This document shows positions 1 to 35,284 of a stretch of DNA of 35,284 nucleotides, piece after piece. The translations under genes and the position numbers were made by a program. The stretch comes from Acidobacteriota bacterium. GTDB lineage: Bacteria; Acidobacteriota; Vicinamibacteria; Vicinamibacterales; UBA2999. The stretch lies in contig JAIVJN010000031.1 of the NCBI GenBank assembly GCA_020200025.1, forward strand, positions 1-35,284, read 5' to 3'. Within the stretch, counting starts at the first letter, position 1. Each line of letters opens with the position of its first letter. The notes under the pieces are model-generated. The model saw only the letters and a program-made list of their open reading frames with translations, did no database searches and was not told where the DNA came from.

Positions 1-123
1 TTCGGCTCCGCTTCGCTAGTGACGGCGTTGTCTTGCCCCGCTTCGCGGGGCGTAGACATCTCCTCAGGCAACACGGAAAAACTTGCTTCATTCGTGACGC
101 TCTCAGCCTGAGGAGATGTCTAG
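1..123. repeat. Repeated palindromic (MITE/REP-like) element, copy 1
   Basis: GCCCCGCTTCGCGGGGC hairpin, then a 17-bp inverted repeat TAGACATCTCCTCAGGC (53-69) / GCCTGAGGAGATGTCTA (106-122). A similar copy lies at about 8868-8987. The right arm contains the stop codon of the moeB fusion. Confidence 0.75.
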
Positions 124-1610
124 TACTTCGGCTGACTCGGATCCACCTGGTCGATCCACCCGAGGATGCCGCCGGTGAGATTTGCCACCCGTCCAAACCC
201 AACGCCGCGAAGAAACGCCGCCGCCTTGGCGCTGCGGGCCCCTGACTTGCACTGACACACGATGGCGGCATTCTGATCGAGCTCCTGATAGCGCTGCGGG
301 AGCTCGCCGAGCGGGATGAGGACCGACCCGGGGATGCGGTTGATTTGGTACTCCTGCGGCTCACGCACGTCGAGCACCAGGACCGGTTCGCCGGCGTCCA
401 ACTTCCGCTTGAGCTCGGTCGCCGTCAGCTCGTTCCCTAATACGCCCTCTCCCTTCTCCCCAGCGTGCGACGCATCGGGTGCGGGCGCCACCCCGCAGAA
501 CTGCTCGTAATCGATCAGCTCGCGCACGGTCGGGTGCGTGCCGCACACCGGGCAGTCGGGATCCTTGCGCAGCTTGAGCTCGCGGAAACGCATCCTCAGC
601 GCGTCGAAGATCAGGAACCGTCCGATCAACGGCTCACCTTTGCCGAGAATCAACTTGATCGTCTCGGTGGCTTGAATGGTGCCGATGACGCCGGGCAGCA
701 CGCCCAGCACGCCACCTTCGGCGCAACTTGGCACCAACCCGGGTGGGGGCGGCTCCGGGTACAAGCACCGGTAGCACGGACCCTCCTTGGTGGCGAAGAC
801 CGATGCCTGGCCTTCGAACCGGAAGATGCTGCCGTACGCATTCGGTTTACCGAGCAGCACACAAGCATCGTTGACCAGGTAGCGGGTCGGGAAGTTGTCG
901 GTCCCGTCGAGGATCACGTCGTAGCCGGCGAAGAGGTCGAGGGCGTTCTCGGAGCTGAGCGCCGTCTCATACATCTGAATCTCCACACCAGGATTGAGCG
1001 CGTTCAGGCGTGTCTTGGCCGACTCGAGCTTCGATCGGCCGACATCGGCGGTGCCATGCAGAAGCTGCCGCTGCAGGTTGCTGAGATCGACGACGTCGAA
1101 GTCGACGATGCCGAGGGTGCCGACGCCGGCGGCCGCCAGATACATCGCCGCTGGCGACCCTAGCCCGCCCGCACCGATACACAACACTTTGGCGGCTTTC
1201 AGCGCCCGCTGCCCGTCCATCCCCACTTCCGGCAGGATCAGGTGACGGCTGTATCGCCGGATCTCGTCGGCCGAAAGCGCCGGCAGCGATGGCGCTTCAA
1301 CGCCGGCCGCGGTCTCCTGCGCGGCGGAGTGGGGTGCGCCGCCCGCGACCGACGGGATGATGCTGACCGTATCGCCACTCTTCACCGGCGTCCGATCCTT
1401 CTGCAAATACCTGATGTCATCGTCGTTCACGTAGACGTTGACAAAGCTGCGCAACTTGCCGTCTTCGGTGAACAGATGCGGCCGCAACCCTGAAAATCGG
1501 GACGTCAAGCCGGCAAGGAGCTCGCCGACCGTGGCACCATCGACCTCGACGCTCTCGAGCTTGTCGGTGAACGCGCGGAGCGGTGTGGGAATGTGAATCT
1601 TGACAGCCAT
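120..1610 (-). CDS. moeB: MoaD/ThiS ubiquitin-like sulfur carrier + MoeB/ThiF adenylyltransferase + rhodanese fusion (MoeZ-like), 496 aa
   Basis: True start is MAVKIHIPTPLR (ATG at 1610). The Ubl domain ends ...VSIIPSVAGG. It is followed by RYSRH, GAGGLG, SNLQRQ, CYRC/CPVC Zn motifs and a C-terminal rhodanese (DVREPQE...CKSGARS). Confidence 0.93.
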   Translation of the reverse strand: MAVKIHIPTPLRAFTDKLESVEVDGATVGELLAGLTSRFSGLRPHLFTEDGKLRSFVNVYVNDDDIRYLQKDRTPVKSGDTVSIIPSVAGGAPHSAAQETAAGVEAPSLPALSADEIRRYSRHLILPEVGMDGQRALKAAKVLCIGAGGLGSPAAMYLAAAGVGTLGIVDFDVVDLSNLQRQLLHGTADVGRSKLESAKTRLNALNPGVEIQMYETALSSENALDLFAGYDVILDGTDNFPTRYLVNDACVLLGKPNAYGSIFRFEGQASVFATKEGPCYRCLYPEPPPPGLVPSCAEGGVLGVLPGVIGTIQATETIKLILGKGEPLIGRFLIFDALRMRFRELKLRKDPDCPVCGTHPTVRELIDYEQFCGVAPAPDASHAGEKGEGVLGNELTATELKRKLDAGEPVLVLDVREPQEYQINRIPGSVLIPLGELPQRYQELDQNAAIVCQCKSGARSAKAAAFLRGVGFGRVANLTGGILGWIDQVDPSQPKY

Positions 1611-1692
1611 GTGTGGACTCGAGTGAATCTGGCGGCGAGACCGCAGAGCTTCGTGCCACGCGGAGCTCGTCGTGCTGCGTTGTTCAACGGGC

Positions 1693-1989
1693 TTACTGTT
1701 TGGCGACTCGTTGGTCGATGTCCACGTCTTCTGCATCGAATTGCGATCGATCCGAGCGTAGGCGCCAGGATCGCAGATCGCCGTCGCGTCCAGCCTCGAC
1801 GGCGACAATGACATAGGCGAAGACCGGCCAGGCGTGGCGTGGACCCTCATCGGTGACATTTGCCAGCGCGAGCGCCTCGTATACGACGTCGCCCCGGCCG
1901 ATGAGCGCTCCGCAACACTCATCAGGATAGGTCTCGCGGCCATGCGCCCGAATCGAGTGCTCGACGGAGCCCGACAGGCGGAGCGACAT
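1693..1989 (-). pseudogene. JAB/Mov34/MPN (M67, Mec-like) metallopeptidase with the catalytic JAMM segment missing in frame
   Basis: The N-terminal YPDECCGALIG and C-terminal HAWP..YVIVAV match the family, but EGPR joins directly to HAWP at about 1836/1837 with no HSHP...S..D. TGATG overlap with cysM. May be an assembly gap. Confidence 0.75.
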
Positions 1990-2987
1990 CAGCTCACGTC
2001 CTGCTCGGGCGCATGGTGCGTGGCCGACCGTTCCCCATCGCGATCCATTTCGTCCCAGAAGCGTTCCGACAAGTATTTCTCTCCCCCGTCGCAGAAGATG
2101 ACGACGATGACGGGCGAAGGCGTTCGACGATGGTCGAGGTGCCGCGCCAGCTCGAGCGCGCCGGCAAGGTTGGCGCCGCTCGAGACCCCGAGCAGCAGCC
2201 CTTCTTCGCGCGCGAGCCGGCGCGTGAGCGCGTACGCCTGCTCGGTGCCAACGCGAAGATCGATGGTCGCGAGACCCGGATCATAGATGCCCGGCACGAT
2301 GGCCGACTCCATGTGCTTCAAGCCTTCGAGTCCGTGCAGCGGCGAGTCCGGCTGCACCGACGCGAGCACCGCCGGCGAGCCTGAATCGCGCAGGAAGCGG
2401 CCGACACCCATGAACGTTCCGCTCGTGCCCAGTCCCGCGACAAAGTGCGTCAGCCGGCCGCGGGTCTGTTCGACGATCTCCGGGCCCGTCGACTCGTAGT
2501 GCGCGCGCCAGTTGCCGTCGTTGTTGTACTGGTCGGCGTAAAAATAACGCTCGGGATGCTTCGCGTAGAGAGCTCGCGCGGCGACGATCGCCCCGTCCGA
2601 GGCCTGCATCGGATCGGTGAAGACGATCTCGGCGCCGTAGGCGCGCAAGATGCGCTTCCGCTCAGGCGTGACGTTGGCCGGGACACACAGGGTGACACCG
2701 AAGCCGAGCGCGGCTCCGATCATCGCGTAGGCGATGCCCGTGTTGCCAGAGGTGGCATCGAGCAAGCGTCGCCCCGAACCGAGCGCCCCGCTGCGCAACG
2801 CGTCGCGCACCATCCACCAGGCGGGTCGGTCTTTCACCGAGCCGCCGGGATTCTGCCACTCAGCTTTGGCGTAGAGCTCCACGCCGGGCACATCGCGCTC
2901 GATATGGTTGAGCCGCACGAGCGGCGTGCGCCCGATGGCATCCACGACCGTGGTGGCCTCAGCGGCGTAGCTCGAAATTGTCCCCAT
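1989..2987 (-). CDS. cysM: PLP-dependent cysteine synthase family (CysM-like)
   Basis: NPGGSVKDR (PLP lysine), ATSGNTG and GLGTSGT motifs. Start is ATG 2987, or alternatively GTG 3011. Confidence 0.88.
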   Translation of the reverse strand: MGTISSYAAEATTVVDAIGRTPLVRLNHIERDVPGVELYAKAEWQNPGGSVKDRPAWWMVRDALRSGALGSGRRLLDATSGNTGIAYAMIGAALGFGVTLCVPANVTPERKRILRAYGAEIVFTDPMQASDGAIVAARALYAKHPERYFYADQYNNDGNWRAHYESTGPEIVEQTRGRLTHFVAGLGTSGTFMGVGRFLRDSGSPAVLASVQPDSPLHGLEGLKHMESAIVPGIYDPGLATIDLRVGTEQAYALTRRLAREEGLLLGVSSGANLAGALELARHLDHRRTPSPVIVVIFCDGGEKYLSERFWDEMDRDGERSATHHAPEQDVS

Positions 2988-3070
2988 GATATCCGACTCG
3001 TTCGGTCTCACTTAGATTACCCTCGGGAGACGCACGGCGCAATCCACGGCCGTAGACCGACGAGCTTGAG

Positions 3071-3733
3071 GTGTCCATCGACTACGAAAAGGGACGGCGA
3101 CACCTCATGCGGCGCGATCCTGTGCTTGCGCGGATCATCCGCCGAGTCGGTCCCTGCGGGCTCGGAGCCTTGCCCGATCGCGACGCGTTCGTGTCGCTCT
3201 TGGAAGCCATTGCTTCGCAGCAGTTGTCGGCGAAGGCCGCCGACACGATCTTTTGCCGCTTTTGTGACCTCTTCCCGCCCGATCGCAGCCCCGACCCGGC
3301 GCGGATCGCGCGCCTCGACGATGCGGCGATACGAGCGGCCGGCTTCAGCGGTGCAAAGATCGGCTACGTGCGCGACCTCGCGGCGCATGTCGCCGACGGG
3401 CGTCTCGATCTCGCGGCTCTGGAGAGCGCGAGCGACGCCGACGTGATGGCGATGCTCACGCGCGTGAAAGGCATCGGCCGCTGGACCGCCGAGATGTTCC
3501 TGATCTTCCGGCTGAAGCGGCCGGATGTCTTCGCGGTCGACGACCTCGGGCTGGTGAATGCGGTTCAGCGCGCGTATGCGCTGCGCGCGCGCCCCTCGCC
3601 CCGCCGACTCGACGCCATCAGCGAGGGCTGGCGACCCTACCGGTCGCTGGCATCGTGGTATCTGTGGAAGAGTCTGGCACTTCCCGCCGAATCGGCGGCT
3701 CGTGCGGTCACTTCACGCCAACGGTCAACGTGA
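3071..3733 (+). CDS. DNA-3-methyladenine glycosylase II (AlkA family, HhH-GPD)
   Basis: IASQQLS, HhH motif LTRVKGIGRWTAEM, DDLG, and W.PYRS.A.WYLW. Confidence 0.88.
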   Translation: MSIDYEKGRRHLMRRDPVLARIIRRVGPCGLGALPDRDAFVSLLEAIASQQLSAKAADTIFCRFCDLFPPDRSPDPARIARLDDAAIRAAGFSGAKIGYVRDLAAHVADGRLDLAALESASDADVMAMLTRVKGIGRWTAEMFLIFRLKRPDVFAVDDLGLVNAVQRAYALRARPSPRRLDAISEGWRPYRSLASWYLWKSLALPAESAARAVTSRQRST

Positions 3734-4210
3734 CCTGACCGCGTATTTCGATTTCCCCGGCCGCCACCGGCGTCGTCTGACGCGCCTCGTCGACGGCCAT
3801 ACGCGCCATCATCATCGATTGAGGCGGCGGAACGACACGCGCACTCGATTCTTCGATGCGGACGATGCGGCCTACCGCCGCACCGGCGCCGGCCGCGACG
3901 GCCTCGGCGCGTGCTCGGGCATCGACGACCGCAAGCCGCAGGGCGTCGCGCTCGATGGCGTCTCGCTGCTTCAGGTCGAAACGGAGACCGTGGATCGACG
4001 TCGCGCCCGTGCCAACTCTTTGGGCTGACGCGAACGATTCTCCGCCCCGATGGTGACCCAGGCGCGATCGGGCGCGGACTTGACCACGCCTTCCCCGGTT
4101 ACGACGATGACCGGTTCTGCGGGCGGCGTCTGGGCAGCGGCGCCTCCGGGCGCGCCGTTGACGAGCAGCAGCGAGACAATCACGACGGCAGGGCGGCACA
4201 ACACAATCAC
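3708..4210 (-). pseudogene. SIMPL/DUF541 periplasmic protein, split by an internal deletion and frameshift near 4016
   Basis: Signal peptide and VTGEGVVKSAPDRAWVTIG are in one frame. GATSIHGLRFDL...A.A.A...GEIEIRGQVTL is in another. The central part is absent. Confidence 0.75.
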
Positions 4211-4231
4211 GTCCTTCCCAAGGGTGGCTCT

Positions 4232-4376
4232 TAGACCGTTATGCGGCCCGTAACGAGAATTTCGTACCCATTTGTGAATCCGCATAACGGTCTAGACGGG
4301 CAGAGCGCGTCGAAGGCAACGAGAACTAGCCAAGGGCAAACTGACGGGATATCAAGGGCAAAGCCCTTGGCTAGTT
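4232..4376. repeat. Two adjacent (C)TAG-bounded inverted-repeat elements
   Basis: 15-bp perfect IR TAGACCGTTATGCGG (4232-4246) / CCGCATAACGGTCTA (4280-4294). 14-bp IR AACTAGCCAAGGGC (4324-4337) / GCCCTTGGCTAGTT (4363-4376). Confidence 0.75.
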
Positions 4377-4456
4377 TAGACGCCACCTTGGGGCTGGTCG
4401 GGCGGGTCGGGTTGCGCATCAGGCGGGTCGGGCTGGCCCGATAACGCCCAATCCGC

Positions 4457-5257
4457 CTAGGCCTTTCGATCGTCGCTGTACGCGACGCGGAAACCGATGC
4501 TGTAGGCATAGGTATCGACCGGCACCTCGTGACGATGCGCGCAGCGGAGTTGGCGCACGTCATGAGTCACCCACGAGCCGCCTCTGACGAGGCGTAGCCG
4601 CCCGATGGACGGTCCTCGCGGATTGCGCTGGTCACCGTTGCGATAGGCGTCGGGGCGATACCAGTCCGCCACCCATTCCCACACATTGCCAACCATATCG
4701 GAAAGGTCGAACGCGTTCGACGGATAGCTGCCGACGGGTCGCGTCCCACGATGGCGCTTCAGCGCGGGCTCGGGGAGGAAGTTGGCGCGCGAGGGGTCGA
4801 TGTCGTCGCCCCAGGGATAGTGACGGCCGTCGACGCCACCACGGGCCGCACGCTCCCACTCGGCTTCGGTGGCGAGCCGCACTGGCTGTCCAATCTGCTC
4901 GCCGAGCCACCGACAGTACATTGCGGCATCCGTGTAGGCCACCAGGGTGACTGGATGACGGCCTCGCTCCTTCGGCATTTTGCCGCCGCGCCAGGCGTAG
5001 GCACCGGCGAGCTCGCGAAACGCCGGCTCTTGCGCCGGGGTGACCACCCGGGGAAGCTCGCGCAGCGCCGGTACGGGATGCGGGCGCTGGCGGACGAAGT
5101 CGGCGTATTGATCGTTGGTGATGGGATGAATCGCCAGGTGGAACGCATCGACGAACACGCGGTGCGCCGGCCGTTCGTCCTCGTCGCCATCGTCGGCGCC
5201 CATCGTAAACTCGCCCGCCGGGACTCGCACAAAGCGAGGGAGCAGCTCGTCAGCCAT
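4457..5257 (-). CDS. Formylglycine-generating-enzyme (FGE-sulfatase/SUMF1) domain protein
   Basis: F.MG....E.P.H.V, HPVTLV, RLATEAEWERAARGG, MVGNVWEW, RGGSW and IGFR motifs. Confidence 0.88.
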   Translation of the reverse strand: MADELLPRFVRVPAGEFTMGADDGDEDERPAHRVFVDAFHLAIHPITNDQYADFVRQRPHPVPALRELPRVVTPAQEPAFRELAGAYAWRGGKMPKERGRHPVTLVAYTDAAMYCRWLGEQIGQPVRLATEAEWERAARGGVDGRHYPWGDDIDPSRANFLPEPALKRHRGTRPVGSYPSNAFDLSDMVGNVWEWVADWYRPDAYRNGDQRNPRGPSIGRLRLVRGGSWVTHDVRQLRCAHRHEVPVDTYAYSIGFRVAYSDDRKA

Positions 5258-5273
5258 TGCTGGAGTGGCACCG

Positions 5274-5285
5274 AAAGTATACTTT
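5274..5285. promoter_or_regulatory. Palindromic -10 element (AAAGTATACTTT), probable bidirectional promoter
   Basis: TATACT reads on both strands within a 34-bp divergent intergenic gap, 8 nt before the + strand ATG. Confidence 0.5.
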
Positions 5286-5291
5286 CCCGTC

Positions 5292-6446
5292 ATGAAGCTC
5301 GAACAGTTCTCCCTGGAGCGAATGCAGTCCACATGGGAGAACGTCGTGGACATCAATTTGTCGGAAAGCGGTGTCCGGCCGCTGTCCCCGCGCGAGCTAC
5401 TTGCCGGGGACGCCCGCGCGATCGATGGCCTTCTCGATCAACCTCTGCTCTACACGCAGTCGAACGGAACCCCGGAGCTGCGTTCGGCCATCGCGGCGCT
5501 GTATCCCGGCGCGTCCGAGTCGCACGTGCAGGTCACCAACGGAGGATCGGAGGCGAACTTCGTGTCTGTCTGGCGGCTCGTCGAGCCCGGCGACGAGGTA
5601 GCGATGCTGGTGCCGAACTATCTGCAAACGTGGGGCCTTGCCCGCGCGTTCGGCGCCACCATTCGCGAATGGCGGCTGATCGAGGATCGGCAGGGCGGAC
5701 GCTGGCGGCCCGACCTCGATGCGCTGGAGCGCATCGTTTCCGGGCGCACGCGACTCATCATCATCTGCACGCCCAACAACCCGACCGGCTCCCGGCTCAC
5801 GTCCGACGAGCTCGATCGCGTCGCCACCATCGCCGCACGTCACGGCACGTGGATCCTGTCCGATGAGGTGTACCGTGGAGCGGAGCTCGATGGCATCGAC
5901 ACGCCGTCGATGTGGGGTCGCTCGGAACGCGCGATCATCACCAGTGGTTTGTCGAAAGCCTACGGCCTGCCTGGACTCCGAATCGGGTGGGCGATTGCGT
6001 CCCCAGCGATGATCGAGTCGCTCTGGTCCTATCACGACTACACCACGATCGGTCCGGGCGCGCTGAGCGATCGGCTCGCGCGTGCGGCGCTCGAGCCCGC
6101 GACGTGCCAGCGCCTCATCGATCGAACGCGCGGGATCCTTCGCGCCAACCTTCCGCTGGTGGAGGAGTGGCTCACCGCTCATGAGACGGGGTTTTCGTGG
6201 ACGCGGCCCGAAGCCGGCGCCATCGTCTACGTTCGCTATCACTACCGCGTGCGCTCGACGACGCTCGTCGACCGTCTGCGCGAGACGCAAAGCGTGCTCA
6301 TCGTGCCGGGCGATCATTTCGGTATGGACGGCTATCTGCGCATCGGATACGGCGAGTCGCCGCATTACGTCCGCACCGGTCTCGCGCGGTTGGACGAGCT
6401 GCTCGCGACGCTGCCGGCCGAGGAGCGCCCAGTCTCCGCGGCATGA
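5292..6446 (+). CDS. Aminotransferase class I/II (PLP)
   Basis: PNNPTG, SDEVY and SGLSKAYGLPGLRIGW motifs. ATG at 5292. Confidence 0.9.
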   Translation: MKLEQFSLERMQSTWENVVDINLSESGVRPLSPRELLAGDARAIDGLLDQPLLYTQSNGTPELRSAIAALYPGASESHVQVTNGGSEANFVSVWRLVEPGDEVAMLVPNYLQTWGLARAFGATIREWRLIEDRQGGRWRPDLDALERIVSGRTRLIIICTPNNPTGSRLTSDELDRVATIAARHGTWILSDEVYRGAELDGIDTPSMWGRSERAIITSGLSKAYGLPGLRIGWAIASPAMIESLWSYHDYTTIGPGALSDRLARAALEPATCQRLIDRTRGILRANLPLVEEWLTAHETGFSWTRPEAGAIVYVRYHYRVRSTTLVDRLRETQSVLIVPGDHFGMDGYLRIGYGESPHYVRTGLARLDELLATLPAEERPVSAA

Positions 6447-7507
6447 GCCGGCCCGAGCTGGCGCTGGCGCTTGTCGGGTTTGGACACGTCGGGCAGCGCT
6501 TCTTACGGCTGCTCGACGAGGTGGCCGATCGCCTCGACTTCGACTGGCGCCTGGTGGCCATCGCGACCAGACGTCATGGATGTGCCGTGGATGCCGACGG
6601 CATCGACGCCGACCGCGCACTGGCGACGATGGAGGGGCGTCTCTCGCTCGAGCGCCTCGATCACGAGCCCCAACAGCGCAGCGGCATCGACGTCGTTCGG
6701 CGCGTCACGGACGTTCTCGCCGACGAAGCCAGCGAGGGCCGGCTCGTGACGATCGAAACAACCCTGCTCGACATCGAGCAGGGTGAGCCAGCCACGGCGC
6801 ACGTGCGCGCCTCGCTCGAAGGGCTCGCTCACGTCGTCACCGCCAACAAGGGACCCGTGGCGTTCGGGTATCGCGATCTCGAATCACTGGCGGAGTCGGT
6901 CGATCGCTTCTTTCTGTTCGAAGGCGCAGTCATGGACGGCGTGCCAGTCTTCAATCTCGTCCGCGAGACCATGCCAGGCGTCGTCGTCGAGGCGTTCCGC
7001 GGAGTGATCAACAGCACCTGCAACTACGTGCTCGCGGAGCTCGAACGTGGCACGCCCTTCGACGATGCGATTGCGGCGATGCAGGCGCAGGGCATCGCGG
7101 AAGCCGACCCCTCGCACGATGTCGATGGATGGGACGCGGCCGCAAAGACGGCAGCGCTCGCCAACGTCCTTCTCGATGCCGTCATCACGCCGCACCAAGT
7201 CGAACGAACGGGCATTCGGGATGTCACGGCGGCCGACGCGTCCGAAGCGGTCGCCAGTGGGCGCCGTATCCGGCTCGTGGCTTCTGCCGCGCGACACGGT
7301 CGCACGATCGAGGCGCGGGTCGAGCCCGAGCTGCTCGATGGCCGCGATCCACTCGCCAATCTCACCGGCACCGAGAACGCGCTCTACTTGAAGACGGATC
7401 TGCTCGGCGAAATCGGCGTCGTGCAACGTACCGGGTCGGTCGCGCAGACGGCGTATGCGCTGCTCAGCGACGTCATGAGGATCAGCCGGCGATTCCGTGA
7501 GTTGTAG
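6443..7507 (+). CDS. Homoserine dehydrogenase-like (short form, no ACT domain)
   Basis: GFGHVG, VVTANKGP, FEGAVMDGVP, GVINSTCN and AEADP..DVDGWDAAAK motifs. ATGA overlap with the upstream gene. Confidence 0.85.
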   Translation: MSRPELALALVGFGHVGQRFLRLLDEVADRLDFDWRLVAIATRRHGCAVDADGIDADRALATMEGRLSLERLDHEPQQRSGIDVVRRVTDVLADEASEGRLVTIETTLLDIEQGEPATAHVRASLEGLAHVVTANKGPVAFGYRDLESLAESVDRFFLFEGAVMDGVPVFNLVRETMPGVVVEAFRGVINSTCNYVLAELERGTPFDDAIAAMQAQGIAEADPSHDVDGWDAAAKTAALANVLLDAVITPHQVERTGIRDVTAADASEAVASGRRIRLVASAARHGRTIEARVEPELLDGRDPLANLTGTENALYLKTDLLGEIGVVQRTGSVAQTAYALLSDVMRISRRFREL

Positions 7508-7552
7508 GCGACACCGCGCCTCGGTTTTCCTCTTTATTCGTACAATAGCCGG

Positions 7553-8740
7553 ATGACCGCACCGCTCGAGGGCGTGACGGTGCTCGACCTGACGCGCGTG
7601 CTGTCCGGTCCGTATTGCACCATGGTGTTGGGCGATCTTGGCGCCCGCATCATCAAGCTGGAGCATCCAGCCCGCGGCGACGACACGCGCCACTGGGGAC
7701 CGCCGTTCCTAGCCGATCAGAGCGCCTATTTCCTGAGCATCAATCGCAACAAGGAGAGCCTCACGCTCGACTTCAAGCACGTGGACGCCGGCGAGGTTCT
7801 CGCGCGGCTGCTGCCGCGGGTCGACGTCCTGGTCGAGAACTTCCGTCCGGGGACGCTCGATGGATGCGAGCTCGATGCGGACACGCTGCTCCAGCGGTTT
7901 CCGCGTCTCGTGTACTGCTCGATTTCCGGATACGGCCAGACCGGTCCGCGCTCGCGCGAGCCGGGCTACGATGCGGTGATTCAGGCCGAGGGCGGCTTGA
8001 TGAGCGTGACGGGCGATGCCGACGGTCCGGCGTTCCGCCTCGGTGTGGCCATCTCCGACATCACCGCGGGTCTCTTCGCGGCGCAAGGGGTGCTGGCCGC
8101 CCTTCTGGCCCGCGAGCGTACGGGACGCGGCCAGCTCGTCGACGTCGGCATGCTCGACTCGACCGCTGCCCTTCTCACCTATCAAGCCGCCATCCATTTT
8201 GCGACCGGTCAGCCACCGGCGCGCATGGGCAACCGACATCCGACGATTGCGCCCTACGAGACATTCACGGCAACGGATGGCGAAGTGGTCGTGGCAGTCG
8301 GCAACGATGCCATCTGGCGCCGCTTTTGTGCCGCTGCCGGCTTGGACGGCCTCGCCGAGGATCACCGCTTTGCAACGAACCGTGGACGGTTGACGAATTA
8401 CACCGAGCTCAGGCCGATCCTGGCCGAGCGGCTCGGCACGAGGTCACGCGCCGAATGGCTCACACGCTTCACCGCGGCGGGCGTGCCGTGCGGGTCCGTG
8501 CGGAGCGTCGGCGAGGTCCTCGCGGATCCGCACCTGGCCTCGCGACAGATGATCCACGCGCTGCCGCACCCGACGGCCGGATTCGTGCAGGTGATCGGAT
8601 CGCCGCTCAAGCTCTCGGACACACCCACGAGCGTGCGTACGGCTCCGCCCGTCCTCGGACAGCACACCGAGTCGATCCTGTCGGAGCTCGGGTTCGGGTC
8701 GACGGCGATTGACGGGTTGCGATCAGCTGGAGCGGTCTAG
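7553..8740 (+). CDS. Family III CoA transferase (CaiB/BaiF)
   Basis: LDLTRVLSGP, GDDTR, NRNKES, VENFRPG, GYGQTGP and PPVLGQHT motifs. Confidence 0.92.
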   Translation: MTAPLEGVTVLDLTRVLSGPYCTMVLGDLGARIIKLEHPARGDDTRHWGPPFLADQSAYFLSINRNKESLTLDFKHVDAGEVLARLLPRVDVLVENFRPGTLDGCELDADTLLQRFPRLVYCSISGYGQTGPRSREPGYDAVIQAEGGLMSVTGDADGPAFRLGVAISDITAGLFAAQGVLAALLARERTGRGQLVDVGMLDSTAALLTYQAAIHFATGQPPARMGNRHPTIAPYETFTATDGEVVVAVGNDAIWRRFCAAAGLDGLAEDHRFATNRGRLTNYTELRPILAERLGTRSRAEWLTRFTAAGVPCGSVRSVGEVLADPHLASRQMIHALPHPTAGFVQVIGSPLKLSDTPTSVRTAPPVLGQHTESILSELGFGSTAIDGLRSAGAV

Positions 8741-8987
8741 CGGCTGATGAAAAGCCGAGCCTTGAAGTCAAGAGGCACAAGGCCGCCTCTTGCCTGGCCT
8801 ACTCCGGTTGCTGGGTTTTTCACCAACCTGGCAGCGAAGCTTCGCCCCGAACCGCCAAGAGATCAGCGGGGCTGCGCTTCGCTGCCATAGTATTGTTTTG
8901 CCCCGCCTCGCGGGGCCTAGACATCTCCTGAGGCCATTCGGGAAATTAGCTTCATTCACAACGCTCCCAGCCTTAGGAGATGTCTAG
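8737..8987. repeat. Cluster of palindromic repeats, including copy 2 of the element at 1-123
   Basis: Imperfect IR CTAGCGGCTGATGAAAAG...TTTTTCACCAACCTGGCAG (8737-8833). Then GCCCCGCCTCGCGGGGC and CTAGACATCTCCTGAGGC (8917-8934) / GCCTTAGGAGATGTCTAG (8970-8987). Confidence 0.7.
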
Positions 8988-9022
8988 TGTTGCTGGACCC
9001 GCGTTTCGCAACGAGCTTATCC

Positions 9023-9397
9023 ATGGATACCGGCCTCGTCCGTAAACGTCTTCGCTCTGCCGTCGATGCGGCGCGCAGGGAAGCCACGGCACGCCGCTCT
9101 CGCGCTGACGCGTCCGCAAAAGCTTACGAGCAATTCCTCGTCGACGTGGCTGTGCCGGCATTCCGCGCCATGGCCACTGCGCTTCGCGCCGAAGGACTGC
9201 CGTTCGAGGTGATGACCCCGTCCGATGCCGTACGGTTGGTGCCGGAACGCAATCGTGACGATGGGATCACGCTCGAGCTCGATGCGACGGCCGATCCGCC
9301 GATGCCGCTCGTCTCAGTAACGCGTTCGCGGGGCAGCCGCGTCGTCCAGCGCGAGCGAACCGTGAGAGGGGCCGCCACCCCGTACGCCCCCGGATAG
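9023..9397 (+). CDS. Hypothetical protein, 3' end apparently truncated near 9370
   Basis: Protein-like ORF (MDTGLVRKRLRSAVDAARRE...) that runs head-on into the convergent methyltransferase with no normal end. Confidence 0.6.
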   Translation: MDTGLVRKRLRSAVDAARREATARRSRADASAKAYEQFLVDVAVPAFRAMATALRAEGLPFEVMTPSDAVRLVPERNRDDGITLELDATADPPMPLVSVTRSRGSRVVQRERTVRGAATPYAPG

Positions 9398-9996
9398 CGA
9401 CGGATCGATTCGGGAATATACCGATAGGTGTCCGGATCGCCGTGCAGCACCCACCCCACCACGCTGCCGACGCGGGCGAGATAGCTCAAATAGAGCCGCC
9501 GCAGACGAGCGTCGTCCGGACGATTGAAATCGAGTGAAAGGAACCGGCCACCAGGTTTGAGGACGCGGGCGATTTCCTCGAGAGCAGGGCCGAGCTCCGG
9601 GACATTTCTCAATCCGTAACCCGTCGTGACGACTTCGAACGACGCGCCACGAAACGGCAGCGCCATCATGTCGCCGGTGAGGAAAGCCGGACTGGGCTGG
9701 CCGCGCGCCTTGGCGACGGCGATCTCCAGCATGCGATGAGTGACGTCGAGCCCGACCGTGGCCGCCCCCTTCGCACGAAGCAGGTAGGTGATGTCGCCTG
9801 TGCCGGCAGCTAGATCCAGCGCCCGTTCGCCGGGATGGATGTCGGCGAGCTGCACGAGCCGCTTTTTCCAATGCCGATCGCGACCGTAGGAGAACAGGAC
9901 CGTGATGAGATCGTAGCGGTCCGCAATGGTAGCGAAGAGCCGTCGAACGTGGATGCGCTTGCTCTCCGGCGTATCGAAGGCGGCTTCGAGGGACAC
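9370..9996 (-). CDS. UbiE/MenG family SAM methyltransferase, C-terminus missing at the junction
   Basis: LFATIADRYDL, LDLAAGTGD, GYGLRNV, RVLKPGG and TYRYIPESIRRYP motifs. The rest of the ORF to 9124 is antisense of the neighbouring gene. Confidence 0.8.
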
Positions 9997-10003
9997 GCGA
10001 TGA

Positions 10004-10405
10004 TTATCGCGCCACCACCTCGATGACGCCGCGCATCATCTCGGAGTGCGGCCGGCACTGATATTCGTACGTGCCCGGCGCGGTGGGCGCCTCGAACGTG
10101 ACGGAGCCCTGCTGACCGTTGGAGAGAGATCTCGTCGCCACGTCCCACGAGGGAATGGCGAAGTCGTGCACCATGCCCGGCGTCTCATTGCGCACGACGA
10201 TGCGGACCCGCTCACCGGCGGTGACCCGGACGATCGGGTTCATCTCTGGCTGGCCTTCGAGGACGAACGTCATCCCTCTTGTCACGAGGACGATCTGGCG
10301 CGCCGGCGCCCGTTCCGCAACGAGCGGCAGCACCGCAACGATTCCGATGAAAACCGCCGCGCAAACCGCCGCCGTGCGCCAATGTCGTCGAACTACCTTT
10401 GTCAC
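10004..10405 (-). CDS. Exported or membrane-anchored cupredoxin domain protein
   Basis: N-terminal hydrophobic segment, and type-1 Cu ligands H(DF)...C-RP-H-SEM-M in PGTYEYQCRPHSEMMRG. Confidence 0.85.
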   Translation of the reverse strand: MTKVVRRHWRTAAVCAAVFIGIVAVLPLVAERAPARQIVLVTRGMTFVLEGQPEMNPIVRVTAGERVRIVVRNETPGMVHDFAIPSWDVATRSLSNGQQGSVTFEAPTAPGTYEYQCRPHSEMMRGVIEVVAR

Positions 10406-10479
10406 GTCACCCTCATGTCATCCCGCCGATGAGCTCTACGCCCGCAGGGTTCGAGCCCCGCCTGCCGGTGCAGTCCGCT

Positions 10480-11757
10480 TTACCCGACGAACATCCCGGT
10501 CACATACATCACAACCACGCCGACGACGAGACCGGCCAGCACGGGACGTTGCAGCAAGTGCCGGCCCACGCCACCTTCGCCTGCGGTCTGCTTCAAAATC
10601 TGGCGCATCACCTGCCCGATGGCGCCGACACCGAAGCCGAGCATGAGCACGGCCCACACCGGCGAGGTGACGAACCCACCGAGCCACGCGCCGGCGATCG
10701 TCGGTACACCGCCGACCAGGCCCAACTTGAGAAGGTTTGCTACTGGCGCACGGGTGCCTTCTCGCGCCAACGGCGCCACGATCGCCAAGCCCTCGGTCGT
10801 GTTGTGCAGCGTGAAGCCGACGATGAGCAGAGAGCCGAGTGCCATTTCGCCGAGCGCGAACGCCGATCCGATGGCGAGGCCTTCGCCAAAGTTGTGGAGG
10901 CCGATGCCGATGGCGACGAGGAGCGCCAGCACCCAACCGGTGCTGGGCCCAGCGGCGGCCGACGCGGCGTTCGTCTTGTTTCGGCGCTCACCGAGGTAGA
11001 AGCCCACCGCATCGAGCGCCACCCAGGCCGCCATCGCTCCGAATACGAACAACGTCACGCCCTGGTACGACTCGGGGACGGCGGCAGCCGACTCGAGGCC
11101 GTCGAGCGCGCCGTCGACGAAGAGAAAAGCTAACAGCCCAACCGTCAACGCCAGCAGAAAGTCGAGGCCGCGCCGGTCGAGTCTGCCGACCAGCGGATAC
11201 CAGAGGAGGCCAATTGCCACGGGGATCACACCGACATACAGGCCAATCAGTGCAAAGACGCCGAAGAACCGTAATGTCGGCCGCGGCGTTTCGACGGCCA
11301 CACCAATCGCGTGATCGAATGTCGCGCCAGTCGACGTGATCAGCCTGACGAGGTGAGATTCGCCTTGCACCCACGGGTACGGAATCACGAGCCTCGTCCG
11401 ATTCAGGTGCTCGAGGCGTGTGCCCTGTTCCGCTTGAAACGTCCAGAACGCATCGTCGACCATCACTTGCGCGATGGTCACTTCGTCGGGGCCGTCGTTG
11501 AGCACACCCAGGACGATCTGGCCCGGGCTGAGCACAGCCCGCTCGATGGAAAGGCGCTCGACCGGCGGATAGCCGTCGCCGGTGACGAAGCTGGACGGCC
11601 CCCTGCCGATCAAGAGCGCCAGCAGGGCGCCGAGCAATACGAGCGGCCCGAGACCGAGCATCCAGGTGACCACGGCGCGGCGTGGAGGCGTCACCGGGGC
11701 GTCAGCCAGCGTCGAGCGCGGAGCACCGAGCGCCCCCGTGCCGACATTACGTGACAC
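10480..11757 (-). CDS. ZIP (ZupT/GufA) family metal transporter with an N-terminal TM plus soluble domain
   Basis: IGLHNFGEGLAIG and LHNTTEGLAI ZIP motifs. GTG start at 11757 with GGAGG RBS, overlapping the oxidase stop. Confidence 0.88.
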   Translation of the reverse strand: MSRNVGTGALGAPRSTLADAPVTPPRRAVVTWMLGLGPLVLLGALLALLIGRGPSSFVTGDGYPPVERLSIERAVLSPGQIVLGVLNDGPDEVTIAQVMVDDAFWTFQAEQGTRLEHLNRTRLVIPYPWVQGESHLVRLITSTGATFDHAIGVAVETPRPTLRFFGVFALIGLYVGVIPVAIGLLWYPLVGRLDRRGLDFLLALTVGLLAFLFVDGALDGLESAAAVPESYQGVTLFVFGAMAAWVALDAVGFYLGERRNKTNAASAAAGPSTGWVLALLVAIGIGLHNFGEGLAIGSAFALGEMALGSLLIVGFTLHNTTEGLAIVAPLAREGTRAPVANLLKLGLVGGVPTIAGAWLGGFVTSPVWAVLMLGFGVGAIGQVMRQILKQTAGEGGVGRHLLQRPVLAGLVVGVVVMYVTGMFVG

Positions 11758-12793
11758 TGCCAGCCTCCGCACGGAACAGTCCCATCCATCCGAGCTCGGC
11801 GAACTCGCTCTGATGGGCGTGGAACATGAAGTCACCGGGATACCGGAACGTGGTCTCGAGGATGGCGCGCTCGCCTTGCGCGAGCACGATTGTGTCGATG
11901 TGCTCGACGTGCGCCGAGGGCGTGCCGGTCCGCGCGGCATCGAAGAACATGCCGTGCAGATGGAAGCTGTTGAGCAGATCGAACTCGGTGAGGTTCACGA
12001 GATAGATGCGCACCGGCCGACCGACGGTGACGCGCACCGGATCGGTCATGTAGGCGTTGGCGATCGAATTGACCGCGTAGACTTCGTTTTCGTTATCGAA
12101 GTTGGTGTCGAACGCGTTCATCACCATGACCATTTCGTCGGCCGGCGCCCGACCGCCTCGGGGATCGACGATGAACGCGCCGTAGAGGCCCTTGTGAATG
12201 TGACGCTTCAGCGGCACGGCGTGGCAGTGATACAAGTGCAGCCCGACCGGCTCGGCATCGAACTCGTACAGGAACGAGCCACCAGGCATGACCTGATGCT
12301 CGGGCAACGATCCGTCCATTTCCGGCGGGTGCCACCCGTGGAAGTGAATGGTGTGCGGGTGCGATCCCTGGTTGACGAACCGAATGCGCAGGTGATCGCC
12401 CTCCGTCGCGCGGATGGTCGGTCCCGGTACCTCGCCGTTGTACGTCCAGGCGGGGAAGAACAATCCGGGAGCGATCTCGATCTCGCGGTCGACGGCGAAG
12501 ATGTCGTACTCGCGCAGCATCGACCCATCGGGGCGCGAGGTTTCTCGGTAGACCTTCTCGCGCTCGGCGTCCGGTAGATGATTGAAGTTGAAACCGCGCA
12601 GGAACCTGACGGCATCGAAGGCCGACTTTTCGACACGCCCGACCGTCCCCATGGCATGGGCGTGAACCGCATGCTCGGCGCTCGTCGGGGACGCCTGACC
12701 GGAGAGGGCCCGAGTCCAGGCTGCCGCTCCTGTGAGAACGGCGCCGAAACCCGCCACCTGCATCCAGTCCCGGCGGGAGAGTGTCCACTTCAT
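11747..12793 (-). CDS. Tat-exported two-domain multicopper oxidase (type-C-like)
   Basis: SRRDW Tat signal. Domain 1 has HTIHFH and HCH....HIHKGL. Domain 2 has FHLH and HAH (no Cys). Confidence 0.9.
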   Translation of the reverse strand: MKWTLSRRDWMQVAGFGAVLTGAAAWTRALSGQASPTSAEHAVHAHAMGTVGRVEKSAFDAVRFLRGFNFNHLPDAEREKVYRETSRPDGSMLREYDIFAVDREIEIAPGLFFPAWTYNGEVPGPTIRATEGDHLRIRFVNQGSHPHTIHFHGWHPPEMDGSLPEHQVMPGGSFLYEFDAEPVGLHLYHCHAVPLKRHIHKGLYGAFIVDPRGGRAPADEMVMVMNAFDTNFDNENEVYAVNSIANAYMTDPVRVTVGRPVRIYLVNLTEFDLLNSFHLHGMFFDAARTGTPSAHVEHIDTIVLAQGERAILETTFRYPGDFMFHAHQSEFAELGWMGLFRAEAGSVT

Positions 12794-12813
12794 AGTTTTG
12801 ACCGTTCAAAATT
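12794..12813. promoter_or_regulatory. Putative DtxR/MntR-family operator AGTTTTGACCGTTCAAAATT
   Basis: AT-rich palindrome TTTTGA-N4-TCAAAA abutting the oxidase ATG. It overlaps the predicted start of a minus-strand TTGACG-N18-TTTAAT promoter, and the regulator gene is divergent. Confidence 0.65.
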
Positions 12814-12878
12814 AAACCACGCCAGTGGCCGAAACGTCAAGCGCGGTTTGACGTGTCTGCTACCATTTGCAAGGGGCC

Positions 12879-13553
12879 ATGTTTCCTTCGAGTACCGTCG
12901 AAAACTACCTCAAAGCCATCTACCTCGGTGGTGAGGGTCAACTCGAAGTTCAGCGTTTGATGCCCATGGGTCAGTTGTCGGCGGCCCTCGGCGTCGCGCC
13001 CGGCACCGCCACCACGATGGTGAAGGCGCTGGCCGAGTCGGGGCTCGTCGAGTACGAGCCGTACAACGGCGTGCGGCTGTCGGCCGCCGGCGAGAAGCTG
13101 GCGGCTCTCGTGTTGCGCCGGCACCGTTTGGTCGAGCTCTTCCTTGTCCGAGTCATGGGAATGCCCTGGGACGAGGTGCACGACGAGGCAGAGCAGCTCG
13201 AGCACGCGGTGTCCGATCGGCTCATCGAACGGATCGATCAGATGCTGGGCCATCCCGAGGTCGATCCGCACGGGGACCCCATCCCCGACCCCGACGGGCA
13301 GTTGCGGCGCCGGGAGTTCGACACGCTGCTCACGTGTCCACTCAACACGCCCGTCCGTGTCACTCGAGTGACCGATCAAGATGCCGCGTTTTTGCGCTTC
13401 CTCGAGAGCCACCATCTGAAGCCAGGTGAGACGACCGAGGTCGAAGCCCGCGATCAGGTGGCCGACAGCGTGCGGCTGCGTGGACAGGACGACCAGCGCA
13501 TCACGATTGGCATGCGCGCCGCCTCGAAGTTGCTCGTGGAAACGGGAATGTAG
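12879..13553 (+). CDS. DtxR/MntR family metal-dependent repressor with C-terminal FeoA-like domain
   Basis: ENYLKAIY, RRHRLVELFL, EAEQLEH and DPHGDPIP motifs, plus an SH3/FeoA-like tail. Confidence 0.93.
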   Translation: MFPSSTVENYLKAIYLGGEGQLEVQRLMPMGQLSAALGVAPGTATTMVKALAESGLVEYEPYNGVRLSAAGEKLAALVLRRHRLVELFLVRVMGMPWDEVHDEAEQLEHAVSDRLIERIDQMLGHPEVDPHGDPIPDPDGQLRRREFDTLLTCPLNTPVRVTRVTDQDAAFLRFLESHHLKPGETTEVEARDQVADSVRLRGQDDQRITIGMRAASKLLVETGM

Positions 13554-13601
13554 GGCGGCCCTTCAGGGCCGCCGCGGGCGGGGCCAAAGTTCCGCCACTA
13601 C
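13550..13601. repeat. Inverted pair of GTAG-type REP palindromes between convergent genes
   Basis: GTAG-GGCGGCCC-TTCA-GGGCCGCC ... GGCGGGGC-CAAA-GTTCCGCC-A-CTAC. The two GTAG tetranucleotides supply the two stop codons. Confidence 0.7.
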
Positions 13602-14269
13602 CTACGGCTACCTCGCGCGAATCGATCGACGACCTCGACGAGGTCGGAGGGCCGATCGACCACGTAGCTCGTCGCAGGTGGATGCTCACGAAAGCGCGCC
13701 GCGCCGAAGCCGTAACGCGCCCAGCCGAACGCAAATCCCGCGGCCGCGGCGGTTTCAGCATCGAAAGGTGTGTCGCCCACGAGCATCGTGGGCAGGTTTC
13801 CAACTCGAGCGGCCAATGCTCTGAGCCCGGCGGGGTTGGGTTTGCGCGGCCACGGACCATCGCCGCCAATCACCTCGTCGAAGAGCTCCGCCAGCGCGAG
13901 ACCGTCCAGAATACGGCGCGAGGGCTCGACCGGCTTGTTGGTGAGCACGGCCAGCCTGGCGCGTCTCGACACGCGTGTCAGCGCATCGCGCATGCCGGGA
14001 TAGGGTCGAGTGTGGTTGAGGAGCCGATTGTCGTAGATTGCCAGGAAACGTTCGAGCGCCCCGGGTGTCTGGGGATCGACTCCAGCCGCCGACAGCGCAC
14101 GCTGTACGAGGAGCGACGCGCCTTCCCCCACCATCGCGCCGACCTCGTCCACCGCAAGCGGCCGCCCGCCGAGGGCAACGACGAGCTCGCTTGCCGACTC
14201 GGCCAGATCCTGTACCGATTCGACCAGCGTGCCGTCGAGATCGAAAACGATGAGCAGCCGGCGCGTCAC
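13598..14269 (-). CDS. HAD family hydrolase (phosphoglycolate phosphatase-like)
   Basis: FDLDGTL, LTNK, KPNP and VGDT..D motifs. Confidence 0.88.
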   Translation of the reverse strand: MTRRLLIVFDLDGTLVESVQDLAESASELVVALGGRPLAVDEVGAMVGEGASLLVQRALSAAGVDPQTPGALERFLAIYDNRLLNHTRPYPGMRDALTRVSRRARLAVLTNKPVEPSRRILDGLALAELFDEVIGGDGPWPRKPNPAGLRALAARVGNLPTMLVGDTPFDAETAAAAGFAFGWARYGFGAARFREHPPATSYVVDRPSDLVEVVDRFARGSRR

Positions 14270-14679
14270 TGCTCAACGGGCTCGCCGTAGGTGGCCCACG
14301 ACGTGGGGGTCTCCCACACGGTGACGCGCACGACGGCAAGCCCTTCCTGACGGGCGTGGTCGAAGATGAGCCGCGCGATGCGCTCAACCGTCGGGTTGCT
14401 GTCGACGATGAAGATCGGTTCGCCCAGTTGCTGCAGCGGCGCGACGAGCGGGTCGTCGTGGCGGAGCACCATCTTGTGGTCCAACTCCCGGTCGACCCAG
14501 CCTTTGACGATGCGCTTGATATCGCTGAAGTCGCACACCATGTTGCGCGAGTCGAGGAGATCGGTACGCACCTCGATCTCGGCCGTCGCGTTGTGGCCGT
14601 GCGGATGCTTGCAGATCCCGTCGTAGTCGAGAAGACGATGGCCGTAGCAGAAGTCGATGCGTTTGGTCACGGAATACAT
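14266..14679 (-). CDS. queD: 6-carboxytetrahydropterin synthase / PTPS family
   Basis: F.YGHRL, CKHPHGHN (CxxxHGH), DFSDIK, LDH, NPTVE and VWET motifs. ATG at 14679. Confidence 0.85.
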   Translation of the reverse strand: MYSVTKRIDFCYGHRLLDYDGICKHPHGHNATAEIEVRTDLLDSRNMVCDFSDIKRIVKGWVDRELDHKMVLRHDDPLVAPLQQLGEPIFIVDSNPTVERIARLIFDHARQEGLAVVRVTVWETPTSWATYGEPVEQ

Positions 14680-14685
14680 GGAACA

Positions 14686-14864
14686 CTCCAGGGCTGGAGA
14701 ACCACGTGCTGATTGAAGGTCGCCAACGCAGCCTTCCAGCACGCTTCGGTTCTTGGTGGCGGGGCCCAATAGCCGCACCGGCGAGCCACCACATGGCATC
14801 GCATAGGCGCGCGACGCCGGGCGCAGAACACGTGCGATTGTCCTCAGACCCGACACGCCGATGC
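14686..14864 (-). promoter_or_regulatory. Candidate structured 5' leader / ncRNA upstream of queD
   Basis: Four consecutive hairpins read by eye. The last one (CTCCA-GCCC-TGGAG) covers the GGAG RBS. Confidence 0.4.
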
Positions 14865-14890
14865 AATCCCATCTGCGGCATGATTCTCCC

Positions 14891-15634
14891 ATGACGCTCG
14901 TCCTGCTCTCCGGCGGACTCGACAGCGCAGTGCTGCTCGCTCACGAATCGCGCGAGCACGTCGTGCATCCGCTCTTTGTCAGCGTTGGTTTGGCGTGGGA
15001 ATGGGCAGAGCTGCGCGTGCTGGATCGTCTGCTCGCCGCGCCCGTCTTTGCCGGCCGCGTGCGGCCGCTCAGCCGCGCCGAGCTCACCATGCGTGACGTC
15101 TATTCGCCAAGCCATTGGGCGATCCGCGGCACACCCCCCGCGTATGACACGCCGGACGAGGCGGTCTATCTCGCCGGCAGAAATCTCGTGCTCCTGACAA
15201 AGGCGGGTGTCGTCGCCGCCGAGAGACGCCTGCAACGCATCGCGCTCGCTCCACTCGCAGGCAATCCCTTTCCCGATGCCCGTCCGGAGTTTTTCGCCGC
15301 GATGGAGCGGAGTCTGACGTTGGGGCTCGATCACCCGGTGACGGTGGTTGCGCCGTTCTTGCATCGGCAGAAGGCAGACATCATCATGCTGGGGCGAGCG
15401 CTGGGTGTGCCGCTGGAATTGACATTGTCGTGCATGAGCCCGTGCGGGAGAGACGCGAGCGACGTGGCGCGTGGGACAGAGGGCGCGGGGCCGCTGCCCA
15501 TCCACTGTGGCCGGTGCAGCAAGTGCCGCGAGCGCAAGGAGGCGTTCGGCGCCGCGGGTGTTCGCGACCCTACGCCGTACGCAACCGATGAAACCATCGC
15601 TGGCGACACGATCGCTGGCGAAGGAACGAGCTAA
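14891..15634 (+). CDS. queC: 7-cyano-7-deazaguanine synthase QueC-like PP-loop ATPase
   Basis: SGGLDS, GRN, NPFPDARPEF, and Zn motif SC...CGRCSKCRER. Confidence 0.82.
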   Translation: MTLVLLSGGLDSAVLLAHESREHVVHPLFVSVGLAWEWAELRVLDRLLAAPVFAGRVRPLSRAELTMRDVYSPSHWAIRGTPPAYDTPDEAVYLAGRNLVLLTKAGVVAAERRLQRIALAPLAGNPFPDARPEFFAAMERSLTLGLDHPVTVVAPFLHRQKADIIMLGRALGVPLELTLSCMSPCGRDASDVARGTEGAGPLPIHCGRCSKCRERKEAFGAAGVRDPTPYATDETIAGDTIAGEGTS

Positions 15635-15646
15635 CTCTGAATACGA

Positions 15647-16351
15647 AGGCTCCACCTGCAAGCGGATGCTGCCGTCGCCGGTACGAGCGCGAAGCGCCGT
15701 AGGCGTCGCGTCGAGACCGATGCTGCCATCGTTGGTCTCGAGATCGATGGCGCCCACGATCCCTTCCATCCGGATCGAGCCGTCCCCGGATCGCACGCGC
15801 AGATCGCCGGATACGCGAGCCGCCCGCACGCTGCCGTCGGCCGTGGTGAGAATCACACGACCAGCCACGTCTTCGATGGCAATCGAGCCGTCGCCGCTGG
15901 TGGCTTCGATGTCGCTCTCACGCGGCAGCGCCACTCGTAACCGCGCCTGCGGAGAAATATGCACCCCAACCGTGACGCCCCTGAATTCGCGGCGGCTCGG
16001 GCCAGTCACCTTGAGCACGATGCGGTCGCCGTGCTGCTCGGCTTCTATCTTCATCTCGTCGATGAGCGACTGCTCCATGCCGCGCTTCTCGACTTCCACC
16101 TCGACCTGCTTGCGATCCCACGAGTGAATCTCGATCGAGCCGTCAAAGGTGTCCAAGACGACGACGGGCCGGCCGCTGACGTCGAACGTTCGAGTGTCAC
16201 GCTCCGTCAGCCCTTCGGTGTTCAGGTTCACTTCGCAGCCGGCGAGCGCCACGACGGTCACGACCATCGGGCAAATACGACCGGCCTGACGTGCGCTCCT
16301 GGACGCTACTTGGAGCGCCCTGAGCACGAGTCGACAGGCGGTGACCCTCAT
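15647..16351 (-). CDS. DUF4097 beta-repeat (putative adhesin) lipoprotein, 3' truncated
   Basis: LAGC lipobox and repeated (T/S)xDGS(I/V) units. The reading frame loses coherence at about 15647 and has no stop of its own. Confidence 0.75.
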
Positions 16352-16397
16352 GATCCCTCCCCGTCATAGACGCAGAGCCGGAGCGTGGTGTTCCTTC

Positions 16398-16460
16398 GAA
16401 AAGGAAACTGGGCTTCGTTTTTGCCGGCTCACTCCCAAAAACGAAACCCGGTTTCTTTTC
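16398..16460. repeat. AT-rich palindromic repeat doublet (possible terminator)
   Basis: GAAAAGGAAACTGGGCTTCGTTTTTG...CAAAAACGAAACCCGGTTTCTTTTC. A related single unit lies at 31045-31068. Confidence 0.6.
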
Positions 16461-16463
16461 TTT

Positions 16464-17669
16464 TTAGCCGCCAAAGACGGCCCTCCCGCCAACGAAGGTC
16501 TGGCGGACACGCAGGTCGCGGCCGAGGACGACAAGGTCGGCCAACGCACCCACTCTGACCGCTCCAGCATCCAGCAGGTCGAGCTCCTTGGCGGGAGTGG
16601 TGGCGCACGCCCGAGCGGCGGCCACCACGTCGAGGCCGACCTGCTGAACCAGCATCCGGAAGGCGCCGTCCATCGTCAGGATGCTGCCCGCCAGCGTGCC
16701 GTCCTCGAGCTCGGCAGCCCGCTCGGTGACGATGATGGGGCGTCCGCCGAGACGAGCTCGAGCGCCGGGTCTGAGGCCGGCGCCGGCGGTTCCGTCGGTG
16801 ATGGCCATGATGCGGTCTACACCTTTGGCGGCGATGGCGAACCGGACCAGAGCGGGATGCACATGATGGCCATCACAAATGATCTCGGCGGCAACCTCCG
16901 GACGATCGAGCACGGCGCCGGGCACGCCAGGGGCGCGATGGGCGAGCGGCGACATGCGATTGAAAAGGTGGGTTGCATGCCGCACACCGGCGTCGATTGC
17001 CTGACATGCGACTTCGTAGCTGGCACCGCTGTGGCCGATGGATACGCGCTGGCCACGGCCAACCAGGTCCCGCACGAGGTCGAGCCCGCCATCGATTTCT
17101 GGGGCCAGCGTGACGATAGCGACCACATCCGCATACTCGCCCATCGTTCGCCACACCGCGTCGCCCGTGAAGCTGTCGATGCCGATCGATTCGCTCGTCC
17201 CGGCGGCCAGCGGAGCGGGCGGGCGCCGCAAACACTCCCGCGGCTGGGCGCCGCGGTAATCCGGGTTGATGAAGTTGCTTTCGAGGTGGGCGCCACGCAC
17301 ACGCGCCGCGCCCGACCGCCCGGACGTCTCGCGCACCGCTCGCAGCAGCATCTCGAGATCCGAGGGGGAGCACGCGACGCTGGTCGGACAGAAGGACGTC
17401 ACGCCGTAGCGTGGCAAGCGCTCGGCGACCTGAACGACAGCGTGTGGGCCGTCGAGCACGTCGACGCCAAGCACGCCGTGGACGTGCACATCGACGAAAC
17501 CAGGAACGATCAGGCACTCCGCGCAGTCGATGGTGGCCGCCCCGGCGGGGACCCGCGCGCCGGCAGGCTCGACGGCGGCGATGCGGTCGTCTTCGAGCAC
17601 GAGCAGGCCAGCCGCCAGCACGGCATCGGGCAGGACGAGATCCGCGTGGGCCAGGACGGTCAGCGGCAT
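16464..17669 (-). CDS. nagA: N-acetylglucosamine-6-phosphate deacetylase
   Basis: PGFVDVHVHG, GAHLE, TLAPE, GHS, THLFNRM, DGHHVHP, ITD and LAGSILTM motifs. Confidence 0.92.
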   Translation of the reverse strand: MPLTVLAHADLVLPDAVLAAGLLVLEDDRIAAVEPAGARVPAGAATIDCAECLIVPGFVDVHVHGVLGVDVLDGPHAVVQVAERLPRYGVTSFCPTSVACSPSDLEMLLRAVRETSGRSGAARVRGAHLESNFINPDYRGAQPRECLRRPPAPLAAGTSESIGIDSFTGDAVWRTMGEYADVVAIVTLAPEIDGGLDLVRDLVGRGQRVSIGHSGASYEVACQAIDAGVRHATHLFNRMSPLAHRAPGVPGAVLDRPEVAAEIICDGHHVHPALVRFAIAAKGVDRIMAITDGTAGAGLRPGARARLGGRPIIVTERAAELEDGTLAGSILTMDGAFRMLVQQVGLDVVAAARACATTPAKELDLLDAGAVRVGALADLVVLGRDLRVRQTFVGGRAVFGG

Positions 17670-17670
17670 G

Positions 17671-18105
17671 TCACGCCGACAGTCCGGCCCAGTCGGGATG
17701 CACGTGCAGCTTGCGGCCTTCGAGGGGGAGTGCGGTTGGGGTCCCGCTACCGGTGACCCGCAACACCGCGCGATCGAGCCGCGCCAGCAGGACGGCCAGA
17801 CCGCGCTCGTCCGGCGCCGTGACGACGATGACACCGGGACTTTCGCGGATGGGAAACGCGCGGTCGTCGAGATAGTCGTGATCCAGCGTGACGAGCGTCC
17901 GGCGAAGCTGGCGGGCGAGCCTGAAATGCTGGCTGTCTCGTGCCCGCCGCAGGTCTGGCTCCTCCAGGACGAATAGCACGTCCCACGCGAGTCGATGCCG
18001 CATGAACGCGACCAGGCCCGCCGGCACGTTGGCGTCGGCGTACACGCGGGGGCGCTCCGACGCGCGGTCAGCGAAGGGCGCCAATTCGGACGAGAGCGTG
18101 CCCAC
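17671..18105 (-). CDS. DUF5615 / Mut7-C type PIN-like domain protein (144 aa)
   Basis: YADANVP...ARD...LVTLDHDY...PGVIV pattern. The GTG start overlaps the upstream TAG. Confidence 0.72.
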   Translation of the reverse strand: MGTLSSELAPFADRASERPRVYADANVPAGLVAFMRHRLAWDVLFVLEEPDLRRARDSQHFRLARQLRRTLVTLDHDYLDDRAFPIRESPGVIVVTAPDERGLAVLLARLDRAVLRVTGSGTPTALPLEGRKLHVHPDWAGLSA

Positions 18106-19352
18106 TATTTCTTCTTCTTCTGTGGTTGCGGCTTCTTTGCTTGCCGCCGCGACGGGCTCGGTCCGGATGGCCGGCTCGCTTTGAGCGGTGTCGCCTGTTT
18201 GGCCGCGCGTGTTGCGGCGTCGGCGGCGGCGCTCGACGTCGGGCGTATGGTCGCCCGTTGCGCCTCCGCTTTGAGGCGATCGACGAGGACGCTCCGTTGA
18301 TCGACGAGACGCTTTCGCGGGCGGCGCCCGTTGGCGTGACCCACCGCGTACTCGCAAAACAGAGGGAAGGCGATCGTCGAATCGCAGTATGCGACAACCG
18401 TGTCGGGCAAAACGCCCGGGTTGACCTTGCCCCAGCTCACCGCCTCGGCCGGCGTGGCGCCAGAGAGCCCGCCCCAGACCACCTGGTCGGTCGTGAACTG
18501 AATGAAATAGTCGTTGCCGCCCTTTGGGATGCCGTAGACCTCCCACAACGTCGGCTGTCCCTGCAGATAAAAGTTCTTGGGCGAGCCGCCGCCGAGGATG
18601 ACGCAGCCGTTCTTCTCTCCAGCGAGGATGATGGCGCACACCTCGTTGACGTCTTTGTTCGCATCGATCATGAGGCGACTGCCGTTCATCAGCTCGTGGT
18701 AGGCGATGTTCATCCCGATGGAGCTGTCGCCAGGCGACGAGGTATAGAGCGGCACGCCGTACTTCGCCGCGCTCGCCACGACCGAGTATTCGTCGCAGCC
18801 CGGACGCGTCTCGAGCAAGTGGTTCCCCAGCACGTAGTGGAAGTCGGCCGTCGAGAGGGCGGTGTCGAGCCCGCTCTGCGTGAGAAAGTCGCGGATGAAG
18901 CGATCGGTGTCGAGCAGCACCTGCGCAGGGAAGAGGACGTCGTAGATGCGAATGATGCCGTCTTTGTAGAGCTCGCGATCGTCGACGAACGGGGACCCCC
19001 GGTGCAAGGTGAAGTTCAGCGCGTAATGCAGATCGTGATACAGATTGGCGCCGGTGCTGATGACGAAGTCGACCAGTCCGCGCTCCATCAGCTCGATGAG
19101 GCAGCCGCCCAGACCCGCCGGCGTCAGCGCCCCGGCAACGGTGAGGCCAATGGTCGTGTCGTGGGCCGTGTCCAGCATCTTGTCCGTGTAGATGCGGCAT
19201 GCCTCGCCGAGGCGGGCGGCATTGAACGCCTGAAAGCCTTCGTCGATGAGGCGTCGCACCTCGGCGCCCCCCTGGGGGCGGTAGTAGCGAATCGGCCGGC
19301 CCGAGAGACGAGAACGGGTCGATGAGGAGGAACCGGGCGATCGATGCGGCAC
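18105..19352 (-). CDS. Deoxyhypusine synthase family protein (probable homospermidine/polyamine synthesis)
   Basis: AGALTPAGLG, STGANLYHD, PGDSSIG, GGGSPKN, GGLSGATPAEAVSWGK (catalytic Lys) and DSTIA motifs. GTG at 19352 with GGAGG. Confidence 0.9.
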   Translation of the reverse strand: MPHRSPGSSSSTRSRLSGRPIRYYRPQGGAEVRRLIDEGFQAFNAARLGEACRIYTDKMLDTAHDTTIGLTVAGALTPAGLGGCLIELMERGLVDFVISTGANLYHDLHYALNFTLHRGSPFVDDRELYKDGIIRIYDVLFPAQVLLDTDRFIRDFLTQSGLDTALSTADFHYVLGNHLLETRPGCDEYSVVASAAKYGVPLYTSSPGDSSIGMNIAYHELMNGSRLMIDANKDVNEVCAIILAGEKNGCVILGGGSPKNFYLQGQPTLWEVYGIPKGGNDYFIQFTTDQVVWGGLSGATPAEAVSWGKVNPGVLPDTVVAYCDSTIAFPLFCEYAVGHANGRRPRKRLVDQRSVLVDRLKAEAQRATIRPTSSAAADAATRAAKQATPLKASRPSGPSPSRRQAKKPQPQKKKK

Positions 19353-19507
19353 AGGAAAGGAGCCTCCGAGGATGTGCCTCAAGGGTAGCATCGCGTAAGC
19401 GCAGGTGGGACGGTCCGGCCCGGTCCGGGTGGTCGGGCGGATTCGGCGGGCGCTTTGGGCAAGCTGTTGACGCTGCTGACGCTCCTTCATGTGTCATCTG
19501 GACCTGA

Positions 19508-19556
19508 CCTACCAGCCCTCTACCCGCCCAACCAGCCCTACCAGCCCTACCAGCCC
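19508..19556. repeat. Degenerate 9-mer tandem repeat (CCTACCAGC)n
   Basis: About 5 imperfect units. Related complementary units occur at about 4391-4440 and 19410-19445. Confidence 0.6.
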
Positions 19557-19603
19557 GAAAATTAACGTCCGTATGACACACAGCCGATAGAGACGAGACG
19601 CCC

Positions 19604-20977
19604 GTGGACGATCTGATGTTTGCCGCTCGCCGTGCCACCGCCGGGAGCTCTGGCCGTGCAGAGCTCGACATCGACGCACGGTTCCGCACGTTGGTCCAGT
19701 CGCCGCTCCGTGCCGGCCTCCTACGTTTTCTGAGTGCCCGACCGGATGAACGGTACGACCTCGAAGCGCTGATGCAGACGTTCGGTCGCATGCGGCTCGA
19801 CGTGGAGAACTGTCTGCACGAGCTCGTCGAGTTCGGCGTCGTGAGCCGACTGACCGGCGAGCCGCCGGCATATGCCGCGGCTCGCCCTCATCACGAACAC
19901 GCGGCACGGCTGCTCGACACGTTTCTCGAACGTCGCGCGGCGGTCGGCATCGAAGATCGCTCGCCGTCGGTGCAGCGCTTCCGCGAGATGATCGGACGCG
20001 ACGAGAAGATGCTGGCCATCTTCGAGTGGATTCGCACGGCGGCCAAGGCGGACATTGCCGTGCTCATCCTCGGCCCGACCGGCTCGGGCAAAGAGGTCGT
20101 GGCCCGGATGATCCACGAGCTCTCGCGGCGCGGATCGGAGAAATTCCAGGCGGTCAACTGCGCCGCCCTGCCCGACACTCTCTTCGAGTCGGAGATCTTC
20201 GGCTATGAGAAAGGGGCATTCACGGGCGCGCACGATCGCAAGCCGGGTCGCCTCGAGCTCGCCAACGGCGGAACGCTGTTTCTGGACGAGGTCGGCGATC
20301 TCTCACTGGTCGCCCAGGCCAAGCTGCTACGCGTGCTCGAAGAGCGACGCTTCGAGCGGCTTGGCGGCAACACGTCGATCCATGTCGATTTCCGGTTGAT
20401 CTCGGCGACGAATCGTCCTCTCGACCTCTTCGTGCGCGAAAGTCGGTTCCGCGAAGATCTTTATTACCGGATCAACGCGTTCTCCATCCGCCTGCCCTCG
20501 CTGCGCGAGCGCGCCGTGGATATTCCGGTGCTGGCCGGACGGTTTCTGGCGCACTACTGCGCCGCCAACGGGCTGCCGCTCGACGGCAAGGTGTTCTCGC
20601 CGGAGTCGGCCAACCTGCTCGTGCGCTATCACTGGCCGGGGAACATTCGCGAGCTCGAAAGCACCGTGTCACGGGCCGCCCTCTCGGCGCCGGGCCGGAC
20701 CATACGACCGGCCGACATCGAGTTTCTGCACGGAACGGCACCGCCGCCGGAGGAGGTCTCCTCGGCCCGCTTGCCCTCGCTCCGCGACGCCGAGCGGGCG
20801 CACGTCATGCGGGTGCTCGAAGCGGTCGAATGGAACAAGCTCGAAGCCGCACGCGTGCTCGACATCAGCCGCGGCACGCTATATCGCAAGATCGACGAGT
20901 ACGGCCTCGAGCCGTCGGCGGCCGAGGGCCGCCGACGGCCCCGTCGCCCGCCGTCAGTGGAGTCGGGGAACACGTAG
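19604..20977 (+). CDS. Sigma-54-dependent enhancer-binding protein (AAA+, Fis HTH) with atypical N-terminal domain
   Basis: GPTGSGKE, ESEIFG, GAFTGA, FLDEV, FREDLYYR, WPGNIREL and a C-terminal HTH. Confidence 0.92.
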   Translation: MDDLMFAARRATAGSSGRAELDIDARFRTLVQSPLRAGLLRFLSARPDERYDLEALMQTFGRMRLDVENCLHELVEFGVVSRLTGEPPAYAAARPHHEHAARLLDTFLERRAAVGIEDRSPSVQRFREMIGRDEKMLAIFEWIRTAAKADIAVLILGPTGSGKEVVARMIHELSRRGSEKFQAVNCAALPDTLFESEIFGYEKGAFTGAHDRKPGRLELANGGTLFLDEVGDLSLVAQAKLLRVLEERRFERLGGNTSIHVDFRLISATNRPLDLFVRESRFREDLYYRINAFSIRLPSLRERAVDIPVLAGRFLAHYCAANGLPLDGKVFSPESANLLVRYHWPGNIRELESTVSRAALSAPGRTIRPADIEFLHGTAPPPEEVSSARLPSLRDAERAHVMRVLEAVEWNKLEAARVLDISRGTLYRKIDEYGLEPSAAEGRRRPRRPPSVESGNT

Positions 20978-21031
20978 CCGGTCCGTCTTGCACGAGGATG
21001 CACGGCCCGTTCCTAAAAGAGCAGGACAGGC

Positions 21032-21123
21032 TTGAGCCGCGATCAGGTCTAGGCTATCCTCGTACTGCTGGGGTTCGGGAGCCCCGAGTAATGCAGTACT
21101 GCACGGTAATGCAGTATTGCACG
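21032..21123 (+). promoter_or_regulatory. Putative sigma70 promoter followed by a tandem palindromic 18-mer
   Basis: TTGAGC-N17-TATCCT (21032-21060), then GTAATGCAGTA(C/T)TGCACG x2 (21088-21123). Confidence 0.5.
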
Positions 21124-21234
21124 GCCGTGACTGACCAGCCCTGGCGAGACGTCTGACCGATTGCGGTGTGCGGCGGAGGCGAGTGCCACCGGTGCACACC
21201 GAACGGCGCCACGGTTGTTCAGGAAAGTTGAGGC

Positions 21235-23757
21235 ATGAAGGCACTCCCCCTCGCCGCCCGCCTCTACGTCGGTTTCATCATCGCGATCGGCGCCGCTCTG
21301 CTCGTCGGGCTGGCGCCGCTGGCGCGGGTTGACCGGCCCGATCTTTTCCTCGCGCTGCTGCTGCTGTCGACCGTCACCTCGCCCTTTAAGGTCAGCCTCC
21401 CACTCAGCAAGAGCGGTTCGTCGATGTCGGTATCGTACGCCGTCGACTTCGCCGCGCTCCTCCTGCTCGGTCCTCATGAAGCGATGTTGGTCGCGGTCGC
21501 CAGCGCGTGGAGCCAGTGCACGTTCCGCATGAAGACGCCCAACGCGCCCTACCGCACGCTGTTCAGCATGGCGTGCCTGGCTATTACGGTGCAGATGACG
21601 GGCTTGGTCTATGGCTGGCTCGGCGGCGTGCCTGGTACGCTGGGGCATTCGGTCCCGAACATCGTGCGCTCTGTGGTTGGCGCCGCCACGACCTATTTTG
21701 CGTTCAACACCTGTATGATCGCGGTGGCGATCGCGCTCTCCACGAGGCAATCGTTTTTCAGCGTGTGGAACCAGAACTTCCTGTGGAGCGCGCCCAGTTA
21801 CTTCGTGGGCGCCGGCGCCGCTGCCGCGGCGACGTGGGCCATCGTCGCCTCGGGCGGCGTGTGGCTGGCTCTCCTCGCGGCCGCGCCGCTCTACCTCACG
21901 TATCGAACCTACAAGGTGTACCTTGGCCGTATCGAAGACGAACGCCGGCACGGCTCCGAGATGGCCGACCTGCATCTGGCGACGATCGAGGCGCTGGCCC
22001 TCGCCATCGATGCCAAGGACCAGACGGCGCAGACACACATCCGCCGGGTGCAGGTCTATGCCGCCGGGTTGGCGCGGGCGCTCGGGATGACCGACAACGA
22101 GATCCAGGGTGTGAAGACGGCTGCGCTCCTTCACGACATCGGCAAGCTGGCCGTGCCCGAGCACATCCTGTCGAAGCCGGGACCGCTCACGCAGGAAGAG
22201 TTCCAGAAGATCCGCATCCATCCGCAGGTGGGCGCCGAGATCATCAGTGCCGTGTCGTTCCCGTATCCCGTCGCGCCGCTCATCTTGAGTCACCACGAGC
22301 GGTGGGACGGCAAGGGCTATCCGCAGGGTCTGACCGGCGAGGAGATCCCGCTCGGTGCCCGAATCCTCTCGGTCGTCGACTACTTCGACGCCTTGACGTC
22401 CGATCGTCCGTACCACAAGGCGATGACCCACGACGCCGCGCTCGCGCTCCTCACTCAGGAGTCGAGCCGTGCGCTGGATCCGGCAGTCGTGCAGATGTTC
22501 ATCACGATGCTGCCCGTGCTCGCGGCCGAGGCCGAGAAGCTCGAGGTGGGCCCCACGCGTCGCCTCACGCTCGAATCGACGTCCGATCTCGGACGGCCGG
22601 CGGTCGGCTTCCAGCCCGAGAGCAAGAGCAGCACGGTCTTCGAGGACATCGCGCTCGCCCACCGCGAGATCTACGCCCTTTACGAGATTGCCCAGACGAT
22701 GGGCACCAGCCTCGGCGTCTCCGACACAATGGCGCTCATCTCGTCGAAGTTGAGCAGCCTGGTGCCGTTCTCGTCGTGCGCGCTGTCTCTCTACAACAAC
22801 GAGAGCGACACGTTGCGTTGTCGCTTCGCCACGGGCGTCGAGGCCGACATCATCGGCACGATGATGGTGCGGAGCGGCCAAGGGCTCACCGGCTGGGTGG
22901 CGCGTAACAAACGGCCGCTTGTCAACGCCAGGCCCAGCGCCGATTTCGAAGCCGCCGGGTTCACCGCGCGTGCCACCGGCCTGCAGTCGGCGCTCGTGGC
23001 GCCGCTCGTCTACAACGACCGCTTCATCGGAACGCTGGCGGTCTATCACGCGGAGCCCGATTTCTATACCGACGACCATCGGCGTCTCCTCGATCGGGTG
23101 TGCGAGCAAGCCTCCGCCGTCATCCACAACTCGATCGTCTTCGAGCAGACCCAAGAGGATTCGCTGACCGACGCGCTCACGAGCCTCCCGAACACGCGGT
23201 TCATGTTCATGCACCTGACACGCGAGCTGGCGCGCGCCGAGCGTCTCAAGTCGGAGGTCGCGCTGCTCGTCATGGATCTCGACAACTTCAAGGAGATCAA
23301 TGACAGCTACGGACACCATGTCGGCGACCGCGCCCTGCGCGAGGTGGCTCCGGTCCTCCGCAGCACCATCCGGCCCTACGACATCTGTGTCCGTTACGCG
23401 GGCGACGAGTTCATCGTCGTGCTCGCCGGGTGCGGCATCGAGGAAGCGGAGCGCAAACGCGTCGAGTTGCAGCGCGCCGTGGACGAGCTCGTGTTCGAGG
23501 CGCGGCCGGATCGTCGTCTGCCGATCGCCGTCAGCATCGGCGCCGCGATTTACCCACATGACGGCGAGACGTACGAGGCGCTCCTTGCCACCGCCGACAG
23601 CCGCATGTATCGTGACAAGACGCGGCGCAAGCAGCAGCAGCCGCGGTTGGCGGCCGCTGCCACCGGCACTGACGGCTCTCCTGTTTCCGTCGGTGCGGTG
23701 CCGCTGCCCGAAGTGACCGACATCGATATTCAGCGGGCCGGCATGGGGGTACTCTGA
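21235..23757 (+). CDS. Membrane c-di-GMP enzyme: multi-TM + HD-GYP + GAF + GGDEF
   Basis: Several N-terminal TM helices, LHDIGK, HHERWDGKGYP, a GAF-like segment, DLDNFKEINDSYGH..GD and RYAGDEF. Confidence 0.92.
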   Translation: MKALPLAARLYVGFIIAIGAALLVGLAPLARVDRPDLFLALLLLSTVTSPFKVSLPLSKSGSSMSVSYAVDFAALLLLGPHEAMLVAVASAWSQCTFRMKTPNAPYRTLFSMACLAITVQMTGLVYGWLGGVPGTLGHSVPNIVRSVVGAATTYFAFNTCMIAVAIALSTRQSFFSVWNQNFLWSAPSYFVGAGAAAAATWAIVASGGVWLALLAAAPLYLTYRTYKVYLGRIEDERRHGSEMADLHLATIEALALAIDAKDQTAQTHIRRVQVYAAGLARALGMTDNEIQGVKTAALLHDIGKLAVPEHILSKPGPLTQEEFQKIRIHPQVGAEIISAVSFPYPVAPLILSHHERWDGKGYPQGLTGEEIPLGARILSVVDYFDALTSDRPYHKAMTHDAALALLTQESSRALDPAVVQMFITMLPVLAAEAEKLEVGPTRRLTLESTSDLGRPAVGFQPESKSSTVFEDIALAHREIYALYEIAQTMGTSLGVSDTMALISSKLSSLVPFSSCALSLYNNESDTLRCRFATGVEADIIGTMMVRSGQGLTGWVARNKRPLVNARPSADFEAAGFTARATGLQSALVAPLVYNDRFIGTLAVYHAEPDFYTDDHRRLLDRVCEQASAVIHNSIVFEQTQEDSLTDALTSLPNTRFMFMHLTRELARAERLKSEVALLVMDLDNFKEINDSYGHHVGDRALREVAPVLRSTIRPYDICVRYAGDEFIVVLAGCGIEEAERKRVELQRAVDELVFEARPDRRLPIAVSIGAAIYPHDGETYEALLATADSRMYRDKTRRKQQQPRLAAAATGTDGSPVSVGAVPLPEVTDIDIQRAGMGVL

Positions 23758-23815
23758 TCAGCGTGTAGAGTTCAAAATGCAGAGAGCCTGTGAATCAATA
23801 GCCGCGAAAGCCACG

Positions 23816-23856
23816 CCCCTCGACTCCGCTCTGGGCGTCCTGAGCAACGTCGAAGG
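23816..23856. repeat. REP-like palindrome CCCCTCGACTCCGCTCTGGGCGTCCTGAGCAACGTCGAAGG
   Basis: Imperfect inverted repeat in the intergenic region. Confidence 0.5.
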
Positions 23857-23930
23857 ACGATGATCACGAAGAAAGGATATTGAGACCTTCTTCCCTCCGT
23901 GTGCTTCGTCCTTTCGCTGTGCACTGAGAC

Positions 23931-24635
23931 GTGCCGTCCCTCATCCTCACCGCCCGCGACGTCGAACACGCCACCCCTCGCACGCGCATCATTCGGCTGG
24001 CGCTCGACGCTCAGCCGTTCTCCTTCCTCGCTGGTCAAGCGGTGATGGCCGGGCTGCCGATCGGAGCGGTGCGCAAGCCGTACTCGATCGCATCCTCACC
24101 TGCACAAACCGCGCGCGCACGCGAGATTGAGCTGCTCGTGCAGATCGAGGAGACCGACGCCGCCGACCCGCATCTCGACCGGGCCACGCCGGGCACGGCT
24201 GTCGAAATCACAGGGCCCTTCGGCAGCTTCGTGCTCCCTCACACGATTCCCGAGCGGCGGCTGTTCTTTCTTGCCGGCGGCACCGGTATCGCACCGCTCC
24301 GCTCGATGATGTGGGACGGCCTCGAGCGAAACCTCGCCGATCGTGTCGCCGTGGTTTACAGCGCGCGAAGTCCGGAGGAGTTTGCCTACGAGAGCGAGCT
24401 GCGTCGTCTCGCGACCGAGGGGCGGATCGAGTTGCACCTGACGGTCACCCGTGATGTGGTATCCACGTGGGGCGGCCTGCGCGGCCGCATCGATCGCCAG
24501 TTGGTTGCCAGTGTGCTGCGCGAGCCCGTCACCCACTGCGTCGTCTGCGGCCCGCCCGCGCTCGTCGCCGACGCCACCGACCTACTGCGCGATCTGGGCG
24601 TCGACGAGCAGCGTATTCTCACCGAGCGCTACTGA
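23931..24635 (+). CDS. FAD/NAD(P)-binding ferredoxin reductase-like oxidoreductase
   Basis: AGQ, KPYSIAS, GPFGSF, AGGTGIAP, CGP and terminal ERY motifs. Confidence 0.88.
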   Translation: MPSLILTARDVEHATPRTRIIRLALDAQPFSFLAGQAVMAGLPIGAVRKPYSIASSPAQTARAREIELLVQIEETDAADPHLDRATPGTAVEITGPFGSFVLPHTIPERRLFFLAGGTGIAPLRSMMWDGLERNLADRVAVVYSARSPEEFAYESELRRLATEGRIELHLTVTRDVVSTWGGLRGRIDRQLVASVLREPVTHCVVCGPPALVADATDLLRDLGVDEQRILTERY

Positions 24636-24649
24636 CGAAACACGGAGTC

Positions 24650-24682
24650 AAGGCAGAAGGCAGAAGGCCTTTTGCCTTTTGC
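24650..24682. terminator. Heptamer-repeat hairpin between convergent genes
   Basis: AAGGCAGAAGGCAGAAGG/CCTTTTGCCTTTTGC. Confidence 0.45.
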
Positions 24683-24686
24683 GTCT

Positions 24687-25460
24687 CTACATGCCAATCG
24701 TGTGATAGCCGGCGTCGACCATCAGCACTTCCCCGGTGACGCCACGGCTGGCATCGCTCAGGAAGAAAAGGCTGGCATCACCCACCTCGGCGGCGTCGAT
24801 GTTGCGGCGAAGCGGAGCGCGCTCGCGAGCGATGGTGAGCATCGCCGAGATGCCGCCGATACCAGCCGCGGCCAGGGTCTTGATCGGTCCGGCCGAGACG
24901 GCGTTGACCCGGACGTTGTCCGGCCCGAGATCGGCGGCGAGATAGCGCACCGACGCTTCGAGTGCCGCCTTGGCCACGCCCATCACGTTGTAATTGGGGA
25001 ACACACGCTCGCTGCCCAGGAAGGAGAGCGTGACGATGCTGCCGCCGCCGCGTGCCTGCATCAACGGACGCGTGGCCCGAGCGAGGCCGATGAGCGAGTA
25101 GGCGCTCACGTCGAGGGCGTTCTTGAAGCCTTCGCGCGACGTGTCGCTGAATCGATTGGTCAGCTCGTCGCGCGCGGCGAACGCGACGCCGTGCACGAGG
25201 AAGTCGAGGCCACCGTGCTCGGCCTCGATGCGTTCGGCCACCGTCTGCAAGGCGACATCATCTTGAACGTCGAGCGAGAGCAGCAGCGGACGCGGTGTCA
25301 ACGTGTCGGCGAGCTCGCTGACGTGCTCTTCGAAGCGATCCTGATAGGTGAGAACGAGAGTGGCGCCGGCGGCTGCAGCGCGCTGTGCAATCGCCCACGA
25401 CAGAGACCGCTTGTTGGCAACGCCGACGACGAGACCGATTTTTTGCGCGAGAACGCTCAT
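24687..25460 (-). CDS. fabI: Enoyl-ACP reductase
   Basis: GVANKRSLSWAIA, SAYSL, YNVMGVAKAALEASVRYLA and SAGPIKTLAA motifs. Own ATG at 25460. Confidence 0.93.
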   Translation of the reverse strand: MSVLAQKIGLVVGVANKRSLSWAIAQRAAAAGATLVLTYQDRFEEHVSELADTLTPRPLLLSLDVQDDVALQTVAERIEAEHGGLDFLVHGVAFAARDELTNRFSDTSREGFKNALDVSAYSLIGLARATRPLMQARGGGSIVTLSFLGSERVFPNYNVMGVAKAALEASVRYLAADLGPDNVRVNAVSAGPIKTLAAAGIGGISAMLTIARERAPLRRNIDAAEVGDASLFFLSDASRGVTGEVLMVDAGYHTIGM

Positions 25461-25464
25461 GCAC

Positions 25465-25934
25465 TCAGCGTTTCTTACCGCCACGGCCGCGTCCACCCCG
25501 CCCACGCTCGGCACGATTGCCCGACCAGCCGCCTGGGCCCTGGCTGCGATCGCCGCTGTGGCGGCCGTGTCCCGCGGGGCGCGGTCCACCGAATCTCGAC
25601 GGCCCGCCCGATCCGTGCACCTCGCTTCCGCGGCGCCTGGTGCCGCCGCCACCTTGGCGAGGACCTCCAGGCCGCCATCGTCAGTCACCTGGACGGCGCG
25701 CGGGGGCGGGTGGAGCCCCTCTAGCACTTGGCCGACCAAACCGGGCGACGCTTTCTTACGACGCTGCGGCGGTACCCGCGCTTGTTTGTATTCGTGCTCG
25801 GTGTCGCACGAGGCGCATCGAGTCTGTTGAATCTTGTCCTCGACCATCGCCACGATGGCGTGATCGGTGATGCGGCGCTCACGCGGACAGTAGTCGTCCA
25901 CGACGTCACCAGGCCGAAGCCGGCGTTGCTCCAT
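25465..25934 (-). CDS. Hypothetical protein with Cys/His N-domain and RGG-rich tail, broken near 25675
   Basis: The N-terminal DDYCPRE..TDH...RCASCDTEH is in one frame. The tail ...GPSRFGGPRP...RGRGGRGRGGKKR* (stop 25465-25467) is in another. Confidence 0.65.
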
Positions 25935-26070
25935 GCATTCCCCCGAAAACGATTCAGATCACTGTCAGGTGGGAAGCTGAACTCGACGGGGCGGTTACCC
26001 CGCAATCGTACAGTTTGATCGATTGAACAGAGACAGTGAGCGCAGGTGCGTGCGAGTGTAGCAAACGGGC

Positions 26071-27456
26071 TCACTGAGAGCAAGCCGAAAGCCACGCGCG
26101 GGTTTCCGCGAGCGCCGCGCTGACCGCCTCGGGATGGGTCGATTGCGGCGTGCGCCGCGCGCGCACGGACGACTCGGCGGAGATGGCCGCGGTGACGTCA
26201 GCGCCAAACGAGGGGTCCCATTGCTGCCATTCGGCGAGTGAGAGATCGACAAAGCTACGACCCTCCGAGACGAGGTGGCGGACCATGCCCCCGACAACCT
26301 CATGGGCTTGGCGGAACGGCAGCCCCCGGGCCACCAGATAGTCGGCGACGTCGGTCGCCAGGAGCAGGCCCGACGCGGCCAACCGCGCGCGCTCGGGACG
26401 AAGCGTGAGGCGGGCGACGACGGCGGTCGCGGCGCCAAGGGAGACCGTGATCGTGTCCTCGGCGTCGAAGACCGGCTCCTTGTCTTCCTGAAGGTCTTTG
26501 TTGTAACCGGTCGGCAACCCTTTGATCGTGACGAGCAGGCCCGTGAGGGCCCCGATGGCACGACCCGCCTTGCCTCGCACGAGCTCGAGCGGATCGGGAT
26601 TCTTCTTCTGCGGCATCATGCTGCTGCCGGTCGCCGACTGATCGGCAAGCTCGAAGAATCCGAACTCGTCAGACGTCAGAAGGATGAAGTCCTCGGCCAG
26701 GCGTGAGAGGTGCACCATCGTCAGCGCGACGGCGTGCAAAAAGGTGACGCAGAAGTCGCGATCGGACGAGGCATCGATGCTGTTTGCGACCACCCGGGTA
26801 AAACCCAGTCGAGCGGCGAGTTGACCTGTATCGACGGCGTAGTTCGTGCCCGCCACGGCACCAGAGCCGAGTGGCAGCGCATTGGCTTCTTCACGTGCGA
26901 CGGCGAAGCGGGTGTGATCGCGCCGCAGGGCGGCCACGTGGCTGAGCAGATAGTGCGCGATCGTAACCGGCATGGCGCGCCGCATATGCGTATACGCGGG
27001 CATGACCGCCACCTCGGCGCGCTCGGCCTGATCGGCGAGCGTCGCGACGAGCCGCTCGATTTGCTGCTGTAACAATGGAATACGCCGGCGGAGATACAGC
27101 CGCAGATCGAGCGACACCTGCTCGTTGCGCGAGCGCCCCGTGTGCAGGCGCCGGCCCGCGTCGCCGACTCGTGCCACGAGCTCTCGCTCGACAAAGCTGT
27201 GGACGTCTTCGTCGTCTCCACTCACCCAGGCCGGATTGTGCCGGCCCGCGTCGAGAATGGCGGTGAGGCCCTGGCGAATCGCTGCCGCATCCGCAGCGTC
27301 GAGAATGCCGGCCGCTGCGAGCGCCTCGGCCCACGCCAGGCTGCCCGCGACATCGTCCTCGAACAATCGCCGATCGAAGGGGAACGAGACGCCGAAGTCG
27401 AACGCCGCTGGATCGGGAGCGTCGTCGAACCTGCCGGACCACAGATGCTGGGACAT
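26071..27456 (-). CDS. argH: Argininosuccinate lyase
   Basis: LWSGRF, EDVH, HTGRSRNEQ, GSSMMPQKKNPD and YNKDLQEDK motifs. Confidence 0.95.
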   Translation of the reverse strand: MSQHLWSGRFDDAPDPAAFDFGVSFPFDRRLFEDDVAGSLAWAEALAAAGILDAADAAAIRQGLTAILDAGRHNPAWVSGDDEDVHSFVERELVARVGDAGRRLHTGRSRNEQVSLDLRLYLRRRIPLLQQQIERLVATLADQAERAEVAVMPAYTHMRRAMPVTIAHYLLSHVAALRRDHTRFAVAREEANALPLGSGAVAGTNYAVDTGQLAARLGFTRVVANSIDASSDRDFCVTFLHAVALTMVHLSRLAEDFILLTSDEFGFFELADQSATGSSMMPQKKNPDPLELVRGKAGRAIGALTGLLVTIKGLPTGYNKDLQEDKEPVFDAEDTITVSLGAATAVVARLTLRPERARLAASGLLLATDVADYLVARGLPFRQAHEVVGGMVRHLVSEGRSFVDLSLAEWQQWDPSFGADVTAAISAESSVRARRTPQSTHPEAVSAALAETRAWLSACSQ

Positions 27457-27474
27457 AGGCGATCTTCGGACTAG

Positions 27475-27575
27475 GACGACACGACGATCACGAAGATACC
27501 CGACCGGGTTGCTCTCATGAGACTCCAGAGCAACCCGGTTGGCTCTCGCGGTTGGTGTTCCTTCGTGTTGTCGTC
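27475..27575. repeat. Nested inverted repeat between argG and argH
   Basis: CCGACCGGGTTGCTCT / AGAGCAACCCGGTTGG, nested inside GACGACACGA / TCGTGTTGTCGTC. Confidence 0.55.
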
Positions 27576-28701
27576 ACCGAACCGGCACTAATTCGTCCGT
27601 GTTGTCCACCGCCGCCACTCGATCGTCGAGCGCGAAGGGTGACTGGCGCCCGACGACGTGGCAATCGCCTTTGAAGAGCTTGAGGCGGATTGTGCCGGTA
27701 ACACGCTCCTGCACGCGTTCGACAAACGCATCGAGCGCCTCGCGAAACGGGGTGAACCAGAGGCCGTTGTAGACGATATCCGCGTACTGTGTGGCCACTT
27801 GCTGCTTGAAGCGGTGCAGCGCCGTCGACATCACGAAGCTCTCGAGCTCTTTGTGGGCCATGTGGAGGACGACGGCGGCGGGCGCTTCGTAGATCTCGCG
27901 CAGCTTCACGCCGACCAACCGGTTTTCGACCATGTCGATCCGACCGACGCTGTGCGCGCCGGCAATGGTGGTCAAGCTCTCGACGATTTCCGTAAACGAC
28001 ATCGGGACGCCGTTGATCGCGGCCGGCAGGCCGCGCTCGAAGGCCATCTCGACATAAGCCGGCTGCATCGGGGTGTCGGCCGGCGACTTGGTGAGCGCGT
28101 AGATTTCCTCGGGCGCCTCCTGCCACGGGTCGACCAGCACGCCCCCGGTGATCGAGCGTCCCCACAGGTTGCTGTCGACGCTGTAGGGGCTGCCCGGTGT
28201 CGCCCGTACGGGGATGCCGTGCTCGATCGCGTACGCGATCTTGTCGGCCCGCGACAGGCCGCGGAGGCGAGCGGGGGCCACGACACGAAGGCTCGCGTCG
28301 ATGCTGCTGACCAGCACTTCGAGGCGAATCTGATCGTTGTCACGCCCGGTCGCCCCATGTGCGACCGCCACGGCGCGCTCGATGTGGGCGATCTCGACGA
28401 GCTTCTTGGCGATGAGGGGGCGGCCGAGGGCGGTGGCCATCGGATAGCGCTCTTCGTACAACGCGTTCGCTTTGAGCGCGGGCAGCACGTAATCGCGCGC
28501 GAGCTCTTCGCGGACATCGAGCACGTGGCAGCGGACGGCGCCGGCTGCGAGCGCGCGGTCGCGCATCGCGTCGAGTGGTTTACCCTGCCCGAGATCGAGG
28601 GTGACGGCGACGACTTCGGCCTGGTATTGCTCCGCCAGCCAACGAATGGCGACCGAGGTGTCGAGTCCGCCCGAGTACGCGAGAACGATGCGCTCTGCCA
28701 T
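27574..28701 (-). CDS. argG: Argininosuccinate synthase (divergent active-site motifs, short C-terminus)
   Basis: LAYSGGLDTS, ALGRPLIA, NDQIR, NLWGRS, GRIDMVENR and YEAP motifs. Located between argR and argH. Confidence 0.88.
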   Translation of the reverse strand: MAERIVLAYSGGLDTSVAIRWLAEQYQAEVVAVTLDLGQGKPLDAMRDRALAAGAVRCHVLDVREELARDYVLPALKANALYEERYPMATALGRPLIAKKLVEIAHIERAVAVAHGATGRDNDQIRLEVLVSSIDASLRVVAPARLRGLSRADKIAYAIEHGIPVRATPGSPYSVDSNLWGRSITGGVLVDPWQEAPEEIYALTKSPADTPMQPAYVEMAFERGLPAAINGVPMSFTEIVESLTTIAGAHSVGRIDMVENRLVGVKLREIYEAPAAVVLHMAHKELESFVMSTALHRFKQQVATQYADIVYNGLWFTPFREALDAFVERVQERVTGTIRLKLFKGDCHVVGRQSPFALDDRVAAVDNTDELVPVR

Positions 28702-28725
28702 GTCGCGTTCGCCCAGTGCTCCGAG

Positions 28726-29289
28726 TCAGCGGCGGATCGCGGGCTCGGCACCCTGACGGCGGGCCCCACGTTCCTCACGACGATCCGGTTCTCGCCAGCC
28801 TATCCACGGCTTGCGCACGCGTGGCGGCGAAGCTTCGCGCTTCTCGGCGAATCCCTCGAATTCGTTCGCCACCGTTCGCGCCGCGCGTGCGTCGCGGCAG
28901 ATGACGAGAATCGTGTCGTCGCCGGCAATGGTCCCGATGATGGCCGGGAGCCGTGCGCGGTCGATGGCCAGCGCCAGGAGGGCGGCTTGTCCCGGACCGG
29001 TTCGCATGACCACGAGCTGCTGCGACACATCCAATGACTGCATGTACTGCCCGAGCGCCCGGCTGAGCGCCGGCAGCGCGGCCGGCTCGGTTGGGGCATC
29101 GAGCCCGGCCGGCTGATACGCCCCGTCGGTCGCCCGCTTGACCAGGCCCAAATCTTTGATGTCTCGCGATAGTGTCGCCTGCGTGACGTCGAATCCCTGG
29201 GCGATCAGCCGGCGGCGCAGTTGATCCTGGCTGCGGACCGCTTCGTGCTCGACGATCTCGCGAATGGCCGATTGGCGTCGCGCTTTCAT
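28726..29289 (-). CDS. argR: Arginine repressor
   Basis: TQATLSRDIKDL and GTIAGDDTILVI motifs. ATG at 29289. Confidence 0.95.
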   Translation of the reverse strand: MKARRQSAIREIVEHEAVRSQDQLRRRLIAQGFDVTQATLSRDIKDLGLVKRATDGAYQPAGLDAPTEPAALPALSRALGQYMQSLDVSQQLVVMRTGPGQAALLALAIDRARLPAIIGTIAGDDTILVICRDARAARTVANEFEGFAEKREASPPRVRKPWIGWREPDRREERGARRQGAEPAIRR

Positions 29290-29387
29290 AAATATGCAGT
29301 AGAAAGAATAGTATACACATGAAAGGCGTTCTGTCACTAGATTTCTCCGTTGACGAGGCCCGCGGCTGGATGTATAAATATTCTTTC
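29283..29387. promoter_or_regulatory. ARG boxes and divergent promoters
   Basis: TTTCATAAATATGCAG, AAGAATAGTATACACA (tandem) and ATGTATAAATATTCTT resemble TG(A/C)AT-N4-AT(T/G)CA. TTGACG-N17-TATAAA (29350-29378) points toward argC. Confidence 0.75.
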
Positions 29388-29419
29388 TGACGCATACGCG
29401 CGGGGCAGAGTGAGGAGAG

Positions 29420-30213
29420 ATGATCGAGTCGCACGTTTCCCAGGCTGTCGCGTTCCCGTCGCGCCCCGGACTCGCCACCCGGGTCGCGGTGGTCGGGGCC
29501 ACGGGCTATGCCGGGCAGGAGTTGGTGCGTCTCCTGGCGCGGCACCCTGCGACGCAGTTGACTGTCGCGACGGCGTCGCAGGCGACGAGCACGCCGCGCC
29601 GCCTGCCTGCGCTCGCCCGCGTATGGGAGGGAGAGATCGGCCCGCTCGAGATCGATCGCGTCATCGATGAAGCCGACGTGGTGTTCCTCGCGTTGCCGGA
29701 AGCCGCATCCGCCGATCTGGCGCCGAGCTTTCTGGCGGCGGGTCGGCGCGTCATCGATTTGTCAGGCGCTTTCCGGTTGCGCGACGACGATACGCGGGCG
29801 CGCTGGTATGCCGCAACCGCGTCGCTGCCTTCGCGCATCGACACGTGCCCGAGATGGAGCAGACGCTCGGTCGTGCCGTGACGTTCGTGCCGCATCTCGT
29901 TCCGCTCGATCGGGGCATCTTGACGACCGTGTACACGCGACTGGCGCCAGGGACGCCGGCGCGGCGCGTGGCAGAAGTGTTCGAAGCCGCCTATGCCGCC
30001 GAGCCGTTCGTTCGGCTGACGGGTCGTCAGCTTCCCGAAATCAAGCACGTGGCGTGGAGCAACTTCTGTGACATCGGGTGGGCAGTCGATGAAACGGGCG
30101 GCCGCTTGGTCGTCGTGTCGGTCATCGACAACCTGCTGAAGGGTGCGGCGGGATCCGCCGTGCAGAACTTCAATGTGGCCCTCGGGCTCGACGAGCGCGC
30201 GGGCCTGTTGTGA
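29420..30213 (+). pseudogene. argC: N-acetyl-gamma-glutamyl-phosphate reductase, internal deletion and frameshift near 29830
   Basis: GATGYAG, FLALP and IDLSGAFR are in one frame. HRHVPEMEQ, FVPHL and IDNLLKGAAG are in another. The catalytic PGCYPT region is absent. Confidence 0.85.
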
Positions 30214-31040
30214 AGGCCAGAGGGACGATTCGCCCGGTCGTCTTGAAGGTAGGCGGCGAGCTTCTCGACGACCCGCGGAAGAGAAGAGTCATGGCACGAG
30301 CCATCGTGCGGGTGGCGGCCTCCGTTCCGCTCGTCGTCGTGCACGGCGGCGGCCGCGAGATCGACGCCGCGCTGGCGAATGCGCAGATCCCCAAGCGGCA
30401 GGTGGATGGGCTGCGGATCACCGACCAGGCAACGCTCGGCGTCGTAGTTGCGGTGCTCGCCGGCTCGGTGAACACCACGCTCGTCGCTGCCGTCAACGCC
30501 GCGGGCGGCAGGGCGGTCGGCCTGACGGGCGCGGACGCGGACGTCTGCCGGGTCGGGCGGGCGCCCCGCCATCGGACGACGACCGGCGAGCTGGTGGATC
30601 TCGGGCTCGTGGGACGACCCGTCGACGAGGGGCCGTCGCGCCTGGTGGCGACGCTGGTGCGCGATGGGTTCGTGCCGATTGTGGCGTCGATCGGCGCGGC
30701 CAAGAATGGCACCCTGTTCAACGTGAACGCCGACACGCTGGCCGGAAGCCTCGCGACGCGCCTCGCCGCCTCGCGGCTGGTCATCGCTGGCGGCACGGCA
30801 GGCGTCCTCGATGAAAGTGGTCAGACGATACCGATGCTCGATCGGGCAGCGGCGTCGGACGCGGTCCAGTCCGGGACAATCAGCGCCGGCATGGTTGCCA
30901 AGTTGAGCGCCTGCCACGACGCGCTCGCTGGCGGTGTGTCCGACGTGATCGTGGCCGACGGCACGCGGCCGCCGCGGCTGGCGTCGTTGCTGACCACGGC
31001 CAGAGTGCGGCGCGGCGCATGGACGCAGATTGTGGGCTGA
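30210..31040 (+). CDS. argB: Acetylglutamate kinase
   Basis: VLKVGG, VHGGG, DGLRITD, NVNAD and GMVAK motifs. Confidence 0.92.
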   Translation: MKARGTIRPVVLKVGGELLDDPRKRRVMARAIVRVAASVPLVVVHGGGREIDAALANAQIPKRQVDGLRITDQATLGVVVAVLAGSVNTTLVAAVNAAGGRAVGLTGADADVCRVGRAPRHRTTTGELVDLGLVGRPVDEGPSRLVATLVRDGFVPIVASIGAAKNGTLFNVNADTLAGSLATRLAASRLVIAGGTAGVLDESGQTIPMLDRAAASDAVQSGTISAGMVAKLSACHDALAGGVSDVIVADGTRPPRLASLLTTARVRRGAWTQIVG

Positions 31041-31081
31041 GCGACAAAACGAAACCGAGTTTCGTTTTCCGGAATAGACCA

Positions 31082-32353
31082 ATGAGCAACACGATGGCAC
31101 AGCCGACTCTCGACGAGGTGCAAGCGCTCGAGGCGCAGCACGTACTGCAGACCTACAAGCGGGCGCCCGTGGTCTTCGTCCGCGGCGAGGGCACGCGCCT
31201 CTTCGACTCGTCCGGTCGCTCGTACCTCGACTTCGTTTCGGGCATCGGCGTGGCGGTGTTGGGACATGGGCATCACGGACTCGCTGCGGCGATCACGGAT
31301 CAGGCGCGCACGCTGATTCAGACGTCGAACCTCTATTTCCACCCGCTGCAGGGACAATTGGCCCAGCGCCTCTCGGCCCTGTCCGGCCTCGAACGCGCGT
31401 TTTTCTGCAACAGCGGCGCGGAGGCCATCGAGGCGTGCCTGAAGTTCGCCCGACGCTATTGGTACAGCGCCGGCCACCCGAGCCGCACCGACTTCGTGGC
31501 GCTCGAACACGGCTTCTCCGGGCGCACGATGGGCGCGTTGTCGGTTACGGGGAACGCCCAGTACCGTGATCCGTTCGGCCCGCTCGTTCCGGGGGTCACG
31601 TTCGTGGCGCCCGACGACGGGGACGCGCTGGCGCACGCGGTGACGGAGCGTACGGCCGCCATTCTCGTCGAGCCCATCCAGGGCGAAGGGGGCGTGCGTC
31701 CGCTGTCGGGCGCCTTCGCCGACGCGATCGAAGCGGCGTGCGCACGCACGGGTGCGTTGCTGATTGCCGACGAGGTGCAGTGTGGTCTCGGCCGCACGGG
31801 CGAGCCGTTCTACTTTCCGCTCCTCGGCCTCACGCCGGATCTCGTGTCGGTCGGCAAGGCGCTCGGATCTGGCGTGCCCATCGGCGCATGCCTGGTCGCC
31901 GAGCACGTCGCCGCTCGCGTGGCGCCAGGCGATCACGGCAGCACGTACGGCGGCAACCTGCTCTCGACACGCGCGGCGCTCTACGTGCTCGAGCAGCTCA
32001 CGGGCTCGACGGCCGCCGTTCCCTATCCCGCTCCCGGCTCGGCGATCGGTGGGCTGATTGCACACGTTCGCGATGTTGCCGATACCTTCGACCAGGCGCT
32101 CACGCTGCTCAAGACGCGGCATGGCGTCGTCGCATCGGTGCGCGGCGCGGGCGTGATGCGCGGCCTCGAGCTCACCGTCGACGCCTCACCCGTGGTCGAC
32201 AACGCGCGCGCGGCCGGCCTGCTCGTGAATCGAACGGCCGAACGCGTGGTACGGATGCTTCCGCCGCTGACCGTCACGACAGCGGAAATCGCGGAGGCGA
32301 TGGACGTGCTGGGTGAAGTCCTGGCGACCGTGCCAGCAGAGACAACGAAATGA
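31082..32353 (+). CDS. argD: Acetylornithine aminotransferase
   Basis: YLDFVSGIGV, NSGAEAIE, EPIQGEGG, DEVQCGLGRTG, GKALGSG and HGSTYGGN motifs. Confidence 0.92.
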   Translation: MSNTMAQPTLDEVQALEAQHVLQTYKRAPVVFVRGEGTRLFDSSGRSYLDFVSGIGVAVLGHGHHGLAAAITDQARTLIQTSNLYFHPLQGQLAQRLSALSGLERAFFCNSGAEAIEACLKFARRYWYSAGHPSRTDFVALEHGFSGRTMGALSVTGNAQYRDPFGPLVPGVTFVAPDDGDALAHAVTERTAAILVEPIQGEGGVRPLSGAFADAIEAACARTGALLIADEVQCGLGRTGEPFYFPLLGLTPDLVSVGKALGSGVPIGACLVAEHVAARVAPGDHGSTYGGNLLSTRAALYVLEQLTGSTAAVPYPAPGSAIGGLIAHVRDVADTFDQALTLLKTRHGVVASVRGAGVMRGLELTVDASPVVDNARAAGLLVNRTAERVVRMLPPLTVTTAEIAEAMDVLGEVLATVPAETTK

Positions 32354-32837
32354 ACATGACCATGGCGGTTCCGGACTGCGATCGACGACGGGCTTGGGTG
32401 GCACGGCGCGCGCCGCGTGCGGCGTCGGACATCACCCTGCGATCGGCGGCCCCCGATGAAGCCGAGGGGGCCGCATTGTCGCCTGTGCGGAGCTTGCGCC
32501 CCTCAGCGGCGCGGTGGCCGAAGTCCGCTCGCTGGTCGTTCACCGCCACGCGCGCGCCTTGGGCATCGGTCGGCGGCTCGTCGACGAGTTGCAGCGGCAG
32601 GCCCGCGTGGAAGGATACGATCGGCTGTGTGCATTCACGCACGAGCCCGGCTATTTCGTACGCATGGGCTTCTCGATCGTGCCGCACACGTGGGTGCCAG
32701 AGAAAATCGCGCACGATTGCACCGGCTGCGCACTGTTCCGCCGCTGTGGGCAGCACGCCGTGGTGCTGACCTTGCGCGACGGTCGACCGGCGACATCAGG
32801 TCCCGGCGCCGTCTCGTTGCCGGCGCCGCGGGGTTAA
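32350..32837 (+). pseudogene. argA: Short GNAT N-acetylglutamate synthase (ArgA-like), deletion and frameshift near 32467
   Basis: ITLRSA.PDE is in one frame. GRIVACAEL..AEVRSLVV...GIGRRLV...PEKI..DC..C is in another. Position within the arg operon supports the call. Confidence 0.72.
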
Positions 32838-32838
32838 G

Positions 32839-34065
32839 GTGCCCGAGCTCGTCACCTCGCAACTGCAAGCGATCGAAGGCGGCGTCACGGCGCCACGCGG
32901 CTTCAGCGCCGCCGGCGTGGCCTGCGGCATCAAGGCCAGTGGCAAACCGGATCTTGCACTCATCGTCGCGGATGTTCGCGCCAGCGCCGCGGCCATCTTC
33001 ACGACGAATCAGGCGCAAGCGGCGCCCCTGCTGGTCTGCCGCGAGCACATCGAGCGCACGGCAGGGCGCGCGCGCGCGATCGTGACCAACAGCGGATGTG
33101 CCAACGCGTGCACAGGCGCCAGGGGCATGGCCGACGCTCGCGACATGGCGCAGTGGGCCGCCGATGCGGTCGGCTGCCCCGTTGAAGAAGTGCTGGTCGC
33201 GTCGACCGGAGTGATTGGCGTTCATCTCGCGATGGACGCCGTTGGCCGCGGCATCGCCGCCGCACGCGAGGCGCTTTCGGCCGCCGGCGGCGCGCACGCG
33301 GCCCTCGCCATCATGACGACCGATCCGTTTCCCAAGGCCTGCGCCGCCTCGGTGACGACCGACGCGGGCACATTCCGGGTCGGTGGTATGGCGAAGGGCT
33401 CGGGCATGATCGAGCCGCGCATGGCGACGATGCTCGGCTACCTCACGACCGACGCACACATCGACCCGGTGCGGCTTCGGCAAGCCTTGGTCGAGGCGTG
33501 CCGAGATACGTTCAACGCCATCACCGTCGATGGTGAGAGCTCGACGAACGATTCGGTGTTTGCGCTCGCGAGTGGCACCAGTGGCGTCTCCATCGATAGC
33601 GCCCTCTACCCAGCGCTCGTCGAAGGTTTTCGCTTCGTCGCCAAGGAGCTGGCGCTCGACATCGTTCGGGGCGGCGAGGGAGCGACCAAGGTGGTCGCCA
33701 TCACGGTTACCGGCGCGAGGACGTGGACCGATGCCTCGACCGCCGCGCGCGTGATTGCCAACTCGCCGCTGGTGAAGACGGCCCTTCACGGCGCCGATCC
33801 GAACTGGGGACGGCTCGTCGCCGCCGCGGGGCGATCGGGCGTGCCCTTCTCGGTCGATCACGCGAGCGTACGGATCGGTGAGGTCCTCCTCTTCGACAAT
33901 GGTCAACCGCACGACGACCGGGCTGCGCTGGCGGCGGAATACCTCCAGGGCTCGGACTTGACGATCGAGGTCGACCTCGGAACGGGCGGCCCGAGCCGAG
34001 CCACCATCTACACGTGCGACCTCTCCGCGGAATACGTCAGGATCAACGCCGAATACCGGACGTGA
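32839..34065 (+). CDS. argJ: Ornithine acetyltransferase
   Basis: NSGCANA, STGVIG, IMTTD, KGSGMI.P.MATML, STND, GEGATK, D.NWGR and Y..INAEYRT motifs. Confidence 0.95.
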   Translation: MPELVTSQLQAIEGGVTAPRGFSAAGVACGIKASGKPDLALIVADVRASAAAIFTTNQAQAAPLLVCREHIERTAGRARAIVTNSGCANACTGARGMADARDMAQWAADAVGCPVEEVLVASTGVIGVHLAMDAVGRGIAAAREALSAAGGAHAALAIMTTDPFPKACAASVTTDAGTFRVGGMAKGSGMIEPRMATMLGYLTTDAHIDPVRLRQALVEACRDTFNAITVDGESSTNDSVFALASGTSGVSIDSALYPALVEGFRFVAKELALDIVRGGEGATKVVAITVTGARTWTDASTAARVIANSPLVKTALHGADPNWGRLVAAAGRSGVPFSVDHASVRIGEVLLFDNGQPHDDRAALAAEYLQGSDLTIEVDLGTGGPSRATIYTCDLSAEYVRINAEYRT

Positions 34066-34067
34066 CC

Positions 34068-35027
34068 ATGCCTTCTGTCGAGACTTCCCTCCCGCGACTT
34101 CGATGCAAGGATCTCTTGTCGATCCTCGATTTGAATCATGGCGAGCTCGAGACGGTGCTCCGCCTCTCGTCGCGGCTGAAGACGGAGCGGACCTTGGGCC
34201 TTCGCGCCCCGACCGCGCACGTGCTGGACGGACGGCACGTCGGCCTGCTCTTCGAGAAGCCGTCGCTGAGAACACGGGTCACGTTCACCATTGGCGTGCG
34301 GGAGTTGGGGGGCGAAGTCGTGGAGATCTCCGCAGACGTCATGCACGCGGATCGCGAGCCGCTGCACGATGTCGCCCGCAATCTGGAACGCTGGGTCGAT
34401 GCGATCGCGATCCGCACATTTGCTCAGGATCGGCTCGTCCAGCTTGCTCAATCCACCCGAGATCTGCACGTCATCAACGGCTTGTCCGATGACGAGCATC
34501 CCTGCCAGGCGCTGGCGGATCTGCAGACACTATCGGAGCTCTGGGGCTCGCTGCCGGGACGGATCGTGGCCTACGTCGGCGACGGCAACAATGTCGCAAC
34601 GTCACTCGTCCACGCCGCGCTCATGTCAGGTGTGTCGGTCCGCGTCGCCACCCCGAAAGGGTATGAGCTGCCGCGCGCGGTGATCCAGGCAGGAGCGAGC
34701 ATTGCGACACACGGGGCCGAGCTGACGGAGCTCAGCGATCCCGCCAGAGCGGTGGCCGGGGCTGACGCCGTTTACACCGATGTGTGGACCTCGATGGGCC
34801 AGGAGGTCGAGTACGCCGAGCGAAAGGCCGTCTTCCGCACGTATCAGGTCGACGGGCGGTTGATGGCGCAGGCCAAGCCGGGCGCCATCTTCATGCACTG
34901 CCTCCCGGCGCATCGCGGCGACGAGGTGACCGACGAGGTGATCGAATCGCCGGCCTCGGTGGTGTTCGACCAGGCCGAGAATCGGCTGCACGCACAGAAA
35001 GCGTTACTGCTGATGCTGCTCGGTTGA
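34068..35027 (+). CDS. argF: Ornithine carbamoyltransferase
   Basis: FEKPSLRT, HPCQ, GDGNNV, DVWTSMG, HCLP and QAENR motifs. Confidence 0.95.
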   Translation: MPSVETSLPRLRCKDLLSILDLNHGELETVLRLSSRLKTERTLGLRAPTAHVLDGRHVGLLFEKPSLRTRVTFTIGVRELGGEVVEISADVMHADREPLHDVARNLERWVDAIAIRTFAQDRLVQLAQSTRDLHVINGLSDDEHPCQALADLQTLSELWGSLPGRIVAYVGDGNNVATSLVHAALMSGVSVRVATPKGYELPRAVIQAGASIATHGAELTELSDPARAVAGADAVYTDVWTSMGQEVEYAERKAVFRTYQVDGRLMAQAKPGAIFMHCLPAHRGDEVTDEVIESPASVVFDQAENRLHAQKALLLMLLG

Positions 35028-35284
35028 CGGCGCGGCGATCCGGCGAGCACGCATCAACACTTGGATTTCATCCGGCCGTCCGTTCTCGTATTCGAGACGC
35101 TGCCGACCCTCAGCGTCGGTTGCAATCACGGCAGGCATCGAGCTCGCGGTCACCGTCCAACCGACCGGAAGCAGAACCGTGTTTCGCGGCCGGCTAGCAG
35201 CTCGGTCCCACACGAGCTCGTCACCGTCCAGACGGTAGCGCTCCGCGTCGGTATAGGTCTCTGAGACACGGATCCGTGCAGAGT

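Follow-up and report, generated by a model that had tools for sequence, protein, structure and literature searches.

A conserved multicopper oxidase-ZIP gene pair beside a DtxR/MntR-family regulator: a candidate module for oxidase-assisted metal uptake

Gene content of the locus

The window, a stretch of 35,284 nucleotides (contig JAIVJN010000031.1 of the Acidobacteriota assembly GCA_020200025.1), carries on the minus strand the genes for a multicopper oxidase (MCO), an extended ZIP importer and a small cupredoxin, and on the plus strand a divergent gene for a regulator of the DtxR/MntR family (Table 1). A preliminary description made from the sequence had placed these four genes at the same coordinates and had seen a palindrome abutting the first ATG of the operon; both observations held. 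The palindrome consists of two arms of 9 nt (12793-12801 and 12806-12814) with 89 % complementarity and a spacer of 4 nt, and the first arm touches the start codon of the MCO gene.

Table 1. Positions of genes and regulatory features in the window
Feature	Position	Strand	Basis
Regulator, DtxR/MntR family: wHTH, metal-binding/dimerisation domain, FeoA-like SH3 domain	12879..13553	+	Pfam PF01325, PF02742, PF04023
Operator palindrome TAGTTTTGA-ccgt-TCAAAATTA, abuts MCO ATG	12793..12814 (core 12796-12811)	.	genome-unique, kept in relatives
Putative MCO-operon promoter	12811..12840	-	read by eye; orthologous loci similar
MCO, Tat signal, two-domain, type C (type-1 copper in domain 1), 348 aa	11747..12793	-	Pfam, ligand residues
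Extended ZIP importer, 425 aa	10480..11757	-	called product, motifs, structure model
Extra periplasmic domain of the ZIP, residues 58-160, predicted MCO-docking	11278..11586	-	model, complex score
Small cupredoxin, 133 aa, N-terminal hydrophobic anchor or signal	10004..10405	-	Copper-bind match, ligands
UbiE/COQ5-type methyltransferase, 8 nt downstream of cupredoxin, same strand	9124..9996	-	Pfam PF01209, 141 bits

The mechanically read open reading frame of the ZIP gene (10480-11940) was too long; the length of the called product (P0001) sets the start at the GTG codon 11755-11757. This start overlaps the end of the MCO gene (stop codon 11747-11749) by 11 nt, confirming the gene overlap described before. 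For the regulator, the ATG at 12879 fits the N-termini of its relatives better than the alternative TTG at 12867.

The multicopper oxidase

The N-terminus of the MCO, MKWTLSRRDWMQ..., presents a twin-arginine motif. SRR was found in every inspected orthologue with the exception of locus L081, for which the chosen start looks wrong and an upstream start brings the motif back. Pfam domains were Cu-oxidase_3 (residues 114-212, 89 bits) and Cu-oxidase_2 (residues 234-343, 80 bits), and the all-beta structure model comprises two cupredoxin domains. The motif and the domain matches agree with the putatively Tat-exported, two-domain oxidase of the preliminary description. Among 20 sequences from several phyla, the trinuclear-cluster ligands, four HxH motifs (H150/H152, H189/H191, H278/H280 and H325/H327), were invariant, as were the type-1 copper residues H145, C190 and H198; H145 we take to be a type-1 ligand from the motif spacing in NirK and MCOs. 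The axial type-1 position is occupied by L203, by methionine in Paenibacillus. NirK chemistry was considered for this enzyme and is ruled out, since all eight histidines of the trinuclear cluster are in place.

The closest solved relative is MhMCO from Marinithermus hydrothermalis (PDB 7RAB/7RAC), with 55 % identity over the whole mature enzyme, next to PDB 3GDC with 53 % identity over the same range. The profile score against these structures was 498 bits, and Foldseek returned E-values of about 2-3e-38 with target TM-scores of 0.85-0.92. Both belong to the same family with the same copper motifs and were solved as isolated oxidases. The solved relatives form trimers or, in 7RAB, a dodecamer assembled from four trimers. 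Three copies of the window MCO co-folded with a pLDDT of 95; the enzyme is probably trimeric.

The extended ZIP transporter

ZIP proteins are importers. The window protein starts with an N-terminal transmembrane helix (residues 26-52), followed by a periplasmic beta-sandwich (about 66-155) and an eight-helix ZIP core with the binuclear-site motifs HNFGEG and HNTTEG on helices 4 and 5, of which H288-N289-E292 and H318-N319-E322 were invariant across the aligned orthologues. The same core with HNxxE motifs on two central helices is known from BbZIP (PDB 5TSA and others), which was matched with a profile E-value of 1e-7 and by Foldseek with an E-value of 3e-7 and a target TM-score of 0.72. Unlike BbZIP and the ZupT-type bacterial ZIPs, the window protein adds the N-terminal helix and the periplasmic beta-sandwich of 100 residues. 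The Pfam Zip score of 26.7-30.5 bits lies under the gathering cut-off of 35.1; the protein represents a divergent ZIP subfamily. The extra domain was modelled with a pLDDT of 93-98 and matched no family in a Pfam search. It is carried by 860 representatives of clusters formed at 50 % identity.

Linkage and distribution

The preliminary description had named missing linkage in other genomes as evidence against its proposal. In our neighbourhood survey of 80 loci, from records of Acidobacteriota, Gemmatimonadota, Anaerolineae, Poribacteria and Paenibacillus, an MCO gene lies directly upstream of the extended-type ZIP gene in every case, and start-stop overlaps of the two genes are common. Starting from the MCO, the ZIP gene adjoins in 15 of 16 MCO-positive genomes. 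A gene of the DtxR family is adjacent in 59 of the 80 loci, while six more loci end at a contig edge. Cupredoxin genes were likewise present in 59 loci, all of them among those closest to the window, whose surveyed counterparts in Gemmatimonadota, Anaerolineae and Poribacteria have none; two Paenibacillus loci have a small cytochrome c in this place. Of the co-conservation expected for MCO, ZIP, cupredoxin and DtxR-type regulator, the oxidase-importer pair and, largely, the regulator stood, whereas the cupredoxin is lineage-specific and not a core part of the module.

The cupredoxin of the window, of the amicyanin/plastocyanin-like type, matched Copper-bind with 31.9 bits (cut-off 21.2), and 90 % or more of 58 sequences share the positions of its type-1 ligands H80, C117, H120 and M124. 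The methyltransferase gene downstream may be co-transcribed, and it is doubtful that it belongs to the module; a homologue directly follows the cupredoxin gene in 31 of the 80 loci.

The distribution is patchy, with carriers among 11 of 201 genomes of the class and 8 of 151 of the phylum; the module thus moves and is retained as a unit. Carriers include cultured strains, e.g., two Paenibacillus species, as well as abundant soil and marine lineages. This linkage bears on the view that the substrate of the oxidase is not a metal (but phenols, hydroxylamine or nitrite, in the manner of laccase, MCO4 or NirK relatives) and that its ZIP neighbourhood is mechanistically meaningless. NirK is indeed among the relatives of the MCO, an archaeal relative with 34 % identity oxidises hydroxylamine according to PMC11761707, and MhMCO is credited with laccase activity, second-hand, in PMC10673308. 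Chance adjacency is improbable given the linkage across phyla from either starting point, the frequent stop/start overlaps and the docking predicted below, and we regard this view as highly improbable.

Regulator and operator

The regulator matched Fe_dep_repress (PF01325, 47 bits), Fe_dep_repr_C (PF02742, 111 bits) and FeoA (PF04023), and is the sole PF02742 gene found in the assembly. Its best NCBIfam match was the Thermus-type MntR with 166 bits (cut-off 350), followed by DtxR with 85 bits, both under the equivalog cut-offs. The nearest solved chains were 5ZR4, 8PVT, SloR (5CVI) and ScaR (3HRS), ahead of IdeR and DtxR. The former four, which we take to be manganese-responsive repressors of the DtxR family, share with the window protein the three-domain layout with SH3-like tail and the metal-site segment HDEAExLEH. 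Residues of the metal site are E105, E108 and H109, with asparagine (41 sequences) or aspartate (16 sequences) at position 9. At the positions of C102 and M10 of DtxR, in the numbering as we assume it, stand glutamate and either asparagine or aspartate, respectively. The lineage of the window has asparagine at this first ligand position where characterised manganese sensors carry aspartate, and this counts against a manganese reading. Judged from its residues and nearest solved relatives, the regulator appears to be of the manganese type and not of the iron type; of the two metals offered in the preliminary description, manganese is favoured and iron is not.

The operator core TTTTGACCGTTCAAAA had a single perfect match in the 4.34-Mb assembly, and a control with the reversed pattern had no match in it. 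The single site with one mismatch, at position 14419 of contig C325, lies inside a long open reading frame. With up to one mismatch, 37 of 44 divergent loci have the operator TTTTGA-N4-TCAAAA over the -10 region, and it also occurs in 11 of 18 loci where no regulator gene adjoins; in 73 control windows it was absent even with up to two mismatches allowed. To our knowledge, this operator has not been recognised for characterised manganese-responsive members of the DtxR family. Of 11 sequences from co-directional operons that were read by eye, most have a TTAGG-N6-CCTAA-like palindrome upstream of the regulator gene. A putative promoter of the MCO operon was read by eye with a -35 hexamer TTGACG (12835-12840), a spacer of 18 nt and a -10 hexamer TTTAAT (12811-12816), matching in 10 of 12 positions; the -10 hexamer, which touches the operator, has no A as its second base. 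A strict sigma-70 scan of 9900-13700 found no promoter. Orthologous loci have TTGACT-17 nt-TATATT at the same place, and the operator overlaps the -10 hexamer. A site covering the -10 hexamer and the transcript start is a repressor position.

This position disfavours an operon that oxidises manganese for detoxification or oxide deposition, in which the regulator would activate at high manganese and the ZIP protein would have another role. Such a function would suit the multicopper oxidases, the classic Mn(II) oxidases of bacteria, and the activation of efflux genes by MntR in Bacillus subtilis. Besides the operator, the import direction of ZIP proteins argues against it, as does a search for yybP-ykoY or other riboswitches in seven loci, which found none; we consider it very unlikely.

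Predicted docking of the oxidase and the importer

The complex of the ZIP extra domain with the MCO trimer was predicted with a score of 0.86, compared to 0.00 for the best of three controls; in the calibration of the tool this mark was reached by 58 of the 80 solved complexes and by 2 of the 110 mismatched pairs. The set-up of that calibration differs from our job, for which shallow alignments were made separately and one chain was entered three times. The docking runs shared at least 93 % of the contacts, with partner pLDDT values of at least 86. On the MCO side the predicted interface comprises H145, residues 193-197 between C190 and H198, D233, E237, E330 and E333, on the ZIP side Q97, D101, D102, Y127 and P128. 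These residues were modestly more conserved than the remainder (odds ratios 2.1 and 2.5, p about 0.06 each). The beta-sandwich is thus predicted to dock at the type-1 copper loops of the MCO trimer, and the prediction adds support to a direct coupling of oxidase and importer. A docked ZIP domain would block the site at which docking of the cupredoxin would be expected, an observation that counts against the metal-acquisition reading developed below.

The predicted interface also touches on a role in copper supply, with the oxidase converting Cu(I) to Cu(II) for import by the ZIP protein, or with the ZIP protein supplying cytoplasmic copper for loading of the oxidase before Tat export. Copper uptake is the published hypothesis for an MCO1 and ZIP pair of ammonia-oxidising archaea, which was mildly up-regulated under copper limitation with log2 fold changes of 0.81 and 1.33, as stated in PMC7785015. 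The Tat signal of the MCO, implying a folded and possibly pre-loaded exported protein, is compatible with this role; the adjacent DtxR/MntR-family regulator with its manganese-type ligands speaks against it, and a pure copper supply would leave a docking domain over the type-1 site unexplained. We know of no copper sensor in the DtxR/MntR family, and judge a copper system to be unlikely.

Proposed function

We propose, at a probability of about one half, that the locus is a metal-acquisition operon which is kept off by a manganese-type repressor when metal is plentiful, and which encodes a complex of oxidase and importer following the logic of Fet3/Ftr1 with different parts. The repressor would bind the palindrome over the -10 region and the transcript start of the MCO promoter. 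At low metal, the Tat-exported four-copper, two-domain oxidase, probably a trimer, and the extended ZIP protein would be made, in the lineage of the window together with a membrane-tethered cupredoxin. The beta-sandwich would dock the oxidase to the importer, spanning two oxidase subunits above the type-1 copper loops, and would join invariant carboxylates of MCO and ZIP beside the electron-accepting type-1 copper. We infer from the regulator alone that the metal ion bound at this interface is most likely Mn(II); it would undergo a one-electron oxidation, with reduction of O2 at the trinuclear cluster, and this oxidation may be coupled to the capture or selection of the ion then imported by the ZIP core. 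The cupredoxin, or the cytochrome c of Paenibacillus, would serve as an accessory one-electron carrier. In this scheme the gene content, the copper ligands and the conservation of linkage and operator are results of the analysis and the docking is a prediction, while the metal, its oxidation and the coupling to transport are inferred. ZIP cores carry divalent ions, and for an oxidised, trivalent product an inward path is not obvious; this speaks against the metal-acquisition reading. On the same side weigh the scores of the regulator under both NCBIfam cut-offs, the modest conservation of the interface, the set-up of the complex prediction, the negative promoter scan, the mild response of the archaeal pair to copper limitation and the laccase activity credited to MhMCO.

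No trivalent ion would have to cross a ZIP core whose motifs are of the standard divalent type if the protein imports Mn(II) itself and the docked oxidase clears competing or toxic Fe(II) or Cu(I) at the mouth of the importer, blocking their entry during manganese starvation. Linkage, regulation and docking fit this guarding role as they fit metal acquisition through oxidation. Judging from their record titles, the carriers appear to be aerobes of oxic soil and water, where Fe(II) would be scarce, and we hold a guarding function to be improbable.

Comparison with known systems

High-affinity iron uptake of yeast is performed by Fet3p-Ftr1p, with FtrABCD and EfeUOB as bacterial counterparts. 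All of them combine a permease in the membrane with a multicopper oxidase or a cupredoxin, as does the module described here. The proposed induction by metal starvation, the capture and selectivity thought to result from oxidation, and the predicted carboxylate cluster beside the type-1 copper are further similarities to the Fet3/Ftr1 type. In contrast, the ferroxidase of Fet3/Ftr1 has three domains, whereas the module oxidase has two and is predicted to be trimeric; the permease is a ZIP protein with a docking domain in place of an FTR1/OFeT protein with REXXE motifs; and the regulator appears to be of the manganese type, unlike in these systems. Membership in the Fet3/Ftr1 family was rejected on the grounds of the permease and the two-domain oxidase.

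ZIP transporters are thought to act alone on divalent ions. If the proposal is true, a ZIP protein that brings its own domain for docking a copper oxidase presents a new route to selectivity or high affinity of a carrier, and the module may point to oxidase-assisted metal uptake of a new kind. Among the common divalent metals manganese binds most weakly, thus a redox step could be the way in which cells select it. What purpose the manganese-oxidising copper enzymes of bacteria serve has long been asked, and the module makes this question testable. A manganese counterpart of Fet3/Ftr1 in the full sense, in which the docked oxidase makes Mn(III) from Mn(II) at the two-protein interface as an obligatory step of high-affinity, selective uptake and, in some lineages, the electron is handed back by a cupredoxin or cytochrome c on a tether, is a tentative possibility. 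If true, it would give enzymatic manganese oxidation a physiological purpose.

The preliminary description knew of no characterised example of such a system. The pair is indeed uncharacterised, yet it had already been noted as 'MCO1 + ZIP permease' in ammonia-oxidising archaea (PMC7785015); PMC7785015 and PMC5817080 credit it to Kerou et al. 2016, with a Fet3-like idea proposed. Compared by description, the archaeal pair shares with the module the two-domain MCO, the axial leucine and the adjoining zinc/iron permease gene. The accessible parts of both accounts contain no mention of bacterial carriers, a manganese-type regulator with its operator, the ZIP extra domain or docking. Should the module prove to be the manganese counterpart of Fet3/Ftr1 outlined above, a function would follow for the conserved MCO1-ZIP pair of the ammonia-oxidising archaea as well.

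Gene arrangement and linkage

Eighty loci were collected in a scan with the ZIP alignment, and their neighbours were counted by tblastn. The multicopper oxidase gene (MCO) stood directly upstream of ZIP in all 80, some being cut by contig ends, and was absent from none. A DtxR-family gene lay near ZIP in 59 loci (48 divergent, 11 co-directional; 6 cut by a contig end, 15 lacking it), and a cupredoxin gene followed ZIP in 59 (4 cut by a contig end, 17 lacking it). Among genomes sampled from the phylum, 8 of 151 had the MCO, a tally that counts G000 and G049 (the latter flagged unpublished), and among those of the class 11 of 201; ZIP lay directly downstream in 15 of the 16 MCO-positive genomes, and in the remaining one, G076, the two genes were on different contigs. 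The proposed co-conservation of the genes thus held for the MCO-ZIP pair and largely for the regulator, but the cupredoxin was lineage-bound: its loci were all among those closest to the window, labelled mostly Acidobacteriota, Vicinamibacterales and Thermoanaerobaculia, and the 17 loci without it include every Gemmatimonadota, Anaerolineae, Poribacteria and Paenibacillus locus. The module is real, widespread, tightly linked and uncharacterised.

In the window, three closely spaced genes occupy the minus strand at 10004-12793, with the regulator divergent from them. The preliminary description of an operon of MCO, overlapping ZIP and cupredoxin opposite a DtxR-type regulator was borne out, all four genes being found and the ZIP start overlapping the MCO stop by 11 nt. 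The mechanical ORF of ZIP was too long; its length was taken from the called product P0001, and the start was set to GTG because this product has 425 aa. The methyltransferase gene, which has a homologue at the same position in 31 of the 80 loci, could share a transcript with the module or be linked to it by synteny alone. A 225-nt contig from an RNA library maps onto ZIP (10751-10973, 6 differences), which is no proof of transcription; in soil metagenome sequencing runs, relatives were present as short contig pieces only.

Features of the module, its surroundings and the structural models
Sequence	Feature	Position	Strand	Remarks
Window	MCO	11747-12793	-	348 aa; matches to both multicopper-oxidase Pfam families; twin-arginine motif at N-terminus
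Window	ZIP	start GTG 11755-11757	-	425 aa, public-data product P0001
Window	small cupredoxin	10004-10405	-	third gene
Window	regulator	ATG 12879 to 13553	divergent	three domains of long DtxR-family proteins
Window	UbiE/COQ5-type methyltransferase	9124-9996	-	8 nt downstream of cupredoxin, same strand
Window	HAD hydrolase	13598-14269		ordinary flanking gene
Window	6-pyruvoyl-tetrahydropterin synthase family (QueD-like), QueC, family III CoA-transferase	14266-15634 and 7553-8740		ordinary flanking genes
P. filicis L081	TatA-family gene, then small cytochrome c	7111-7329 and 7332-7865		row is MCO, ZIP, TatA-family, cytochrome c
P. hodogayensis L073	cytochrome c	7022-7423		N-terminus resembles lipoprotein signal
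ZIP protein	N-terminal helix	residues 26-52		structure model
ZIP protein	seven-strand beta-sandwich	residues 69-151		structure model, pLDDT 93-98
ZIP protein	helical core	after beta-sandwich		structure model
MCO copy 1	contacts	108-113, 230-231, 237, 245-246, 330, 333-335		docking model
MCO copy 2	contacts	145-146, 193-197, 231-234		docking model
ZIP domain	contacts	94, 96-97, 99-104, 127-128, 130, 133-134, 138, 140, 142-146		docking model

Both Paenibacillus loci, L073 of P. hodogayensis JCM 12520 and L081 of P. filicis KACC 14197, belong to cultured, non-pathogenic bacteria and had a small class-I cytochrome c gene after ZIP. Together with the cupredoxin of the loci closest to the window, this suggests, on gene content, that a one-electron carrier is a recurring yet replaceable accessory. 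At locus L045 (7474-10268) the cupredoxin gene was followed by one for a TonB-dependent receptor and one for an AhpC/TSA-type redoxin, and in an Anaerolineaceae locus (L077, 7246-7950) a YceI-like protein followed ZIP.

The multicopper oxidase

When 20 orthologues from several phyla were aligned, four HxH pairs of the MCO (150/152, 189/191, 278/280, 325/327) as well as C190, H198 and H145 proved invariant; leucine occupies the axial position, replaced by methionine in Paenibacillus. These residues mark the MCO as a complete four-copper enzyme whose type-1 site is located in domain 1. A nitrite reductase (NirK) identity was rejected, since the NirK score of 97.5 bits falls short of the cut-off (296) and the MCO has the full set of eight trinuclear-cluster histidines. 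The invariant O2-reducing cluster argues for oxidation as the selected activity. We prefer a role in metal uptake; a protective role towards Fe(II) or Cu(I) is an improbable rival. The closest solved chains were 7RAB/7RAC, a dodecameric MCO of Marinithermus hydrothermalis (55% identity), and 3GDC (53%); laccase activity is attributed to the 7RAB enzyme in a citing paper (PMC10673308). A relative with 34% identity, Nmar_1354 (9CCK), oxidises hydroxylamine, according to PMC11761707. After the Tat signal, at window positions 12640-12700 (MCO residues about 32-52), lies a histidine-rich stretch of low confidence (AEHAVHAHAMG...), possibly a metal-binding tail; a conserved G-x-V-G-R-V motif comes after it in relatives.

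The ZIP importer and its extra domain

The ZIP model (mean pLDDT 86) consists of three parts. A profile comparison (E 1e-7) and a fold comparison (Foldseek E 3e-7, target TM-score 0.72) both match its core to BbZIP, and the transport-site residues H288, N289, E292, H318, N319 and E322 were invariant in 29 sequences; the protein falls under the Pfam Zip cut-off. Because the extra helix places the beta-sandwich there in the topology, the sandwich is predicted to be periplasmic. For this extra domain no Pfam family matched at E up to 10, atlas feature matches reached 0.76-0.78 only, and Foldseek retrieved only generic Ig-like sandwiches, with weak matches to archaeal FlaF/FlaG/pilin-like beta-sandwiches. 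A profile of the domain recovered 860 cluster representatives among 1.84 billion proteins (E up to 0.001), and in the best 150 of the 860 matches it was nearly always N-terminal. Apparent MCO-ZIP fusions among the matches were discarded as frame-shifted or read-through ORF calls, and the few odd domain placements that were checked proved to be miscalled ORFs spanning the MCO/ZIP junction. In one sampled genome (G327:C22:571022-572204) the ZIP adjoining MCO aligned as two segments, covering residues 30-335 and residues 339-425, which could reflect a frameshift or a split gene.

Three copies of MCO residues 60-345 were predicted in complex with residues 58-160 of ZIP, the extra domain. The docking score was 0.86 (0.85, 0.86 and 0.87 in three runs) against 0.00 for the best of 3 controls. 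In the calibration, 58 of 80 solved complexes and 2 of 110 mismatched pairs attained this mark, proportions that apply only roughly here, as the alignments were our own and one chain was present in triplicate. The runs share at least 93% of contacts, with a partner pLDDT of at least 86. In the model the ZIP domain bridges two MCO subunits and would cover the type-1 H145 and the C190-H198 loop. ZIP D101 and D102 are placed beside MCO D233, E237, E330 and E333, all of them fully or almost fully conserved, and the interface was conserved somewhat above the rest (16/25 vs 119/261 and 9/21 vs 19/82, p about 0.06 each). In the model, the coverage of the type-1 site and the carboxylates contributed by both partners speak for a metal substrate bound between MCO and ZIP. 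To our knowledge, no solved complex is of this kind.

Operator, regulator and metal

The palindrome claimed to abut the first ATG proved to be an inverted repeat of 9+9 nt with a 4-nt spacer, touching the MCO ATG. Its core has one perfect match in the whole 4.34-Mb assembly (reversed-pattern control 0). No sign of a wider regulon was found in this 82%-complete assembly, which has no second perfect operator and whose single site with one mismatch falls within a long ORF. With a divergent regulator the operator was present in 37 of 44 loci at up to 1 mismatch and in 43 of 44 at up to 2, without an adjacent regulator in 11 of 18 (up to 1 mismatch), and in control windows inside the MCO gene in 0 of 73 (up to 2 mismatches). 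Upstream of MCO, loci close to the window carry TTGACT, about 17 nt and TATATT, overlapping ATTTTGA-N4-TCAAAAT; the -10 hexamer of the window is TTTAAT, and a strict promoter scan of 9900-13700 listed nothing. Since it sits on the -10 hexamer and the transcript start, the operator would be in a repressor position. In several loci the ATG lies only a few bases further, which would make the MCO mRNA leaderless or almost leaderless there. A second inverted repeat at 12825-12863 (16 nt, 81% complementary) contains two TTGACG hexamers on opposite strands, which may be -35 elements of divergent promoters. A riboswitch search in 7 of the loci that have no regulator next to the module yielded none.

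In the co-directional regulator-MCO-ZIP operons (L063, L068-L072, L074-L076, L078, L080), a TTAGG-N6-CCTAA-like palindrome was seen, by eye and unscored, ahead of the regulator in most of the 11 upstream sequences. It is similar to classic DtxR-family boxes and unlike the TTTTGA-N4-TCAAAA box of the window lineage.

The regulator, the sole one of its kind found in the assembly, scored 166 bits against the Thermus-type MntR, its best match, and 85 bits against DtxR. Among solved chains 5ZR4, 8PVT, SloR and ScaR, which like MntR we take to be manganese sensors, scored best, ahead of IdeR and DtxR. E105, E108 and H109 are kept, and position 9 is N or D. The regulator argues for manganese as the metal. 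Manganese detoxification would be a very improbable purpose, and oxidase-assisted uptake of a metal, most likely manganese, is considered about as likely as not. As other manganese importers, the genome yielded one Nramp fragment at a contig end, cut before its promoter; no ZnuA/TroA-type binding protein was found in the genome, and a search with the partial Nramp found none near the module in the 80 loci.

Comparison with known systems

An archaeal 'MCO1 + ZIP' pair has been tabulated (PMC5817080) and, in PMC7785015, is regarded as a possible Fet3-like copper route for which its authors consider validation necessary. A copper uptake or supply system is likewise conceivable for the present module, though unlikely beside the uptake of manganese. 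Our literature search, mostly outside subscription journals and supplements, turned up neither a characterisation of the module nor a report of it from bacteria; the module is best described as a putative oxidase-permease uptake system in a form new to the literature found. For the predicted docking of the ZIP domain on the MCO, the nearest geometric precedent is 9CCK with its own pendant cupredoxin, which sits 13.5 Å from the type-1 copper according to PMC11761707.

Follow-up and report, generated by a model that had tools for sequence, protein, structure and literature searches.

The stretch of DNA analysed here, called the window (35,284 nucleotides from an Acidobacteriota bacterium), carries a multicopper oxidase (MCO) gene directly followed by the gene of an extended ZIP permease. 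Sequence comparison of related loci indicates that the two genes belong together as an obligate unit, in different phyla and in bacteria and archaea alike, and that their linkage is not due to chance. The first-pass annotation had proposed a metal-starvation-induced MCO-ZIP module; this reading is supported, its regulation and redox coupling being predicted. That the genes form a module under repression is highly probable. The most complete interpretation at which we arrived, namely a manganese-starvation-induced oxidase-permease in which a ZIP takes the place of an FTR1-type permease, is a tentative proposal that falls somewhat short of an even chance.

The four genes described in the first-pass annotation were all recovered at the same positions. 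The MCO, with a Tat-type signal and two domains (11747-12793, minus strand, 348 aa), the ZIP permease (10480-11757, minus strand, 425 aa) and a membrane-anchored type-1 (blue) cupredoxin (10004-10405, minus strand, 133 aa) are encoded on one strand, and a DtxR/MntR-family regulator with a C-terminal FeoA/SH3-like domain (12867-13553, plus strand, 228 aa; alternative start at ATG 12879) on the other. The MCO, the cupredoxin and the regulator were identified through Pfam. These coordinates also bear out the divergence of the MCO operon from the repressor gene. The open reading frame of the ZIP spans 10480-11940 (minus strand), and the GTG at 11757 is the start backed by homologues; from there, the ZIP start and the MCO stop codon overlap by 11 nt, in agreement with the gene overlap noted earlier, and the ZIP gene appears to be translationally coupled to the oxidase gene.

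The MCO scored above the Pfam cut-offs for Cu-oxidase_3 (89 bits) and Cu-oxidase_2 (80 bits). Its N-terminus contains a twin-arginine motif (SRRDW) and a hydrophobic stretch, both conserved, and export by the Tat pathway is predicted from this signal motif. Its sequence would place the enzyme among the O2-reducing, two-domain oxidases of type C, with a NirK-like layout. NirK itself was rejected as an identification, the equivalog model giving 97.5 bits for a cut-off of 296.3. Fourteen residues were invariant in 31 MCO sequences: H145, H147, H150, H152, H155, H189, C190, H191, H198, L203, H278, H280, H325 and H327. They include the type-1 copper set (H145, C190 and H198 with axial L203), which aligned with 7rab and 3gdc, and the eight histidines of the trinuclear cluster, arranged in the HxH motifs H150/H152, H189/H191, H278/H280 and H325/H327; we took the assignment of the histidines to the individual centres to follow NirK numbering by analogy. 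The closest relatives in the PDB were 7rab (E 5e-104) and 3gdc (E 2e-96), the latter presumably an Arthrobacter protein. All copper motifs, including the C-terminal SEFAELGWMG, align between the MCO and 7rab/7rac and 3gdc; these entries differ from the present case in that the PDB names them just 'multicopper oxidase' and that a partner permease is not in the structures. A full-text search found no paper on 7RAB/7RAC, and a search for 3GDC retrieved no paper containing the code.

The ZIP permease matched the general models of its family below their cut-offs (Pfam Zip, 30.5 bits versus 35.1; NCBIfam ZupT, 39.9 versus 252). A precomputed Pfam Zip match is present in many of its homologues, and Foldseek matched its model to Bordetella ZIP structures (E 1e-4), with a low pLDDT (44-84) in the transmembrane core. 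The metal-helix residues H288, N289 and E292, and H318, N319 and E322, were invariant, as were both HNxxEG helices (HNFGEG and HNTTEG). The AlphaFold model comprises an extra N-terminal helix (about residues 26-52), an Ig-like beta-sandwich ectodomain (about 65-152; pLDDT 90-96) and then eight helices forming a ZupT-like core. The family of the ectodomain amounts to 676 representative clusters at E<=1e-3. This dedicated domain had been overlooked in the first-pass annotation.

In a model of the complex, the ZIP ectodomain docks on an MCO monomer with an ipSAE of 0.66 (0.65-0.69 in three runs), the best of three controls reaching 0.00; for reference, among solved complexes 58 of 80 attained this mark, as against 2 of 110 mismatched pairs. 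At least 90% of the contacts were common to the runs, and the partner pLDDT was 87. The contacts involve residues 108-113 and E330/E333-G335 of the MCO, and Q97, D102-W105, P126-Y127 and T141-G144 of the ZIP, and coincide with the most conserved residues on both chains. Two-domain oxidases function as trimers, and the interface lies partly beside the cluster ligands H325/H327, so that it may correspond to a surface that is buried between subunits in the oxidase trimer. On the strength of these models, physical docking of the oxidase on the ZIP is slightly favoured.

Conservation of the gene pair was evident from several collections of genomes. Among 80 related loci from several phyla, collected via the ZIP, the MCO lay immediately upstream of the extended ZIP on the same strand in every one, and the start of the ZIP frame overlapped the MCO stop by 1, 4, 8 or 11 nt in 70. 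In a reciprocal survey, an MCO of this type was found in 8 of 151 sampled genomes of the phylum, a tally that takes in G000 and the unpublished G049; of the six MCO genomes that were followed, five had the ZIP adjacent and the sixth had both genes at contig ends. The pair was also present in all seven plasmid contexts inspected, the carriers being Rhodococcus, Arthrobacter, Deinococcus, Sinorhizobium, cyanobacteria and Haloferax; plasmid 1 of Arthrobacter sp. FB24, for instance, has the order regulator-MCO-ZIP. An absence of conserved linkage is thus decisively excluded (80/80 loci and 7/7 plasmid contexts). Of the four-part co-conservation initially suggested, the MCO-ZIP part held throughout, and the cupredoxin (46/80) and an adjacent regulator (48/80) proved frequent, not universal.

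The cupredoxin exceeded the Pfam cut-offs for Copper-bind (31.9 bits versus 21.2) and Cupredoxin_1. Its copper loop is amicyanin-like (C-x2-H-x2-M), its matches to amicyanin being weak (E 0.002). In a set of 25 sequences, C117 and H120 were invariant and H80 and M124 were retained in 80% or more; most also had Met at position 123. In the 46 loci mentioned above, the cupredoxin gene is on the same strand downstream of the ZIP; in 2 more, a match was found elsewhere in the locus. A cupredoxin also accompanies the MCO-ZIP pair of Haloferax. Rieske proteins with Tat or lipobox signals were found at the MCO-ZIP loci of Rhodococcus and Chroococcidiopsis, and from these sequences we infer that an exported Rieske protein, an analogous high-potential carrier, sometimes stands in for the cupredoxin. 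The cupredoxin and the adjacent regulator are each missing in 32 of the 80 loci, which counts against the oxidase-permease reading.

The putative operator (12793-12814), recognised as a conserved inverted repeat, consists of the arms TAGTTTTGA/TCAAAATTA at 12793-12801 and 12806-12814. This AT-rich palindrome, 2 nt from the MCO ATG, is the one that had been described as abutting the first ATG. Its exact core, TTTTGA-N4-TCAAAA (12796-12811), lies between the inferred -10 element and the MCO ATG, is present once in the window (with matches in 0 of 100 shuffles) and once in the 4.34-Mb assembly. Of 81 regions, 44 had the motif ATTTTGA-N4-TCAAAAT, with up to 2 mismatches, in the 120 nt that precede the MCO. 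Each of two complete Gemmatimonadota genomes contains a single site of a Gemmatimonadota variant of the operator; both also carry Nramp genes, where the operator search gave no match. Since the site is single in each genome, the regulator looks dedicated, and its regulon therefore gives no proof of which metal is concerned. The putative promoter of the oxidase operon (12811-12840, minus strand) consists of TTGACG (12840-12835), an 18-nt spacer and TTTAAT (12816-12811). It was read from the sequence and inferred from cross-locus conservation, since a TTGAC(T/G)-18 nt-TAnnTT layout also precedes the operator at related loci; a consensus promoter scan called no sigma-70 site here.

The identity of the metal was addressed through the regulator, which exceeded the Pfam cut-offs for PF01325 (Fe_dep_repress, 47 bits), PF02742 (Fe_dep_repr_C, 111 bits) and FeoA (46 bits). 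Its best NCBIfam model was the Thermus-type MntR NF047407 (166 bits, below the cut-off of 350); the MntR model NF008273 gave 68.6 bits versus 153, and every NCBIfam MntR cut-off was missed. Its best solved relatives were 5zr4 and the Deinococcus manganese sensor DR2539 (8pvt). Nine of the ten metal ligands of DR2539, as listed in the preprint on that protein, are identical in the window regulator, the exception being D11, replaced by N; its primary-site residues are N13, E109, E112 and H113. The available part of the preprint describes acidic primary sites as typical of manganese regulators. All 47 readable adjacent regulators were of the manganese type (O/N-donor), with the ligand set D/N, H, E, H, E, E, H in 46 and a D at the E102-equivalent in the other (L075); the first position was D in 14 and N in 33. 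The divergent regulator on a plasmid of Sinorhizobium meliloti qualifies as an MntR at equivalog level (239 bits versus a cut-off of 153), and the intergenic region there has two ATAGC-N4-GCTAT boxes, which agree with the MntR consensus AACATAGCnnnnGCTATGTT, as given in PMC1698941.

We also considered iron uptake, in which the oxidase would be a ferroxidase and the ZIP an iron permease. This would be a direct counterpart of Fet3/Ftr1 in prokaryotes, switched on by a shortage of iron via a DtxR-type repressor. Like Fet3p/Ftr1p, EfeUOB and FtrABCD, the present module would be a starvation-induced system with an extracytoplasmic copper redox protein at the mouth of a permease, serving selective high-affinity uptake; FtrABCD and EfeUOB contain a cupredoxin-type component. 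These systems differ in that they use an FTR1/EfeU permease with REXXE motifs, in that Fet3 has three domains, the oxidase here being two-domain and trimeric in type, and in that they handle iron, the type of regulator pointing here to manganese. Membership of the Fet3/Ftr1 type was rejected, the permease being a ZIP, which makes the module only a functional analogue. Ferroxidase-permease coupling has a precedent (in the text available of PMC12218971 and PMC7785015), and Fe(II) is carried by ZIPs such as IRT1, according to the former. Iron sensors also exist in the DtxR family, DR2539 and TroR being reported to depend on both manganese and iron (PMC3327659 and PMC2628430); this response to iron and the failure of the regulator to reach the MntR cut-offs are observations that count against a manganese reading. 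Yet the Met/Cys ligands of the iron-type DtxR/IdeR were found in 0 of the 47 readable regulators, the NCBIfam DtxR model gave 85 bits, half of the 166 obtained with the MntR model, the regulator paired with the module in Sinorhizobium is a genuine MntR accompanied by MntR boxes, and oxidised iron is a form not known as a cargo of ZIPs. Iron uptake of this kind is very unlikely.

Our literature search found no characterised member of the MCO-ZIP module. The adjacency itself is already on record for ammonia-oxidising archaea, together with a copper-uptake hypothesis, which the first-pass annotation had missed; the 'MCO1 + ZIP' pair of these archaea was reportedly defined by Kerou et al. in 2016. 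It is described as specific to ammonia-oxidising archaea and tied to copper limitation in the passages available of PMC7785015 and PMC5817080, the latter tabulating it. As in our case, a two-domain MCO with type 1-3 centres adjoins a ZIP, and the axial Leu of the Nitrososphaera viennensis MCO1 corresponds to the invariant L203 (PMC7785015, as far as described). In contrast, the present loci, compared by described features only, are bacterial and haloarchaeal and have a manganese-type DtxR/MntR regulator with an operator.

This bears on a reading in which the oxidase would turn Cu(I) into Cu(II) for import by the ZIP, to supply copper enzymes, or in which the module would confer copper tolerance. 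In the portion available of PMC7785015, MCO1 of N. viennensis and its neighbouring permease were raised when copper was limiting, and the authors proposed such an oxidation and import of copper; the rise was small (log2 0.81 and 1.33), and the patterns in Nitrosopumilus conflicted. The rise also counts against the manganese reading. The oxidase and the cupredoxin themselves require copper, but building copper proteins to seek copper is awkward, as the same authors remark. The plasmid pairs often lie amid copper, cadmium and zinc resistance genes, a setting that likewise counts against that reading, and plasmid copies adjoin CopD, a CopY-type regulator and copper ATPases. Yet a known copper sensor was paired with the operon in 0 of the 7 plasmid contexts inspected; the CopY-type regulator of Rhodococcus is about 5 kb away, and the paired regulators are DtxR/MntR proteins of the manganese type. 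Taken together, we regard copper handling as improbable, to about the same degree as iron uptake.

A paper by Baumgart and Frunzke is said to be the one cited for the precedent of an MntR-repressed ZIP importer. ZIPs acting as manganese importers, and MntR repressing a ZIP, are described in the available text of PMC9334652 and PMC11933003. Corynebacterium glutamicum mntT/cg1623, ZupT and TmpA resemble the present permease as ZupT-like ZIPs for manganese import, with MntR-type control of a ZIP gene, but differ in being described, in the sources as available, as stand-alone proteins without an oxidase. As cargo of the ZIP, manganese stands at about even, iron is unlikely and copper very unlikely.

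In the proposed manganese mechanism, ample cytoplasmic Mn(II) would load the repressor and block the promoter, and a drop in Mn(II) (or, as a less likely signal, in Fe(II)) would allow expression of the operon. The oxidase trimer would sit on the ZIP ectodomain, on the outer face of the membrane, and its substrate would be the cargo, Mn(II), presumed to be the sole reduced metal ion that lasts in oxic habitats. An acidic patch common to the oxidase and the ectodomain would capture the oxidised metal firmly and with selectivity, before it is handed to the ZIP. The cupredoxin, or an exported Rieske protein in other lineages, would be the one-electron partner and might give the electron back, such that the ZIP transports a divalent ion. 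Oxidative capture of the cargo is rather unlikely: Mn(II) oxidation is difficult for ordinary type-1 copper sites, and no Mn site was evident in the MCO sequence, which counts against it. ZIPs are, to our knowledge, known for divalent ions only, and we know of no precedent for a trivalent hand-off, which also argues against such capture.

In a further reading, the ZIP would import Mn(II) as an ordinary divalent permease and the docked oxidase would leave the cargo alone. Fed with electrons by the cupredoxin or Rieske protein, the oxidase would instead oxidise Fe(II) and Cu(I) at the permease entrance and thereby keep these ions from flooding through a promiscuous, derepressed ZIP. The chemistry would be known from the families throughout, since ZIPs carry divalent ions and CueO and Fet3 (multicopper oxidases described in PMC7785015, as far as available) oxidise Cu(I) and Fe(II). 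Electrons would flow downhill from the carrier via the high-potential, Leu-type copper site to O2, and the manganese-type regulators, the docking model and the frequent setting in metal-resistance islands would all agree. However, most of the carriers appear to be aerobes from oxic settings with little free Fe(II) or Cu(I); oxidation cannot remove Zn, Cd, Co and Ni, which compete most strongly with Mn(II); and linkage in every one of the 80 loci, together with a dedicated ectodomain, is unexpected for a mere accessory guard. We consider such a guard quite unlikely.

If the manganese-capture mechanism is true, the gain for the cell would be that a weakly binding metal is selected over Zn, Cd, Co, Ni and Cu, a principle already established for Fet3/Ftr1. 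The MCO-ZIP module may reveal a new route for the selection of a scarce metal.

The multicopper oxidase gene (MCO; 11747-12793, minus strand) was found directly upstream of a ZIP gene, on the same strand, at all 80 loci compared. These were the best 80 of 565 confirmed relatives obtained by scanning one genome per species with the ZIP alignment, and linkage was counted by tblastn with six proteins of the window. In 70 of the 80, a start codon in the ZIP frame overlapped the MCO stop codon by 1, 4, 8 or 11 nt. A cupredoxin gene lay downstream in 46 loci and elsewhere in 2 more; a regulator was adjacent in 48 (37 divergent, 6 upstream on the same strand, 5 downstream), and 5 of the 32 loci lacking one end before any sequence upstream of the MCO. 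By sequence comparison, the MCO-ZIP pairing is thus obligate. The first-pass annotation had proposed a survey for joint conservation of MCO, ZIP, cupredoxin and DtxR; the first two proved inseparable, while the other two were frequent companions and not universal ones.

The record titles of the 80 loci were mostly Acidobacteriota, with Gemmatimonadota, Actinomycetota (Thermoleophilia), Candidatus Eisenbacteria and Anaerolineales; a Paenibacillus isolate and a Woeseiaceae MAG contributed one locus each, and binning errors may account for a few of the MAG labels. Over all searches the pair ranged across Acidobacteriota, Gemmatimonadota, Actinomycetota, cyanobacteria, alphaproteobacteria, Deinococcus, bacilli and haloarchaea. 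In the reciprocal test the MCO was present in 8 of 151 genomes sampled across the phylum (E<=1e-40), counting the window's own assembly and one unpublished genome, the latter left out of further comparisons. Six MCO-bearing genomes were followed up: the ZIP adjoined the MCO in five, and in the sixth the two genes stood at two contig ends, facing the gap. Ten of the sampled genomes came from the window's own family or order, and none of these had the MCO; the module is therefore patchily distributed and probably an accessory, transferable element.

Plasmids gave a similar picture. The ZIP search matched 154 plasmid records, and the MCO was directly upstream in 7 of the 7 inspected. Rhodococcus erythropolis PR4 pREL1 carries MCO-ZIP-Rieske beside CopD, a CDF transporter and ArsR and CopY-type regulators; Sutcliffiella horikoshii has MCO-ZIP-TatA next to CDF and cadmium genes; Arthrobacter sp. 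FB24 has MCO-ZIP with a divergent regulator; and in Haloferax mediterranei pHM300 the order MCO-ZIP-plastocyanin-like protein-regulator adjoins a copper ATPase. This cluster is not discussed as a unit in the available text of a review on the copper genes of Haloferax. The other three were Chroococcidiopsis thermalis (MCO-ZIP-Rieske), Deinococcus sp. QL22 (a regulator and DoxD, divergent from MCO-ZIP) and Sinorhizobium meliloti HM006 (mntR divergent from MCO-ZIP). Four plasmid pairs (L083, L084, L086 and L087) lie within heavy-metal resistance islands containing CopD, CDF, CadA/CadC, ArsR or copper ATPases. Such placement suggests mobility and selection by metal stress. That metal-resistance plasmids often carry the module also suggests that it helps to maintain the manganese supply of cells exposed to heavy-metal stress.

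The window's oxidase (348 residues) has two cupredoxin domains, preceded by an N-terminus with the twin-arginine sequence SRRDW. Its four HxH motifs, type-1 His/Cys/His ligands and axial Leu were all invariant among 31 aligned sequences (51-86% identity to the window's protein), a ligand set indicating a true O2-reducing multicopper oxidase. An identity as NirK was rejected, the NirK model scoring one third of its cut-off, although automatic names in the protein atlas read 'nitrite reductase'. Close relatives have solved structures (7rab, E 5e-104; 3gdc, E 2e-96); a full-text literature search on the codes 7RAB, 7RAC and 3GDC found no paper carrying them. Just ahead of the folded part, residues 41-48 (12650-12673) form a His-rich stretch, H-x2-H-x-H-x-M, kept in position in most homologues, which may act as a metal-collecting arm. 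The window is contig C247 of a 4.34-Mb assembly (501 contigs, 82% complete), and the closest named relatives of its proteins belong to Vicinamibacterales (Acidobacteriota) MAGs.

The permease (10480-11757, minus strand, 425 residues) begins, by comparison with its homologues, at a GTG at 11757, within a longer ORF starting at 11940; this start gives an 11-nt overlap with the MCO stop codon. In the AlphaFold model (31 sequences), a helix near the N-terminus (26-52) leads to a beta-sandwich predicted with high confidence (about 65-152, pLDDT 90-96), after which come eight helices; this predicted architecture sets the permease apart from an ordinary ZupT. Its helical core matched a solved Bordetella ZIP (Foldseek E 1e-4), and both metal-site helices, HNFGEG and HNTTEG, were invariant among homologues; the Pfam Zip score fell slightly below the cut-off (30.5 vs 35.1 bits). 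A fold search with the ectodomain returned generic Ig-like matches (archaeal pilins, FlaF/FlaG) and no metal-binding relative. Searched alone, the ectodomain matched 676 representative clusters at E<=1e-3, in which it occupies residues about 35-150 of ~400-residue proteins or stands in fragments. Distant ZIP relatives in the protein atlas had automatic names and bacterial taxa only, and looking them up by cluster yielded hardly any names.

Contact between the two proteins was modelled with one monomer of the mature MCO (residues 36-348, 31-row alignment) and the ZIP ectodomain (55-162). The complex scored 0.66 (three runs: 0.65, 0.66 and 0.69; at least 90% of contacts in agreement; partner pLDDT 87), as compared with 0.00 for the best of three controls. 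Of 80 solved complexes, 58 attained this mark, as did 2 of 110 mismatched pairs; this calibration applies only roughly here, since the model was run on custom alignments. The predicted contacts involve the most conserved residues of both chains: on the MCO, residues 46-51 (the end of the His-rich stretch), A108-F113, E330 and E333-G335 of the invariant SEFAELGWMG tail; on the ZIP, T94, Q97, D102-W105, P126-Y127 and T141-G144. Acidic residues from the two chains meet in the model, E330 and E333 with D102. These predictions support, rather than show, binding of the MCO to the ZIP ectodomain. Oxidases of this type are trimers, and the SEFAELGWMG tail lies beside the cluster ligands between subunits; part of the monomer-modelled interface could therefore be a trimer contact.

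No genuine MCO-ZIP fusion that would back this contact was found. Among 6 long-protein matches, the 5 that were read all had out-of-frame junctions and were taken as frameshift artefacts, the sixth being P0398, a protein with UbiE and Zip domains; two seeming fusions among the representatives were of the same frameshift type, and in Paenibacillus a stop codon separates the two genes. The 'fused' entries in public protein sets (P0242, P0364, P0397 and P0399-P0402) are read-throughs due to frameshifts at the overlapping stop and start, and could mislead surveys of domain architecture.

The third component varies. In the window it is a cupredoxin (10004-10405, minus strand, 133 residues) whose N-terminus forms a hydrophobic anchor; the ligands of its type-1 copper site, H80, C117, H120 and M123/M124, were largely kept in 25 homologues (C117 and H120 in all). 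The Rieske proteins of Rhodococcus and Chroococcidiopsis bear lipoprotein-type signals with twin arginines and are similar to high-potential Rieske proteins of the b6f/bc1 and arsenite-oxidase type; judged by these features, they are exported one-electron carriers in the cupredoxin's place. Clustering of downstream ORFs yielded a cupredoxin group (24), UbiE (7), the regulator (3) and noise, with no other conserved third gene outside Acidobacteriota. A UbiE/MenG-type quinone methyltransferase (9124-9996, minus strand) begins 7 nt after the cupredoxin, and in 22 of the 80 loci a gene of this type, in the same orientation, was present no more than 1.2 kb downstream of the ZIP, all these loci being titled Acidobacteriota or Vicinamibacterales bar two oddly labelled MAGs. 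This neighbour could reflect mere synteny or hint at a link to the quinone pool. The last ~80 residues of its long ORF overlap a convergent ORF of 136 residues (8987-9397, plus strand), and in other loci this tail matches at separate places, once on the opposite strand.

The divergent DtxR-family regulator (12867-13553, plus strand) has DNA-binding and dimerisation domains and an FeoA/SH3-like domain. Its best solved relatives were 5zr4 and 8pvt. The former, titled in the PDB as a metal-dependent regulator, we take to be Mycobacterium tuberculosis MntR. The latter is the Deinococcus manganese sensor DR2539, according to the accessible part of a preprint (10.1101/2024.02.12.579695); 9 of its 10 ligands are identical in the window's protein, D11 being replaced by Asn. 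Within the 73-nt intergenic region lies the palindrome TAGTTTTGA-ccgt-TCAAAATTA, whose exact core lies 2 nt from the MCO ATG. The core occurs once in the window (matched in 0 of 100 shuffles) and at one site in the assembly, where the runner-up carries 2 mismatches. Upstream of it, TTGACG and TTTAAT with an 18-nt spacer form a putative promoter, a layout that recurs in related loci; we infer it, as a simple promoter scan did not call the site. With this arrangement the operator would cover the likely transcription start, leaving almost no leader. A perfect 7-nt inverted repeat, ACGTCAA-N7-TTGACGT (12834-12854), sits between the divergent genes; its arms read TTGACG outward to each gene, and instead of a second operator it may represent a pair of -35 elements set back to back.

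The operator is conserved: ATTTTGA-N4-TCAAAAT was present within 120 nt of the MCO start in 44 of 81 regions with up to 2 mismatches, and in 49 with up to 3. Gemmatimonadota have ATTTTTAGCCTAGGCTAAAAAT in its place, and Thermoleophilia TTTTAGA...TCTAAA. In two complete Gemmatimonadota genomes (G151 and G152) the TTTTAG-N6-CTAAAA variant occurs once per genome, upstream of the MCO. The only DtxR-family gene of each lies far from this operator (~0.86 Mb in G151, ~0.97 Mb in G152), among unrelated neighbours and not beside a transporter, in what looks, from the genome sequences, like a one-regulator, one-operon arrangement.

Several observations bear on the identity of the metal. Forty-seven of the 48 adjacent regulators were readable, and at the DR2539 positions they had H, E, H, E/D, E and H, with D (14) or N (33) at the first ligand position; none had the Met/Cys ligands of iron-type repressors. 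By these residues they are manganese-type regulators. The Sinorhizobium partner is a short E. coli-type MntR (239 vs 153 bits, well over the equivalog cut-off), and its intergenic region contains two ATAGC-N4-GCTAT boxes, which fit the published MntR consensus (PMC1698941). Two unrelated branches of the regulator family, both of manganese type, are thus wired to the same operon. Manganese import by ZIPs and a MntR-repressed ZIP in Corynebacterium are both described in excerpts of the literature (PMC9334652 and PMC11933003, respectively).

Against certainty on manganese, the window-type regulators score under the MntR equivalog cut-offs, and some relatives are reported to respond to iron as well (PMC3327659, PMC2628430). 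Plasmid copies lie amid copper, cadmium and zinc genes, and the accessible portion of a Nitrososphaera study has the adjacent MCO1 and permease slightly up under copper limitation (PMC7785015). Iron uptake and copper uptake by the pair are both possible alternatives. The scanned genomes offer no regulon from which to infer the metal, because each has just one such operator: no second site was found in the window's assembly or, for the variant, in the two complete Gemmatimonadota genomes, where Nramp genes exist and the search gave no site elsewhere. The only Nramp match of the window's genome is a fragment (contig C119, 14-496) cut by the contig start, so that no promoter is left to compare with the operator; a search for a ZnuA-type binding protein in the assembly, which is 82% complete, gave none.

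The comparisons show the anatomy of the module, its obligate MCO-ZIP pairing, the conserved operator and the manganese-type regulators. Beyond these we infer an oxidase-permease that is induced by starvation and uses a ZIP as scaffold, manganese being its cargo and the oxidase acting on that cargo. Three considerations favour this reading: most named carriers are presumably aerobes, and in oxic habitats the reduced metal ion to persist is Mn(II); oxidation of a scarce metal would be pointless unless it served capture; and the dedicated ectodomain that the ZIP has acquired invariably accompanies the oxidase. In its most novel form the reading becomes a cycle, improbable as a whole: the docked oxidase would convert Mn(II) to Mn(III), which would be captured at a carboxylate patch common to oxidase and ectodomain; the tethered cupredoxin or Rieske protein would then return the electron, and the ZIP would carry Mn(II) inward. 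As weak points, a ZIP that handles a trivalent ion would be unprecedented, and any re-reduction would need a source of electrons. The main rival requires known chemistry only: the ZIP would import Mn(II), and the docked oxidase would merely clear Fe(II) and Cu(I) at its mouth.

To our knowledge, oxidase-coupled uptake is established for iron and known only with FTR1-type permeases, and work on the ZIP family, found in all kingdoms, has treated its members solely as divalent carriers that act alone. The oxidase-permease principle is already familiar from Fet3/Ftr1 and bacterial FTR1-based systems. Bare MCO-ZIP adjacency has been noted in ammonia-oxidising archaea, and searches combining MCO and ZIP with regulator, operon, manganese or cupredoxin/Rieske returned only archaeal papers noting it. 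The first-pass annotation knew of no characterised example, and our literature search, which covered texts other than supplementary files (where operon or expression tables may lie), likewise found no characterised bacterial member. By these searches, four features are apparently unpublished: a ZIP extended by an ectodomain, its pairing with a manganese-type regulator and operator, the exchange of cupredoxin for Rieske partners, and the breadth across bacteria and haloarchaea.

Selective manganese uptake is a standing problem, since Zn, Cu, Ni, Co and Fe all outbind Mn(II) at any site that accepts it. If true, the redox-gated import of manganese would circumvent the Irving-Williams series by biochemical means, and would be the first oxidase-permease both on a ZIP and dedicated to manganese. 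ZIPs would also become candidates for the partner of uptake oxidases that are still orphans, among them Mco4 of insects, for which no permease is known (PMC12218971). The module is directly testable, with cultured tractable strains, solved structures of close oxidase relatives and a defined operator and regulator. It would extend the principle of oxidase-coupled uptake to the ZIP family, and would frame both the unexplained MCO1-ZIP pair of ammonia-oxidising archaea and the animal and fungal uptake oxidases that work without Ftr1.
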